Assembly: GCA_037310415.1 (NCBI GenBank)
Contig: CP147780.1
Coordinates: 1 to 64,000 of the forward strand
Direction: 5' to 3'
DNA: 64,000 nucleotides
DNA from: Candidatus Atabeyarchaeum deiterrae
Lineage (GTDB): Archaea; Asgardarchaeota; Atabeyarchaeia; Atabeyarchaeales; Atabeyarchaeaceae
Shown here: one piece after another, positions 1-64,000 of the stretch
Layout: each line of letters opens with the position of its first letter
Numbering within the stretch: position 1 is the stretch's first letter
The notes under the pieces: generated by a model
Database searches by the model: none
What the model saw: the letters and a program-made list of their open reading frames with translations, nothing else
Told to the model about the DNA's origin: nothing
Program-made: the position numbers and the translations under genes

Positions 1-600
1 GAAATGAGAAGGGAATGAGTATCAACAATGGTAGTTCTATTCCGATTAATTTTTGAGAGATCTCGCAGAGTGTAAGTGCACAAACTATCCCAATTGCTAG
101 ACACCCTATCTCCTTCAGAAACTCCTTGGATACTTGACAATAGAACTGAGTGCTATTGCCACGTCGCGTAGACTCGGTCTGCAACCTAAGACAAAGCTCG
201 CAGCAAGCCAACTTGTGAGCACAATGAACCAGAATGGAGCAGTTGCTGGAGATAGTGCGATAAGCAGACAAGCTAGAACCGTATTGACAAGTGTAGGCGC
301 GAATGCTATGAATAGTGGTTTGAAGAAAGAGTCTTCGATAGGTTCTGTAATGACATACCCTCCCATATTCCAGTACTTGTCGACTTCCAGCAAGCGAATT
401 CTCTCAACATTGATCCCCACGACCTTGCACATCAGGTAGTGGCTTACTTCATGGAGAACGATTCCTGGGGCGACGAGAATCATGAAAAGTGGTCTGAATG
501 GCTTGAAACGTCCCATCCTCATAATGACTGACGTTATCAGCGATGCTATTATGAAGACCGGCATCAGCACAATGACGGTTACCAAAGGATCATCGGTCAT
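1..600 (-). CDS. Membrane zinc metalloprotease-like protein (M50B/DUF3267-like), apparent frameshift near 115-120; runs off the window start
   Basis: GIVLHEVSH (HExxH) lies in a hydrophobic segment, with a later FAP motif. The ORF stops at 115, but a shifted frame continues as a hydrophobic tail (LKEIGCLAIGIVCALTLCEISQKLIGIELPLLILIPFSF) to the window edge. It overlaps the upstream gene by 4 nt. Confidence 0.65.
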
Positions 601-2279
601 GTTGAATCTGTCACCCCATAACCTCTGGGGCTATCACCCGCATCATCAGTCTGGTTGGTCTCAAAGGAATCATCCCGGTTGGGAACTGGTGATCGAATCT
701 TCGCGCCGAGAGATTCCTCGCCAACTGGCGGTGCAGCCGAGTCGATGACTTTCAGAAGCTCTTGCTCAAGTTGATATACATTAGTTGATCTCAATTCGTT
801 GACCATTCTACCGTCGCTGAAGACGAGGATCGAGGGGTAACTCTTGATTTTGCATTCTCTGGCTATGTCCTCAGACGAAGAACTGACAGAGATAAACGCG
901 GCCCGAGAGTGATATTTCATCACCAATTTTCGCATGAGGTTTTCGACTTCCCTCGAAGGCTCATCGTCGTCCACAAAAGAAGCTACCAAAGGTCTCTGAC
1001 CATGTGAGATAACTCTCCTGAAGTCGTTAACATCCTCGAACGCCAAAACTCTGCTCGGTGGATCATTCTCATCTGAGTTCAGTCTCGGTGGATCTTTCTC
1101 AATGCTGTACGTCACCTCTGATCCCCCTGATGGGAAGTTCAGTTCTCTTGCCAAATTGTCAAGCTCTTCACCAACCTTGGGAAGGTTGTCATGGTTCGTC
1201 TTAACAGTCTCACCCGTCTGACTGGCTATACCAAGCGCCTTCTTCGCCTCTATCAGATGGGTACCTACAAGTCCTAGGTCACGCAGTTCTTCATCAGCAG
1301 TCACATTAAGCAGGAATTCTATGGATTGAGATGGGTTCAGAGCGCCGTTCGATTTTCCGAGTTCAGGCTCATTAGTCTTCTTGAGCAAACGATTCACTTC
1401 GGTTGATGTGCGCATGCCCTGAGAGACGAAAGCTGACGAAGTGGGATTGAGTTGAGAGTCATTCTTCTTCAGGAAACTCTTCAGATAGCTGAATGAGTCA
1501 TGCAGGAGCGGACTTACTCTGTCACTTGCTATCTTGGCCTCTTCCTTTGAGGCGTCATGGCCTCTATTCACTCTCTCCCTTAGTTCCCGAAGGTTTTTTG
1601 TGTCTTCCAAGTTCATGCTTGGGAAGATCTTTCTTAGGGTTGGTATCCATTCTTCGGTTTTTCTTCCTCGTGTTTCCGCACCTATTGTCAGCAGCGCTCC
1701 ACTTATAGCACAGCTCACAGCGCGATCGAGTGTCAGAATGACCTCAGAGTACAACTCTTCGCTCTCCAGCTCTCTTGCTGTTGCGAGGAGATCTTTCACC
1801 TTGTTTGCCAACTCTTCAACCCTTTGGTGTCTCAGTTCCTTTTTCAGCCTGAACAATTCCATACCGCCATATTTCGCGAAGAGATATTCTAGTTCTTCTG
1901 GAGAGAATTCTCCCTCATTGGCAACCACAAGTTCTGGTGTTATCCTTTGAGAGCCTGGTGCCGGCGTCAAGATCATGTCTTTTCTGAGACACCGGTAAGT
2001 CATAAAAAGTCTCATTCCTCCGAGAAGTTCGACAAGAAGCGCTAGCCCGGCTCCGATCAGGGCGGCAAGAACACTCAGGCCAAAACCGAAAGCAAATATG
2101 AAAAAGGACCCAAACAGGATTAGTGAGGCGACCAGGGTAAGAAGTTTGAATCGTCTCAACTGTCTGCCGTAGTTGCTTAATCCTTGTGCACCATCAGACA
2201 GTTCTCTGCCTAGGATGCTCACTTCTTTGTCCCTGAAATCCAAGAATGATGCTAAGTGAGTTACTTGAACAATGTCCAT
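597..2279 (-). CDS. Membrane-anchored multidomain protein: 2 TM helices, HEPN-like helical region, C-terminal thioredoxin-like domain lacking CxxC
   Basis: Hydrophobic pair LLTLVASL...LLVELLGG. RERVNRGH resembles the HEPN Rx4-6H motif. PLVASFVDDDEPS...IKSYPSILVFSDG follows the Trx pattern with the cis-Pro but has no cysteine pair. ATG at 2279 chosen over the longer ORF. Confidence 0.6.
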   Translation of the reverse strand: MDIVQVTHLASFLDFRDKEVSILGRELSDGAQGLSNYGRQLRRFKLLTLVASLILFGSFFIFAFGFGLSVLAALIGAGLALLVELLGGMRLFMTYRCLRKDMILTPAPGSQRITPELVVANEGEFSPEELEYLFAKYGGMELFRLKKELRHQRVEELANKVKDLLATARELESEELYSEVILTLDRAVSCAISGALLTIGAETRGRKTEEWIPTLRKIFPSMNLEDTKNLRELRERVNRGHDASKEEAKIASDRVSPLLHDSFSYLKSFLKKNDSQLNPTSSAFVSQGMRTSTEVNRLLKKTNEPELGKSNGALNPSQSIEFLLNVTADEELRDLGLVGTHLIEAKKALGIASQTGETVKTNHDNLPKVGEELDNLARELNFPSGGSEVTYSIEKDPPRLNSDENDPPSRVLAFEDVNDFRRVISHGQRPLVASFVDDDEPSREVENLMRKLVMKYHSRAAFISVSSSSEDIARECKIKSYPSILVFSDGRMVNELRSTNVYQLEQELLKVIDSAAPPVGEESLGAKIRSPVPNRDDSFETNQTDDAGDSPRGYGVTDST

Positions 2280-2572
2280 GTCATGACCTTTCACTCTAGC
2301 CGGGATCGGGATGTAGGGTTTGGATTCATTTGACTCATCTTGTAACTTTGAAGTTGTCAGCAATACGGGGGTGATCCAGAGAAGAGGGCGAGTAAGCAGA
2401 CACAATGAAGGTAAGGTCGTGAGCTTGATAACCGTTGGGACACAGGATGAGAGATACTATCTTTCAGCAATATCAAAGGAGAAGAAGATGAGGGATGCAA
2501 TTTCAAGAATCAAGGAGAAGAAGACCATGAGAATAGAAGACTTCGTGTTTGGAACATCGGACAAAAAAGTAG

Positions 2573-3097
2573 GACAAAGAACCAGACGCAAGGACCCACG
2601 AGAAAAACGAGGACAAAGAGCGCAAGCGCGATACTAGGAATGGCTTCTACGAGGAGCTTTTTGTCGCCGACCTGAAGTTTGTCGAGCCTGCAAGAACGAT
2701 AATCGTAAACAGAAACGTAGAAGATGCGAACCTCACTAGGATACTCAAAGAGCGAGGTCTCAACTTGATCATAAGATCCACCAGAGGGGCAGACTACATT
2801 GTCGGGGATAACATTGGGATAATTTGCGTTGGGCGCAATGCGGCCACAGTGACTGAAGGAGATTACGCAAAACTATGTCAGAAGATCGATTTGCTCACAG
2901 AAACCTTTGCGATCCCTATACTACTCTATGAGAAGGGCTGTCGCGTTCAAATTGAACCTGTTAATAACGGTATTGATTCACTGTTGACAATGGCGGCATA
3001 CTTCACCATCGCCAAGCGTATCCACTTTCTCATACTGGACGACGAAGATGAGATAGGTCGCATGATTGACTGCATAGCAAAGATGCCTGTCGCCTGA
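2573..3097 (+). CDS. ERCC4/XPF-family nuclease-like domain, catalytically degenerate (ERCC1/FAAP24-like); 5' end unresolved
   Basis: The frame is open from 2573: TIIVNRNVEDANLTRILKERGLNLIIRSTRGADYIVGDNIGIICVGRN...PILLYEK. This matches the XPF fold pattern, but ERKxxxD is replaced by VGRN. No canonical in-frame start lies before 2765. Confidence 0.5.
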   Translation, partial: DKEPDARTHEKNEDKERKRDTRNGFYEELFVADLKFVEPARTIIVNRNVEDANLTRILKERGLNLIIRSTRGADYIVGDNIGIICVGRNAATVTEGDYAKLCQKIDLLTETFAIPILLYEKGCRVQIEPVNNGIDSLLTMAAYFTIAKRIHFLILDDEDEIGRMIDCIAKMPVA

Positions 3098-3297
3098 TCT
3101 TGATGGGGGAGGGGGGAGTGGTTCTGCACAACAAAACAAAGAAATTGGTTTGCGATTTCCGCATTATGTCATCCTAGGTGACAGCTGATGTTGGGTAGAT
3201 TTTTAACCATGTTTGATCATTCACAATATTGACCCCCGATATGCTTCATTATTCGTAAGCATATATAGCATCCTAGACAGTCACTTGAAAAGGGGTC

Positions 3298-3828
3298 GTG
3301 AAGAACAAAGGGAATGGGGTGTGCCACCTGACTGCAACAGATCCATCGTTTGGGAATACCGTTGACGATAAAATGTATTCAACTCAGATCACGGTGGACG
3401 GAGTCCTGTGTTACTATGATGATTACCGCAACAATGCAGAAGGATGCCCACCTGAGCCACTGCTTGTTACTGGTCTCCTCAGCGCTATGGCCGCGTTGGT
3501 AAGGGAGATAACGAGTCAAGGTTTATTGAGGAAGATAGAATCTCCACCAGTGAAGTTCTTCGCACTGCAGATCATGGAGACACCTCAGGTCATAGTTTCA
3601 ATGTTCACCGATATTTCTTTTCCCGACTATTTGTGTGACATTATCCTTGGAGACATTTCTCAGTTCTTCTTGGAGAAATATGTGGGTTCCCTGACTGATT
3701 GGTCGGGGGAGAACTTGACCGAGAAGCTCTCTCCACATATTAGAAAGATGATTGAAGAGGACGTTCAGAAGTACTCTACTGTTCAACCACAAACAAAAGG
3801 AATCGAAGTTCAAGGAACATTAGCTTAG
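3298..3828 (+). CDS. Asgard-type longin-like domain protein
   Basis: DGVLCY...LLVTGLLSAMAALVREI...FFLEKYVGSLTDWSG is the pattern typical of Asgard longin domains. The true start may be 3328 (CTG after GGGGTG) or 3373 (ATG). Confidence 0.6.
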   Translation: MKNKGNGVCHLTATDPSFGNTVDDKMYSTQITVDGVLCYYDDYRNNAEGCPPEPLLVTGLLSAMAALVREITSQGLLRKIESPPVKFFALQIMETPQVIVSMFTDISFPDYLCDIILGDISQFFLEKYVGSLTDWSGENLTEKLSPHIRKMIEEDVQKYSTVQPQTKGIEVQGTLA

Positions 3829-3859
3829 TGATTTGCGCTATGGCTTCCGAGCCAATCCT

Positions 3860-4654
3860 TCAGTGGTATTCGCTATTGAAGTAGTGTTCCAACATTGATT
3901 TTTCCCTTATCACATCTTCGAGATTGGGTAGTTCGATTGTCCACCACTTCACGCCACCCAAATTGCGCAAATAGTCAAGAGTTTCCTTGACTTCTTCGAG
4001 CTTTGTGAATGGGTGGTGCCTTCCCCCTTGTTCCTTAAGATAGACATGAGCCGACACGACTCTGCCTTCGATTATTCTGAGGAAATCCTTCGAGGACCTT
4101 TTCTGGTCGCTCGTCCAAGAACATGAATTCGCGTGTCCGAGATCGAAGGTAATCTTGGAGCCACATTCTTTCGCAAGCTCAAGTAGGCTTTGTGGTTCAG
4201 ATGATAAACCAAATCTCAGATTCTCTATGCAGAGGGTAATAGACTTGGCCTCCGCAAGTCCAACTAGTCTCTGCATGTCTTCGATGACGTTCTGTCTGGG
4301 GCACTCCTCTTCGTCAATTCCTGCGTGCACCACGAGGTAGTCTGCCTCTAATTCTTCAAGAAAATCTAGGTACATCTTGAGTGTGTTTATTGTGTTTCCT
4401 CTGATGAATTGGTTCGCCGACCCCAATGCTTGATCCAAGAAGGGGGAATGATAGAACAGTTTTAACTCATAGTGGTTCAGAACTTCTCTCAATTTGTCTC
4501 GGCTTCTTTTGGTGGCCGGAATAGGCTTCTCGTCACAATCTAATTCAACTGCGTCAAATCCTAAACCGAGAGCGAATCTCAGAACATCCTCGTAGCTCTT
4601 GGAGACCCATGAGCACATTGCGAGCTGTGGGCGTTCGGATGTCATGTATGGCAC
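3860..4654 (-). CDS. Sugar phosphate isomerase/epimerase (xylose isomerase-like TIM barrel, AP endonuclease 2 family)
   Basis: GFDAVEL, YHSPF, VVHAG, CIENL, TFDLGHAN, AHV and HHP metal-binding motifs. Confidence 0.85.
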   Translation of the reverse strand: MPYMTSERPQLAMCSWVSKSYEDVLRFALGLGFDAVELDCDEKPIPATKRSRDKLREVLNHYELKLFYHSPFLDQALGSANQFIRGNTINTLKMYLDFLEELEADYLVVHAGIDEEECPRQNVIEDMQRLVGLAEAKSITLCIENLRFGLSSEPQSLLELAKECGSKITFDLGHANSCSWTSDQKRSSKDFLRIIEGRVVSAHVYLKEQGGRHHPFTKLEEVKETLDYLRNLGGVKWWTIELPNLEDVIREKSMLEHYFNSEYH

Positions 4655-4795
4655 TTCCTAGTTGTTGGCTGATTAAATTCGACGTAATAGTCCTCGATTC
4701 TCTTGATTATTACTTGATGTTTTTCGGTTTCACCAAGAAGCGCGTTTAGTAATCAAAAGAGCTGAGAAAGAGAATGCAGGTTCCCCTTTTTGCGA

Positions 4796-5578
4796 TCAGC
4801 CGAAGTATTCGGGCGGCTTTGGTGGCTTTGCCAACTTGGATGGTTTGGATGGGTGTTTTGAGAGCTCGTCTTCTATTCTTCGAAGTTCTTCCTTCATCTT
4901 CTCTATTCTCTTGTCCAGTATCGAGATTGGAACGGGCAATTGGAGCTTATCCTTGATTACTTCGAGAAGGCATTTTGAGGCTGCTGGGTCCTCTGTTAGA
5001 AGAGGATAGGTGTCGGCTAGCAGGCAGGCTCCGCCTATCCCGTATCCAATGCTTGCGATAACAGGGGCTAACCCATTTATGCCCGAGATCGTTGCACCCT
5101 TGAACACCTTGACCACATTGTCTTTCGAGAACATGTCTACTAGTTCATCAGACGTCGCGGCAATCCAGACTTTTCTTTCCACCGGAACGTACCCACACAC
5201 ACTTGCGGCGAGTGAGATTAAGAGCTCCACTCTATATTGTTTACAGATGCTGGCTATATAGTCAGAGTATTCATATTGACCCACGTTGTCTGAAGGCTGG
5301 AAGTCACCTGTGAAGATGAGTGTATCGTGAGGTGACTCCTTTGTGTTTGAGAAATAGAGTTGACCGTGGCGTATTCGGGGGCGACCGTCCTTCCTGACCT
5401 CCGCGCTGGGTGGGCTATCAGTGCAGAATATCTCAGCAAGTTTGACAGCTTTGAGACCACGCGCCATCGCTACGGCTGCGATCCTGCCAACGTTAGCAAC
5501 TCCAGGCATTCCGACGACTGCCAAGGGTTTTCTTAAAGATGAATGATCGACTTTTCTTATCTCTTTCATGTGTATCAA
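4796..5578 (-). CDS. PAC2-family proteasome assembly chaperone
   Basis: VGMPGVANVGRIAA, GDFQP, GATISGINGL, ACLLADT, DPAAS and a C-terminal YFG (HbYX-like) tail. Confidence 0.85.
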   Translation of the reverse strand: MIHMKEIRKVDHSSLRKPLAVVGMPGVANVGRIAAVAMARGLKAVKLAEIFCTDSPPSAEVRKDGRPRIRHGQLYFSNTKESPHDTLIFTGDFQPSDNVGQYEYSDYIASICKQYRVELLISLAASVCGYVPVERKVWIAATSDELVDMFSKDNVVKVFKGATISGINGLAPVIASIGYGIGGACLLADTYPLLTEDPAASKCLLEVIKDKLQLPVPISILDKRIEKMKEELRRIEDELSKHPSKPSKLAKPPKPPEYFG

Positions 5579-5907
5579 TAGTGTCTGCGCCTCTTACAGC
5601 TGCTCGCCGATTCTTTGAAGTGGATCGGTTAGATGGGTGATCACGGGTTCTCTCTAGGTCTGTGACTTCCTTGCACTCCCAGTATCAGTACATAACCGCG
5701 AATGGAAGAGTAGTATTTGAATCAATCGGTGGAAAACCAGTGGCGACCTTCAGACATACAAACAGAGCCACTGGGCCGCTCACAGACACACAGATTGATC
5801 TCAAACTCTTATTCGTTGTATCAGCTGCAACAAGAACAAACGGACAAGCTAGTAGGATGGTTCAATCAGAAGTGTATGAAAAAGAAAGCCAGCTAGAAGG
5901 AAGAAAA

Positions 5908-6690
5908 CTACTTGGATTTCTTAGCCGGTGTATTCTTCTCTTTGGTGGACTCTCTTGAGAGTACCTGAACGCCTATCACTTTTCCACTGTTCAAAAGCAC
6001 TCTAAGTTGCCCATCGAGTGTGAAGTTGCCGTCAAGATCAGCCATTCTTTCGAGTCTAGTATGCTCCACCTGTTTCCCGAATACTGTTGTTTGAACCTGA
6101 ACATACTTGTAAAGAGCATCTTTTATGATCATTGCTTCGACACTGCACCCTTCTGGGGTTCCACCGAATTTCTCTGCTATGGAATTGGCATCCAAATTGG
6201 CCTGTTGATCTATATTTGTGGGTTGATCTTGCTGTCTTTGGCTTTGTAGAGAGACTTCGGGTTCAGGGTTTGAAGGACCATGTTCAAGCGCCACTGATTT
6301 TCGTACTACAACGGCTTCTGGGACGGATTGCCTTGCAGGGCGTGGCGAGGGAACGGGAGACGGCCGGTCTAGAAGTTTCACTACTTTGGAGGAACCTGGA
6401 GTAGTAATTGTTCTGAGAAAGTCTCTGAATTCGTTTGTCTCCTCTCCTTCATCTATTGAGCCTATGTTGTAACTTAGTCCCAACTCCCCTCTGATTGGAC
6501 CAGCTGCAAGTCTTGCTCCCACGAATCTTATTCTGATGCTGGAATCTTTGCCGTTGAAATTGTATATTTTTCTCTTAGTGTGGTCAATGAAGATCAAGAC
6601 GTTGCCCGGTGATATTGCGTCATTAATCTTGTCAGGGGTGACCTCTAATCTGCTACCATCTTCGCTAACCTGAAAAACCTCGAATTCCAT
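5908..6690 (-). CDS. Single gelsolin-domain protein with Pro-rich linker and C-terminal domain (Asgard 1DGelX-like actin regulator)
   Basis: ISPGNVLIFID...IYNFNGKDSSIRIRF...IDEGEETNEF matches a gelsolin repeat. It is followed by a PSPVPSPRP linker and a C-terminal beta domain ending RVLLNSGKVIGVQVL. Confidence 0.75.
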   Translation of the reverse strand: MEFEVFQVSEDGSRLEVTPDKINDAISPGNVLIFIDHTKRKIYNFNGKDSSIRIRFVGARLAAGPIRGELGLSYNIGSIDEGEETNEFRDFLRTITTPGSSKVVKLLDRPSPVPSPRPARQSVPEAVVVRKSVALEHGPSNPEPEVSLQSQRQQDQPTNIDQQANLDANSIAEKFGGTPEGCSVEAMIIKDALYKYVQVQTTVFGKQVEHTRLERMADLDGNFTLDGQLRVLLNSGKVIGVQVLSRESTKEKNTPAKKSK

Positions 6691-7015
6691 AGTCTACTAC
6701 CTCAACCCATTCCACGAACTGCAGTTTATTCTGAACTGGTCAGATAGTGTACTCTGATCGAGGATTCGTGATATAAACCGTTCGAATCTGTTGTAAACTT
6801 CGCAAGGAGTTGCGACATTTCTTGGAGCGAGATATGAAAAAACAGAGTCCGATTATGGGGAATCTGAAAAGTTCGCAATGGAAGATGCCTTCAAGTGACC
6901 GACCTTGGTTTAGTTCATAATGGGTTTATTAAGAGGCGGTTCAGTAGAACCTTCAGACCGATAATCCATGAGAGAGATATCTTGGTTGTCTCTCTGAGCT
7001 TCAGGGTGATTTGAG

Positions 7016-8890
7016 ATTACGCGAGTTTGCTTGGTTCGGACACCTGTCGACATTCGGCTGTTATACCCTCCAATAGGTATGGCGTATATTACGAGTTACT
7101 TGAAAAGCGCTTCATATGAGGTTAAGCAGCTTGACTTAGCTGCCAACGAGAAGCTTGACCTAAGATCTAAACTGGGTTTAGCGGAATGTTCGAGAACCGG
7201 CAGTGTGATGCTGAAGATTCTCTTCAAGGATGAATTCCCAGTTTCCCCAGAAGAGATTCACAAGGATCTTATGACTCCAGAAGTAAAGCACGTATCAGTC
7301 CTTCCTTCAGACTTCAGCGCAGAGGACGCTAGCAGTGTTCTTCGATTATTTTCAGCGCTCACCGAGCGCTGTGTCAATAGAATCAAGCAGATGAATGCGG
7401 ATGTTGTTGGGTTCCATGTGACTTGGGATTCGACTCTGCTCAGTCTACTCACAGCCAAAATGTTGAAAGAGGTTGACAAGGATCTCCTTATCGTTTTCGG
7501 TGGACCCGACTGCTCAAGAACATTCAGGGGAAAATTGATCGCGCATCTTGGTTTCGTCGATGTGGTTGCAACTGGCGAGGGAGAAAAAATCTTCGCAGAT
7601 TTGCTGAGCCAAAGGGGGAATAGTAGTGGAATCTTGAGGAAGGTCAAAGGTTGTATCGTCAACGTCAAGGGCAAAGGAGTTGCAGACTACGGTGAGCCTG
7701 AGTTGATATCGAACCTAGACTTACTTCCATTTCCTGACTACACTGATCTTCCGCTAAGAAGCTACACCGGATTCTATGCTTTGCCCATATTGACTTCGAG
7801 AGGATGCAGATATAACTGCACTTTCTGCGTTGATAGAGCCGCAGTGTGGCACGGGACATACAGGGAGAGAAGCATTAGCAATGTTACTAAAGAGATTATT
7901 CATCTCCACAGCAAATACGGAGTCAAAACACTATACTTCTGTGACTCCTCCTTGAATCCAACTCTTCAAAGGATAGTAACACTGTGCGACGGACTCGCCA
8001 GGGCGAAAGAAGAAATCGGGAAGGAACTCACTTGGGGTGGTGACATAAGAGCCTCACCTCTAGCCCGCGACACGCTGAGGAGAATGTACGAGGTTGGCTG
8101 TAGATTCCTGATGTTCGGAGCTGAATCAGCAAGTGAAACCATTCTGAGGAGCATGGGAAAAGGAGTCACTTCCAGTAAAATGGCGCAGACGTTCAAATGG
8201 GCCAAAGAAGCGGGGATATGGGTCTTCACCTATTGGATTGTTGGGTACCCTGGTGAGACAGGAGAGGATTTACTTCGGTCAATGAGGTTCCTTGTCGAAA
8301 ACAGCTCAAACATTGATGAGGCATGCATAGCACCATGTGAGGTTGGATATGGATCAGGGCTATATGAAAAGAAGGTAGCTCTGAAAATCAAGTTTCTAAG
8401 AAGCTCGATTCATCTAAGGCAAGAGTTGAAGAACCTTGAAAAGTACTCAAAGGGTTACAAGGCGTGGAGTGACGAATCTGCCAGTAACACTCCGATGGAG
8501 AGACTGTACCGCAGAATGATTTTCGAAGCAGTCGCCAGATCACTTGGTTACCCAAGCAATTGGGCAATATGGCCGCCGATGCCACCCATCGACAGGCTTG
8601 GAACTGACGACATACCTTTCGCCGATGAGTATACTATCCACAGAATAGAGGGCATGGAGAAAGGGGAGGAGATCTACGTCGTACCAAAGTCAACAATGGA
8701 ACCCACAAAAGTAGGCCCTCTGCAACTTCAAGTACTCAGACTATCTGATGGGAGTAGAAGCGTCAAGGAGATCTCAAAAGCGATCCATGATACAATAAGA
8801 ACCGACGAGTCTCAGGACACTACCCTCGAAGAATGCTCAAGGATCCTGGCTGAAATGGTCAGAAGAGAAATCATAAGAACTCAAGTATAA
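7016..8890 (+). CDS. B12-binding (class B) radical SAM enzyme with C-terminal PqqD/RRE-like domain
   Basis: PPIGMAYI, VFGGP, TGEGE, TSRGCRYNCTFC (CxxxCxxC), FGAES, IVGYPGET. The C-terminus QVLRLSDGSRSVKEIS...LAEMVRREII is PqqD-like. Start is uncertain (ATT 7016 or TTG 7031). Confidence 0.85.
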   Translation: MTRVCLVRTPVDIRLLYPPIGMAYITSYLKSASYEVKQLDLAANEKLDLRSKLGLAECSRTGSVMLKILFKDEFPVSPEEIHKDLMTPEVKHVSVLPSDFSAEDASSVLRLFSALTERCVNRIKQMNADVVGFHVTWDSTLLSLLTAKMLKEVDKDLLIVFGGPDCSRTFRGKLIAHLGFVDVVATGEGEKIFADLLSQRGNSSGILRKVKGCIVNVKGKGVADYGEPELISNLDLLPFPDYTDLPLRSYTGFYALPILTSRGCRYNCTFCVDRAAVWHGTYRERSISNVTKEIIHLHSKYGVKTLYFCDSSLNPTLQRIVTLCDGLARAKEEIGKELTWGGDIRASPLARDTLRRMYEVGCRFLMFGAESASETILRSMGKGVTSSKMAQTFKWAKEAGIWVFTYWIVGYPGETGEDLLRSMRFLVENSSNIDEACIAPCEVGYGSGLYEKKVALKIKFLRSSIHLRQELKNLEKYSKGYKAWSDESASNTPMERLYRRMIFEAVARSLGYPSNWAIWPPMPPIDRLGTDDIPFADEYTIHRIEGMEKGEEIYVVPKSTMEPTKVGPLQLQVLRLSDGSRSVKEISKAIHDTIRTDESQDTTLEECSRILAEMVRREIIRTQV

Positions 8891-9101
8891 GCATAAAACA
8901 GAAATACGAAATCATGGAACCACTCTCCTTCCGGGATGAGTATGCTGGAAAATCGAAAAAGATAAGTGAGTGGCGCCAATCTCACCATTCCTAGAGTTTG
9001 GGTTCTAAGTGGCAGGCGGGAATCGCCGCGACAAGTTACAAGTTACGTGGAGGGATGCTGAATCACGACCAAAGGAAAAGAAGGATTCAGACTCGGACGT
9101 A

Positions 9102-9353
9102 ATGAAGTGTCCATTTTGCGGACGAGAACTTCAGGAGGGGTACTTGACCGCTCCTCGGGGGCTTCATTGTGACATAAAGGAACACAAAATTCAGTGGCCG
9201 TTAAAGAATATTCATACCTTACGATGTCCAGAATGTGATGTCTTCATGTTCAGAGGACCACCACTGAAGAAATGCGCCATGTGTGGATGCGACATACCGA
9301 CAGATGAAGAAGAGTGCGAGTCCTGTGGAGCGCCCCAACAAGACAGATGGTAA
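9102..9353 (+). CDS. Small multi-zinc-ribbon protein (DUF6487-like plus second ribbon)
   Basis: MKCPFCG...EGY...RCPEC...CAMCG...CESCG, i.e. four CxxC pairs. Confidence 0.7.
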   Translation: MKCPFCGRELQEGYLTAPRGLHCDIKEHKIQWPLKNIHTLRCPECDVFMFRGPPLKKCAMCGCDIPTDEEECESCGAPQQDRW

Positions 9354-10225
9354 GAATAGAAGTCATAAAGCTCAAGGGGTAAAGCAAGGGTATTCGAACC
9401 CGCATTCCCCCAAGTGTCTAATCCCTTGGCAAGATCGCTACTATCTAGTTCACGCAATCCTCTATTGAACAGAACTATCACGATACCGATGACAAAACCA
9501 GTCAGTTCGAATAGACCAGATGCACCAATCACGAGATAATTACCAACTAGAAAACCGAAAATAGACATACCAATAGTCACCATACCAAGTATTATTGATG
9601 TGGCGATAGACGCGACTGTTAAGGTGATTATGGCCGGCAAGTCAAAATGAGCGAGACCAGTCTTGCGCTTCATATCCAGTGCAACGATCGCGAGCATGAG
9701 AGAAGCAAGAAGAATAAGCGCCAAGCCTGAAAGCATGACTTCTATCGATCCAAAAGGCAACAATAAAAACCAGAAGCTAGGAATGCCCTGCGCTATATTA
9801 TTCGTTTCCCATGCTATTCCCCAGAGCGCATATTGGTACATGAGGGGTATCAGTAACAGAGATGTGGCTGATAGCAGGAGCCAGCCTATCGCGAATAGCT
9901 TAAGCGAATTGATCCTGAAATACAGACCGACTCGATATAGCCGCTGGGCGTAAAATACTGCCACGACGATTGAGACTAAATCTAGCGCCGAGTTAATAGC
10001 TACGTATGAGATGAACCCATTCACGCTACTGGACAAGGGGTAAATTGCCAACATGATGACAAGGAGGATCGTCCCCCATATGAGAGCCATATGGCCTGAT
10101 GACATGGTCTTTCTCAGCAAATCATAGCGCAAAAGCAAGTTTGAATCGGATTCGGACAGATCCTTCCCACTCCCAGCACAAGCAGTCATTAAACGTCGCT
10201 TGTCATAACAATGTTCTTTGCACAT
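9212..10225 (-). CDS. Uncharacterised polytopic membrane protein (about 6 TM)
   Basis: Repeated long hydrophobic segments. The 3' end overlaps the convergent zinc-ribbon gene, so the C-terminus is uncertain. Confidence 0.55.
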   Translation of the reverse strand: MCKEHCYDKRRLMTACAGSGKDLSESDSNLLLRYDLLRKTMSSGHMALIWGTILLVIMLAIYPLSSSVNGFISYVAINSALDLVSIVVAVFYAQRLYRVGLYFRINSLKLFAIGWLLLSATSLLLIPLMYQYALWGIAWETNNIAQGIPSFWFLLLPFGSIEVMLSGLALILLASLMLAIVALDMKRKTGLAHFDLPAIITLTVASIATSIILGMVTIGMSIFGFLVGNYLVIGASGLFELTGFVIGIVIVLFNRGLRELDSSDLAKGLDTWGNAGSNTLALPLELYDFYSYHLSCWGAPQDSHSSSSVGMSHPHMAHFFSGGPLNMKTSHSGHRKV

Positions 10226-10351
10226 TTATAGTTCTATGCTTTCGAACACTGGAGTTGAGAAGCCATGCAATTCTCATCCAAAAAAGACATGGAAAATGTA
10301 GAAGATAGATTCAAGAAAAGAAAATACTCCCCCATGAGGGGGAAAGAAGTG

Positions 10352-10420
10352 TGCCTCAGATACCCTGGGGAGAGTCATCCTATAGGTTCTAGTCCTCGGA
10401 GGTAACTCGCATCATCGGCA
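10352..10420 (-). ncRNA. Box C/D guide sRNA (probable)
   Basis: The minus strand reads TGCC-G-ATGATG...CTGA-GGCA: a terminal stem, a 3-nt bulge and tandem GA with kink-turn geometry. Guides GAGTTACCTCCG and TCCCCAGGGTA are complementary to recalled conserved 23S segments (CGGGGGTAACTC; TACCCYGGGGA). Confidence 0.65.
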
Positions 10421-10455
10421 ACTATGCAATGGGCATAGTGAGTATTTTAGTGTTG

Positions 10456-11391
10456 TTACGCCTCGCCCGAGGATCTGACTCTGGCGCTCATTCCCAGTAA
10501 TTCCATGGTTAGCTTCGCAGCGGTGACTGCGGTCTGCCCAGTAGGGTCGTTCGGCGGGGAGACTTCTACTACGTCGAAGCCTTCGATTGGCTGAATCATT
10601 ACACTCCGATTGACTATGCCCTGCAAAACGTTAAGTAGTGTTGTTAGGTTGATGCCTTCCGGTTCAGGGTTTCCGACCCCGGGAGCAGCTGATGGGTCTA
10701 AGCAATCAATGTCTATGCTTACGTAAGTTGGCGAGCCGCGAATCAGTTTCTTTATTTTCTCTACTGTTCCTTGTGGGTTGTTGTTGGCTTCGTCGGATGT
10801 GAAGAAGTTGACTTGGTTCTTTTTGGCGAAGTCGTACTCTTCTTGGCTTGGTGCTCTTATGCCGACTTGAACTAAGTGCGGTACTCCTATCTCTTCGACT
10901 ATTCTTCTCATTACGGTGGCATGAGACCATTTCTCTCCGAGGTAGTCGTCTCTGAGGTCCATGTGGGCATCGAATTGTATTACAGTCAGTTCTTTCCCCT
11001 TTTCTTTCACTGCTTCACGTACTGCTTTGACCGCTCCGTATGTTACCGAGTGTTCTCCACCGAGAAGGATTGGGAATCGGTGAGTTTTCAATATTGAGGA
11101 TGTGACTCGTTCAACGCTCTTGAGGGTATCAGTAAGGTTGCCATGTGTGACCACTACGTCACCGATGTCGCATAACCAGTAACGTGATAAGTCCTCTTTT
11201 GCTCTCATGGAGAATGTTTCAATGTTGGATGAAGCTTCTCTTATTGCTGAGGGCCCGAACCTTGATCCTGGTTTGTATGAACTCGTTCCATCAAAGGGAA
11301 CGCCAAGAACTATGAAGTGGGACTCCTCATAGGAGTGAGCATATCCTGAGAAGTAGTTTGCTGGTATTGTCAGCAGCTTTATTTCTTCCAT
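10456..11391 (-). CDS. speB: Agmatinase (ureohydrolase family)
   Basis: GVPFDGTSSYKPGSRFGP, GGEHS, DAHMD, SHAT, DIDCLDP, PGVGNPEPEG. Confidence 0.92.
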   Translation of the reverse strand: MEEIKLLTIPANYFSGYAHSYEESHFIVLGVPFDGTSSYKPGSRFGPSAIREASSNIETFSMRAKEDLSRYWLCDIGDVVVTHGNLTDTLKSVERVTSSILKTHRFPILLGGEHSVTYGAVKAVREAVKEKGKELTVIQFDAHMDLRDDYLGEKWSHATVMRRIVEEIGVPHLVQVGIRAPSQEEYDFAKKNQVNFFTSDEANNNPQGTVEKIKKLIRGSPTYVSIDIDCLDPSAAPGVGNPEPEGINLTTLLNVLQGIVNRSVMIQPIEGFDVVEVSPPNDPTGQTAVTAAKLTMELLGMSARVRSSGEA

Positions 11392-11415
11392 AGTTGTCAA
11401 ACCTGCCTTGATTTC

Positions 11416-12483
11416 TCATTCTTGTTGAATTGATTTCAGCTCCGCTTTGTCCCATGTGAACCTGAGTCTGCGTCTTTTTGCGATGGTGTCACTGCACTTC
11501 TGGATTAATGCTGTGACCAGAATTGGGAGCGCTATGGTCGCATCCACGTAGGCGGTTGCCATTTTAGCGTCTTTTGTTATCTTTCCCCATGATTGCGCTT
11601 CTTCAAAAGTGCAACCTGAGAGTCCGCCCCATTTAGCGTCATCGGTCGTCATCTGGATTGCAAACTTGTGACCCGTGGTCTGGAATCCCATGACTTCAAG
11701 CATGACTTCTGTTTGCTGAATGTAATTCTTGGGTGTTCCTCCGCCCACGTATACTACTCCAGTTGATTTGGACTTCAGCTTGATCTGGGCGATTTCCCAG
11801 TTGTCTTTTATCGGGTCTATTGTGATGGGTTTTCGGTTGGCTTTGAGGCTTTCGAGGTAGTGTTTTGTCAAAGCTATTCCGATGGAGCTGTCGTTCAGAG
11901 CAGGACAGAAAACTGGGAGACCATTCTTTGCGGCCGTGCCGAGGATTGATTCTGTGTCTTTCACTTGCATTCCCATTTTTTCAAGAAATTCTCTTGAGGA
12001 ATAGTTCCTTGGCTCCAGACTGTCGGCTAGCTTCATTATTGCATTATCGCTTTCGCGAAACTTCTCTTCGTCTGCGAATGTGTCGTAGATTCTGTCAATG
12101 AACATTTCTCGGAGTTTGTTGTCGTCAACTTGATTGGAGCCAATGTAATGCCTGTTTCCACGCGCTTCGTGCCAGTCATGGTAGAGATTTGCCCCCGTGC
12201 TAACTAGCACGTCAATCAACTTGTTTTTAATCATGGAGATAACGACTCTCTTCATTCCAGCCGGAACCATAGCTCCAGCAAATCCAAAAAACACTGTCGG
12301 TCTATCCGGAGCCGAAATCATATTGCGGTAAGCATTGAAACATCGAGCTATGTTTCTGCTCTGATACGAGGTGTATTGAAAGGCCTCGACAAGGTCTCCT
12401 ACAAGCATGTCTGGTTTTGGCTCTATGGGTTCTACTGGTTCGCTTAAGTATTTTGATTTCTCATCCTTTGCATGTTTTGCCAT
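11416..12483 (-). CDS. dys: Deoxyhypusine synthase
   Basis: GAMVPAGM, STGAN, RIYD, PALNDSSIG, GGGTPKN, and GGLSGCTFEEAQSWGK with the catalytic Lys. Confidence 0.92.
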   Translation of the reverse strand: MAKHAKDEKSKYLSEPVEPIEPKPDMLVGDLVEAFQYTSYQSRNIARCFNAYRNMISAPDRPTVFFGFAGAMVPAGMKRVVISMIKNKLIDVLVSTGANLYHDWHEARGNRHYIGSNQVDDNKLREMFIDRIYDTFADEEKFRESDNAIMKLADSLEPRNYSSREFLEKMGMQVKDTESILGTAAKNGLPVFCPALNDSSIGIALTKHYLESLKANRKPITIDPIKDNWEIAQIKLKSKSTGVVYVGGGTPKNYIQQTEVMLEVMGFQTTGHKFAIQMTTDDAKWGGLSGCTFEEAQSWGKITKDAKMATAYVDATIALPILVTALIQKCSDTIAKRRRLRFTWDKAELKSIQQE

Positions 12484-12615
12484 GAGACTTTCACGCACCT
12501 TTTTCTGGCAATCGTAAAAACATACTTGCTGACAGAAACGGATGAATGCCTACGAGGGAATCGTGTGAATAATGGATTTCTGAATATATATTAGATGCTC
12601 TCGCACCCAAAGATA

Positions 12616-13617
12616 TTAGGATGTTTTTTCACTTTTCAATGTAGTGATTGGGCGTGATTGCAGGACATATATCTTGTTGTCCTCAATCGCCCATTCAACG
12701 TCTTGAGGTGAATGCAGCGCATTCTCTAGTTTCAACCCTAGTTGGTGTAGTCGACGCAACTGACTTTCGTTTAGTGAACATTTTTCTCTCAACTTGGGAT
12801 CGGTGTCTATCATTGCTGTGAAGGAGCCTATGGGACTTCTGATCGACATTTTCTCCTTTTCACCTACAACGATCCTTAGAACCTTGAATTTGTCTTTTTC
12901 GAGGATGATCATGTCAGGTATGACGGAGTTGTTGGCTATGGTTTCCCCTAGTCCCCAAGCTGAATTGATCATCATCTGATTTCTATTGTTGTTGACTACG
13001 TTAGCAGTAAACAACACGCCTGAGATTTGGGAATCAACCATTTTCTGAACAACGACAGCCATGTGAACATTCCGCAACGAGTCTTTAGTTCCCATTTTTC
13101 TCATTTGAAGAAAGTAGACAAGGGCATGGGGTGAAAATAATGATGCCCAACAATTCTTTACAGAGAATAGTATCTCGTCAAGTGAATTGTTATACAAGTA
13201 GGTGTTACCTTGTCCAGCAAAAGAGAATGTGTCCGCGTCCTCAATCGTAGCAGAGGATCTGACGGCCACCAAAGTTTCAGAGCCGAACTCTTCTCTGATT
13301 CTGTCAAATCCAGTTCCTATTTCTCTTTTCACGTCTTTCGGGAATTCGGATTCGAGAATCAGTTTCCTCATGGTTCGTGAAAAGTTAAGTACATTCTTTG
13401 AATGAGGATTCTTCGACAATAGTTCTTTCAGTTGGTTTCTGTATTTGGATTCTTCAAGAAACCTGACATAGGAATCGGTAGTAATTATGAAGCCCAGTGG
13501 AACATTAGCTCCGATCTCAACTAAGTTGATGATGTTTGAACCCTTGCCCCCGAACAAAGCGGGATTAGGAGTTGCGTTAGTGAAGGATACGATGTACTTC
13601 ATGTCTTCCCTTGCCAT
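12616..13617 (-). CDS. Stand-alone PEP/pyruvate-binding ATP-grasp subunit (PEP synthase/PPDK N-terminal domain)
   Basis: GGKG, VPLGF, AVRSSATIED...SFAGQ, MAVVVQKMV, SGVLFT, WGLGE, QDVEWA, LQSRPIT. The protein ends immediately after this domain. Confidence 0.9.
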   Translation of the reverse strand: MAREDMKYIVSFTNATPNPALFGGKGSNIINLVEIGANVPLGFIITTDSYVRFLEESKYRNQLKELLSKNPHSKNVLNFSRTMRKLILESEFPKDVKREIGTGFDRIREEFGSETLVAVRSSATIEDADTFSFAGQGNTYLYNNSLDEILFSVKNCWASLFSPHALVYFLQMRKMGTKDSLRNVHMAVVVQKMVDSQISGVLFTANVVNNNRNQMMINSAWGLGETIANNSVIPDMIILEKDKFKVLRIVVGEKEKMSIRSPIGSFTAMIDTDPKLREKCSLNESQLRRLHQLGLKLENALHSPQDVEWAIEDNKIYVLQSRPITTLKSEKTS

Positions 13618-13642
13618 TACTGTTCCCTTTTGCCTTCACTTA

Positions 13643-14038
13643 TCAGTCCAGCTGGTACAGAACTCCCCTGTCATCATCTTCGGTGACGATCTTTCCTTTC
13701 TTTCCTTGTAACGAAGTCATGTCTTTTGATTTGATTTTTGTGCCCATTATGCAAGGAATGTTGAACTCCCTTGAAACAATTGCAAGATGTGAACCTGCTC
13801 CACCAGTTGTGCAAACCGTTCCAGCTAATTCTGATAGGATTGGACCTAGAGTAGTTGTTCCAGCGTCCTCAATTATGCAGATTTTTCCTGTGGCTTTATC
13901 GAATAGATTCACAACGTCCTCAACAGTTCTGATGTACACTAATTCTCCAGCCGCTTCCGACTTGGATGAACACGAGAGCCCTTCACCAATTTTCTTCATT
14001 TGCATCATCGTAAATTGCAACTGAGTCTCTGATATCAT
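13643..14038 (-). CDS. Stand-alone PEP-utilising mobile (phospho-His swivel) domain
   Basis: VCTTGGAGSHLAIVSREFNIPCIMG signature in a 131-aa protein. Confidence 0.88.
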   Translation of the reverse strand: MISETQLQFTMMQMKKIGEGLSCSSKSEAAGELVYIRTVEDVVNLFDKATGKICIIEDAGTTTLGPILSELAGTVCTTGGAGSHLAIVSREFNIPCIMGTKIKSKDMTSLQGKKGKIVTEDDDRGVLYQLD

Positions 14039-14061
14039 TTCTAATTCCTTATTCGTTGGTC

Positions 14062-14069
14062 TTATATAA
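14062..14069. promoter_or_regulatory. Palindromic TATA box in the divergent intergenic region
   Basis: TTATATAA is self-complementary. It lies 24-31 nt upstream of the minus-strand start at 14038 and upstream of the plus-strand gene at 14176. Confidence 0.45.
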
Positions 14070-14175
14070 ATGAAATAGTTACGAGCATGCCGAATTCGCT
14101 ATCAATAAGTTGAAGCAAGTCGAATTGAGAATTGGAAAGCCTTATTTCATACATAGGACAGTTATTTCCAACGAG

Positions 14176-15363
14176 ATGGTGGAAGTGAATCGCGTGTACT
14201 CAAAGACTGGAGTCAAAGAGATGAATGAAGTCATAAGTCACCTATCTGACATCGTCGACTATCAAGTAACAAGTAGAGGCCTCTTAGAATCAAAGTTGTT
14301 TCCAGTTACAGCGTACATCTGTGTAGCTTTCTATAATAGTTACGACATGCTTTATCCTATCTTGAGGAAAGTATCAGAAAAAACTACACCTGAACGTATG
14401 GGAAAAGAAAGCAGAAAAATCCTTTCAGAACTTCACGCATTAACCATTTTCTACATTCCTTTGTATTACATGGTTGGTCGAATGGGAGAGATCTTCAGGA
14501 ATAAAGGAGATCCGAAGAGCGAAAGTAAGGAAAAAAGAGAGCAGACCATGTTCATCCTTGATTTTTGGAGACGTCTAAGTACTTCGTACTTCCCGGGAGG
14601 CAAGTTGGCTGTTTATGATTCAAACAAAATGAACATTGCATTAGACCAACCTGATGTAGACTGGGTCAAAGAGCACATCAAAGATGTGAAGGGTGAAGAG
14701 GTGTCCAAAGTCAAAAGAACTTTGGCTAACCTTGACCTAGTCACGTTCCTGGATGAATGTGAAGCGAGGGCTAAACTGGGCGAACATGGTCCCTACATAG
14801 TCAATGACAATGAGATCATAGTCCTCAGGGAAATCGTGCATCTTTACGACGGAGGGAAACCCCACTTCTCCTGGTCTGCGACCGAAGCCAAAGCACCTTA
14901 CCCCAACTTAGCATGTGCCCTTCGCCTGAAGAATGTGCAAGCTAAGTTCGACGATTTCTCCCAGATAACAACAAATCCCGTTGATTTTACGAATAATATA
15001 GCTGGAGTAGCTTTGTTTACTAGACAAGGGAACAACGTAAAACCTCTTGATCTTGATGTGTTGGACGGGTTTAACACTTATGCCTTAAAGGCCAACAAGG
15101 AACTGTTCCTAAAGTTCTCAAAATGGGACAGAAGACAACGACTAATTGCAGGAGCCTATGCATACTGTTATGGTTACGCGCGATACACGAATTTTGTGGG
15201 TATCACAGATCAGATCAAGTGGGATCTCACAGAAAGAACGATGAACAAATACGTTCCAGAATTCATGAAGAGCGACTTTGATACAGGAATTCCTAGACTC
15301 CTCAGGAGCAAAGCCCAGAAACAGAAAGAAGGACCATCTCTCTATTTGTTACCAGAGGATTGA
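14176..15363 (+). CDS. Uncharacterised soluble protein, candidate substrate-binding subunit of the split dikinase
   Basis: Long clean ORF containing DECEARAKLGEHGPY...LREIVHL...FSWS. It is divergent from the ATP-grasp and swivel genes. No family can be named with confidence. Confidence 0.7.
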   Translation: MVEVNRVYSKTGVKEMNEVISHLSDIVDYQVTSRGLLESKLFPVTAYICVAFYNSYDMLYPILRKVSEKTTPERMGKESRKILSELHALTIFYIPLYYMVGRMGEIFRNKGDPKSESKEKREQTMFILDFWRRLSTSYFPGGKLAVYDSNKMNIALDQPDVDWVKEHIKDVKGEEVSKVKRTLANLDLVTFLDECEARAKLGEHGPYIVNDNEIIVLREIVHLYDGGKPHFSWSATEAKAPYPNLACALRLKNVQAKFDDFSQITTNPVDFTNNIAGVALFTRQGNNVKPLDLDVLDGFNTYALKANKELFLKFSKWDRRQRLIAGAYAYCYGYARYTNFVGITDQIKWDLTERTMNKYVPEFMKSDFDTGIPRLLRSKAQKQKEGPSLYLLPED

Positions 15364-16286
15364 TTTCGGTGAGTCCCAGCAAAGAAAAGGCGGCATTGAT
15401 CGAAAAAGATGAACTACTTCATCGCGCAACAACTGAGTCGAAATGGCGGGAATCCTATTACTTCAACTGGGTTGACCTTGAGAACAAGGTCTCTGGTTTC
15501 TCGACAATTGGTGTGGTACCTAATGAAAAGAAGAGAGAATTCGTTATGGCCCTCTTCATTGATAATCAGATGGAAGTCCACTACCAAGAACCAATGATAG
15601 AGAAGTACACAAAGGACATTAATGCGATGCTACAAGACGGGAATCTAGCTTACAAGCTGATTAGACCATTCAAAGAGTGGCGAATAAGCTACTCTTGCCG
15701 AAGATTCAAGTTCGAATTGACTTTCAAAAACAGGTTTCCCACTTACAATTTCGCAACAGATTCGTCGGGTTCATGGCACCATCATTTCGAAGCTTCCGGG
15801 ATCATATCTGGGAGAATAGAATACACAAATGGCACAACAAAGAGTTTTGAAGGCTACGGGCAACGAGACAAGAGCTGGGGTCTCAGAGACTGGCACAGAT
15901 TTGATCATTGGTTTGCAGGGCAATTCCAGTTCAAGGATTGGACCTGTGCATTTCGAAAAGACTACATTTCTAACAGAATTGACCTTTCGGGATATACTGC
16001 CAGCAAGGGAGGAAGTTGTCCTCTTACGGAGATGGAAGTCGAGACAATTAACGATACGGATAGATTCATGACTCCGCTCTCTTCAACGTTCACGTTTTCA
16101 GATTCGAGAGGGAAACGACATATCGTTCAATCTGAACGAATCGGGAAAAACACTTATTTCCGATTTGCGAGACCTTTTTCGGGAGGCTACACTGAGCTTT
16201 TCGAGCGAATGGTTATCATGAAGGACAAGGACTCCCGTGAGATCGGCTCTGGAATGGCAGAGTATCTTAGAACTCGCAGAAACTGA
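15360..16286 (+). CDS. CrtC/AttH-like (lipocalin/tocopherol-cyclase-type beta-barrel) protein
   Basis: WRESYYFNW, HFEASG, GYGQRDKSWGLRDW, GSGMAEY. Overlaps the preceding stop codon by 4 nt. Confidence 0.65.
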   Translation: MISVSPSKEKAALIEKDELLHRATTESKWRESYYFNWVDLENKVSGFSTIGVVPNEKKREFVMALFIDNQMEVHYQEPMIEKYTKDINAMLQDGNLAYKLIRPFKEWRISYSCRRFKFELTFKNRFPTYNFATDSSGSWHHHFEASGIISGRIEYTNGTTKSFEGYGQRDKSWGLRDWHRFDHWFAGQFQFKDWTCAFRKDYISNRIDLSGYTASKGGSCPLTEMEVETINDTDRFMTPLSSTFTFSDSRGKRHIVQSERIGKNTYFRFARPFSGGYTELFERMVIMKDKDSREIGSGMAEYLRTRRN

Positions 16287-16423
16287 CGTAATGGCGGCTT
16301 GGCATGAAAGGATTGACGTAATGAGGTGGGCTGAATTCTCTAACATTAATATACTTGGACAGTCCAAAATATTCTCCATATTTGCCATTTATCCAAAGCT
16401 AATCGTGGAACGGGGTGTTACTC

Positions 16424-17263
16424 ATGTGCCAGTTTTGCACAAGACATGGAGCAGGGAACAAATGGTATCTCAACGAGAGAAACCTTAACGTGAAACTAGC
16501 AAAGGAACTAGGATTTGAGAAATGGGAGATAGATCACTGGAGACTGATCGACAAGGTTTACGGCGATCTCTCCAGTAACTTGACCAGTTTGCTAAGCGAC
16601 CCTAAGTCGTTCGCAATGACCAAGAAAGTGATCGAGGAAATAATACAGAAAGACAAGGGTCCAAGAACATTTCCTGAAGGCCATATGGGTCAAGTAATCA
16701 CTCTTGAAGAAGCGAAAAACATCTGCCAAGTTGCTGGAGATGTCTACAGAGTCATGTGCCCCTGTCGCTTCATGAACAGAAACGAGAAAGTCTATACTTG
16801 CATGCCACTAGGGTTACACGGAGAGACTGTGAAGGGATTTGTAGACCATGCTCCAAAGGGAGTCGAGCAACTTACCGTTGAAGAGGCAGGAGAATTCCTG
16901 AACAAATGTGACGAACAAGGAATGGTTCACACAATAGCGGGAACACCACTACCAATGGCATTCGCAATGTGCAATTGCGAGTACCCGGAATGTATAGCGC
17001 TAAGGCCTAGAATAGACTTCGACATCAAGCATTTTCTCAAAGGGCACTATGTGGCAAGCGTGGATATGGACAAGTGCATAGGATGCGGTAAGTGTGTGAC
17101 GCACTGCCAGTTCGGAGCAATGAACTTGAGACCAGCGCTAGGTAGGGCGCATGTCAATCAGTTTAAGTGCTTCGGATGTGGGTTATGCAGAGCAAATTGT
17201 GAGCAGAATGCGATCACATTGATTTCAAGAGAGAGCATCCCGACATTAAAGGAGGAATGGTGA
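16424..17263 (+). CDS. Multi-cluster 4Fe-4S protein
   Basis: N-terminal MCQFCTRHG...KWYL, then CPCR, MCNC, CIGCGKCVTHC and CFGCGLCRANC. Confidence 0.85.
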   Translation: MCQFCTRHGAGNKWYLNERNLNVKLAKELGFEKWEIDHWRLIDKVYGDLSSNLTSLLSDPKSFAMTKKVIEEIIQKDKGPRTFPEGHMGQVITLEEAKNICQVAGDVYRVMCPCRFMNRNEKVYTCMPLGLHGETVKGFVDHAPKGVEQLTVEEAGEFLNKCDEQGMVHTIAGTPLPMAFAMCNCEYPECIALRPRIDFDIKHFLKGHYVASVDMDKCIGCGKCVTHCQFGAMNLRPALGRAHVNQFKCFGCGLCRANCEQNAITLISRESIPTLKEEW

Positions 17264-17539
17264 ATGCCGGCGAAAGTCTCGATTCAGTGGCTAAAAGACA
17301 AATGCCTCAAGCCTCAAGATTGTGGAAAATGCTTAGAGGTGTGCCCTAGTACGGTTTTTGTTAGGTACGCTCCTCAGCGAGAGCGTTACAAAGAACCGCA
17401 GAACTATGTCATTGTGCCATCGTTTACAAACTTCTGCATAGTGTGCAACAAGTGCACAGAGGTTTGCCCGAAGGACGCGATCAAAATAACTGTAAAACAG
17501 CAAGGCGAAGTAGTGAAGCAAGCGACTGCTACGCGGTAG
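17264..17539 (+). CDS. 2x[4Fe-4S] ferredoxin
   Basis: CLKPQDCGKCLEVCP and CIVCNKCTEVCP. Starts immediately after the upstream stop codon. Confidence 0.85.
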   Translation: MPAKVSIQWLKDKCLKPQDCGKCLEVCPSTVFVRYAPQRERYKEPQNYVIVPSFTNFCIVCNKCTEVCPKDAIKITVKQQGEVVKQATATR

Positions 17540-17580
17540 TTGTAGCAGTAATTAGCTCTCTCCGACCATTGAAATGCGTC

Positions 17581-18324
17581 TTATCTTTTCTTCTCAATGC
17601 ATACAAAGAAACTTGCTTCACCCGCTTTCTTGCTTGACTTTGTTATCTTCACGATTCTGAACCCACTCAGCGTTATGAGCTTCCTGAGTTCGCCTTTGCT
17701 GAAGAGATGGTAGAAGCGGAGAACTGACGCTGTACCATGATTGCTTTTCCATGGAATGTGTATGTCTCCGAGCTCGCCGTCAGTCTTGTTCCCAAACACG
17801 TGCCTGAGGTGCTTCTTCAGGAAATAGGAAGCGAACCTTCTCTGCCACTTGCGCCACACGGTTACGATGGCCCTTCCGCCGGGGAAGAGAACCCTCCGAA
17901 CCTCGCTCAGTGACTTCGCCCGCTCAGAACCCGCAGGAAGATGGTGAATAGCTGCGATATACAGAGCAGCACTCAGAGAGTTCTTTCTAAGTGGTATGTT
18001 TGATGCATCGCTGTTTATGAGTGCAATTGTGTGTTTCGCACTGGATGATTCAAGTCTCTTCTTCGCGAGTTTTAGAAGCTGTGAGGAGAAATCAATGGCT
18101 ATTCCTCTGAGCTCGTATTTTTGTGTGAAATAGATCGCATGTCGCGCATTTCCACAAGCCAAGTCCAGAATCAGATCACTTTTGTTGACTGTGAGAGGGA
18201 ATAGACACTCTTTAGTGAAGTCGGTTAGGTCTTCCCAGACGCGACTGCGGAGCTTGTCGTAATCATGCGATATGAAGTCGAAGGTTGACCTTACTTCTCT
18301 CTTGACGGAGGACTTAGAAGACAA
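17581..18324 (-). CDS. Class I SAM methyltransferase, Trm9/ALKBH8-like tRNA wobble-uridine methyltransferase
   Basis: LDLACGNAR, IAAIHHL, VTVW, and RFYHLFSKGEL (Trm9-like C-terminal motif). Confidence 0.7.
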   Translation of the reverse strand: MSSKSSVKREVRSTFDFISHDYDKLRSRVWEDLTDFTKECLFPLTVNKSDLILDLACGNARHAIYFTQKYELRGIAIDFSSQLLKLAKKRLESSSAKHTIALINSDASNIPLRKNSLSAALYIAAIHHLPAGSERAKSLSEVRRVLFPGGRAIVTVWRKWQRRFASYFLKKHLRHVFGNKTDGELGDIHIPWKSNHGTASVLRFYHLFSKGELRKLITLSGFRIVKITKSSKKAGEASFFVCIEKKR

Positions 18325-18534
18325 GCCGAGTGATCACCAATCTCAGGTAAAGCGGGTTTCTGGAGTTTCACACTGTGGAACTAAACGAAGAGTATCAGAC
18401 GTAAAGTCTTTTTAATTTGTTCTCATTAATTGAGTCGTTATGAGGCAGAGGATCTAAGCTAAAAGGGCGATTTCGTTTTGAGAGCGGAGTCAATCATGCA
18501 GATTCATGTATGCAACTCCTTCCGGTGAGTGCTT

Positions 18535-19563
18535 TTGGTGACATTGAGGATCTTGTTTAAGACCATAAAAGGACTGGAGAAGGTCGCTTCAGAGGAGATT
18601 CTTGAGAAACTGAATTTGGCTAAGTTGGTCTTTTCCCCGTACGGTCCTCACGGCTGGCTTAGGTGTGAAGTCAAAGACAGTTCTTTTCCTGATGTAAGGA
18701 GATTAAGATCCATAAGCGAAGCATACATGCTTCTTCATGACGAAACTTACACTGAGAGGTTCTCCATAGATCATTTCGCCGATGCGACGGTAGAAGCCAT
18801 CCCCAGTTACGCGCCTCACGCTCGAAGGATTTCTGTATCAGCTTATTCAACCAACAAGAAGTTTAGCCAGAGAGTGATACAAGGAGCTTTCTCGAAAAGA
18901 ATCCGCGAGAAACTCAATGCTGAGTGTAGCTTGAAGGACTGCGATACGATATTGAGAATCAACCTGCTCAGGAAGGCGGTGATTGCAGCGATCGACCTTC
19001 ACATAAGACCTGGGAACATCCAAAAGAAACTTGAAACGCACCCAACAGCACTACTTCCACCAATAGCGTACTGTATGATCAGATTGTCCTCTCCTCAAGG
19101 AGACGAGCAACTACTTGACCCGATGTGTGGCTGTGGAACAATACCAATTATGGCGGCACTTGAGTGGAGAGAACTGAAGATAGCCGGTTCAGATGTCTCA
19201 GGTGACTACGTGTCGTGTGCTTCGAGAAATGCCGAAGCGATGGGTGTAGCGGACAAAGTGAGATTCTTCGTTAGTGACATAGCTGACCTTCCAAGCAAGG
19301 GAATCGAAGCTGACATGATAGCTGTCAATCCGCCTTACGGCATAGCTCGACCAGTGCAGACAGAATTGAAGAAGTTCTATGACTCAATCTTTGAAGTAGC
19401 TCATAGAGTCTTATCAAGCAAAGGTAGGATCGCGATAGTCACGCCCTACCCCGAGATCATAGAGAAGGCGGCCTCAAAGTTCACGTTTAGAGTTGGGTCT
19501 GTCTATAAGATCTCCGAAGGCGAGTTGCCGCGAACCATTCATATTATTGAGAAATCTTCGTAA
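18535..19563 (+). CDS. THUMP-domain tRNA guanine-N2 methyltransferase (Trm14/TrmN-like)
   Basis: N-terminal KTIKGLE, LDPMCGCGTIP, NPPYG. TTG start follows GGTGA. Confidence 0.75.
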   Translation: MVTLRILFKTIKGLEKVASEEILEKLNLAKLVFSPYGPHGWLRCEVKDSSFPDVRRLRSISEAYMLLHDETYTERFSIDHFADATVEAIPSYAPHARRISVSAYSTNKKFSQRVIQGAFSKRIREKLNAECSLKDCDTILRINLLRKAVIAAIDLHIRPGNIQKKLETHPTALLPPIAYCMIRLSSPQGDEQLLDPMCGCGTIPIMAALEWRELKIAGSDVSGDYVSCASRNAEAMGVADKVRFFVSDIADLPSKGIEADMIAVNPPYGIARPVQTELKKFYDSIFEVAHRVLSSKGRIAIVTPYPEIIEKAASKFTFRVGSVYKISEGELPRTIHIIEKSS

Positions 19564-19596
19564 GAAGAATCGGTTACCAGAGGAGGGTGGCACCTA

Positions 19597-20007
19597 ATGC
19601 GAAGGGAGGCTTTCAAGGTTGTGTCATGTTTTGTGACCTGCAAGGGGAAGGTTCTAATCCTGAAGCGCAGCCAAAAGGTTCGCACTTACGGTGGCCGCTG
19701 GGCTGCTGTCAGTGGATACCTTGAGAAAGGAGAAGATCCACTGGACAGGGCATTCAGGGAGTTGAGTGAAGAAGTTGGTCTTCTGAGAGAAGATGTCGAA
19801 CTAGTTAGGAAAGGTGAGCCGATCAGTGTTGCTGACAGCGAGAGCAATCTGAATTGGATCGTTTACCCATTTCTCTTCAATAGCAAAACGAATGAAGTTA
19901 GAATCGATTGGGAGCATGACGAGTACAAATGGATCAATCCAGAAGATCTCAGAAATTATGAAACGGTTCCCATGCTTAAGGAAGCTCTCTTGTCAATCTT
20001 GAAGTGA
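19597..20007 (+). CDS. NUDIX hydrolase
   Basis: GYLEKGEDPLDRAFRELSEEVGL Nudix box and WEH motif. Confidence 0.9.
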   Translation: MRREAFKVVSCFVTCKGKVLILKRSQKVRTYGGRWAAVSGYLEKGEDPLDRAFRELSEEVGLLREDVELVRKGEPISVADSESNLNWIVYPFLFNSKTNEVRIDWEHDEYKWINPEDLRNYETVPMLKEALLSILK

Positions 20008-20072
20008 CTGACCGTAGGAGCATCTCTTAGTGAGATGCACAAGAAAAAAAGGAGTATGATTTGTCCTACCTA

Positions 20073-21257
20073 TTATGTGAGAATCTCATGCAGTAGGTCT
20101 TCCTCTATCGCTCGTCTTAGTTCTAATGCTGTTCTCCGTCCAGATGACATTCGTTGTCGCCACAGCAAGTTGCCGTAGTTGTGTCCAACCCATCCGTGGA
20201 CGTTGGTTCCGCCGCCTATTCTGAAAGCTACGTCGTATACCACTGGCTTCATTTCTGGAGTGATTATTGTTTGCAGGCAGAAGGCTCCGATCATGCCGGG
20301 TGCCATGTGTTGCTGTGTAGCTTTCTGGAACTTCTCTCCCATTTCGAATACGAATCTCAGTATTGATTCTCTGACTGTGCATGAGTTGTGTCCGACGACT
20401 ACGTAGAGTGGGTCTCTCATTTTTTCGCTAATCTCAAGTTGCTGAGCTGCGGGCAGCCTCACTAATCCGTCGAGATTGCTTTCAAATCTCCAGTCTATTC
20501 CGAGCAGTTCGAGTGGTTCTTCGTTGAGTTTAGCGCTGACTGGGCTGTAGAAAAAGTCAAAATTCATTACTGGTCCAAGAATGTATTGCTCGATTCTGGC
20601 TTTGTCGAGGTCATCTTTGGTGATTATGTCGCGTTGCAGTAGTCGACCGGCTTTTTCGTCGAACTCTTTGCGACTCGACGCTGTGAAGAATCCTCTTTCA
20701 AGATGCATTTGCTTATGTTTTAGCTTCACCATGGCTAGTCCGGATTTCTCGATCTCATCTGGCGAGTCGAGTTTCTTTGGTGTTGCTATTCCTGCAGCTT
20801 CACATAGCGAGTAGTAGTCTGAGATCTTTCCTTCTTCGATCTCTCCCCTTTTTCCGCGCTCCTCTATCCTCAACATGTTCCTGCTTCCGAGGATTGGGAT
20901 CTTGAATTGCTCCTCAATCTCAGTCTCTCCTACGTAGACTGTGAAAGCACGGTTTGGCACTATCATGATGTTGTTGTTTCTCATGTAGTCTTGCTGTTCG
21001 AGCATTTGCTTGAATTTCTCTAACACGATTGTGTTGTCGACACAGCCCTTGGTTAGCTTTCCTTTGATGTATTGGCTTTTGAAGAAACGTGTGTATGGTT
21101 CCTCTCGTCCTTTTTCACACCAAGCATATGTTTGAAATCCTTCATCCTTAGCGCCGTCGAGTATGTCCAATGCGCTATGTGAACCGATACTGCCAACAGC
21201 TATCTTCTTCGAGTTGTAATCATCGACGATCTGCCAGATCTCTTCTCTATTTATCAT
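20073..21257 (-). CDS. purP: PurP/PurP-like ATP-grasp FAICAR synthetase (DUF1297 family)
   Basis: GSHSALDILDGAKDEG, VPNR, ERGFF, ELLGIDWRFESNLDG, RES, RIGGGTN, SSGRRTA. Confidence 0.85.
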   Translation of the reverse strand: MINREEIWQIVDDYNSKKIAVGSIGSHSALDILDGAKDEGFQTYAWCEKGREEPYTRFFKSQYIKGKLTKGCVDNTIVLEKFKQMLEQQDYMRNNNIMIVPNRAFTVYVGETEIEEQFKIPILGSRNMLRIEERGKRGEIEEGKISDYYSLCEAAGIATPKKLDSPDEIEKSGLAMVKLKHKQMHLERGFFTASSRKEFDEKAGRLLQRDIITKDDLDKARIEQYILGPVMNFDFFYSPVSAKLNEEPLELLGIDWRFESNLDGLVRLPAAQQLEISEKMRDPLYVVVGHNSCTVRESILRFVFEMGEKFQKATQQHMAPGMIGAFCLQTIITPEMKPVVYDVAFRIGGGTNVHGWVGHNYGNLLWRQRMSSGRRTALELRRAIEEDLLHEILT

Positions 21258-21413
21258 TGTTAAACGCAAACCCCTTTTCTCGCGGCTTTTGGTTCAAAAA
21301 CTCTAAGTTAGAGTCATCTCTAATCCTATTTAAAATCTTTTGAGCGCCGCGAAGCAACCTAGTTAACTCTGCAGAAGCGCTTTGCCTTGTCCGATTGATC
21401 AATAGGGTTGGAA

Positions 21414-22535
21414 TCAATACTTCAACGCTGAGCCTTTGTTTGTTCTAATCGCTATTGTTTCTTCCTTTGTCAATTCGCCGATGGCAATAGCTTTCGTGTC
21501 ATGCTTTTCGCAGATGGCTGATACTTCTTCAACCTGACTTTTTGGTGTGACTATGCAGAAGCCTATCCCCATATTGAATGTTCTATACATTTCCTCTTCG
21601 CTTACCAGTCCTAACTTTGCTATTGCTTCGAAGATGTATTGCGGTTTGGGCATCTTGTCCAGTTTGAATCCAACGTGTGCATATTGACCTATTCTTCTAA
21701 GCTTGGTAAATGCCCCTCCAGTTATGTGAGCAAGCCCATGTACCTCAGTCTCCTTGATGACTTCGAGGACTTCTGGGGAGTAGATTTTTGTTGGCATTAG
21801 GAGTTCCTCACCGACTCCAAACTCCGAACCAGGCAGACTGTCGTCAACTGTCAGTTTGGATGTCTCAAGTAGGACTTTTCTCGCCATTGTGAGTCCGTTA
21901 CTGTGAATCCCGGAGCTTGCCAGTCCCACTACAATGTCCCCCTGCCTCATCTTCCCCCCCAAGATCACCGATTTTCTGTCGACTATTCCGATGGTTGTTC
22001 CCGCGAGATCGAATCCAACTCCAATGCGTGCCCCGCGTATGATATCCGGAACCGAAGCTGTCTCGCCGCCAACTATGGCAATACTTGCCCTTCGGGCGCC
22101 CTCAACGATGCCCGATACGATCTCTCTTATCAGGTTGGTGTCATATTTCTCGACTGCTAAATAGTCGACCAGCGCGATTGGTTCTGCGCCGACGCACACC
22201 AAGTCGTTCACATTCATGGCAACAAGATCTATTCCAACTGTGTCATATTTCTCAAGGAGCTGGGCTACAAGTACCTTGGTGCCTACGTTGTCAGCGTGAA
22301 CTGCGACAAGCTTGTCTCCTGCACCTATGTCGATCAGCCCTGCATAGTGTCTCTTTATGTTCAGAGGTTGTCCGTTCTTCGATCTGCGGAACTTGAAGGT
22401 CGTGCCGACGAGTTTCCATATTTCTGAGATGGCTTTCTCATCCTCGTCCAAGTCCACTCCTGCCTTTGAGTATGTCCACTCGTCACCTTCACTCGCAGTC
22501 TCCTCATCTTCACTCACAGTTAGCAAGCTCCTCAC
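21414..22535 (-). CDS. purM: Phosphoribosylformylglycinamidine cyclo-ligase
   Basis: TYSKAGVD, DNVGTK, VAMNVND, GGETA, SSGIHSNG, HITGG, TFNMGIG. Confidence 0.95.
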   Translation of the reverse strand: MRSLLTVSEDEETASEGDEWTYSKAGVDLDEDEKAISEIWKLVGTTFKFRRSKNGQPLNIKRHYAGLIDIGAGDKLVAVHADNVGTKVLVAQLLEKYDTVGIDLVAMNVNDLVCVGAEPIALVDYLAVEKYDTNLIREIVSGIVEGARRASIAIVGGETASVPDIIRGARIGVGFDLAGTTIGIVDRKSVILGGKMRQGDIVVGLASSGIHSNGLTMARKVLLETSKLTVDDSLPGSEFGVGEELLMPTKIYSPEVLEVIKETEVHGLAHITGGAFTKLRRIGQYAHVGFKLDKMPKPQYIFEAIAKLGLVSEEEMYRTFNMGIGFCIVTPKSQVEEVSAICEKHDTKAIAIGELTKEETIAIRTNKGSALKY

Positions 22536-22618
22536 GCTATATTTTTAGCGAAGTTCCAAGAAGGATAGACGGAGATAAATCTTTGCTGGGGTTCGTCGGG
22601 ACGCCCTTAAGCGATTCC

Positions 22619-23998
22619 TTAAGATAGACCTGCTTTCTTCAGAATGCTTCGCGCCACTACGAGACCTGTTGCCCCTGCGCTTACTATTCCTCTCGATACT
22701 CCCACTCCGTCTCCAGCCACGAAAAGGTTCGGTATCTCAGTTTCCAAACCTTTGTTCGTTAGTACTCGCTTGGCGCTATACTTGATCTCTGGTGCGTACA
22801 GAAGTGTTGGATCGCTTGCTACGCCGGGTATAAGCTCATCCAGTTTTTCTAGACCCTCGACTATATCTGTGACTATTCTGTGAGGCATTGCCATTGCTAT
22901 GTCTCCTGGTGTGACGTCCCTAAGTGTCGGTCGAACGGCGCTCCTCGTAATTCGCTCCCACGTTGACCTTCTTCCGCCTCTGAGGTCACCTAAGCGCTGC
23001 ACTAGAGGCTTGCCTCCTCCGAGTAATGTCGCCTGTTTTCCTATTGATCTGCCGTACGCTGTCGTGTCTTCAAATGGCTGGGTTAGGATAATTCTCGCAA
23101 GGAAAGCGAAGTTTGTGCCATCAGATTTGTCTGATAGCGAAGAGTGACCGTTGACACAAACATGATCCTCGTACACCTCTTGTACGACATAGCCTTGGTG
23201 ATTAACGCAGAATGTTCTTATGAAGTCGTCATAAGTGTGAGTGTATATGTGGAATTTGGGGTCTCTCTGTATGCTACAGATCGGCTCCATTATTGTGGCT
23301 GGGACTTCAACTCTGACGCCTATGTCTAGGGGTTCGAACCTTGTTTTGACTTTCAGCTTCTCCATCTGCTCCGCAACCCATTCCATTCCAGATCTCCCAG
23401 GAGCGAGCAAAATGTACTTAGCTGACACTTTTTCTCCTTGCTTCAGTAATAATGTGTGATTCTGAACTTCATCTACTTTAGCCCTCAGCTTGAACCTCAC
23501 GCCTCTACTCTCAAGTGTCTTTTTTATGTTACTTATAACTTGGGGCGCATTGTCTGTACCTATTAAGCGTTGGGTTGTCGGTATGAATCGGAGCCCTGCT
23601 GAAGCAGCCTTACGGCTCAGTTCTTCAATACCCTCTTTGCTGGGGTCAAACATCTTGTCCGGAGCGCCGTTTTCCTTGAATACGCTATCGACCTGCTTCA
23701 CAAGATCCCACGCTTCGCCCTCGGTTTCTGTGAATTCAGTCAGGTCGCCGCCAATGTACGGGTTTAGGTTGAGTAACCCACTTGAGAAGGTTCCCGCACC
23801 GCCCACGCCACATAGAATGTTGCACGGCTTACATTTCGTGCATATGGTGTATACTCTTGCTGGACAGTTTCTTTTTTCAACATCGTTGCCCATTTCAACT
23901 ATGACTATCTTCATCTTGCTTTTTTCTGATAGTTCATATGCTGCAAGTAGACCGGCAGCGCCAGCGCCTACAATGGCGACATCAAAATCGGTGCTCGT
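22619..23998 (-). CDS. FAD-dependent oxidoreductase (COG2509-like)
   Basis: The in-frame extension beyond the tracked ORF supplies the Rossmann motif (FDVAIVGAGAAGLLAA). Also GVGGAGTFS, LAPGRSG, DIGVRVE, RTFC, NGHS, YAPEIK, GDGVG. The only start candidate is ACG at 23998. Confidence 0.85.
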   Translation of the reverse strand, partial: TSTDFDVAIVGAGAAGLLAAYELSEKSKMKIVIVEMGNDVEKRNCPARVYTICTKCKPCNILCGVGGAGTFSSGLLNLNPYIGGDLTEFTETEGEAWDLVKQVDSVFKENGAPDKMFDPSKEGIEELSRKAASAGLRFIPTTQRLIGTDNAPQVISNIKKTLESRGVRFKLRAKVDEVQNHTLLLKQGEKVSAKYILLAPGRSGMEWVAEQMEKLKVKTRFEPLDIGVRVEVPATIMEPICSIQRDPKFHIYTHTYDDFIRTFCVNHQGYVVQEVYEDHVCVNGHSSLSDKSDGTNFAFLARIILTQPFEDTTAYGRSIGKQATLLGGGKPLVQRLGDLRGGRRSTWERITRSAVRPTLRDVTPGDIAMAMPHRIVTDIVEGLEKLDELIPGVASDPTLLYAPEIKYSAKRVLTNKGLETEIPNLFVAGDGVGVSRGIVSAGATGLVVARSILKKAGLS

Positions 23999-24288
23999 GA
24001 AAAGACCCCCTTTAAATCTCGGTCAGCGAGAAAGCAGTCAGGGAACGGTGAGACCACCGACATACTGCTATTAGACACCTTTCTCTGGGTGAACTCACGT
24101 TTACCTCGGTTCAATCGACGAGGAATCCACCGACTATTTAGCACAGAGCTTGCATTTAAATCTTGCTTACCGCGAATGCTATGTTACCATATTCCTTTTT
24201 ATGCTGTGAATGAATTAACCATTTGTAGTCTGACTTGAAGAAAAGCAGTCAATGAATGAACTCAGTGTCGTCTCGGAGATGTTGAATC

Positions 24289-24732
24289 ATGTCACAGGGA
24301 GCCAAAGTGGCTATCGTGATTGGCTCGAAATCAGATGAAGAGGTTTCAAAGAATGCTACAAAGGTTCTTGATGATTTTGGCATCCCGTATGATTTGAAGG
24401 TAATATCAGCTCATAGAAATCCTGAGACCCTAAAAGAGTACGTTGAGAAATCGGATTCTATAGAAATCTTCATCGCTATCGCCGGTTTAGCGGCTCATCT
24501 GCCTGGAGCCATAGCGGCCAGAACAACCAAGCCCGTGATCGGAGTCCCCGTCTCGGCTAAGCTGGGAGGTCTAGATTCTCTTCTGTCCATAGTTCAGATG
24601 CCCAAAGGTGTCCCTGTAGCATGCGTCGCCATCGACGGAACTCAAAATGCAGCTCTCTTAGCCGTAGAGATACTTGCGTTGAAAGACAAGCAACTTGCTA
24701 ACAAACTCAAGGACTATCGAGCAAAACTGTGA
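24289..24732 (+). CDS. purE: N5-CAIR mutase / AIR carboxylase
   Basis: [39 protein letters not shown]. Confidence 0.96.
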
Positions 24733-24748
24733 TAGAAGGGTTCCTGTG

Positions 24749-25918
24749 TCAGAGCTTCTTGACGTAGTCCTTGCAGGTCCTGTTGACTCGTGTTACCAAG
24801 TCCAAGTTCTCCCTGATCTCTTTTGAGGTGAATACTCTCACTTGAGGGGTCGCTTTTTCTTCGTATGGGAGATCCTTGTTCAACTCCTTCTGAAGGGTCT
24901 CTTTCGATTCATTGGTTAATAGTTTGTTTGAAATCGCGAATTCGATTACATGAGTAAGTGACATCATGCTGGGTGTTGCCGTATTGATTCTTGATGAGAG
25001 GAGAGCTTCTCTGTTTGTGCAGTTGATTGATATGCCGTGACCCGCATGCGTTAGGGGGTCGGCGTCCACAATACTATCACCTATGTAGACAAGGTCATCT
25101 TTTTTCACGTTTTCACGTTTCTCGATTGACATTAGCGATACTTTCTTTCTGTGTGCTCCCATGACTCCAAATTCAGAGTAGAGAAGGTACCATAGATCCT
25201 CTGCAAGCAGCTCTTCTTTACTTCCGACTAACGCAAGGAGTTCTTGCTGTCTACTTTTCATTGTTTGGAAAGCATGCTCGCTGGCATTGCCTGCCGCATA
25301 CAATTTGCCCATCTTGATGCAGACATCCAAGTAATTGTCCAGGAATTCGTTGAGGATTTTTGAACCAGAGTGTCTCTCATAGGGGAACCTGTCATGGATT
25401 TCTCTTTTCAGAACTCCTTCAGTGCCAAGGGTTTTCTGCATTCTCTCGGTATCGTATCTTTCAGCCTTTTTTTTCGTCAGTTGGTATCCGTTACAGAAAA
25501 CGTGTGAGGATGGAATTCCGAGTCTGTATGCGACCGGAATTATGGCTGCGGGATGAGCGCTTGAGATGAAGTATGGTTCAATCCCCTTCTCTTCTATTAG
25601 CCATTTAATCAGTTGCGGTGCACCAGGCGTGAATTTCAAGTAGTTGCTTGCTAGGCTTAGCAGGGAGTCATTCTTGAGACCCTGAGCGATGGCAAGCAAT
25701 GAAGCTATTACCGGCGTCGTACCTGTTGAGTGACCCTCTACATCTCGTTCATGTTTCCATCTGTAATCGTCATATTCATCGAAGACCTTGACTCTATCAC
25801 TCAAGATCTTCAACCTATCATCATTGCCGAGATGCTCTATGGTCAACCATGCGAAGTCGAAGGCGGGGTTTATTATTGGTCCTTCAACATCAAGGCACAC
25901 GACGCATCTTTTCGCCAA
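24749..25918 (-). CDS. HAD-superfamily phosphohydrolase (COG4030-like)
   Basis: Motif I DVEGPI, FISS, and YIGDSIVD. Confidence 0.7.
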   Translation of the reverse strand: MAKRCVVCLDVEGPIINPAFDFAWLTIEHLGNDDRLKILSDRVKVFDEYDDYRWKHERDVEGHSTGTTPVIASLLAIAQGLKNDSLLSLASNYLKFTPGAPQLIKWLIEEKGIEPYFISSAHPAAIIPVAYRLGIPSSHVFCNGYQLTKKKAERYDTERMQKTLGTEGVLKREIHDRFPYERHSGSKILNEFLDNYLDVCIKMGKLYAAGNASEHAFQTMKSRQQELLALVGSKEELLAEDLWYLLYSEFGVMGAHRKKVSLMSIEKRENVKKDDLVYIGDSIVDADPLTHAGHGISINCTNREALLSSRINTATPSMMSLTHVIEFAISNKLLTNESKETLQKELNKDLPYEEKATPQVRVFTSKEIRENLDLVTRVNRTCKDYVKKL

Positions 25919-25967
25919 CTTCCATCCGCATCCACATGGATAATAGTTGATGGGAGAGTCTTTTCAG

Positions 25968-26891
25968 TTATGGTCTCTGCTTTGACAGGAAGTCTTCCAC
26001 TTCTTGTCGAGTTGGCAGAGATCTCGCTCCCAATTGGGATACTTTAATGGCTGCTACTGCATTTGCGAATTCAGCTGCTTTGACCAAGCTTCTCCCTTCG
26101 ACTAAGGCTGTCAGGAGTCCCGCGCTGAAGGCGTCACCTGCTCCAGTTGTATCAACAACAGTTGACTTGAAGGCTGAGACTCTATCAACTTTGAGGCTGG
26201 AATCCGTTATCATGCATCCTTCGGGCCCGAGTGTCACCACAACAACTTCTGGTCCAGACTTCAAGAGTTTTCTAACCGCGAATTCAATGTTCTCTGACCC
26301 AAAGATCTGTTTAAGTTCTCCTCGCGATGAAACAAAGACATCCGTGTTTGAGAGCAACTTCTTGATCTTGTCGAACCCTTGGACAGCTATCAATTCACCC
26401 GGATTAATGGAGACTCTCGTCTCGACGTTTTGGGCAACTTTGGCAGCAGCTTCCAGAGGTTCAATACTCTTGAGGTCGGCGATATGCAGGAACTTGGATG
26501 ATGAAATGTAGTCTTTGTTGATGTGTTCTTCACTGAGTTCATTTGCGGCTCCGCTGTACGCAAACATCATCCGTCTCCCTTCTTTATCTAATGCCACATA
26601 GACTTGACCGGTTGGATGCGTCTTTGTCGTAATCACTCTGCTCGTGTCGACATTCTCTTTTCTCAAATCTTCAAGTAAGAACCGACCTTCGGAGTCATCA
26701 CCTACTACCCCAATAAAGCCTGATTTCATCCCGAGTCTGGAGCATGCAACCGCGAAGTTTGCAGCGGAGCCGCCAGCACGAACTTCAAGTCCTTCTACGA
26801 AGGTCTCTCCATCTACTGAGGGAAAGTACTCAACAGAAGCGACTCTGTCAACTAACAGCGCGCCCAGACCAATAACATCAATACTCTTCAT
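25968..26891 (-). CDS. PfkB/ribokinase-family kinase
   Basis: GGSAANFA, GVVGDD, VTLGPEG, DTTGAGDAF. Confidence 0.93.
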   Translation of the reverse strand: MKSIDVIGLGALLVDRVASVEYFPSVDGETFVEGLEVRAGGSAANFAVACSRLGMKSGFIGVVGDDSEGRFLLEDLRKENVDTSRVITTKTHPTGQVYVALDKEGRRMMFAYSGAANELSEEHINKDYISSSKFLHIADLKSIEPLEAAAKVAQNVETRVSINPGELIAVQGFDKIKKLLSNTDVFVSSRGELKQIFGSENIEFAVRKLLKSGPEVVVVTLGPEGCMITDSSLKVDRVSAFKSTVVDTTGAGDAFSAGLLTALVEGRSLVKAAEFANAVAAIKVSQLGARSLPTRQEVEDFLSKQRP

Positions 26892-26931
26892 ACTTCTTCC
26901 TCAGCGATATCCATGTTATTCTGATGTCTGA

Positions 26932-27939
26932 CTATAACAGATACGAGTCTAACCCCTTGATTAGTCTATACAGATAGTCCAAAGTGGGAGTCTTCACATT
27001 CAGTTTCCTAGCGAGTAAGAGAGGGTTTCCTAGTAGATCATCTACTTCGGTCTTTCTTCCCCGCTCAACATCTTGGAGAGCTGAGACCTTTACCCGCGTC
27101 ATTCCTGCGCGTTCGAGTCCTTTTCCATTGGCGACAACTATTCTGACGGCATCCTCAATAGGTGGATCGATAAGAGATTGGACTGGCATCTGAGGGTGAT
27201 CTTTGAGTGTGACTCCGTCTGCCTTGGCGATTTCCCCGAATTCTCTCATAAGTTGCACATAGCACCATGCGAGGTCGAAGTTCTTCAGAATCTTGTGCAA
27301 CTCAAGCTTAGTTAAAATTGACAATATCGCTCCTGAAGCCATCCGAATCAGTTTGCCCCACTCTACTGATCGTATGTCGTCTGCAACCTCCGCCCTCAGC
27401 CCCGCGTTATTAAAGAGGTTGACCATTTTCTCAGAGTCCTCGGCGCCATGGGTATCGCTTTCTCCACCCAACGCCCCGAAAAATGTTACTCCAGGTGCGG
27501 TGTGTTCAATCTCCCCGTAGTTTGTCAGTGTAACGCCTTCAGTGGTGGCTGCTCCTATGACTTTCCCTTGTCCAAACTTCTCTATCAGGTGGACGTTCTT
27601 GGTCAGTCCATTCTGCAGTGAAAAAGACAGTCGGAGAGAAGATGATAGATGAGAAATGCTGTCAAGTGCGTCAACCGTATCCTTGGTCTTTGTTGTCAGA
27701 ACGAGGGTGTCCGCGCTTCTGATTTTCGTGGAGTCATCAGTAGCTTTTACTTCAACTACCTTTGTACCTCGTGGTCCCTTGATGGTCAAACCCTTCTCTT
27801 TTATTGTTTCTGCGTGGCTTCTCCTCGCGATGAGGGTGACGTCACAACCCGATTCTGCTAACTGACCGCCGACGAGAGAACCAAGAGCTCCTGCTCCTAG
27901 AACAACGACTCTAATGCTTCCTCCACCTCCGGCAATCAT
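26932..27939 (-). CDS. panE: Ketopantoate reductase family protein
   Basis: VLGAGALG, TTKT, LQNGL, WGKL, SALQDVERGRKTEVD. The likely start is ATT 27915 or ATG 27939. Confidence 0.8.
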   Translation of the reverse strand: MIAGGGGSIRVVVLGAGALGSLVGGQLAESGCDVTLIARRSHAETIKEKGLTIKGPRGTKVVEVKATDDSTKIRSADTLVLTTKTKDTVDALDSISHLSSSLRLSFSLQNGLTKNVHLIEKFGQGKVIGAATTEGVTLTNYGEIEHTAPGVTFFGALGGESDTHGAEDSEKMVNLFNNAGLRAEVADDIRSVEWGKLIRMASGAILSILTKLELHKILKNFDLAWCYVQLMREFGEIAKADGVTLKDHPQMPVQSLIDPPIEDAVRIVVANGKGLERAGMTRVKVSALQDVERGRKTEVDDLLGNPLLLARKLNVKTPTLDYLYRLIKGLDSYLL

Positions 27940-28026
27940 GTTCTTCAATTGAAGGGAGTTCTTCTGAGTCCCAATCTGAAAGCAAGGAATGTCACAGATA
28001 TAGATGAGCTAAGTTCTTAAAATCAT

Positions 28027-28530
28027 CTAATGGTCTTCGCGAAGACCTACAAGCTCGTCCACTTTGCTTAATCCCTCAGATATTATTGTGATGAGTCTGC
28101 GAAGTTCCTCTTCTCTGTCCACTATCGTCATGTACCATTCCTTTGATTCACTTTGGTTTTCCTCTACAAAGGCGTGTCTTAGCTGAGAAGCGGCATCTAG
28201 AACTGCAGCAATCGACTCAGTTGTTTGTCTGGAAGCTTTCATTAATCCTTCAACAATTTCTACAGTCGAAGTGCCATAGTCCGTCGCGCCTATGGCATCT
28301 CTAAACTCTGCGAGGGAAGTAGAGAATCTCTCGCTTTTCCTGAGGCGGTCAGGCAAATGCATCTCTTCCATCTCTCTGAGCCACTTTGCATACGCGGTTC
28401 TCGTAAGCGTTCGAGCCTCATCTTGGGAGAAGTAAGCTGTTTGCGGAGCGTACTCATTGATCTCGAATTCACGCCATTCATTGAATGCTTCCTTTGCCCT
28501 TGACCATGCAGAATCTTCAGCTTGTGATAT
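28027..28530 (-). CDS. Uncharacterised helical protein (extended upstream of tracked ORF)
   Basis: The frame is open upstream of 28371 with protein-like sequence SQAEDSAWSRAKEAFNEWREFE...YAKWLRE. An AGGTG SD lies 7 nt before ATA at 28530. Confidence 0.55.
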   Translation of the reverse strand: MSQAEDSAWSRAKEAFNEWREFEINEYAPQTAYFSQDEARTLTRTAYAKWLREMEEMHLPDRLRKSERFSTSLAEFRDAIGATDYGTSTVEIVEGLMKASRQTTESIAAVLDAASQLRHAFVEENQSESKEWYMTIVDREEELRRLITIISEGLSKVDELVGLREDH

Positions 28531-28668
28531 TTCAATACACCTGCCATTTTAGCGAATAATCACATAGATATCGAGTGTTGAGAGTCATTGAAAAGTATTA
28601 GGCGAACTGTAATTTAGCATAACGGTCCAGCTGGCTGGTGCTCTGAGCCACAATGATCATTCTGGTCC

Positions 28669-30285
28669 CTAAGCCAGTAGCCTCTTCGAGACGTATGATC
28701 CATCTCTTGAATATCCGAACTTCTTGTAGTATTCTCTTACGCCGATGGCGCTGGTTACTAGCACTTTCCTTATGTCGAATTGCTCTTTTGCTAGTGTCTC
28801 AGCTTTCTCGAGCAGAAGTGTACCGACTCCTCTGTGCTGCCACTCACCGTCACTTGGAGAATAACCTATCCTAACCGCAGGTCCGTACACGTGAAGCTCC
28901 CTCACGATTGCTGAAGACATCTCCTTGATTTCTGGTCGATATGCCTTCTCAGACGGGATTCTAAGTCTTAGAAAACCTAGCAGGATGTCTTGGTAAACGT
29001 CTTCGCAACTAATGAAGAATTCATTGCCATCGGACGCTTCATGAAGAAGATAGATAATGTGTACATCAAAAGGATTTGGCTCCAATCCAAGTGTTTCATG
29101 AACGCGTTGCACTTCTCGGCACCGAATGCATGGGCAACGTTTCGCCATCGTGATCAAAGTTTTCTGAACGAGGCTGTGAAGATCGCTTCTTTTCGGTCCC
29201 GCTTCAATCAACTTGGCTGGAATATCTCGTTGCATCCTTTGTACACGCACCCACCGTGGGATAATATGTGAGATCTCAACCAGCAATTTGACGCATTCAT
29301 TAGTATCATATGGCTTGTATTTCCCCTCTTTCCACAGATCGTATAACTTGGTACCTTTCACGACTAAGGTCGGATATATTTTCAGCATATCTGGCTTGAA
29401 GCGAGGATCTGAAAAGATAGTTCTGAATGCTTCGAGGTCTTTCTCAAAGTTGCTTCCTGGAAGTCCAGGCATCATATGATAAACAACTTTGAGTCCAGCA
29501 TCCTTCAGAAGTCTGGTCGCCGTCACAACGTCTTGGACTGTGTGTCCACGATTCACGAGCTTGTATATGTCGTCATAGACTGTCTGGACGCCAAGTTCAA
29601 CTCTCGTCACCCCCATCTTGAGCATCTGATCTATCTGCTCACAGCGTGCATAATCTGGACGGGTCTCAACAGTTATGCCCGTGTTTCTCGTGGGTGAGAT
29701 TTCCGCGAGCCTCTGTGCCTCTTCCAAGTTTGATGAGTCTCTTCCAGTGATGCCGTCTAGACACTTTTGAATGAAGAATTCCTGGTAATCTAATGGCATT
29801 GATGGAAAAGTTCCGCCCATGATTATGAGTTCAACTTTGTCGGTGTTGTGTCCAAGCGCTCTCAGTTGACTCAGTCTATTCACGACTTGTCTCTCAGGGT
29901 CGAAGTTGTTTTGAATCGCTCTCATGGTTGCTGGTTCATGGCCAGTATAGCTTTGGGGAGTATCTCCAAACGGGGAGCTTATGCCTCCAGGACAATAGAC
30001 GCAAGGTGATTCCTTAGGACAAGGATAGGGCTTCGCCATGACGGCAACTATTGCTATTCCCGAATAGGTCCTAGAAGGCTTCGTCCTGAGAATTGGCAAC
30101 AGTGCTTTCGCTTCTTCAGGAGAAGCCGCAGCCAGAATGTCTGCGTTCCGAGGCATTAAGCTTAAAGAGTACTCAGAACAGACTCTTGCCTTCAGTTTGT
30201 CTAGTTCCTTCCTACTCTTGATTTTTCCACTAATCATTTCATTTATGATCGTTCTCAGCGCTTGATTCTGCGACTCGGATGACAC
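28669..30285 (-). CDS. elp3: tRNA uridine(34) acetyltransferase Elp3 (radical SAM + KAT)
   Basis: CVYCPGG, QSYTGHEP, MGGTF, ETRPD, ELGVQT, LKIYPTLV, RDIP, CIRCREV, RELHVYG, QHRGVG. Confidence 0.96.
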   Translation of the reverse strand: MSSESQNQALRTIINEMISGKIKSRKELDKLKARVCSEYSLSLMPRNADILAAASPEEAKALLPILRTKPSRTYSGIAIVAVMAKPYPCPKESPCVYCPGGISSPFGDTPQSYTGHEPATMRAIQNNFDPERQVVNRLSQLRALGHNTDKVELIIMGGTFPSMPLDYQEFFIQKCLDGITGRDSSNLEEAQRLAEISPTRNTGITVETRPDYARCEQIDQMLKMGVTRVELGVQTVYDDIYKLVNRGHTVQDVVTATRLLKDAGLKVVYHMMPGLPGSNFEKDLEAFRTIFSDPRFKPDMLKIYPTLVVKGTKLYDLWKEGKYKPYDTNECVKLLVEISHIIPRWVRVQRMQRDIPAKLIEAGPKRSDLHSLVQKTLITMAKRCPCIRCREVQRVHETLGLEPNPFDVHIIYLLHEASDGNEFFISCEDVYQDILLGFLRLRIPSEKAYRPEIKEMSSAIVRELHVYGPAVRIGYSPSDGEWQHRGVGTLLLEKAETLAKEQFDIRKVLVTSAIGVREYYKKFGYSRDGSYVSKRLLA

Positions 30286-30493
30286 GATGAAATCACCAGC
30301 TCTCCCGGTAATTGTTTTTCATCCTTAGATAATAAATGAATTGATACATTAGAGAAAATTCACAGATATGCAAAATTCCGTTTAACTATTTCATATCTCA
30401 TGTGCATAAAACTTATATCTAAACCACTTCTCTAGTAACGATACCTATATTTGATTTGTAGAGTCCCCGCTAAGTGCGGGAGAAGGATTCATA

Positions 30494-30631
30494 ATGGCAA
30501 TGAAGTGTTCTGAGTGCGACGACAAAATGGTCCTGCGTAGTCGCAAATACAATGGATACGCACTCATTGAAACATGGCGATGCGATAAATGCGGATGTAA
30601 ATCTAGGAAAGTCTACTTTATATCCCTATAA
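30494..30631 (+). CDS. 45-aa zinc-finger microprotein
   Basis: MAMKCSECDDKM...ETWRCDKCGCKSRKVYFISL with two CxxC pairs. Preceded by a purine-rich SD and a CCCGC/GCGGG hairpin. Confidence 0.7.
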   Translation: MAMKCSECDDKMVLRSRKYNGYALIETWRCDKCGCKSRKVYFISL

Positions 30632-30665
30632 GCTAAAATACACGGTTCGAGCAGTGTAAGAACAC

Positions 30666-32003
30666 TTATTCTGCTTTGACTACCTTTTTTGTATTCGAAT
30701 TTGACACTCCCACCCATGAACGGTGTGGGATTCTTGCTTCCCTTTGAGATTTCATGACCCATTCATGGTAGTTCCACCTCAGGAGCAAGGGCTCTGCCAT
30801 GAGCCCGCTACCGCTGGTATCCCCTCCACCCGCACCTTGAATGAGTGATGAGGGAAACCTGTTCACGGCTACCTTCAACAAGTTCACAGCGCCGTTAACA
30901 TCTGCATTAAGACTTCTATGCATTTCATGGCAAACCGTTAGGCCCCTCTTGACTCTGCTCCCATGCTGTTTTCCGCACAGGCAGCACGTCCTGGATGTGC
31001 CTCTCTCAGGCACTTTCCTGACCGCTATGCCATACTCTTCCCCAAGCTCAACCAGCCGCCTCCAAATGAGGTCGAATGCCCAGAAGTTGTGCACCTTCTG
31101 ATCCACCCTCCTACCGCGGGTAGGTTGCCTCCTGATCCCATTAAGGTCGCCAACGTACAGCTCTCCAAATCCCTTCTCCTCCAGGAGTAAGAAGATTGTC
31201 CTCGCCATGGCGTATATGGCGTGTCTGAGCCTCCGCTGCCTCATCCTGAACTGCAGCCCAATGTGCTTGGACGTGTGCCTTCCCCAAGGAAGATTCGACT
31301 GCCTGGAGGCTATCTTCTTCGTGTGGTACACCCAGTCTGAGAGAACTGCCCGACCCGAGAAGATCGTTGGTCGCTCTCCTTCCATGTGGAGTGCTGCGAG
31401 GTTACATACGCCCACATCCAGGGACGCCTTCCTACATGCGTCGATTCGACTCGGAGGCTCCCAGGGAACCTCGACTGGAACGTGAGCATACCAATTCCTG
31501 CTGAACTCATCTCTCCACACCTCGAGCCTCCCCTGCTTTCCCACCCACAAATCCCCGCACCGGTAAGGAACCCTGGTGCCCCTGCCCATCGAGATTTCAT
31601 TAACGTTAGCACTCCAACCATCATTCCTCACGTAGAATACTGTCGTCTCTCGTTTCCCGTTTCTCTTCCTGTACCTCGGTGGAGCCACGCTGCGGATGTG
31701 TGGCGGCAGCTTCCCACTCTTCTTGAGTCTCAAGAGGGCGTAGTAGCTCCGCCACGCTTCATCAAGCTTTGCTAGCAGTGCTTGGGCCTTGCATGTGCCG
31801 AGTTTCCTGAATGCTTCGGTGTCCTTGAGGGCTTTGCACTGGCCGGCATATGACGGCATCTTCGCATGCTGATGGTTGGCTCTTCTCCTCTCGTAGTTCG
31901 CGGTGTTCCATAGAGTGGCTGACTGCTCGGCATATTCGCGGAGCTTCGCCTCTACACACTGGGTGGGTCTCAACAGGGCAGTTGAAGTCCTCAGCATAAG
32001 CAA
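30666..32003 (-). CDS. tnpB: RNA-guided endonuclease TnpB
   Basis: LWNTANYERR N-terminus, RuvC-I SLDVGVCNL, RuvC-II YVGDL, ERGTSRTCCLCG zinc finger, RuvC-III NADVNGAVN. Confidence 0.92.
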   Translation of the reverse strand: MLMLRTSTALLRPTQCVEAKLREYAEQSATLWNTANYERRRANHQHAKMPSYAGQCKALKDTEAFRKLGTCKAQALLAKLDEAWRSYYALLRLKKSGKLPPHIRSVAPPRYRKRNGKRETTVFYVRNDGWSANVNEISMGRGTRVPYRCGDLWVGKQGRLEVWRDEFSRNWYAHVPVEVPWEPPSRIDACRKASLDVGVCNLAALHMEGERPTIFSGRAVLSDWVYHTKKIASRQSNLPWGRHTSKHIGLQFRMRQRRLRHAIYAMARTIFLLLEEKGFGELYVGDLNGIRRQPTRGRRVDQKVHNFWAFDLIWRRLVELGEEYGIAVRKVPERGTSRTCCLCGKQHGSRVKRGLTVCHEMHRSLNADVNGAVNLLKVAVNRFPSSLIQGAGGGDTSGSGLMAEPLLLRWNYHEWVMKSQREARIPHRSWVGVSNSNTKKVVKAE

Positions 32004-32078
32004 CTATTCTCGGATGACGTATTTAAGGAACCGTTGAAACCCACCTCTAAAGAGCGTGGGCTTGCACTCTGCGTTCCT
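30701..32078 (-). mobile_element. Non-autonomous IS200/IS605-family (IS1341-like) element carrying only tnpB
   Basis: Left-end hairpin CCCAC-GCTCT-TT-AGAG-GTGGG (32040-32060), with TTAC 18 nt outside it. Right-end hairpin CCCAC..GTGGG (30709-30729), preceded by GAAT and ending in TCAA at 30701. Visibly more GC-rich than the flanks. No tnpA. Confidence 0.8.
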
Positions 32079-32413
32079 GTAAAGAAGCAGTTGGCGCGGA
32101 CATGCCAAGGCATATTACACCGGATAATCCGCTCAGTTCAGAGCATTGCCTGATTGATGTATTGGGTTTTAGCTTTCCATTGCAACCCGGTCACGTGTGT
32201 TCGGCGTACCATTTGTCTTAATCAGAAACTGGGCAGATTCTCTTGCCCAAGAAACCTTAAAATAAAACTATGTTGAATCACATTAGGACCAGCATGTTCT
32301 TGTACTCTAGTTTAAATGATCTGAATCATTTATCATTTCTTCTAACTCATAGCGGTTAACGCAACATGTGAGCGAGCGAACTCGTCAATTCAGTCTTATT
32401 CGGAGAGATAAAA

Positions 32414-35404
32414 GTGGCAGTCAAGGAGATTCCAAAACAGCTTTCGCTTCGAGAGCTTGAGCAGAGAACCTTGGAAGAGTGGCGTGTCAACAAGATATAC
32501 GAGAAAGCAAAGGAGAAGCTGAAAGGAAAACCTCGCTTCAACTTCATAGATGGACCGCCGTACACCACCGGTTCGATCCACTTGGGGACAGCTTGGAACA
32601 AGATAATGAAAGACATAGTCCTGCGATTCAAGAGGATGAGAGGATTTGAGGTAAACGACACACCTGGATACGATATGCATGGGCTACCTATAGAAGTCAA
32701 AGTGGAGCAGGAGCTGAATATCAAAAGCAAGAAGGAAATAGAGACGAATGTCGTCAAGTTCGTAGAGAAATGTAGAGAGTTCGCGCTTAGCAACTTAGAT
32801 ACGATGAGTCAGCAATTCAGTGAGCTTGGAGTTTGGATGGATTGGAAGAAACCCTACATGACGCTGAGCGATTCATACATAGAAGGAATATGGAAGACAA
32901 TCAAACTTGCCTATGATAGGGGCTACGTGTATAGAGGAGTGAAGGTTCTCGAAGTCTGCCCAAGATGTGAGACGGCGCTCGCGAGACACGAGCATGAATA
33001 TCACACCGTCACCGACGTTTCAATATTCGTGAAGTTCAAGATTAAGTCAAGACCAAATGAATTTTTGTTAGTGTGGACTACTACACCGTGGACATTGCCA
33101 GCCAACTTGGCAGTTATGGTTCACCCGGACTTCGAGTATGTTAAGGCAAAGGTTGGGACCGAGGTTTGGGTAATAGCCAAAGCTATGGCAACAACCTTGC
33201 TGCAAGGCGTGTTCGAAAAGAACTTTGAGGTTCTCGAAGAATTCAAGGGAATGGATCTCGAGGGATTGAAATATGAGCACCCCTTAGTACAGGAGGTCCC
33301 GATTCAAGCTGAACTCGACAAGAAGTACAAGAAAGCACATACTGTTGTTCTTAGCGCTGACTACGTGACTCTTGAACAGGGAACCGGGTTGGTTCATTGT
33401 GCGCCAGGGCACGGACCTGAAGACTTCGAAGTGGGAAAGCAGAACGGCTTGCCTCCGTTCTCACCTTTGGATGTTTCTAAGTTTTCGTCTGAAGGCGGCA
33501 AATATGCAGGCATGTTCCCCAAGAAAGCTGACGAGCTCATAATCAACGACTTGGAGCACAAAGGGCTACTAGTATACAAGGGCACCATAGAGCATGAATA
33601 TGCTCATTGCTGGAGGTGCAAGAGCCCGCTTCTGTTCCAAGCCACAAGCCAATGGTTCATAAAAGTGGTCAGCTTAAAGGATGAAATGCACAAAATGAAC
33701 AGTGAAACATCATGGGTTCCTGACTGGGCTGGCCACCAGTGGTTCAAGAACTGGATTGATGGACTACAGGACTGGTGCATATCTCGACAGAGATACTGGG
33801 GAGCCCCCTTACCCATGTGGATCTGTGACAAGTGTGGGCATGTGGAGGTTCTTGGTTCAAAGCAGGAACTTGTCGCAAAATCTGGCAAAACACCAAAGGA
33901 GCTCCACAGACCTTGGGTTGACGAAGCAACCTGGAAATGTGAACAGTGCCATGGAAAAGGTACGAAGCGTAGAATATCCGATGTCTTAGATGTTTGGCTT
34001 GACAGTGGATCATGCATATGGGCTACGCTACCCGTCACAACCGGAATGGCAGACTATGATGACTGGAAGGAACTGGATTTCATAATTGAAGGGAAGGAAC
34101 AGATAAGGGGATGGTTCAATTCGCTCATGTGCTCAAGCATGGTTGCGTACGGCAGGTGGCCATACAAATCAGTTTACATGCATGGATTCATGTGCGATGA
34201 ACAAGGACGGGAAATGCACAAGTCGCTCGGTAACTATATTGAACCATCAGAAGTCATACCAAAACACGGCGTCGAATCATATAGGTTCTATGTCTCCAAA
34301 TCGGCGCCACCAGGCGAAGATATACGCTTTAATTGGAAGGATGTCGCGGACACGGAGAGGTTCTTAAACATTACTTGGAACGTCTACGTATTCGCATCAA
34401 CGTTCATGGCTGAGGCTGGATTCAATCCTGGCAAGGTCAGGAGCACAAAAGTTCAGCTTCTGCCAGAAGATAAGTGGATACTCTCGCGCACAAACTCCGT
34501 GGTCAAACAGATAACCAACGAACTGGATGGCTACCAGATACCCACTGTGACGAGGCTACTGCAGGATCTGATTGTCAAGGATTTGAGCAGGTGGTACATA
34601 AGATTAATCCGAGCAAGGACATGGGTCACGACTTCAGGCCCAAGCAAGACAGCGGCACTCAACACATTATTCAATGTCCTCGAGAAACTGACTTACATAC
34701 TCGCGCCAATAACTCCCATACTCGCTGAGGCTTTGTACCAGTCGCTTGTCAGACCGACCATGGCGAATCCACCAGAAAGCGTGCATCTTTGCGAGTGGCC
34801 AAAGCACTCAGAAGAACTAATAAACACTGACCTTGAAGCAAAGATGGACCACGTGCGGGAAATAGTCGAAGGAACACTGGCAATAAGACAGGAAGCAAAA
34901 GTAAAACTAAGGTGGCCTTGCAGGAGACTTGTGATAGTTCCCAAGGAAAAAGAATGGGTCGACATACGTGAGCTCCTGGAAGTTGTAAGAGACCAAGCAA
35001 GTGTCAAAGAAGTACATATCCTCAGCAAACTCTTGGCAAAGGACAAGACTGAGGACCTGAGAGAAAAGGAAACCTCGACATGCACGATATACCTTGACGT
35101 ATCAACCACTGAAGAACTTGAATCAGAAAGACTCGCAAAAGACTTCACGCGACAAGTTCAATCACTCAGAAAGAAATATGGATACATTGTGACCGACAAG
35201 ATAGAGCTAGTAGTAGCGAGCAAGGACAAACAAATACTCGAAGGGCTCGAGAAACAAGAACAACAAATCAAGAGCAAGATTGGAGCGGTGAAAATAGAGG
35301 GACTTGGGGAAATGCCAGAAGAACTCAAAGACTACGACGCTAAAGGCGAATTCAAATATCAAGATGAGAAGATTCAGGTAGCGTTCCGACGAAAGAAAAC
35401 TTAA
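32414..35404 (+). CDS. ileS: Isoleucine-tRNA ligase
   Basis: DGPPYTTGSIHLG, GYDMHGLPIE, WTTTPWTLPAN, GTGLVHCAPGHG, DWCISRQRYWG, EQIRGWF, EMHKSLGN. Confidence 0.97.
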   Translation: MAVKEIPKQLSLRELEQRTLEEWRVNKIYEKAKEKLKGKPRFNFIDGPPYTTGSIHLGTAWNKIMKDIVLRFKRMRGFEVNDTPGYDMHGLPIEVKVEQELNIKSKKEIETNVVKFVEKCREFALSNLDTMSQQFSELGVWMDWKKPYMTLSDSYIEGIWKTIKLAYDRGYVYRGVKVLEVCPRCETALARHEHEYHTVTDVSIFVKFKIKSRPNEFLLVWTTTPWTLPANLAVMVHPDFEYVKAKVGTEVWVIAKAMATTLLQGVFEKNFEVLEEFKGMDLEGLKYEHPLVQEVPIQAELDKKYKKAHTVVLSADYVTLEQGTGLVHCAPGHGPEDFEVGKQNGLPPFSPLDVSKFSSEGGKYAGMFPKKADELIINDLEHKGLLVYKGTIEHEYAHCWRCKSPLLFQATSQWFIKVVSLKDEMHKMNSETSWVPDWAGHQWFKNWIDGLQDWCISRQRYWGAPLPMWICDKCGHVEVLGSKQELVAKSGKTPKELHRPWVDEATWKCEQCHGKGTKRRISDVLDVWLDSGSCIWATLPVTTGMADYDDWKELDFIIEGKEQIRGWFNSLMCSSMVAYGRWPYKSVYMHGFMCDEQGREMHKSLGNYIEPSEVIPKHGVESYRFYVSKSAPPGEDIRFNWKDVADTERFLNITWNVYVFASTFMAEAGFNPGKVRSTKVQLLPEDKWILSRTNSVVKQITNELDGYQIPTVTRLLQDLIVKDLSRWYIRLIRARTWVTTSGPSKTAALNTLFNVLEKLTYILAPITPILAEALYQSLVRPTMANPPESVHLCEWPKHSEELINTDLEAKMDHVREIVEGTLAIRQEAKVKLRWPCRRLVIVPKEKEWVDIRELLEVVRDQASVKEVHILSKLLAKDKTEDLREKETSTCTIYLDVSTTEELESERLAKDFTRQVQSLRKKYGYIVTDKIELVVASKDKQILEGLEKQEQQIKSKIGAVKIEGLGEMPEELKDYDAKGEFKYQDEKIQVAFRRKKT

Positions 35405-35440
35405 TAACACCAACTAAACAGAGAGAAAAACAATGCCATA

Positions 35441-35652
35441 GGGCCCGTGGCTTAGCCTGGCTTACTTTGGGATCATACTTTCGTTTGTTCCCTTTGTCCA
35501 GACAAAGCGACAGTTGATGGCGACAGCCGTCGCCGCGAAGGCCTTATACGACCACGCTTTGTACAAAGCCTGAGACAGCCGTAAGAGTTAGGGTAATCGG
35601 CTAGGCGATTGCCTCTTCGGTAAGATCGTGGGTTCGAATCCCACCGGGCCCA
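35441..35652 (+). tRNA. tRNA-Ile(UAU) with four introns (20a/21, 28/29, 37/38, 44/45)
   Basis: Removing 35463-35503, 35512-35539, 35549-35576 and 35584-35623 gives a 75-nt cloverleaf: GGGCCCG TG GCTT AGCCTGGCTA AAGC G ACGGC CTTATAA GCCGT AGATC GTGGG TTCGAAT CCCAC CGGGCCC A. All four stems pair fully, and BHB-type central helices occur at each junction. Confidence 0.8.
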
Positions 35653-35908
35653 TCACTACTTTTCCAAGTTTTTTCATTTTGATTCTCTTCAGATATGCGC
35701 TAGGTCGTACAAGAAAAATGTTTTGCGGTGGAGTGTCCCCTCTTGGCCGCTCAGTGCGGAAGAGACGTTATATGACCTTTACAAGATGGAGAGATAAGCC
35801 TTGAGCCAGTTTCATTCTCTGAACTCAGAAAGAGCTACTTAATCGTCTAAACAGTTCACATCTTTCATCATAAAAAAAGGAGGAAGTTCTTGCAGTGCAT
35901 TCTTTGCT

Positions 35909-38080
35909 CTACAAGATTCTGAAGCAACCGAAGCACGGGAATCTGATAGGCGTGACACTGAATTGGTAGTCTGCCCAACCATTAGACATAGTCGGGCTGA
36001 CGATCATGATCACGTAGCTGATCTGTCCAGCGTATCCCAAGGTCCAACCTGTCTCAGTCTTGTGATTGAGCCACATGTCGTATGGAACGTACATCGTACC
36101 ACAGCGTGTCTGTATTGCGCAGACGAGCGTCACCTGGAAGTTTATGTCAGGATAGACTGGAGTCAATGTCAGTGCGCTGCCGCTCACGCTTGCGCCCTGT
36201 ATGAACCATCCTTCGTATGTGGTCGCCCAGTCAGTCATGTAGCGGAATCCTATCAAGACGTTTTGTCCTGAGTAGTAGGACAGGTCGAATGTCATAGTGG
36301 TCCAACTAGGCCAGTCTGGGTTATAGTCTGTGAGTCCAGGGAGGTTTGCGACAATATCTGGATGCGCTGATGGGTCGTGATCTGAAGTAGCGTACTCATT
36401 TGCCAGTGATGTCCACGTATTGCCATTGTCTGTTGAGACTTGCACGAAGCAGAAGTCCCAGAAGGATTCTGCGCCATACATTGTAACCAATGTGAGAACC
36501 GGATTTGATGGATCCACATAAGCTTTGCCAAAGAGAAGCGCGTTATATAGATCTGCACTTCCTGACCACCAGTAACCACCAGTGCTATTGAAAGTCCAGC
36601 CAAATACGGAGGAGTCATCTCCGTTAAATTGTACAAGTGCCAGCTTTCTCCAGTCTTGGAATTTTATGTAGTCGCTGCCATAAGCCCCGATCATTGATAC
36701 ACCCGTGTCATAGCCCAAGATTGTCTTTGTCGTTCCGAAGTCTGTGCCCCTGGTCCAGGGAACCGGCAAGCAATTGATGTCATGCATCGCTACTTGAGTT
36801 ATCGCTGGGTCATTCAGGTTTATGCTCTTGTAGTTGTATTTTCCGCATCCTGGGAAGTCTGAGCGGATCAGGTTCGCAAGTCTCCAGTTGTGGTACACAT
36901 CGTCGAACCTAACCTTGTATCCAAAACTAGACAAAACGGAGTCAACGCCTTGGATCCCCGGGATGCCTGACTGCACGTATTGCGTAAGGAAGCCAACTCC
37001 ACCGTAGTGGTCAGTCAGGTAGTGTGCCCATAGTTCGGCGGCACCGTAATCTGCGAGAATGTTGATGTCTCCTTGGTCGCCCCACTGCGTCAGCGAATTG
37101 TCTGGGGTTGCAAAGTAGCTGTTGATATCGTTCGTATCTATTCCGAAGCCGCATAGGTACTCGGCGTACATGCTGCAGCCTTCATTCATGAATAGGTCAC
37201 CAGCAGGTTGCCAGTCTTGGTGGATATCGTGTTGGAATTCATGCGCGACTGTTCCCTCGTAGGTGTGAGGTCGGTTGACAACGAGTTCTGGATGATCAGG
37301 GAACCATTGCTGTCCTTCGGCACCGAGTCTTCGCCACCACTGCCAGCAGTCAATGTGGATCATGTTCCTATTGTAGTAGACCAATGACTGAGTTGGACTG
37401 TAGAATCCGATTGTGTAGTACGGGTAGTTCGGGTCGTAGTAATTAGCATCGCGGATGTTGAGAACTTTCAGTATGACTCTCTGTGGGTTCGTCGTATTAA
37501 TCCAGTTCCAGTAGTACGATGGGAAACCCGATAGCTCAAAGATGGTATTTGTCCCATCTTTATCGAAGGGCTTTCCAAAGGAGTTTGTGTCCGTTGGGTA
37601 TATGATATTGTTGAATTCGTCTGCAAGATATTGGCACATTTCGTCAGTAATCGTCAGGTTGAGTACGTAGCCATTTCTTGGGTCGCCAGGTAGGAACCAT
37701 AGGTAGTCCTGTGTCCAGACTTCAACATTTCCTGATATAGCTCTGAGTGTCATATAAGGTTGGGATCCAGTCAGAGTGCCTCTGCTTATCGATCTCAGGT
37801 AATAATCGTATACCTTAGTGCCAATTGGAGGAGTCGTTCCGACGGCGAGAGCGTTTGCCTCAGCGTATGCGCCATCTGTTTCCTGTAAGTCAGACGCAGC
37901 GTTCACGGTAGGCATTGCTACTGTTCCTGCCAGACCACTTCGCCAATCCACTGGCTGGTAGTCTGGAAGAGACTTGCTAGATGGGCTGGATGGACTTGAT
38001 GCTTGCACCGGTAAGGCTAGGGAATACATTGAAAGCGACAATGTCACGACGATAAACATTGCTAGAATCTTCTTGTTCAT
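35909..38080 (-). CDS. Secreted zinc metallopeptidase (M30/immune inhibitor A-like)
   Basis: Signal peptide, VAHEFQHDIH...MNEG zincin motif, and a C-terminal VQVSTDNGNTW...FRYMTD...GWFI domain. Confidence 0.8.
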   Translation of the reverse strand: MNKKILAMFIVVTLSLSMYSLALPVQASSPSSPSSKSLPDYQPVDWRSGLAGTVAMPTVNAASDLQETDGAYAEANALAVGTTPPIGTKVYDYYLRSISRGTLTGSQPYMTLRAISGNVEVWTQDYLWFLPGDPRNGYVLNLTITDEMCQYLADEFNNIIYPTDTNSFGKPFDKDGTNTIFELSGFPSYYWNWINTTNPQRVILKVLNIRDANYYDPNYPYYTIGFYSPTQSLVYYNRNMIHIDCWQWWRRLGAEGQQWFPDHPELVVNRPHTYEGTVAHEFQHDIHQDWQPAGDLFMNEGCSMYAEYLCGFGIDTNDINSYFATPDNSLTQWGDQGDINILADYGAAELWAHYLTDHYGGVGFLTQYVQSGIPGIQGVDSVLSSFGYKVRFDDVYHNWRLANLIRSDFPGCGKYNYKSINLNDPAITQVAMHDINCLPVPWTRGTDFGTTKTILGYDTGVSMIGAYGSDYIKFQDWRKLALVQFNGDDSSVFGWTFNSTGGYWWSGSADLYNALLFGKAYVDPSNPVLTLVTMYGAESFWDFCFVQVSTDNGNTWTSLANEYATSDHDPSAHPDIVANLPGLTDYNPDWPSWTTMTFDLSYYSGQNVLIGFRYMTDWATTYEGWFIQGASVSGSALTLTPVYPDINFQVTLVCAIQTRCGTMYVPYDMWLNHKTETGWTLGYAGQISYVIMIVSPTMSNGWADYQFSVTPIRFPCFGCFRIL

Positions 38081-38384
38081 CCGGTGATTTTCCCTCTTCC
38101 TAATTTTACCCTCTGAGGCTCAGCTATCTCCGCTTCTCCCTTTTTAGCTTTACGGAAATAAGAATTACGTAAGGATGATTCTGAACCACGAACCGTATTA
38201 CGAGTTAACAACGAAGATGCCGACACAGTGCTTGACTTCTCGTTATCAGCCCCGTTTGATCGCTTCTTCAAGTCTTGGTTTTTGACCTTATCTTAAGACA
38301 GCTTGTCGCAAAAGACGAAACGCGTTGGTCTTCCTCTATATGTCAGACCAAGTCTTATTATGGCATTTCGGCAAAATAGAGGTT

Positions 38385-39014
38385 ATGAAACTATCACAGC
38401 TTGAACTCATCGAGAGATACTCCAAAAAGCAGACGAACAAGCTTGGACCTTATGCTTGGTCACACGTGAGACGAGTATACCGTATTTGTTTAAGGATGGC
38501 GAAAACTGAGAACGAGAACCGCGTGGATCTGGATGTTCTTGAAGCCGCAGCTTTATTGCATGATGTTGGCAAGTATATTGAGAAAAGTGATCCCGAGACG
38601 GATCATGGCCTTATCGGCGCCAGAATGGCAGAGGATATTTTGAAGAAATGTGGCTTCGAGATGGAGAAGATGAAATCAGTATCTCATGCCATTAGAGCTC
38701 ATACTCATGCAGTTGAGCCTAACTTAGTGGAAGCAAGGATCCTCCACGATGCCGACTATATAGACAAGGTTGGAGCTGTCGGTGTGGCAACCATTCTGAT
38801 CAAAGCATGTCTGTCAGACGCGACCATCGAGGAGGTACTAGAGACATTCAATTCTGGAGAACAGGGAGAATCTCCTGTGGCCAAACATATCGGCCAGATT
38901 AGGAAACCACATCTCTATACCAATACGGCTAGAAAGGTTGTGGCGAGAAGAAATCAGACAGTCGTAAAATTCTTCAGTCAATTGAAGAAGGAATTGGAAT
39001 TGCGCGACTTCTGA
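38385..39014 (+). CDS. HD-domain phosphohydrolase
   Basis: HVRRV, AALLHDVG, DHG, AIRAH, HDADYIDKVGAVG. Confidence 0.88.
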   Translation: MKLSQLELIERYSKKQTNKLGPYAWSHVRRVYRICLRMAKTENENRVDLDVLEAAALLHDVGKYIEKSDPETDHGLIGARMAEDILKKCGFEMEKMKSVSHAIRAHTHAVEPNLVEARILHDADYIDKVGAVGVATILIKACLSDATIEEVLETFNSGEQGESPVAKHIGQIRKPHLYTNTARKVVARRNQTVVKFFSQLKKELELRDF

Positions 39015-39085
39015 GTCTAAAAGACCGTGTCAGCGTACAAAACAAGAAACGGCGTGTTTCTCATCGTCCGCGTCCGAACTTAGTG

Positions 39086-39529
39086 CTAGCCAGCGATTTC
39101 CTTCTCGAGCTTGTCTGCTAAGTCGAACACGATGTCTTGGAAGTTGAGTTTGACTACAGGGGCGTGTATTCCTTCCAAGAAGTTGTTCAAACGTTTTATG
39201 GCATTTAACAAATCTAGATCAGTCTTAGCCATGTTTACGTTGAAGAGAACCATCGTGAGCTCTTCCCCAGCCTCCCTGATCAATAGATCTTCAAGTGAGA
39301 GTTTGATCTTCTGAGCCAAGCTTGTGTCGGTTAGAGTGAAGTTGTTTCCGTCTGTGGTTTTCTTTACCACGTCCGCCTTGAGGAGCTGGCTTAAGTGATC
39401 CTTGATCTTGGAGTAAGAGACACCTGTGAGGTCGGTTATCATCTTTGTCGAAGCGTTTTGAAAAGCCACCAGAACCTTCAGCACCTGTGTGACCTCTGGT
39501 GACTCAATTATCTTCTCAACGGAACTCAT
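39086..39529 (-). CDS. Winged-helix (ArsR-like) DNA-binding protein
   Basis: STKMITDLTGVSYSKIKDHLSQLLKADVV...FTL follows the wHTH pattern. Confidence 0.65.
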   Translation of the reverse strand: MSSVEKIIESPEVTQVLKVLVAFQNASTKMITDLTGVSYSKIKDHLSQLLKADVVKKTTDGNNFTLTDTSLAQKIKLSLEDLLIREAGEELTMVLFNVNMAKTDLDLLNAIKRLNNFLEGIHAPVVKLNFQDIVFDLADKLEKEIAG

Positions 39530-39733
39530 AATCAGCATCCCCAGATTAGTATGTCTCCAAACATCTATATGAAGCATTTTGTCGCAATGTATGTTAAAAG
39601 GATTGCTGTCATATTGCGGGATCCACGTTCCCCCAACATTTTGAGGGTGTATCGGTCTCATCGTCCTCATATGAATGAAATGGCTCTCTCGGGCGATATA
39701 TCCTAGGTAACGACTTCGCTCAAAATGAAGGAT

Positions 39734-39960
39734 TCAAGAGCTCCTTATGGAGTACTGAATTTTGGAGAAACGAATATTAGGTGCGAGTCCGGCGCGTCTC
39801 AGCATCTCTGCTACTCTCTCAGCAATCTCAATCTCGTTGCCCTGAGGGATCACGTTGAAGGTTTGGGAATTGCAGTTGCGTCGTTCCTTATCCACCCATC
39901 TGTAAAATACAGACCCATAAGGTAAGCCCGCTGCCAAGAAGAGAGAGCGCCAACATTCAT
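39734..39960 (-). pseudogene. Frameshifted LAGLIDADG endonuclease fragment
   Basis: AYLMGLYFTDG in one frame, continuing as IEIAERVAEMLRRAGLAPNI in another frame, then a premature stop. Confidence 0.55.
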
Positions 39961-40265
39961 CCAATACCTACAACGAGAACTCTTCTTCGTTGCATCAGAA
40001 ACATCATTATTAGAAGAGTTATCATTGCACAATTCTGAAAATCACCTCGACCCTAGGGGAAGGATGATTTCTCCGCATGCTGCCAGGCTACCAACCTGAG
40101 CCCACCCCGAGCGACCAGATGTTGAGCGAGCCAAAAATCTGTACGGATTGCGCGCCTGTAAACTGCCACAATTGGACTCTAAACACAGAACCTGGAGAAC
40201 AACGAATTACATTATCATTGAGGTCAGACAAAGTGCGGACAGACAGATTCTGGCAAGAAGACAGC

Positions 40266-40730
40266 TCAAATAAAAGAAATCGCTCCGTACTTGCAGTAGA
40301 TTTCACAATCGCGGCATATTGAGCTTGTAACGCTGTTTCGGCGGCACTTTGACAGATCGATTATTATGACCCTGCCGTTTTTGATCGCTAAAACTAGTTT
40401 GCTTCTGTCGTTTGGCTCCCTGCCAAATGATGTTATGGGTTCTTCGGCTTGGTTTACTGGGCAGATCTCTACGCAGACACCGCAACCAGTGCATTTGCTT
40501 TCATCTATTAGGATGCCAGTCTTGGATGCTTTCTCAAGTGGGGCCAGTAATTGCTTCAGTTCCTCCATTTGCTTATAAAAGCGAGGATCGGTCAACGGTG
40601 GGCATTCGGTATACTTCTTCTCCCCTTTTTGCAGTTTATATACGAAAGCCATACAGCTTGGCTCACCACATTTCGCGCAGTTTAGTTTTGGGAGCAATTT
40701 GTATAGTTGGAGTGGACTAACACTTGCCAT
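40266..40730 (-). CDS. Fe-S protein: N-terminal CdhE/RnfB-type FeS domain fused to FwdG-like ferredoxin
   Basis: LPKLNCAKCGEPSCMAF...ECP, CTGCGVCVEICPVN, CRDCEIYC. Confidence 0.8.
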   Translation of the reverse strand: MASVSPLQLYKLLPKLNCAKCGEPSCMAFVYKLQKGEKKYTECPPLTDPRFYKQMEELKQLLAPLEKASKTGILIDESKCTGCGVCVEICPVNQAEEPITSFGREPNDRSKLVLAIKNGRVIIIDLSKCRRNSVTSSICRDCEIYCKYGAISFI

Positions 40731-40884
40731 TGATACGAACCACACACGCTAGCTTCTTCATGTCAAATCAGATTGCGTCTAAAGACCTTTTGTCTCAATT
40801 GCTGTAATGAGAAATGTGCTCTGAACTTGAGGATCTCTGCATTTGTATTTCTCTTCGTACTGCAGAATTAACGACAGTTTTTCT

Positions 40885-41385
40885 TCAATTTAACACTTTG
40901 TCTAACACAGTTGAAAGAGAAATGAATTCGAAGACGCCATCGATTTTGTCGGCCAGCCAAACGATAAATGATAGCCATGATGACGGGGAGAAACGAAGGT
41001 TCAAAGGAAACATGTGAGAATTGATGGCTCTTACAACTTGCTCGTCCTCTCCTATGTTGCGAGCAATCAAAGCGCTTCTCAGCGGATGTTTTAGCATTTG
41101 AGTTGTGGTTGACTCTTTGGAGCCAGGGTGAAGACCGCAGTCGTGAAGTAGACCTGCCCTCGCAGCTTTTGTCCTATCCTGCCGTAGGATTCCAGCAATC
41201 GTATAGGAGAGATACGCGACCCTCAGAGAGTGGTTATACCGAGATTTTCTAATTCGAAGACTCCCATTCTTCTCTGTTGCCACGCGGCTCGATATTGAGT
41301 GCCCGCGATAGTACCTCAAGCGTGTGACTTCTTTCACTGACAGGAGGTCGTGTATGCTGCGAATAAAGTCCTCAAGCATTGCCAC
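40885..41385 (-). CDS. HD-domain protein
   Basis: HSLRVA, AGLLHD, HP, SHMFPL, LADK. Confidence 0.8.
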   Translation of the reverse strand: MAMLEDFIRSIHDLLSVKEVTRLRYYRGHSISSRVATEKNGSLRIRKSRYNHSLRVAYLSYTIAGILRQDRTKAARAGLLHDCGLHPGSKESTTTQMLKHPLRSALIARNIGEDEQVVRAINSHMFPLNLRFSPSSWLSFIVWLADKIDGVFEFISLSTVLDKVLN

Positions 41386-41481
41386 TGAGCAACTCTTTAG
41401 AAGGGATAATTATGGGAAAGCAGAGATTCGGTGCTGACCGTAATACGGTATTTCGAGCATATCTTGCTTTTATCGTTCTGA

Positions 41482-41949
41482 CTACTTGACATTGACTTCT
41501 ACGGGTATTCCTTTTCTGACTGCTTCAGTTACGATACAGTAGTCTTGGAATATCCCGAGACATCTCTCAATTCGCTTTACATCTTCAGAGGATTTGAGTT
41601 CAGGATGGAGGTCAACTTTGACTTGTTTGACTCTGAGGTAGCCTTTCTCGTTTCTAGCTATCTTCACTTCGACATCGCTATTCAGGCTCTTCAATTCGAG
41701 TTTACTCTTTTTCAAACAGAAGGCGAGGCTTGCACTTAGGCAGTTCCCTATTGCGGCTCCGAGTAGTCTGGAGGCGTTGGGTCCCTCCCCGCTTCCACCT
41801 GCTTGAGGAGGTTCATCAGCCTTCAATGATGGAACGGTAGGGATGTCGAAGCTGACAAGAAATGCTAAGTCGTTTTGCCATTCTAGCTTGATTCTGGCGG
41901 TACTCTCCTGCACTTTTCCTTCCTTCTTATCTTGCTGTCCTTCACTCAA
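41482..41949 (-). CDS. OsmC-family protein
   Basis: DEPPQAGGSGEGPN, AIGNCLS, YCIVT (two Cys). Confidence 0.88.
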   Translation of the reverse strand: MSEGQQDKKEGKVQESTARIKLEWQNDLAFLVSFDIPTVPSLKADEPPQAGGSGEGPNASRLLGAAIGNCLSASLAFCLKKSKLELKSLNSDVEVKIARNEKGYLRVKQVKVDLHPELKSSEDVKRIERCLGIFQDYCIVTEAVRKGIPVEVNVK

Positions 41950-42195
41950 AAGTTTCTCACCTTAAGTCTCTCCAACTTCGTTCAAGTATAGTTGTTTGTA
42001 TCTTAATAATAATCGCCTTCTTGTGTCTTTACATGTTTTCAGCGGACGGCAATAACACGGTTTCGCAGGAACTTTAACGTGAGAGTGAATTCGACAATGT
42101 TTTTATACTAGGAGATAAAGTAGGATAAACAATTCCACTTGCTTGAAAGCCGTGTCACGGCGGAGTGTTTCTTCGGCAAAAGGTGGTAACTAGAG

Positions 42196-44499
42196 ATGGA
42201 TTTCAGTCCGATGGAAAGCATCTTCCTGTGGTTAATAATAGCAATAGCGTCGGCCGGTTTGGTCTACGCGGTTGTTCTCTCACGTCAGACCATTAGACAC
42301 CCTACCGGTACAAAGGAAATGAATAAGATCTCTAGAGCCATCAGGATCGGGGCGAACTCCTACCTGAAAAAACAGCTCATGTCAATATTAGCTGTTCTTG
42401 TTCTATTAGCTATCGTGCTTTTCGTGACGGCGGCACCGCCTGGCGGCTATCCAGCAGATTATCCTTCCGTCGCTTTGGGTCGCACGCTGGCGTTTCTGAT
42501 GGGTGCTGCGTTCTCTGCCTCCGTGGGATTCATTGGTATGAACATAGCAACTCGCGCAAACGTAAGAGTTGCGGCTGCTGCAAACACAAGCTTCGGAGAC
42601 GCGCTCAAAATAGCGTATAGGGGAGGGACTGTAACTGGCATGCTGACTGATGGGCTGGGGTTGCTTGGCGGCGCACTTGTGTTCATGTTCTACCGCGAAT
42701 GGGCTTATCAGGCTCTGCTGGGATTCGGATTCGGCGGCACACTTATCGCGCTATTCTACCGAGTCGGAGGAGGGATATACACCAAAGCAGCAGATGTGGG
42801 TGCTGACCTCGTCGGCAAAGTTGAGAAGGGAATTCCTGAAGATGATCCGAGAAATGCAGCGGTAATAGCGGACCTAGTCGGAGACAACGTTGGAGACTGC
42901 GCGGGGATGGCTGCAGATATATTTGAATCCTATGAAGTGACGGAGGTCGCAGCCATGATATTGGGTATCTTGGCATTTCCACCCAGTATCTACGGGTTCA
43001 AAGCCGTCTTGTTCCCGCTTATGGTTCGTTCCATCGGTGTCCTGAGTTCGATCATCGGAACTTATGCCGTTAGAGCGCGCGGAGAAAAGGAAAGTGCGAT
43101 GAGGGCAATATTCCGTGGATACACTCTCGCCGCAGTCATCTCGATAGCGGGGTTCATCATTCTCAGCTTCCTCTATATGCAGGGACTCACTGATGAAAAT
43201 GGTCTACCTGTTGCGTGGTGGAAGTTCCCAATTGCTATCGGAGCTGGAATCGTTCTCGCAGTTTCGACCAACCGCTTGACGGAACATTTCACGGGAACGG
43301 AACGGGCACCTGTCAAAGGAATGGCAAAATCTTGCCAGACCGGAGCTGCTACCAACATTCTCGCCGGCATTGCCGTAGGATACGAGTCGAGCGTTTGGGC
43401 AATTCTAACCATAGGGGTAGCAATACTTGTTTCCGTGGTAATCTTTGGTTCGCTCGGAACAATTGCGTTCTATGGAGTTGCGCTTTGTGGGATCGGGCAG
43501 CTAACACTTACAGGAAATAACGTTGCCATGGATAGTTTCGGACCGATTTCAGATAACGCAAATGGAATAGCTGAGATGGCTAAAGCAGAGCCATTGAGTG
43601 ACAAAGGCAGAAAGGTACTAGCTGACTTGGATGCCGTCGGCAATACCACTAAAGCAGTAACAAAAGCCATAGCAATAGGTTCAGCGGTAATTGCAGCAGT
43701 ATCACTCTTCAAATCGTACACGACCGATGTTCCTCATGAGGTAGGCATGCCAGCATTTACCTTGGATCTCGCAGTGCCTTTGGTCTTCATTGGCTTACTC
43801 GTTGGAGGAGCAATACCGTTCTTGTTCAGTTCCATTGCAGTTAGAGCAGTCGGTAGAGCTGCGTCCAAAATGGTTGGAGAGGTTAGAAGACAGTTCTCAG
43901 AGATCAAAGGACTTTGGGAAGGGAAGGCCGAACCTGACTACGCTAGGTGCGTTGGCATTTCAACCAGGGCTGCCCAGAAGGAGTTGATTGTTCTAGGAGT
44001 GTTGGCGATAGTTTCACCGCTACTTGTCGGACTTCTTCTTAGTGGCGTAGCCTTGGGTGGATTCCTTGCAGGTGCTATCCTAGCCAGCCAGTTGTTAGCT
44101 GTGTTTATGTCTACGGCTGGTGGAGCGTGGGACAACGCAAAAAAGAGCATAGAAGACGGTCTACTCGGAGGAAAGGGTTCGGAGGCGCATACGGCTTCAG
44201 TTATTGGGGACACAGTAGGAGACCCCCTCAAAGACACTGCAGGACCAGCATTGAATCCGATGATGAAAGTGATAAACTTGATCTCGATAATCATGGGATC
44301 CTTGATACTTCAGAATTCCTTGATAACCAGCAATCTTACATTCAACCCATCAATCTGGATAGTCATCGTTGTGGTGCTGTTGACCGTGGCGGTTGCGGCG
44401 GTGCTCTGGTACAGCAAGAGGGAAACTGAGGTCATTGGAGAGAAAAAGGAAGAAGTGAATATGAAGCCCAAGCAACAGAAGCCTCGTGCCAAGAAGTGA
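42196..44499 (+). CDS. hppA: Membrane-integral pyrophosphatase, K+-independent H+-translocating type
   Basis: GGGIYTKAADVGADLVGKVE, EDDPRN, GDNVGD, GNTTKA (Lys at the K+-determinant position), WDNAKK, GDTVGDPLKDTAGP. Confidence 0.95.
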   Translation: MDFSPMESIFLWLIIAIASAGLVYAVVLSRQTIRHPTGTKEMNKISRAIRIGANSYLKKQLMSILAVLVLLAIVLFVTAAPPGGYPADYPSVALGRTLAFLMGAAFSASVGFIGMNIATRANVRVAAAANTSFGDALKIAYRGGTVTGMLTDGLGLLGGALVFMFYREWAYQALLGFGFGGTLIALFYRVGGGIYTKAADVGADLVGKVEKGIPEDDPRNAAVIADLVGDNVGDCAGMAADIFESYEVTEVAAMILGILAFPPSIYGFKAVLFPLMVRSIGVLSSIIGTYAVRARGEKESAMRAIFRGYTLAAVISIAGFIILSFLYMQGLTDENGLPVAWWKFPIAIGAGIVLAVSTNRLTEHFTGTERAPVKGMAKSCQTGAATNILAGIAVGYESSVWAILTIGVAILVSVVIFGSLGTIAFYGVALCGIGQLTLTGNNVAMDSFGPISDNANGIAEMAKAEPLSDKGRKVLADLDAVGNTTKAVTKAIAIGSAVIAAVSLFKSYTTDVPHEVGMPAFTLDLAVPLVFIGLLVGGAIPFLFSSIAVRAVGRAASKMVGEVRRQFSEIKGLWEGKAEPDYARCVGISTRAAQKELIVLGVLAIVSPLLVGLLLSGVALGGFLAGAILASQLLAVFMSTAGGAWDNAKKSIEDGLLGGKGSEAHTASVIGDTVGDPLKDTAGPALNPMMKVINLISIIMGSLILQNSLITSNLTFNPSIWIVIVVVLLTVAVAAVLWYSKRETEVIGEKKEEVNMKPKQQKPRAKK

Positions 44500-44689
44500 G
44501 TTAAGACTTACCTCTACTCTATTTTTCTGACTTGACCCACTCACTCTGTTGCAGTCGCCCAAGACCGCTCATGCAATGCAGAATGAAGATTCAGAACTTC
44601 AGGCCTGCGGCTTCACGACTTGGTCACTATTTTGCTTAAACTACTAATCATCAATAAAAATAAGGAAGTTAAAGAGCGGATGACTTAGC

Positions 44690-47164
44690 CTACGCTCTTC
44701 TCCGTCTATCAATAAAGAAGGACACTGCCAGTGCCAGCACCATAGCCACGAATACCACAATGATTATGGTGGGAACGTTCGAGGGTTGCAATGTCGGAGG
44801 CGGAGGCGAAGCAGCGCCGGCAACGTAGGTATAGGTGGAGTTTGTAGATATTCGACCCTTTGAGTCGGTTGCACTAACATGTATGTTCAGGAGTGTGTTG
44901 AAATTCAGAACCGGTGCCTGATAGATCGCCCTATAGGATTTCGTGGTTGAGTTCCAAGTCGCCACTATCTGGGTGACTTGTCCAGTGGTGCCGACCTCAA
45001 TGGTGACCTTGACTGTTCCGTTGAACAGAAATGTCGGCTGACCAACGTAGGAGAGATTTCCAATTATCGTTAGATTCTGGTTTGGCGCTAGGATCGTTGA
45101 TGGAGTTAGACTTAGCGTTGGTGCATTGAGTTCATAATCTTCCACGGTAACGACTCCTGTCCACCTTGTTGCGACGTATCCGCTTGGATCAAGCGAGGTA
45201 ACTTGGATTCCGTACACTCCTTCGCCTGTAACTGAGAGCTGGTATACGTAGCTAGACCCGTTCCAAGGAAATGCTGTATTGATAATGACCGAGCCACTCG
45301 TATTGGTTACAGTCACATTGACTCCCGTCAGACCTTCCAGATCGATGAGTGACGATGAATTCACAATTTCGATTGTTGCAGTCGGCGTGGTATCCGAAAG
45401 ATGCCCAGTGATGCTTGCTGAGGCTGTGGCAGTGAAGTTGTTAAAGAGGAGTAGCGTGCAGTTTATTGTTTGGCCGCTCGCCAATGTATACTGCGGGAGA
45501 AATGAAAAACCATCTCTATACAACTTCATGAGCTTAGTCGCAGGGTTGTATAACCAACTAGTTCTGGAAAGTCTGCTGTCATTCAGGTAAATGTTATCAG
45601 TTAGACTGAATATCGGTGCAAGGGTGACTGAAGATTCGGATAGAGATACGTTTTTGACGTCTGAGTGAGTGTATATGAATTGTAGTCTCAATGAGCCTGG
45701 ACCCGCAAACGAAAGTCCCGTAGTAATATTATATAGCTGGACCCACGCCACCACACTCAAGCTACCGTCTCTCGGAAAATTCGTACTATTGACAAGCTTG
45801 AGGTTGAAATTGATTGTCCACGGCGACGAATTCAGAACGCCTGGTCTTTGTAGGTCTCTTGTGCCAAGCGATGTATACATGTCAGCGAAATTACCGGAGA
45901 CAGCTGAAGGCGTCGTGTTTACAATATTTCTCATCTTCATGTCGTTTACTTTTATTTTGTATCCAGTAGAAAACAGGTTGCCGGTCCCAAACGTGTAGTA
46001 CCAGACCTTGTACGTGAAGTTGAGTGACGGTATCGGGTACTCACTTGTGAAGCGTATTTGGGGATTAGGGGTGCTTGCCCATATCGACTGGTTCCACATG
46101 AGATTGTCGCCAACTGGAATGTTGTTAATCGCGAGATTTATCCCCGAGGGATATGGGGAGTCAGGGATTGGGCGAACGTTTAACTTAAACCCGCCGAAGT
46201 AGTAGGTCGACCCAGTAATGTTGACAGTATTCTCCCAGTTAACGCCTCTGTTGTATGTCAACCAGCCGAACGAGGTGTTTGATGGTCTATTGGAAAGTGC
46301 AGTGCTGGTAAGATATCCGCCTCCAGAAGAGGCCCAACCCTGCGTGTGAAGTACGATGAAGTAGGAACCTGGTTGAAGGTTCACATTGGGGATTGAAAAC
46401 GTTGTGGCCGTACGCCCAGTGTTTATCATTGTGCTTGGAAATGTTACAGATTTTATCAGGCTTCCGACTTTGTTGTCAGATGTTGAACTTCTAACCTCAA
46501 TGGTAATATTAGTACCAGTCCCCAGAAATCTCTGCAATTCTACTAGAACTGTGAGGTTCTTGGCTTGATTGGCTATCAAGAAAGACTGAGCTACACCCAT
46601 GTTGCCGTCTATCGGAGGGTATGTTGAGTTGGTTGATGCTCTCGCAGTAACCCAACCTATGGATTCACCTATTCTGAAACCTGTGACCGTGAACTGAGCT
46701 TGATAGATCGTTGAGTTGGCGGGAACATGTGTTCCAAGGTTATACTGGTCATAGTATCTGGGCACGTCCGTTCCCTGTTGAATAGTGGTAACGTGCCATT
46801 GCACGTTGGTAGTGTTCGTGAAAACTGCTTTCGCTATTGTTCCGTTGAAAAATGTTAGCCCAAGCGCTGAGGCGTTCCAGTTGGTTGGCAAAGACAGGGA
46901 GAAGTTGCCTCCCAAAGATGGAATATACCAATTGTTCACGTTGTATAAGTGGTATCCATATAGGTAGACGTCAGGATCAAATAAGCTGGTATTGCTGGGA
47001 CCACTATTAGCTGAAGGTTTGGCGGAAGCTAATGACATGGCAGGTTGCATTTGTGCGTCAATTAGCAGTCCAACCATCAGTGATGTGATAAGTACGAGTG
47101 CCAGAAGATCATTCCGTCTGCTTTTTCCACGCGAGGGGTAGGTTCTATGCTTCATCACTGCCAT
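44690..47164 (-). CDS. Large surface glycoprotein with beta-sandwich domains and C-terminal membrane anchor
   Basis: N-terminal hydrophobic segment, Thr/Ser/Asn-rich body with many NxS/T sequons, PPPP linker, C-terminal TM followed by RRRR. Confidence 0.75.
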   Translation of the reverse strand: MAVMKHRTYPSRGKSRRNDLLALVLITSLMVGLLIDAQMQPAMSLASAKPSANSGPSNTSLFDPDVYLYGYHLYNVNNWYIPSLGGNFSLSLPTNWNASALGLTFFNGTIAKAVFTNTTNVQWHVTTIQQGTDVPRYYDQYNLGTHVPANSTIYQAQFTVTGFRIGESIGWVTARASTNSTYPPIDGNMGVAQSFLIANQAKNLTVLVELQRFLGTGTNITIEVRSSTSDNKVGSLIKSVTFPSTMINTGRTATTFSIPNVNLQPGSYFIVLHTQGWASSGGGYLTSTALSNRPSNTSFGWLTYNRGVNWENTVNITGSTYYFGGFKLNVRPIPDSPYPSGINLAINNIPVGDNLMWNQSIWASTPNPQIRFTSEYPIPSLNFTYKVWYYTFGTGNLFSTGYKIKVNDMKMRNIVNTTPSAVSGNFADMYTSLGTRDLQRPGVLNSSPWTINFNLKLVNSTNFPRDGSLSVVAWVQLYNITTGLSFAGPGSLRLQFIYTHSDVKNVSLSESSVTLAPIFSLTDNIYLNDSRLSRTSWLYNPATKLMKLYRDGFSFLPQYTLASGQTINCTLLLFNNFTATASASITGHLSDTTPTATIEIVNSSSLIDLEGLTGVNVTVTNTSGSVIINTAFPWNGSSYVYQLSVTGEGVYGIQVTSLDPSGYVATRWTGVVTVEDYELNAPTLSLTPSTILAPNQNLTIIGNLSYVGQPTFLFNGTVKVTIEVGTTGQVTQIVATWNSTTKSYRAIYQAPVLNFNTLLNIHVSATDSKGRISTNSTYTYVAGAASPPPPTLQPSNVPTIIIVVFVAMVLALAVSFFIDRRRRA

Positions 47165-47328
47165 TTCAACTCATCACCACAGTCGAACTGATGAAAAGGT
47201 TGATTCTTCCTTAGTAAGCTTTCTCACTAGCGTTTGTGGATCTGCATTATGTTAGCTATGGAAATCATGGTTCTCCTAAAAATGCCTTTTGGTTGACTTA
47301 TATACTATACGCTATGAATTGGGCCTGA

Positions 47329-48870
47329 TTATGAGACTATTGATGACAGATCTCTGAAGATGTTCTCTTTGGAGAGTGCTTTGTAGGTTTTCTCATAGAT
47401 ATTGAAAAGCTTCGAGTACAGTTTGGAGTTATCTTGATTCGGAGTGTATCTCGCTGTCACTGAAACCATTTCATTTGCTGCTTCAACAACTCCTTTGTAG
47501 ACTCCTGCGCCGACGCCAGCTAGTATTGCTGCCCCTAGTGAGGTTGCTTCTTCGACGGATCCTGTTAGCACTGGCAGACCAGTTACATCAGATTGTATCT
47601 GATTCCAAGTGGGGCTTCTGGTGGCGCCACCTGTCACTCTGAGTTCATGGAGGTCGGTTCCCATCTCCCTCATTACTTCGATATTTTCTTTTATTTCGAA
47701 TCCTGTGCCTTCCATTATGGCTCTAACCAGACAACCTCTCTCATGACCGAGAGTGAACCCTATTATGACTCCTCTGTCAAACGGATTCCAGTGTGGCGCA
47801 CCAGATCCCATGCAATGAGGAATGAGTAATATGCCCCTTGAACCCACGGGGATCTTAGCCGCTTCATCATTAAGCAATTCATAAGGATCTTTTCCAGATC
47901 GCTCAGCCTCCATCTTCTCAGCCTTCGAGAACTGGTCTCTGAACCATCTGTAGACAGCCCCAGTTGTGAATATGCTTGCCTCATTCACCCATTTCCCAGG
48001 AATAGCGTGACAACTGCATAGTACTCTTCTCTTCTCGTCGTATTTCGGTTCATCGAGGAAAGCGAGTATGAAGGTTCCAGTTCCTGTTGTCGCGTTCACA
48101 CGTCCTGCTTCTGTTGCGCCCACGCCTAGCGCTGCCGCTTGCTGGTCTCCCGCCCCTGTAATGATTGGCGTCTCCTTTGCGAAGCCAGTTTCCTCTGAGG
48201 ATTTGGATGACACTTCACCGATTCTCATCCCTGATGGCCGTAGTGTTGGCATCTTTTCATTTGGAATCTGAAGTTCCTGACATATTTCGTCTGACCATTT
48301 TGTTTTCCTTATGTCGAATAGCATCGTCCGTGAGGCGTTACTGTACTCAGTCACGAACTCTCCGCTCAACTTCATTATCACATAGTCATGTACCAAGAGG
48401 AATTTGTATGTCTTGGAGAAGATCTCTTGCTCATTTTTCTTTATCCAGAGGATTTTCGGAGCTGAGAAATAGGGGTCAATTGTCAGACCCGTTGTGGCGT
48501 AGATCTTCTGGGCACCTATGTTTGTGGCAATCTTGTTGCATTCTTCCGTGGTTCGTCGGTCCTGCCATACTATTGCTTTTCTCAATGGTTCTCCTTGGGA
48601 ACTAACGGGGACAATGGTTTCTCTCTGATTAGTAACGCTGATTCCTCGGATATCATCAGGGTGAACCTTTGATTTTTTGATAGCGGTCTTTGCAGTACTA
48701 CAGACCGCTCTCCACCATTCTAGCGCATCCTGTTCTACCCACGAGGGAGATGGAAAGTGGGTTGGATACTCTTGGTACGATTTGGAGACAATTTTCCCGT
48801 TAGTATCGAATATGATTGTTCTACATCCCGTCGTTCCAACATCAATGGCAACGAGAAGTTCATTCTTCAA
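47329..48870 (-). CDS. FGGY-family carbohydrate kinase (xylulokinase/glycerol kinase-like)
   Basis: AIDVGTTG, EQD, TNQRE, WQDRR, ASRT, GDQQAAALG, TGTG, TGG. Confidence 0.92.
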   Translation of the reverse strand: MKNELLVAIDVGTTGCRTIIFDTNGKIVSKSYQEYPTHFPSPSWVEQDALEWWRAVCSTAKTAIKKSKVHPDDIRGISVTNQRETIVPVSSQGEPLRKAIVWQDRRTTEECNKIATNIGAQKIYATTGLTIDPYFSAPKILWIKKNEQEIFSKTYKFLLVHDYVIMKLSGEFVTEYSNASRTMLFDIRKTKWSDEICQELQIPNEKMPTLRPSGMRIGEVSSKSSEETGFAKETPIITGAGDQQAAALGVGATEAGRVNATTGTGTFILAFLDEPKYDEKRRVLCSCHAIPGKWVNEASIFTTGAVYRWFRDQFSKAEKMEAERSGKDPYELLNDEAAKIPVGSRGILLIPHCMGSGAPHWNPFDRGVIIGFTLGHERGCLVRAIMEGTGFEIKENIEVMREMGTDLHELRVTGGATRSPTWNQIQSDVTGLPVLTGSVEEATSLGAAILAGVGAGVYKGVVEAANEMVSVTARYTPNQDNSKLYSKLFNIYEKTYKALSKENIFRDLSSIVS

Positions 48871-49172
48871 TGGTTGATCTCTCTCCTTGACATAGCTAAC
48901 AATCATTCTGACATATGATTTATGGAAATTTGAGGACAATGCAACGGCAACGATACTACATTTCGGTTCTTAGAACTATTTCTCACTACAGTAATATAAG
49001 GAGAGGAGAAAATCCGTTCTTCCCATAACTCGCAACATAACGATGCTGAGAAAAGAACACCATTGATCAAGATTGCGAGGATTGCAACCAAAAAAAAGTG
49101 AGCAATTGAATTCTGGCTCTATTTTAAATATGTCACTCATCGATCATTACGTTTTAGGAGGATGAATAGAAG

Positions 49173-49307
49173 ATGGTTTGTAGTAGCTTAGATCAAAAGA
49201 ACAAGAAATGCAAAGAAACAGGAATGAAGATATATGAAGGAATGGACGTTCCATGCGAAGTTGTTAGCTCGCCATCCAAGTGTAAGGTAGTCGCAATTAG
49301 AAAATAA
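49173..49307 (+). CDS. 44-aa Cys-rich microprotein
   Basis: MVCSSLDQKNKKCKETGMKIYEGMDVPCEVVSSPSKCKVVAIRK. AGGAGG SD upstream and TTTAAATA at about 49122. Confidence 0.6.
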   Translation: MVCSSLDQKNKKCKETGMKIYEGMDVPCEVVSSPSKCKVVAIRK

Positions 49308-49366
49308 ACAACTAAGGGAAGCTTAAGCCCAGTGGGTCGAAAACCACAACTGTCAATTCGTTTCCT

Positions 49367-59089: not shown

Positions 59090-59409
59090 GTTGACTTATC
59101 ACCTCAGGAATACCAGATGAATGCAAAATCGTTTATCTGGTAATCGGAGCATCTATTCAAGCGTATCATTATTCCCTTAATATAGGTTTCAACTCAATAA
59201 CTGATCTGCCATATACCTCTCTCCAATAAAAATACGTAGGAAAGGTTAAGACTGCTTCCTTGTCTATATTTGACTAAGATCTACCGCATGATAATTGGTT
59301 ATGTTGTCTTTCATGACGAGGAAGGGAATTTCCTGACTGCAAGTTTCCGATAAGATCGTATTTGTTGAGTCTGGTGATGCAGAGACTCCTGGCTGAGGGA
59401 TATCTGAGA

Positions 59410-61233
59410 ATGTGTGGCATAATCGGAGTAGTCACTAAGAATAGCCAAGTTGCTGAAACCGTAATCAGCTCATTAAAGAGACTGGAGTATAGAGGCTATG
59501 ACTCGGCTGGGATAGCTATCGTGAGAAGCGATGGCATTTCAATTGTGAAAGACAAGGGATCAGTTGAACATGTTTCAAAGGAAATCAACGCATCTAGAAT
59601 GGACGGCCATGTTGGGTTGGGACATACAAGGTGGGCTACTCATGGTCCTCCTTCCAAGGTCAATGCTCACCCCCTCACAGATTGTAAGGAAAGAATTGCA
59701 GTCGTCCATAATGGCATAATAGAGAATTTCATGGAATTAAGAAAACAGCTGGAGGATCGCGGGCACAGACTCGTTTCGCAGACGGACACGGAAGTCGTTC
59801 CTCATTTGGTCGAGGAATTCATGAGTAAGGGCATGTCACTCAAAGAGTCGGCTAGGGCCGCTATCGGGGAGTGCAGAGGCTCGTATGCTCTGGTCATGAT
59901 TTCCTTTGCTGAGCCTGATAGGATAGTCTGTGCAAGAAGGGAGAGCCCACTCGTCTTAGGTGTTGGGAAGGGTGAAATGTTCTGCGCCTCAGATATACCG
60001 GCTTTCCTCCCTTTCACAAACAAGGCAATAATCCTCCATGATGGAGAAATGGCGGTTCTAACTGCGGATTCAGTTGAAATCGAGAGAATTGATGATTCGA
60101 CTACGGTCTCACCTCAGATAATGACGATAACGTGGAGTCCTCAGATGGCTGAGAAGTCAGGGTTTCCGCATTTCATGCTGAAGGAGATCCATGAACAGCC
60201 ACATGCTCTCAGGGAGACGCTTAGAATAGATGAACGTTTGATCGAGCCTTTTGTCAAAAGAATAGATGATTCCAACAAGGTCATCCTAACCGCTGCAGGA
60301 ACATCCAATCATGCAAGTATTATTGGGAAATACATGCTAACGCATCTAGCTCAACTTTACTGTCAATCAATAGTATCCTCTGAGTTCGCTGACATAGGAC
60401 TTAACACGATAAGTGATCGAGACACGATAATTGCTGTGAGTCAATCTGGTGAGACTATAGATACTATTGACGCAGCTAAGAAAGCTAAAGAGAAAGGCGC
60501 AGCCATTCTTTCAGTTACGAATGTGGTCGGAAGCTCTATAACTCGCCTCTCTGACCATGTCATATGCACACAGGCAGGACCTGAGATCGGTGTGGCCGCG
60601 ACAAAGACATTCATTGTTGAAGTCGCAACATTAGCGCTTCTGGCTCTCGAACTTGCAAAGGTGAGGGGGACACTGAGCTACGATGAGAGTCAGATCCTTA
60701 GAAGAAGCTTACTTGACACTCCTCGCCTAATAGAGGAGGTCATAAAGAGCCAAGAAGGATCTGCGATTAGAGCAGCGGAGAAGTACCATAACAAGCAGAG
60801 TTTCCTCTTCTTAGGCAGAGGCATAAGTACTGCGACAGCGATGGAAGGAGCATTAAAACTCAAAGAAATAGCTTATACTCATGCAGAAGGATATCCCGCT
60901 GGCGAGAGTAAACATGGACCAATCTCACTTGTAGAGCCTTGCTTTCCTGTTGTATTCATAGCTCCCCCAGACGACACATATGAGAGATTGATCGGGAATA
61001 TTATGGAAATGAAGGCTCGTGAAGCCAGCATAATATCCGTATGCGCCCAAGGCGATGAAAAGGTCGAGCGACTATCTGATGTTCTGTTTGAGATCCCCGG
61101 CAACATTCCACCAGAATTCTCCCCGATACCTTACGTCGTCCCCCTCCAGCTATTTGCCTATTATGCTGCAGTCAAGCGGGGATGCGACCCGGACAAACCC
61201 AGAAATCTCGCAAAGTCCGTCACAGTGAAGTAG
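59410..61233 (+). CDS. glmS: Glutamine-fructose-6-phosphate transaminase (isomerising)
   Basis: MCGI N-terminus, EYRGYDSAG, GHTRWATHG, HNGIIEN, SQSGET, EGALKLKE, PRNLAKSVTV. Confidence 0.97.
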   Translation: MCGIIGVVTKNSQVAETVISSLKRLEYRGYDSAGIAIVRSDGISIVKDKGSVEHVSKEINASRMDGHVGLGHTRWATHGPPSKVNAHPLTDCKERIAVVHNGIIENFMELRKQLEDRGHRLVSQTDTEVVPHLVEEFMSKGMSLKESARAAIGECRGSYALVMISFAEPDRIVCARRESPLVLGVGKGEMFCASDIPAFLPFTNKAIILHDGEMAVLTADSVEIERIDDSTTVSPQIMTITWSPQMAEKSGFPHFMLKEIHEQPHALRETLRIDERLIEPFVKRIDDSNKVILTAAGTSNHASIIGKYMLTHLAQLYCQSIVSSEFADIGLNTISDRDTIIAVSQSGETIDTIDAAKKAKEKGAAILSVTNVVGSSITRLSDHVICTQAGPEIGVAATKTFIVEVATLALLALELAKVRGTLSYDESQILRRSLLDTPRLIEEVIKSQEGSAIRAAEKYHNKQSFLFLGRGISTATAMEGALKLKEIAYTHAEGYPAGESKHGPISLVEPCFPVVFIAPPDDTYERLIGNIMEMKAREASIISVCAQGDEKVERLSDVLFEIPGNIPPEFSPIPYVVPLQLFAYYAAVKRGCDPDKPRNLAKSVTVK

Positions 61234-61270
61234 AAATCCACAAATACTCAGTTGTAAGTTTTGTAGCTCC

Positions 61271-62257
61271 ATGACCACTCTTGTTGCAGAGAACGTCCAC
61301 TTGATACGGGTCCCCTCTATGTTTCCTGTCGGAGCAACCAACTGTTACGTAGTAAACACTGGCGAACCCTCGCTAATCGATGTGGGACTCAAGAGCAGGA
61401 AATCCTATGAGACCCTGATCAAGGAACTCGCCTCCTTACATCTTGCTTTGAGAGACATCGGAAAAATCATAATTACGCATTCCCACGTCGATCATTTTGG
61501 TCTAATCCGTACCCTTCAAGAGGAATCAAGTTGTGATGTCTATGTCCATTCAGATGACTTTCAGTTTGTGTCCGACTACGAAGGATCCTATCTAAAGAGG
61601 ATGGACTACTTCGGGGATATGATGCTGAGCGCAGGTACACCGAGAAAAGTGTTGGAGGACCTGCAAGCGGCTTATCTTTTTCTAAGAGATGTCGGTGATT
61701 CTGTCACTAATTGCAGACGAGTAGATGACGGTGACAGCCTTGTACTGGGTCAAGTCAGGTTGAGGGTGGTACACACGCCAGGACACACAATTGGAGAGAT
61801 AGGTCTCTTGTGGGAGGACAATGAGTCGCTTTTTTGCGGAGATCACTTGCTGAAAGACATAACTCCCAATGTGGGTGTAACTCTCAGAGAGCGGCCTCAT
61901 GTTTCACTCCTACCAGACTACGTGAGGTCCTTACAGAAGACGATTAGACTTCCTGGTCAAACAGCTTTTCCAGGTCACCGCGGTGTTATCAACGACTTCA
62001 AAAAGAGAGCTCTTGAGATACTTCAACACCACGAAGAAAGGAAAGCCCTAATGCTGGAAAATGTTAAGGCGAGTGAGAGAAGTGCATTTGAGATCTCCAA
62101 AGCTGTTTTTGGCGAAGTGGCACTATCAGAGGTCCCCTTGGCAATAGCCGAAACAATGTCTCACATGAAGGTTCTGGAAGAAGAGGGGAAAGTGCATTCA
62201 CTGGAACGAAAAGGCATTGTGTACTATGTGGCAAGCAGCAACGCGCTCGCGAGTTAG
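61271..62257 (+). CDS. Metallo-beta-lactamase-fold hydrolase
   Basis: THSHVDHFG, HTPGHT, GDHLL, PGH. Confidence 0.9.
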   Translation: MTTLVAENVHLIRVPSMFPVGATNCYVVNTGEPSLIDVGLKSRKSYETLIKELASLHLALRDIGKIIITHSHVDHFGLIRTLQEESSCDVYVHSDDFQFVSDYEGSYLKRMDYFGDMMLSAGTPRKVLEDLQAAYLFLRDVGDSVTNCRRVDDGDSLVLGQVRLRVVHTPGHTIGEIGLLWEDNESLFCGDHLLKDITPNVGVTLRERPHVSLLPDYVRSLQKTIRLPGQTAFPGHRGVINDFKKRALEILQHHEERKALMLENVKASERSAFEISKAVFGEVALSEVPLAIAETMSHMKVLEEEGKVHSLERKGIVYYVASSNALAS

Positions 62258-62454
62258 GATTTTGGTTGGGCAAGATTTCTATCCGGAGCTCTCCGACTCG
62301 ATAGAGAGATTTAAATGTCTTATGAGTATTTAATAGAAACGTTGATTGCTGCACGCATTCCATCCGATGTTTGTGTGCAAGCATAAGAATCCGGACAAGT
62401 CAGTTCGAATTATAATGGTAAAAATCAATTGTTTCTTGGAGGTCGAATGTATAG

Positions 62455-62808
62455 TTGGGCGGTGGATCCAAGAAGAAATCCGTGTCGATGGCTGAAAAAG
62501 CACAGGATAGGCAATTGAAGAAGGAAGGCGAAGTCAAGGAGAAGAAGGAGTCCAGCGAACAGAAGAAGGGTCCGCGATCAGTAGTGGTCAGTGAAGATCT
62601 CATGAAAACCATCAGGAAAGAAGCCGTGAAAATGAATGCAGTAACACCATATACTTTGGCATCGAAATATGGCTTGAAGACTAGCATAGCGAAGGAAATA
62701 CTCAGAGAACTTGCGTCAAGCAATTTACTGAGAAAGGTTACCAGCAACCGCAGGACGATCGTGTACGCTCCCGTTCAAGCCAAACCGGGAGAGGCCGCTG
62801 CGGCGTGA
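62455..62808 (+). CDS. rps25e: 30S ribosomal protein eS25
   Basis: MGGGSKKK...EKAQ, VTPYTLASKYGLKTSIAKEILREL, IVY. Confidence 0.9.
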   Translation: MGGGSKKKSVSMAEKAQDRQLKKEGEVKEKKESSEQKKGPRSVVVSEDLMKTIRKEAVKMNAVTPYTLASKYGLKTSIAKEILRELASSNLLRKVTSNRRTIVYAPVQAKPGEAAAA

Positions 62809-62897
62809 TTGAACTTGTGAAACGAGAAATCTCTTGAATTAAGAACACAAGCGTGAGCTAGGGGTCAGTCCATTTGCTCGTGCCAGGGGGTTCCTCC

Positions 62898-63272
62898 ATG
62901 TCAGATCTGAGCCGATTCAAGGTTGTTTTCAGAATTCAAGGTGTGGGAGAGGCACGGGGAGAATTGATCCGCATGAAAGCGCCTCTTACGGCCGAGAGTG
63001 TGTGGCGTGCTATTCCTATAGTTGGGCAAGCAGGCGTATGGAGGAATGCTGAGGTCTATTTCCCGGCAGGAATCAATAGAGGTCTGGAAAGGGCCACCAA
63101 GGAAATTGAGCAAGGAGACATTGCATATTGGCCTCTTGGCAACGCCATATGCGTGTTCTATGACAAGGTCCAGCCTTACTCTGATGTAAGCATTATCGGA
63201 AAAATCGTTGAAGGTCTGAGGAGCTTCGCCAAGGTCAAAGTCGGGACAACCATCACTCTGGACAAAGCGTAG
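62898..63272 (+). CDS. Cyclophilin-like fold protein (DUF369-type)
   Basis: APLTA, LPI-like AIPI, EVYF, GDIAYWPLGNAICVFY, IGK. Confidence 0.8.
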   Translation: MSDLSRFKVVFRIQGVGEARGELIRMKAPLTAESVWRAIPIVGQAGVWRNAEVYFPAGINRGLERATKEIEQGDIAYWPLGNAICVFYDKVQPYSDVSIIGKIVEGLRSFAKVKVGTTITLDKA

Positions 63273-63505
63273 ATCGGAAGGACAGAACAAGTCCCTTTAC
63301 CATTCAGTCATATAGAAACTTCCAACACCTGAAAGCTTTTCAGAGAATATGGGGAGCAACGCTACTAATACTGCTTCTCATCTCGAACCCAACAAAATCA
63401 AAATAACTCACTCAACCACAGAAGAAACCCTCGAATTCGTTCAGTGCCAAACACCTAAGGATGGTGGCATAACGGAGATCAGGACAAACTTCACTCTCAG
63501 AGAAA

Positions 63506-64000
63506 ATGAACAGGAGAGGAGAGAGTATTCCAAGAGAAAAGGGAGAAATCTCATTAGACAAGTTATTTGAGCCCAAAACCGTTGCTCTGGTGGGATCATC
63601 GAAGTTGGCAGACAGAGTCGGGATGATGAACCCGCGCGTTTTTGATTCTGTATATCACAACCTCATGAAGTTCTTCAGAGGAAAGACAATGAAGTTTGAC
63701 ATTGGTGAAGACGTCAGCCAGTTTCGAAAAGGTTCCGTCAAGGCCGACTTGGCTGTAATAACCTTGTCAGCCAAGCTGGCGATTAGGGTTCTTGAGGTAT
63801 GTGGAAAGAATGGTGTGAAGGCGGCAATTGTCATTCCCGGGGGATTTAAAGACTTTGAAAGGAGTGAGCTGATCGAAACCGCTTCCAGAAACGGGATCAG
63901 GGTACTTGGTCCCAATGCGATCATGGGTGTGGTCAACACAGGAAATGGGTTGAATACCACATTTGAGAAAGATCTTATGCCTAAACGCGGAGGCATATCT
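63506..64000 (+). CDS. Acyl-CoA synthetase (NDP-forming) alpha-type, N-terminal CoA-binding part (truncated by window end)
   Basis: Own translation: LDKLFEPKTVALVGSS...DLAVI...GVKAAIVIPGGF...IRVLGPN...GLNTTF. The frame is open to the edge. Confidence 0.85.
   Translation, partial: MNRRGESIPREKGEISLDKLFEPKTVALVGSSKLADRVGMMNPRVFDSVYHNLMKFFRGKTMKFDIGEDVSQFRKGSVKADLAVITLSAKLAIRVLEVCGKNGVKAAIVIPGGFKDFERSELIETASRNGIRVLGPNAIMGVVNTGNGLNTTFEKDLMPKRGGIS

Follow-up and report, generated by a model that had tools for sequence, protein, structure and literature searches.

The window analysed here is a stretch of 64,000 nucleotides at the start of contig CP147780.1 of Candidatus Atabeyarchaeum deiterrae. 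Within it a gap of 504 nt separates a 996-aa ORF on the forward strand (32414-35404) from a 723-aa ORF on the reverse strand. The 996-aa ORF is ileS, and it stops 36 nt upstream, on the same strand, of a 212-nt segment that looks like a tRNA gene at both ends. At the 5′ end an acceptor strand leads through U8 into one strand of the D-stem and a D-loop with GG; at the 3′ end a T-arm is followed by the acceptor strand's complement and a discriminator A. The original prediction, made from the letters of the window, was that the segment is a single tRNA gene interrupted by four BHB introns, at 20a/21, 28/29, 37/38 and 44/45, and that it collapses to a fully paired 75-nt cloverleaf when 41, 28, 28 and 40 nt are removed. 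This layout stands, being the only strict solution and the one with which the orthologues agree. The spliced 75-mer is read by ARAGORN as tRNA-Ile(tat), with all 21 stem pairs formed. The features of the locus are as follows.

32414-35404, forward strand: ileS (isoleucine-tRNA ligase), 996 aa; TIGR00392 at 914.5 bits, above the cut-off; Pfam tRNA-synt_1 and Anticodon_1
35441-35652, forward strand: tRNA-Ile(UAU) gene, 212 nt, five exons and four introns
35441-35462, forward strand: exon 1, 22 nt; acceptor 5′ strand, U8, D-stem 5′ strand and D-loop up to 20a
35463-35503, forward strand: intron 1, 41 nt, at 20a/21 in the D-loop; central helix CTGG/CCAG, 4/4 pairs; HBh′
35504-35511, forward strand: exon 2, 8 nt; A21, D-stem 3′ strand, G26 and positions 27-28
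35512-35539, forward strand: intron 2, 28 nt, at 28/29 in the anticodon stem; central helix AGCG/CGCG, 3/4 pairs; a 6-bp hairpin inside; HBh′
35540-35548, forward strand: exon 3, 9 nt; positions 29-37, with U33, the anticodon UAU (34-36) and A37
35549-35576, forward strand: intron 3, 28 nt, at the canonical 37/38 site; central helix CTTA/TGAG, 4/4 pairs, one of them G-U; hBH
35577-35583, forward strand: exon 4, 7 nt; positions 38-44
35584-35623, forward strand: intron 4, 40 nt, at 44/45 in the variable loop; central helix GCCG/CGGT, 4/4 pairs, one of them G-U; HBh′
35624-35652, forward strand: exon 5, 29 nt; positions 45-48, T-arm, acceptor 3′ strand and discriminator A73
35660-35680, forward strand: three oligo-T runs just 3′ of the tRNA gene

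The three internal exons are as short as had been foreseen, 8, 9 and 7 nt, and CCA is not encoded at the 3′ end of exon 5. In the spliced tRNA the anticodon loop has 7 nt, with UAU between U33 and A37; the body is class I with A73, and the usual invariant bases are kept. The splice register matters: when the exon boundaries are shifted 2 nt to the left, the product is a mispaired tRNA-Leu(taa) with two anticodon-stem mismatches and a short variable loop, and that candidate was rejected. In the unspliced DNA of 35441-35652, neither ARAGORN nor Rfam (at the gathering threshold and at permissive E-values as well) finds a tRNA. The oligo-T runs downstream, judged by sequence alone, are likely to be an archaeal transcription stop.

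What does the segment do? Very probably, to judge from its sequence and its relatives, it is a single-copy, functional tRNA-Ile(UAU) gene that serves as the decoder of AUA and whose four introns are spliced by EndA and RtcB. A precursor of about 212 nt would be transcribed, possibly together with ileS just upstream. An (alpha-beta)2 EndA would then cleave each 3-nt bulge beside a 4-bp helix behind its second base, and RtcB would join the five exons into the canonical 75-nt tRNA, to which CCA would be added afterwards.

Splice motifs and the order of splicing

We applied the BHB rule in this form: the central helix is 4 bp long, a 3-nt bulge adjoins it on either strand, and cleavage falls behind the second base of a bulge. 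All four of the predicted central helices, with their 3-nt bulges, fall in this register, including the one-mismatch helix at 28/29. Over the four introns 15/16 central pairs form at the exact register against 2-6/16 in slid registers, a comparison in which the boundaries were partly chosen by the BHB rule and for which a search of shuffled sequence, given below, is the fairer control. The parts of the motif that flank the central helix are less regular. Intron 1 has an inner helix, h′, of 2 bp and then 4 bp, and the outer helix, h, is absent; intron 4 likewise has an h′, of 3 bp, and no outer helix. In intron 3 the outer helix is the anticodon stem, with 3 bp that become 5 bp once intron 2 is removed, and the inner helix is nearly absent. 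Intron 2 is the weakest motif, as its central helix lacks one pair and its inner helix is a marginal 2 bp that includes one G-U. None of the four introns has a strict hBHBh′ motif, each being without h or having an h′ of only 1 bp, and by sequence all four are classed as relaxed BHBs, three HBh′ and one hBH. Each intron also folds into a hairpin of its own, as had been proposed, in the predicted structure.

Some repeated elements lie among these motifs. The sequence CTTTGT-CCAG-ACAAAG at the junction of intron 1 and exon 2 (within 35490-35510) is by itself a hairpin of 6 bp, in competition with intron 1's central helix. A similar palindrome, GCTTTG-TA-CAAAGC, is found in intron 3 (within 35555-35571), and the ACAAAGC of the intron 1/exon 2 junction recurs inside intron 3, by duplication or by coincidence.

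Must the introns be removed in a fixed order? The original prediction held that the motifs reuse overlapping exon nucleotides, so that splicing has to be ordered. The reuse is real for the outer context, where outer helices and cloverleaf stems clash with neighbouring motifs: nt 39-42 are both an anticodon-stem strand, in the outer helix of intron 3, and part of the central helix of intron 4, and nt 23-25 belong both to the D-stem and to the central helix of intron 2. It does not extend to the splice sites proper, however, because no nucleotide is shared among the four central helices and their bulges, and imposing all four at once gives a fold that lies 14.5 kcal/mol above the minimum. Since all four cores can be drawn together, the idea of an obligatory order is not sustained, and the predicted energies favour removal of the outer introns first without forcing it. 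The predicted cost of forming the core in the primary transcript is 1.1 kcal/mol for intron 1, 8.3 for intron 2, 4.0 for intron 3 and 1.4 for intron 4; that of intron 2 drops to 1.7-3.4 kcal/mol once intron 1 has been removed, and the cheapest predicted path removes introns 1, 4, 2 and 3 in turn. A preferred order with the outer introns first is plausible on this model, in which the D-loop and variable-loop introns would be accessible in the primary transcript and the anticodon-arm introns would become so once those had been removed.

How easily might a four-intron pattern arise by chance? With the end exons fixed, we searched exhaustively for any three internal exons that give 4 D-stem and 5 anticodon-stem pairs, U33 and a purine at 37; to count as strict, a solution could have no central helix below 3/4 pairs and needed a total of 15/16 or more. 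Exactly one strict solution exists in the real sequence, and it is the predicted layout. An equally good solution turns up in 7/1500 dinucleotide-shuffled interiors and in 6/1500 random genomic interiors (0.4-0.5%). When the criterion is loosened, so that each central helix need only have at least 3/4 pairs, some four-intron solution is obtained for 271/1500 shuffles and 161/1500 genomic interiors (11-18%). The pattern in the single sequence is better than chance (~0.5%) and not overwhelming, because a four-intron reading has many degrees of freedom; the orthologues settle the question. One might suppose from the looser figures that genuine tRNA ends, perhaps remnants of a gene, have come to lie around unrelated sequence in a chance arrangement. 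At the observed quality the frequency is the far smaller one, and two other species conserve the internal exons, with changes that are compensatory, so we hold a chance arrangement to be exceedingly improbable.

Orthologues in the Atabeyarchaeia

The comparison set consists of three species-level Atabeyarchaeia genomes: the present one, Atabeyarchaeia-1 and LC30. In all three the tRNA-Ile(UAU) gene lies directly downstream of ileS on the same strand, with gaps of 36-49 nt. The nearest relatives of the present ileS among public genomes are in two ‘Promethearchaeati’ MAGs, one of which is the Atabeyarchaeia-1 chromosome. The two orthologues of the tRNA gene are these.

CP147779.1, 36840-37083 (L002 6028-6271): Atabeyarchaeia-1 tRNA-Ile(UAU), five introns of 34, 42, 28, 29 and 36 nt
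L001 6032-6210: LC30 tRNA-Ile(UAU), three introns of 35, 29 and 40 nt

Under the same cutting rule both orthologues give a 75-nt tRNA-Ile(tat) with an identical anticodon loop and the full set of 21 stem pairs. The Atabeyarchaeia-1 introns are at 17/17a, 20a/21, 30/31, 37/38 and 44/45; their central helices have, in that order, 4/4, 4/4, 4/4, 3/4 and 4/4 pairs, and the intron at 30/31 is a full hBHBh′. All three species have an intron at 20a/21, 37/38 and 44/45, and the boundaries there are set by the BHB rule together with the cloverleaf. The extra D-loop intron is found only in Atabeyarchaeia-1, the present gene and that of LC30 being contiguous there. LC30 is without the anticodon-stem intron, and its exon sequence runs uninterrupted over the 28/29 junction, which fixes that junction in the present gene. 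Over the 12 introns of the three genes 45/48 central-helix pairs form, versus 6-25/48 in slid registers, a figure that is partly circular as some boundaries were chosen by the rule.

The exons have changed in the way expected of a folded RNA. Among the 21 stem pairs 6 vary across the species (canonical pairs 4:69, 5:68, 7:66, 13:22, 27:43 and 49:65), and every one of these has changed on both sides; none is broken. Position 46 tracks the 13:22 pair as well, with A beside U:A here and G beside C:G or U:G in the other two species, and this covariation supports the variable-loop boundaries. The mature tRNAs are 81-87% identical, and most pairs of introns at the same site are near the shuffle baseline. 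Two introns stand above it: that at 20a/21 in the D-loop, with 79% identity between the present gene and Atabeyarchaeia-1 (z 5.7), and that at 37/38, with 76% identity (z 3.7). The anticodon-stem introns, at 28/29 here and 30/31 in Atabeyarchaeia-1, are 2 nt apart and have no significant similarity (z 0.6). Among the 400 Asgard genomes searched, we found no uninterrupted tRNA-Ile(UAU) gene with this anticodon arm.

Could the gene be a real tRNA-Ile(UAU) gene with a somewhat different layout? The insert in the anticodon stem might be divided into 13 + 15 nt, or one or more junctions might be shifted by 1-2 nt. GCGAC occurs twice (35507-35511 and 35520-35524), so that central-helix pairing is no different for a 15-nt intron, the 35525-35539 of tRNAscan-SE; under relaxed criteria the search also yields a variant at 37/38 with a 1-nt shift and 3/4 pairing; and the displacement of the Atabeyarchaeia-1 intron to 30/31 points the same way. 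Against this, the remaining 13 nt would need a splice motif of their own and an exon of 3-5 nt, the strict search gives a single solution, and the 28-nt version contains a 6-bp hairpin, as does the 28-nt intron of Atabeyarchaeia-1. We judge another layout quite unlikely, and retain introns of 41, 28, 28 and 40 nt for what follows.

Two observations on the flanks and ends of these introns and genes may be recorded. A block, AAAACTTAATAAC, that extends across the double stop codon of ileS is conserved among the three Atabeyarchaeia. The penultimate base is A in 12/12 introns of the three orthologues, which means that the first base of the 3′ bulge is always A; the introns end in AC, AA, AG or AT, and the first base is A in 7/12. 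As for expression, it is possible from the arrangement of the two genes that ileS and the tRNA are co-transcribed, or that a TATA-like element overlaps the ileS stop codons. Four metatranscriptome runs from the same studies as the genome placed no reads on the tRNA gene, a result that is neutral as to its expression.

Published annotation and the decoding of AUA

The locus has been listed before. In Supplementary Data 4 of Valentin-Alvarado et al. (2024, Nat Commun; PMC11291895), tRNA #1 of Atabeyarchaeota_2 is Ile TAT at 35441-35652, called by tRNAscan-SE with 52.4 bits, introns at 35525-35539 and 35549-35576, an R2DT total of 2 and the label ‘possible pseudo’. The window is therefore the beginning of that complete genome, Atabeyarchaeia-2. 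The ends are identical to ours and intron 3 is the same; the row records neither the D-loop nor the variable-loop intron, and of the 28-nt anticodon-stem intron only a part. The expectation that standard annotation would miss the gene is thus borne out for ARAGORN and Rfam, but not for tRNAscan-SE, which gave its exact ends. The published two-intron model would keep inserts of 41 nt in the D-loop and 40 nt in the variable loop. We reject that model because these inserts carry 4/4 central helices, diverge between species next to conserved flanks, and vary in length, from 35 to 42 nt in the D-loop and from 36 to 40 nt in the variable loop.

How is AUA read in this genome? The TiaS models PF08489 and PF22641 have no match in the genome, which is a single contig, and PF08489, the TiaS FLD model, has none in either of the other Atabeyarchaeia genomes. 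The same model matches 14/22 other sampled Asgard genomes and 4/4 archaeal control genomes. According to the table in PMC11291895, the CAU anticodons of Atabeyarchaeia-2 belong to Met and iMet only; a heavily interrupted CAU tRNA gene could be hidden in the genome. We found one UAU tRNA gene. AUA is used 24.6 times per 1000 codons and accounts for 35% of Ile codons, and 36 AUA codons lie within ileS itself. Given no TiaS match, one UAU gene and this codon usage, the gene is probably the sole AUA decoder of the genome, rather than a pseudogene, and, on the same genomic grounds, it is probably essential. Charging by IleRS and reading of AUA are its candidate functions, and the genomic context is that of an ileS neighbour in three species.

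The label ‘possible pseudo’, the two introns and the 52.4 bits of the published row raise the alternative that the gene is a decaying tRNA pseudogene, with inserts that are junk and never removed. Such a gene sits poorly with the spliced product, in which no stem pair is broken and the invariant bases are present, and with the retention of the gene beside ileS in three species, where the six stem changes are compensatory and none is disruptive. It would also leave a much-used codon with no other UAU gene found and no TiaS match. We consider a pseudogene very unlikely. A functional tRNA-Ile(UAU) gene is the reading we prefer; what is likely the only reader of a third of the Ile codons has been published as a two-intron ‘possible pseudo’.

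Several further observations bear on the tRNA set of this genome and its relatives. PF08489 was not found in 8/22 of the other Asgard genomes (families f27, f20, f12 and f28), including three small, near-complete genomes of one genus; TiaS-free, UAU-based decoding of AUA may be widespread in Asgard archaea. A tRNA-Ile(GAU) is missing from the published table for the present genome, yet ATT and ATC together make up 45 per 1000 codons. On the forward strand at 459473-459655 of the whole-genome sequence (G000), just upstream of tRNA-Ala(CGC), is a segment of 183 nt whose acceptor strands are GGGCCCG/CGGGCCC; its T-arm is good, and it holds roughly three inserts. Spliced in one way it gives tRNA-Ile(GAT) and in other ways different anticodons, the ambiguity arising because one of the inserts sits inside the anticodon loop. 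The published tRNA table also lacks a 124-nt segment on the reverse strand, at 1514979-1515102, whose acceptor pairs over 7 bp and whose T-arm is good (GGGGTTCGATTCCCC).

In eukaryotes, modification of the tRNA-Ile(UAU) anticodon is intron-dependent. One may imagine a wider scenario in which the Atabeyarchaeia swapped the agmatidine (TiaS) route for a eukaryote-style tRNA-Ile(UAU), the 37/38 intron is needed for modification of the anticodon, and maturation would be held in check by the stepwise removal of the four or five introns, perhaps from a transcript shared with ileS, in such a way that the supply of IleRS is tied to that of the AUA decoder. We regard this combination as unlikely.

Splicing enzymes and other multi-intron tRNAs

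The genome encodes two EndA paralogues, of 238 and 198 aa, each with an N-terminal and a catalytic domain, and the ligase RtcB (coordinates on G000).

215530-216246, reverse strand: EndA, 238 aa; matches the catalytic half of two-unit enzymes
625319-625915, forward strand: EndA, 198 aa; matches the structural half of two-unit enzymes
982706-984013: RtcB ligase

The 238-aa protein is closest to the alpha subunit of Aeropyrum pernix (E 1.9e-46). Its alignment is free of gaps through the Crenarchaea-specific loop (CSL), with K and K at the positions of K44 and R46, and the aligned Tyr, His and Lys motifs of the active-site region are conserved, the His being the residue changed to Ala in 3AJV. 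Experiments have shown that the loop and its lysine confer broad specificity (PMC3241643), and the loop is reported to be conserved in Asgard EndAs (PMC5829648). By its sequence the EndA of this genome is of the alpha/beta, broad-specificity, CSL-bearing type. The view that splicing here needs an EndA of relaxed specificity accordingly has both sides in its favour: no motif is a strict hBHBh′, and an alpha/beta enzyme with the loop lysine is encoded.

Is a gene with four introns exceptional? The original prediction cited three as the archaeal maximum, which was the state of knowledge in a 2014 review (PMC4033280) and has since been overtaken. Four introns are recorded in PMC11291895 for the Lys-UUU (tRNAscan-SE) and Trp-CCA (R2DT) tRNAs of Atabeyarchaeia-2 and for the Ile2-CAU and Arg-UCU tRNAs of Freyarchaeia, and 92-95% of the tRNA genes in the Atabeyarchaeia and Freyarchaeia genomes described there have introns. 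A motif-free census of intervening sequences in Asgard tRNAs (Goswami et al. 2026, bioRxiv 10.64898/2026.10.13.758758) puts the maximum at five per gene and finds that most genomes have a two-subunit EndA. It also states that predicted pseudogenes were left out of the counts, so a gene flagged ‘possible pseudo’ was probably uncounted there. The Atabeyarchaeia-1 table of PMC11291895, with 40 tRNAs, contains no Ile tRNA at all, and the five-intron tRNA-Ile(UAU) of that genome appears to be unannotated in it.

The kind of gene is therefore not new, as four- and five-intron tRNA genes are on record for the lineage and four-intron genes for this genome, and for that reason the general picture of archaeal tRNA introns is unchanged. 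What is new is modest: a corrected structure, the argument for a sole AUA decoder, and a five-intron orthologue absent from the Atabeyarchaeia-1 table. The corrected gene and that orthologue help to complete the decoding sets of complete Asgard genomes. With four relaxed motifs in 212 nt, the gene also offers a compact natural test substrate for the reach of CSL-type EndA and for the order of splicing.

Three known systems are close enough to be instructive. The multi-intron tRNAs of the Thermoproteales (Sugahara et al. 2007/2008; PMC4033280) resemble the present gene in their non-canonical introns in the D-arm, anticodon stem and variable region, in their relaxed motifs, and in an (alpha-beta)2 EndA with the Crenarchaea-specific loop. 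They differ in a stated maximum of three introns, compared with four here and five in the Atabeyarchaeia-1 orthologue. The pre-tRNA-Ile(UAU) of ARMAN-2 and the Micrarchaeota (Fujishima et al. 2011, PMC3239211) is the closer match in decoding: TiaS and tRNA-Ile(CAU) are both lacking, the tRNA-Ile(UAU) contains an intron, and in ARMAN-2 AUA is read by tRNA-Ile(UAU), as in eukaryotes. There, however, a single strict canonical intron is paired with a three-unit epsilon2 EndA, whereas here four relaxed introns are paired with a two-subunit EndA. The same isoacceptor with several introns, including sites in the D-arm and anticodon region, is found in the red alga Cyanidioschyzon merolae (PMC9602550). 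That gene differs in being eukaryotic and nuclear, with three introns (D-arm, anticodon arm and T-arm), and in having been studied for intron-dependent pseudouridylation.

Follow-up and report, generated by a model that had tools for sequence, protein, structure and literature searches.

Candidatus Atabeyarchaeum deiterrae carries, directly after its isoleucyl-tRNA synthetase gene ileS, a five-exon tRNA-Ile(UAU) gene. The gene is very probably functional and very probably supplies this Atabeyarchaeia archaeon with its isoleucine tRNA for AUA. Judging from its sequence, it is almost certainly essential. A second result, new here, is that lineages without the agmatidine synthetase TiaS share a predicted isoleucyl-tRNA synthetase (IleRS) whose C-terminal DUF5915 domain is missing its first half. 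Few solutions are known to the classic problem of decoding AUA as isoleucine while AUG is not misread, and the usual archaeal system consists of tRNA-Ile2(CAU) and TiaS. The UAU route, thought to be rare in archaea, spans whole Asgard classes. Its interest lies in this breadth across Asgard lineages, in a constant intron at position 37/38 and in the linked truncated IleRS.

The window, that is, the whole stretch of DNA that was analysed, comprises 64,000 nt (GCA_037310415.1 CP147780.1:1-64000), and positions are counted from its start. The genome is the published Atabeyarchaeia-2 chromosome, closed at 2,756,679 bp, and its nearest relative is Atabeyarchaeia-1 (CP147779.1). The product of ileS contains the Pfam domains tRNA-synt_1, Anticodon_1 and DUF5915. 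The original prediction placed the tRNA 36 nt downstream of ileS and named Elp3 as present, and both are found (Table 1). Elp3 is the enzyme that initiates xm5U34 modification. An ORF for a TnpB-type transposon nuclease lies between the Elp3 gene and ileS.

Table 1. Features of the ileS/tRNA-Ile(UAU) locus and its upstream neighbours, in window positions.
Feature	Position	Strand	Basis and remarks
Elp3, full-length homologue	28678..30249	-	TIGR01211, 728 bits
TnpB-type transposon nuclease ORF	30669..32003	-	OrfB_IS605 and Cas12f1-like TNB domains
ileS, isoleucyl-tRNA synthetase	32414..35404	+	ORF; 996 aa from GTG start; stop TAA 35402-35404
pre-tRNA-Ile(UAU), G1 to discriminator A73	35441..35652	+	212 nt, five exons and four introns; CCA not encoded
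Exon 1: acceptor 5' strand, U8 G9, D-stem 5' strand, most of D-loop	35441..35462	+	parse and covariation
Intron 1, 41 nt, D-loop	35463..35503	+	BHB central helix CUGG/CCAG 4/4 pairs, inner helix 2 bp
Exon 2: A21, D-stem 3' strand AAGC, G26, A27, C28	35504..35511	+	parse
Intron 2, 28 nt, anticodon stem, position 28/29	35512..35539	+	relaxed BHB, central helix 3/4 pairs
Exon 3: G29-C31 and loop C32 U33 U34 A35 U36 A37	35540..35548	+	sequence, spliced parse
Anticodon TAT (UAU)	35545..35547	+	sequence
Intron 3, 28 nt, canonical 37/38 position	35549..35576	+	BHB 4/4 pairs, outer helix 3 bp, conserved G-C closing pair
Exon 4: A38 (35577), anticodon-stem 3' strand GCCGU, A44	35577..35583	+	spliced parse
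Intron 4, 40 nt, position 44/45	35584..35623	+	BHB GCCG/CGGU 4/4 pairs, inner helix 3 bp; junction ambiguous by one A
Exon 5: variable-loop remainder GAUC, T arm GUGGG-UUCGAAU-CCCAC, acceptor 3' strand, A73 (35652)	35624..35652	+	parse, covariation

The 5' end of the locus (GGGCCCG-UG-GCUU-AGCCUGG) and its 3' end (GUGGG-UUCGAAU-CCCAC-CGGGCCC-A) are the 5' end of a tRNA and its T arm and acceptor strand, 212 nt apart. By the BHB criterion (a 4-bp helix with two 3-nt bulges that hold the cut sites), introns 1, 3 and 4 are full motifs and intron 2 is a relaxed one. The BHB score of intron 3 is equalled by only 8 of the 8481 possible junction pairs in the precursor (0.09%), that of intron 4 by only 0.19% and that of intron 1 by only 0.6%. 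The score of intron 2 is weak, being equalled by 4.7% of the junction pairs. Excision of intron 2 leaves a perfect anticodon stem, ACGGC/GCCGU. The original prediction described intron 3 and overlooked the other three. The helix that it proposed at 37/38 is present, with CUUA (35543-35546) facing UGAG (35571-35574) in the pairs C32-G, U33-A, U34.G and A35-U.

Joined in silico, the five exons form a 75-nt canonical cloverleaf in which all stems are perfect, and ARAGORN calls this product tRNA-Ile(tat). A minor counterpoint is that RNAfold prefers a non-cloverleaf structure for the unmodified spliced sequence (-37.0 vs -32.5 kcal/mol). The anticodon loop CT-TAT-AA and the discriminator A73, both previously noted, are confirmed, the loop being split between 35543-35548 and A38 at 35577. 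The features of isoleucine identity that can be read at the sequence level are A73, A37, A38, the loop CUUAUAA and an acceptor that is the same as in the tRNA-Ile(GAU) of the genome.

A heptamer, ACAAAGC, at the boundary of intron 1 and exon 2 (35502-35508, including the D-stem 3' strand) is exactly copied in intron 3 (35563-35569). The copy may have arisen by chance or reflect the origin of the intron. Because of this copy, RNAfold pairs the D-stem with AAGC inside intron 3. That parse was rejected, as it leaves no anticodon arm downstream and the orthologues disagree with it. A C/D-box guide in the introns (CUGA at an intron end, UGAUG in intron 2) was also considered and was dropped, since the pieces are not conserved together.

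Among the relatives, a UAU gene directly follows ileS in three of three Atabey, four of four Odin, three of three Hermod and two of three Borr genomes, and further ileS-adjacent UAU genes occur among named MAGs. The UAU switch is thus not confined to the present lineage, contrary to the original proposal. T34 is invariant in all UAU genes compared (11-12 genes from four Asgard classes). Since all 11 orthologues carry T at the position of 35545, an assembly error is very unlikely. The 37/38 intron is present in 12 of 12 UAU genes of the four classes, and the other introns come and go. Pairing in the helix at 37/38 is maintained in 12 genes. At the site of intron 1, an intron is found in the Atabey, Odin and Borr orthologues and none in Hermod; Atabey, Odin and Borr also have an intron at the site of intron 4. 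Intron 2 is missing from the orthologues of the relative G002, Odin and Borr, where the stem is uninterrupted. The Atabeyarchaeia-1 orthologue (genome 36840-37083) apparently has five introns, including a second one in the D-loop. Intron counts in orthologues are approximate, as the motif-free template alignment merged neighbouring introns in some of them.

Covariation was assessed on 12 aligned sequences, namely 11 UAU genes and the CAU gene of Freyarchaeia. The Hermod rows were misaligned by one MAFFT alignment, and other alignments were used instead. Stem cells are paired in 96.4%, nine pairs show double-sided changes, and none of 500 shuffles reaches these values. By this pattern of substitution, the gene is evidently under purifying selection. 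The 37/38 intron begins with the word YGRCCNCGCU (35549-35558 in the window), which is conserved across the four Asgard classes in 11 orthologues. Its conservation exceeds the needs of the BHB motif, because the word lies largely in the unpaired internal loop.

AUA is a heavily used codon in this genome. ATA makes up 24.8 per 1000 codons and 35% of isoleucine codons in 1255 long ORFs, and 36 of the 55 isoleucine codons in ileS itself. A search for tiaS, proposed as a check, found none: PF08489, the model of the TiaS FLD domain, matched in four of four archaeal controls and nowhere in the closed 2.76-Mb genome. At the phylum scale, the sample comprised 268 Asgard genomes with a completeness of 85% or more. 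TiaS matched in 122 of 130 genomes belonging to 17 families and in none of 138 genomes belonging to 11 families, which leaves 146 of the 268 without a match.

No third CAU tRNA, that is, no tRNA-Ile2, was found in a T-arm/acceptor scan or in an anticodon-arm scan of the genome, in which several expected tRNAs (e.g., those for Asp and Cys) have yet to turn up. With the anticodon CAT, the published tRNAscan-SE table lists just two genes, those for elongator Met (acceptor GCCGAGG) and for the initiator. The genome-wide anticodon-arm scan for CAU, UAU and GAU lends weak support to the absence of CAU, because it is noisy and missed known genes. It is therefore likely, but not proven, that the genome has no CAU Ile2 gene. 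A hidden tRNA-Ile(GAU) lies at genome 459473-459655 (+), with about three introns, one of which falls inside the anticodon at 35/36; it is missing from the published table. Its acceptor, GGGCCCG/CGGGCCC, is identical to that of tRNA-Ile(UAU).

A hidden, heavily interrupted tRNA-Ile2(CAU) could still be the main AUA reader if its C34 were modified by an enzyme without the TiaS FLD domain, which would leave the UAU tRNA an auxiliary role. Every catalogue of the genome lacks several of the expected tRNAs, our own finder also missed known genes with unusually placed introns, and a single TiaS domain model was searched. We nevertheless judge this very improbable. The model performed as described above on the controls and on both groups of families, and the UAU gene is found only in families without TiaS. 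Freyarchaeia, with an equal intron load, has a readily found Ile2(CAU). Replacement of CAU by UAU also has precedents in ARMAN, Nanoarchaeum and Korarchaeum (PMC3239211, PMC6000648, PMC8450103). The ARMAN archaea (Micrarchaeota/Parvarchaeota) have a tRNA-Ile(UAU) with a 37/38 intron in genomes without TiaS (Fujishima et al. 2011, PMC3239211). Nanoarchaeum equitans and Candidatus Korarchaeum cryptofilum have a tRNA-Ile3(UAU) without TiaS, reported in two of 167 genomes (PMC8450103, PMC6000648). For Asgard archaea, we found no published description of AUA decoding by UAU without TiaS.

If the UAU tRNA is taken as the AUA reader, it might be functional and yet ambiguous. Its U34 would then be bare or carry an Elp3-type xm5U, and the tRNA would read both AUA and AUG or be partly charged by MetRS. 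Elp3 is indeed encoded 5 kb upstream, and the tRNA-Ile(UAU) of Mycoplasma mobile misreads AUG on E. coli ribosomes (PMC3575796). However, misreading is prevented by the cognate ribosome in M. mobile. AUG and AUA each occur at about 25 per 1000 codons, and an Ile/Met ambiguity would touch most proteins. Many deeply diverged lineages have retained the UAU system, a point in favour of accurate decoding. Ambiguity is highly improbable on these grounds.

The gene and its anticodon are already on public record, but as a doubtful and undiscussed gene. Supplementary Data 4 of Valentin-Alvarado et al. 2024 (PMC11291895) lists it as tRNA number 1 of Atabeyarchaeota_2, at 35441-35652, Ile TAT, with introns at 35525-35539 and 35549-35576, a tRNAscan-SE score of 52.4 and the remark 'possible pseudo'. 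Other tRNA coordinates in that table agree with the matches found here. Isoleucine is unmentioned in the main text of that paper, and Ile and UAU are unmentioned in a 2026 preprint on Asgard tRNA introns. Default ARAGORN and Rfam runs on the window gave no match at the tRNA locus, and standard finders fail there because the gene has four introns. ARAGORN -i returned a Gln(ttg) with a 130-nt intron, which is spurious, as the parse leaves no D arm. The low tRNAscan-SE score arises because two introns stayed inside its 'mature' sequence; removal of all four gives perfect stems.

A related copy of tRNA-Ile(UAU) is present at genome ~126564-126692 (-). Of this second gene, which is of the Atabeyarchaeia-1/Odin type (acceptor CGCTCCC), the 3' two-thirds are left. 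The introns at 37/38 and 44/45 can still be recognised, the anticodon loop CCTTATA has become ACGTTAA, the T-loop is mutated and there is no 5' half. This relic may go back to a paralogue since lost or to an integration event. That the ileS-adjacent gene is itself a decaying pseudogene, with AUA decoded by something else, is hardly credible: the published remark and score, the failure of the standard finders and the existence of a truly decayed copy at ~126.6 kb in the same genome speak for it, but the score is an artefact, exon sequences are maintained in four classes through compensatory changes, AUA is heavily used and neither TiaS nor another decoder was found, and the real relic shows by contrast what decay looks like. 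The published annotation as a possible pseudogene is corrected on this basis, and the case shows that standard tRNA finders misjudge essential genes in intron-rich genomes.

The synthetase differs between archaea with and without TiaS. In the ileS product of the window, DUF5915 is matched only at about profile positions 85-191, with 52 bits, and the first half of the domain is missing. The IleRS of Freyarchaeia matches profile 1-194 with 163 bits. Among 41 relatives, every genome that matches TiaS has a full DUF5915 (profile 1-194, 95-162 bits) in an IleRS of ~1050-1100 aa, and every TiaS-less family has the domain at ~80-190 only (35-58 bits) in an IleRS that, outside the family f9, is ~985-1045 aa long. 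In the 268 genomes, the full type (E <= 1e-20) was found in 124 of 130 genomes of TiaS families vs 9 of 138 of TiaS-less families; as related genomes are not independent, these counts describe a pattern and are not a test of it. Nine genomes of Loki-like TiaS-less families (G105, G107, G111, G123, G124, G126, G129, G130 and G132) are the full-type exceptions, with 76-118 bits. They may be second ileS copies, contamination or genuine exceptions. DPANN genomes, labelled Aenigmatarchaeota, Micrarchaeota and Iainarchaeum, have the truncated IleRS type as well. TiaS had no match in five genomes with truncated IleRS (one of Loki type), the completeness of which is not established.

The Loki-like family f9 stands apart in the form of its synthetase. 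Its IleRS (L070, L071 and L072) has a C-terminal extension of ~40 aa with a zinc-ribbon-like motif, C-x5-C ... C-P-x-C, and no tRNA follows ileS. The extension is missing from the Atabey, Odin, Hermod and Borr enzymes. No AUA decoder of f9 was found by a gapped pattern, by a covariance model of anticodon and intron, by a 5'-end pattern or by inspection downstream of ileS. The covariance model was too specific, as strict filters lost even the Freyarchaeia CAU row on which it was trained.

The truncated IleRS tracks TiaS-less archaea, and enzyme and tRNA are therefore probably co-adapted, as in Mycoplasma mobile. Such co-adaptation is plausible because of the precedent in that bacterium, in which one IleRS residue confers specificity for UAU (Taniguchi et al. 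2013, PMC3575796).

The original prediction saw the trace of a CAU ancestor in the intron helix, where U34 faces G and C34 would pair perfectly. The data are compatible with such an ancestor. Freyarchaeia, which is TiaS-positive, has a four-intron tRNA-Ile2(CAU) whose 37/38 intron ends in the same UGAGA word with the same G-C closing pair, and C34 pairs there with the G of UGAG. The base that faces U34 is not diagnostic, however. It is G in six UAU genes (Atabey-2, an LC30-type genome and four Odin genomes), A in four (Hermod and Borr) and U, a mismatch, in one (Atabey-1). The G.U wobble is merely tolerated and is not a dated scar. That a C-to-U change in a CAU gene gave rise to the UAU genes fits these sequences, though weakly, and the switch, if real, is older than these Asgard classes.

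A eukaryote-like solution to the decoding problem was also suggested, and it finds partial support. Eukaryotic cytosolic tRNA-Ile(UAU) is encoded by an intron-containing gene, and its anticodon is modified to pseudouridine-A-pseudouridine (PMC8879553, PMC6000648). The part that stands is the conserved 37/38 intron. No extra Pus1-type synthase (TruA family, PF01416) was found: Atabey, Odin and Borr have one gene per genome, as do TiaS-positive families, and none was found in three Hermod genomes. Moreover, the IleRS here is without a subdomain that eukaryotes keep. For the eukaryotic cytosolic IleRS chains 9w01_B and 8wnd_A, the alignment to the full-type enzyme of Freyarchaeia covers all of its DUF5915 region, and the eukaryote-like reading is only partly supported for this reason. 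An inheritance of eukaryotic tRNA-Ile(UAU) from such archaea does not follow from these data.

In the proposed mechanism, the precursor would be cut by the archaeal splicing endonuclease, the exons would be ligated and CCA would be added. The tRNA would then be charged by the IleRS encoded just upstream. U34 would pair with the A of AUA, and the tRNA would thereby replace the pair of tRNA-Ile2(CAU) and TiaS. Two candidate ways to avoid misreading of AUG are a modification of U34 or U36 on the intron-containing precursor and a property of the ribosome.

A joint reading of enzyme and tRNA can be put forward only as a speculation, and we consider it rather unlikely to be right as a whole. The truncated IleRS and the intron-bearing tRNA-Ile(UAU) would form a co-evolving AUA module, in which the missing half of DUF5915 may be the part that reads agmatidine-34. 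By ancient inheritance or transfer, this module would have taken the place of TiaS and tRNA-Ile2 in roughly half of the Asgard genomes sampled and in several DPANN lineages, and its genes are still linked in four Asgard classes. The 37/38 intron, which is always kept and has a conserved 5' word, may be required for the modification of U34 or U36 on the precursor, as in eukaryotes. These lineages supply enzymes and tRNAs for asking how IleRS distinguishes U34 from agmatidine-34 and why the anticodon-side intron persists.

Several known systems resemble the one described here. In ARMAN, UAU likewise replaces tRNA-Ile2(CAU) in the absence of TiaS, the ARMAN-2 gene has a 37/38 intron in a strict BHB, and genomes labelled Micrarchaeota carry the same truncated IleRS type as the window. 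However, the ARMAN-2 gene has a single intron of 25 nt, compared with four here, and in the DPANN loci examined ileS is not followed by a tRNA of this kind, whereas it is so directly in the present genome. The tRNA-Ile3(UAU) of Nanoarchaeum and Korarchaeum is also a rare archaeal UAU tRNA that makes tRNA-Ile2(CAU) unnecessary, and the Korarchaeum gene also has an intron. These tRNAs were reported as species-level oddities, whereas the Asgard trait covers whole classes.

The tRNA-Ile2(CAU)/TiaS system of Freyarchaeia does the same job, reading AUA and not AUG. Its tRNA shares the acceptor stem GGGCCCG and a 37/38 intron that ends in UGAGA and has the G-C closing pair. The two systems differ in that Freyarchaeia has C34, TiaS and a full DUF5915, while the window has U34, no TiaS and half of DUF5915.

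Outside the archaea, eukaryotic tRNA-Ile(UAU) is similar in that UAU is genomically encoded and the intron next to the anticodon is kept, as it is here in 12 of 12 genes. It is different in that no dedicated Pus1-like paralogue was found in the Asgard genomes compared and their IleRS is truncated; eukaryotes also use IAU, and archaea are without it. The tRNA-Ile2(UAU) of M. mobile is similar in that the enzyme that modifies C34 has been lost, the tRNA has UAU and the IleRS is altered in its C-terminal part, which reads the anticodon (PMC3575796). M. mobile, however, is a bacterium without introns in this tRNA, its U34 is unmodified, and the adaptation of its IleRS consists of a single Arg and not of the loss of a subdomain.
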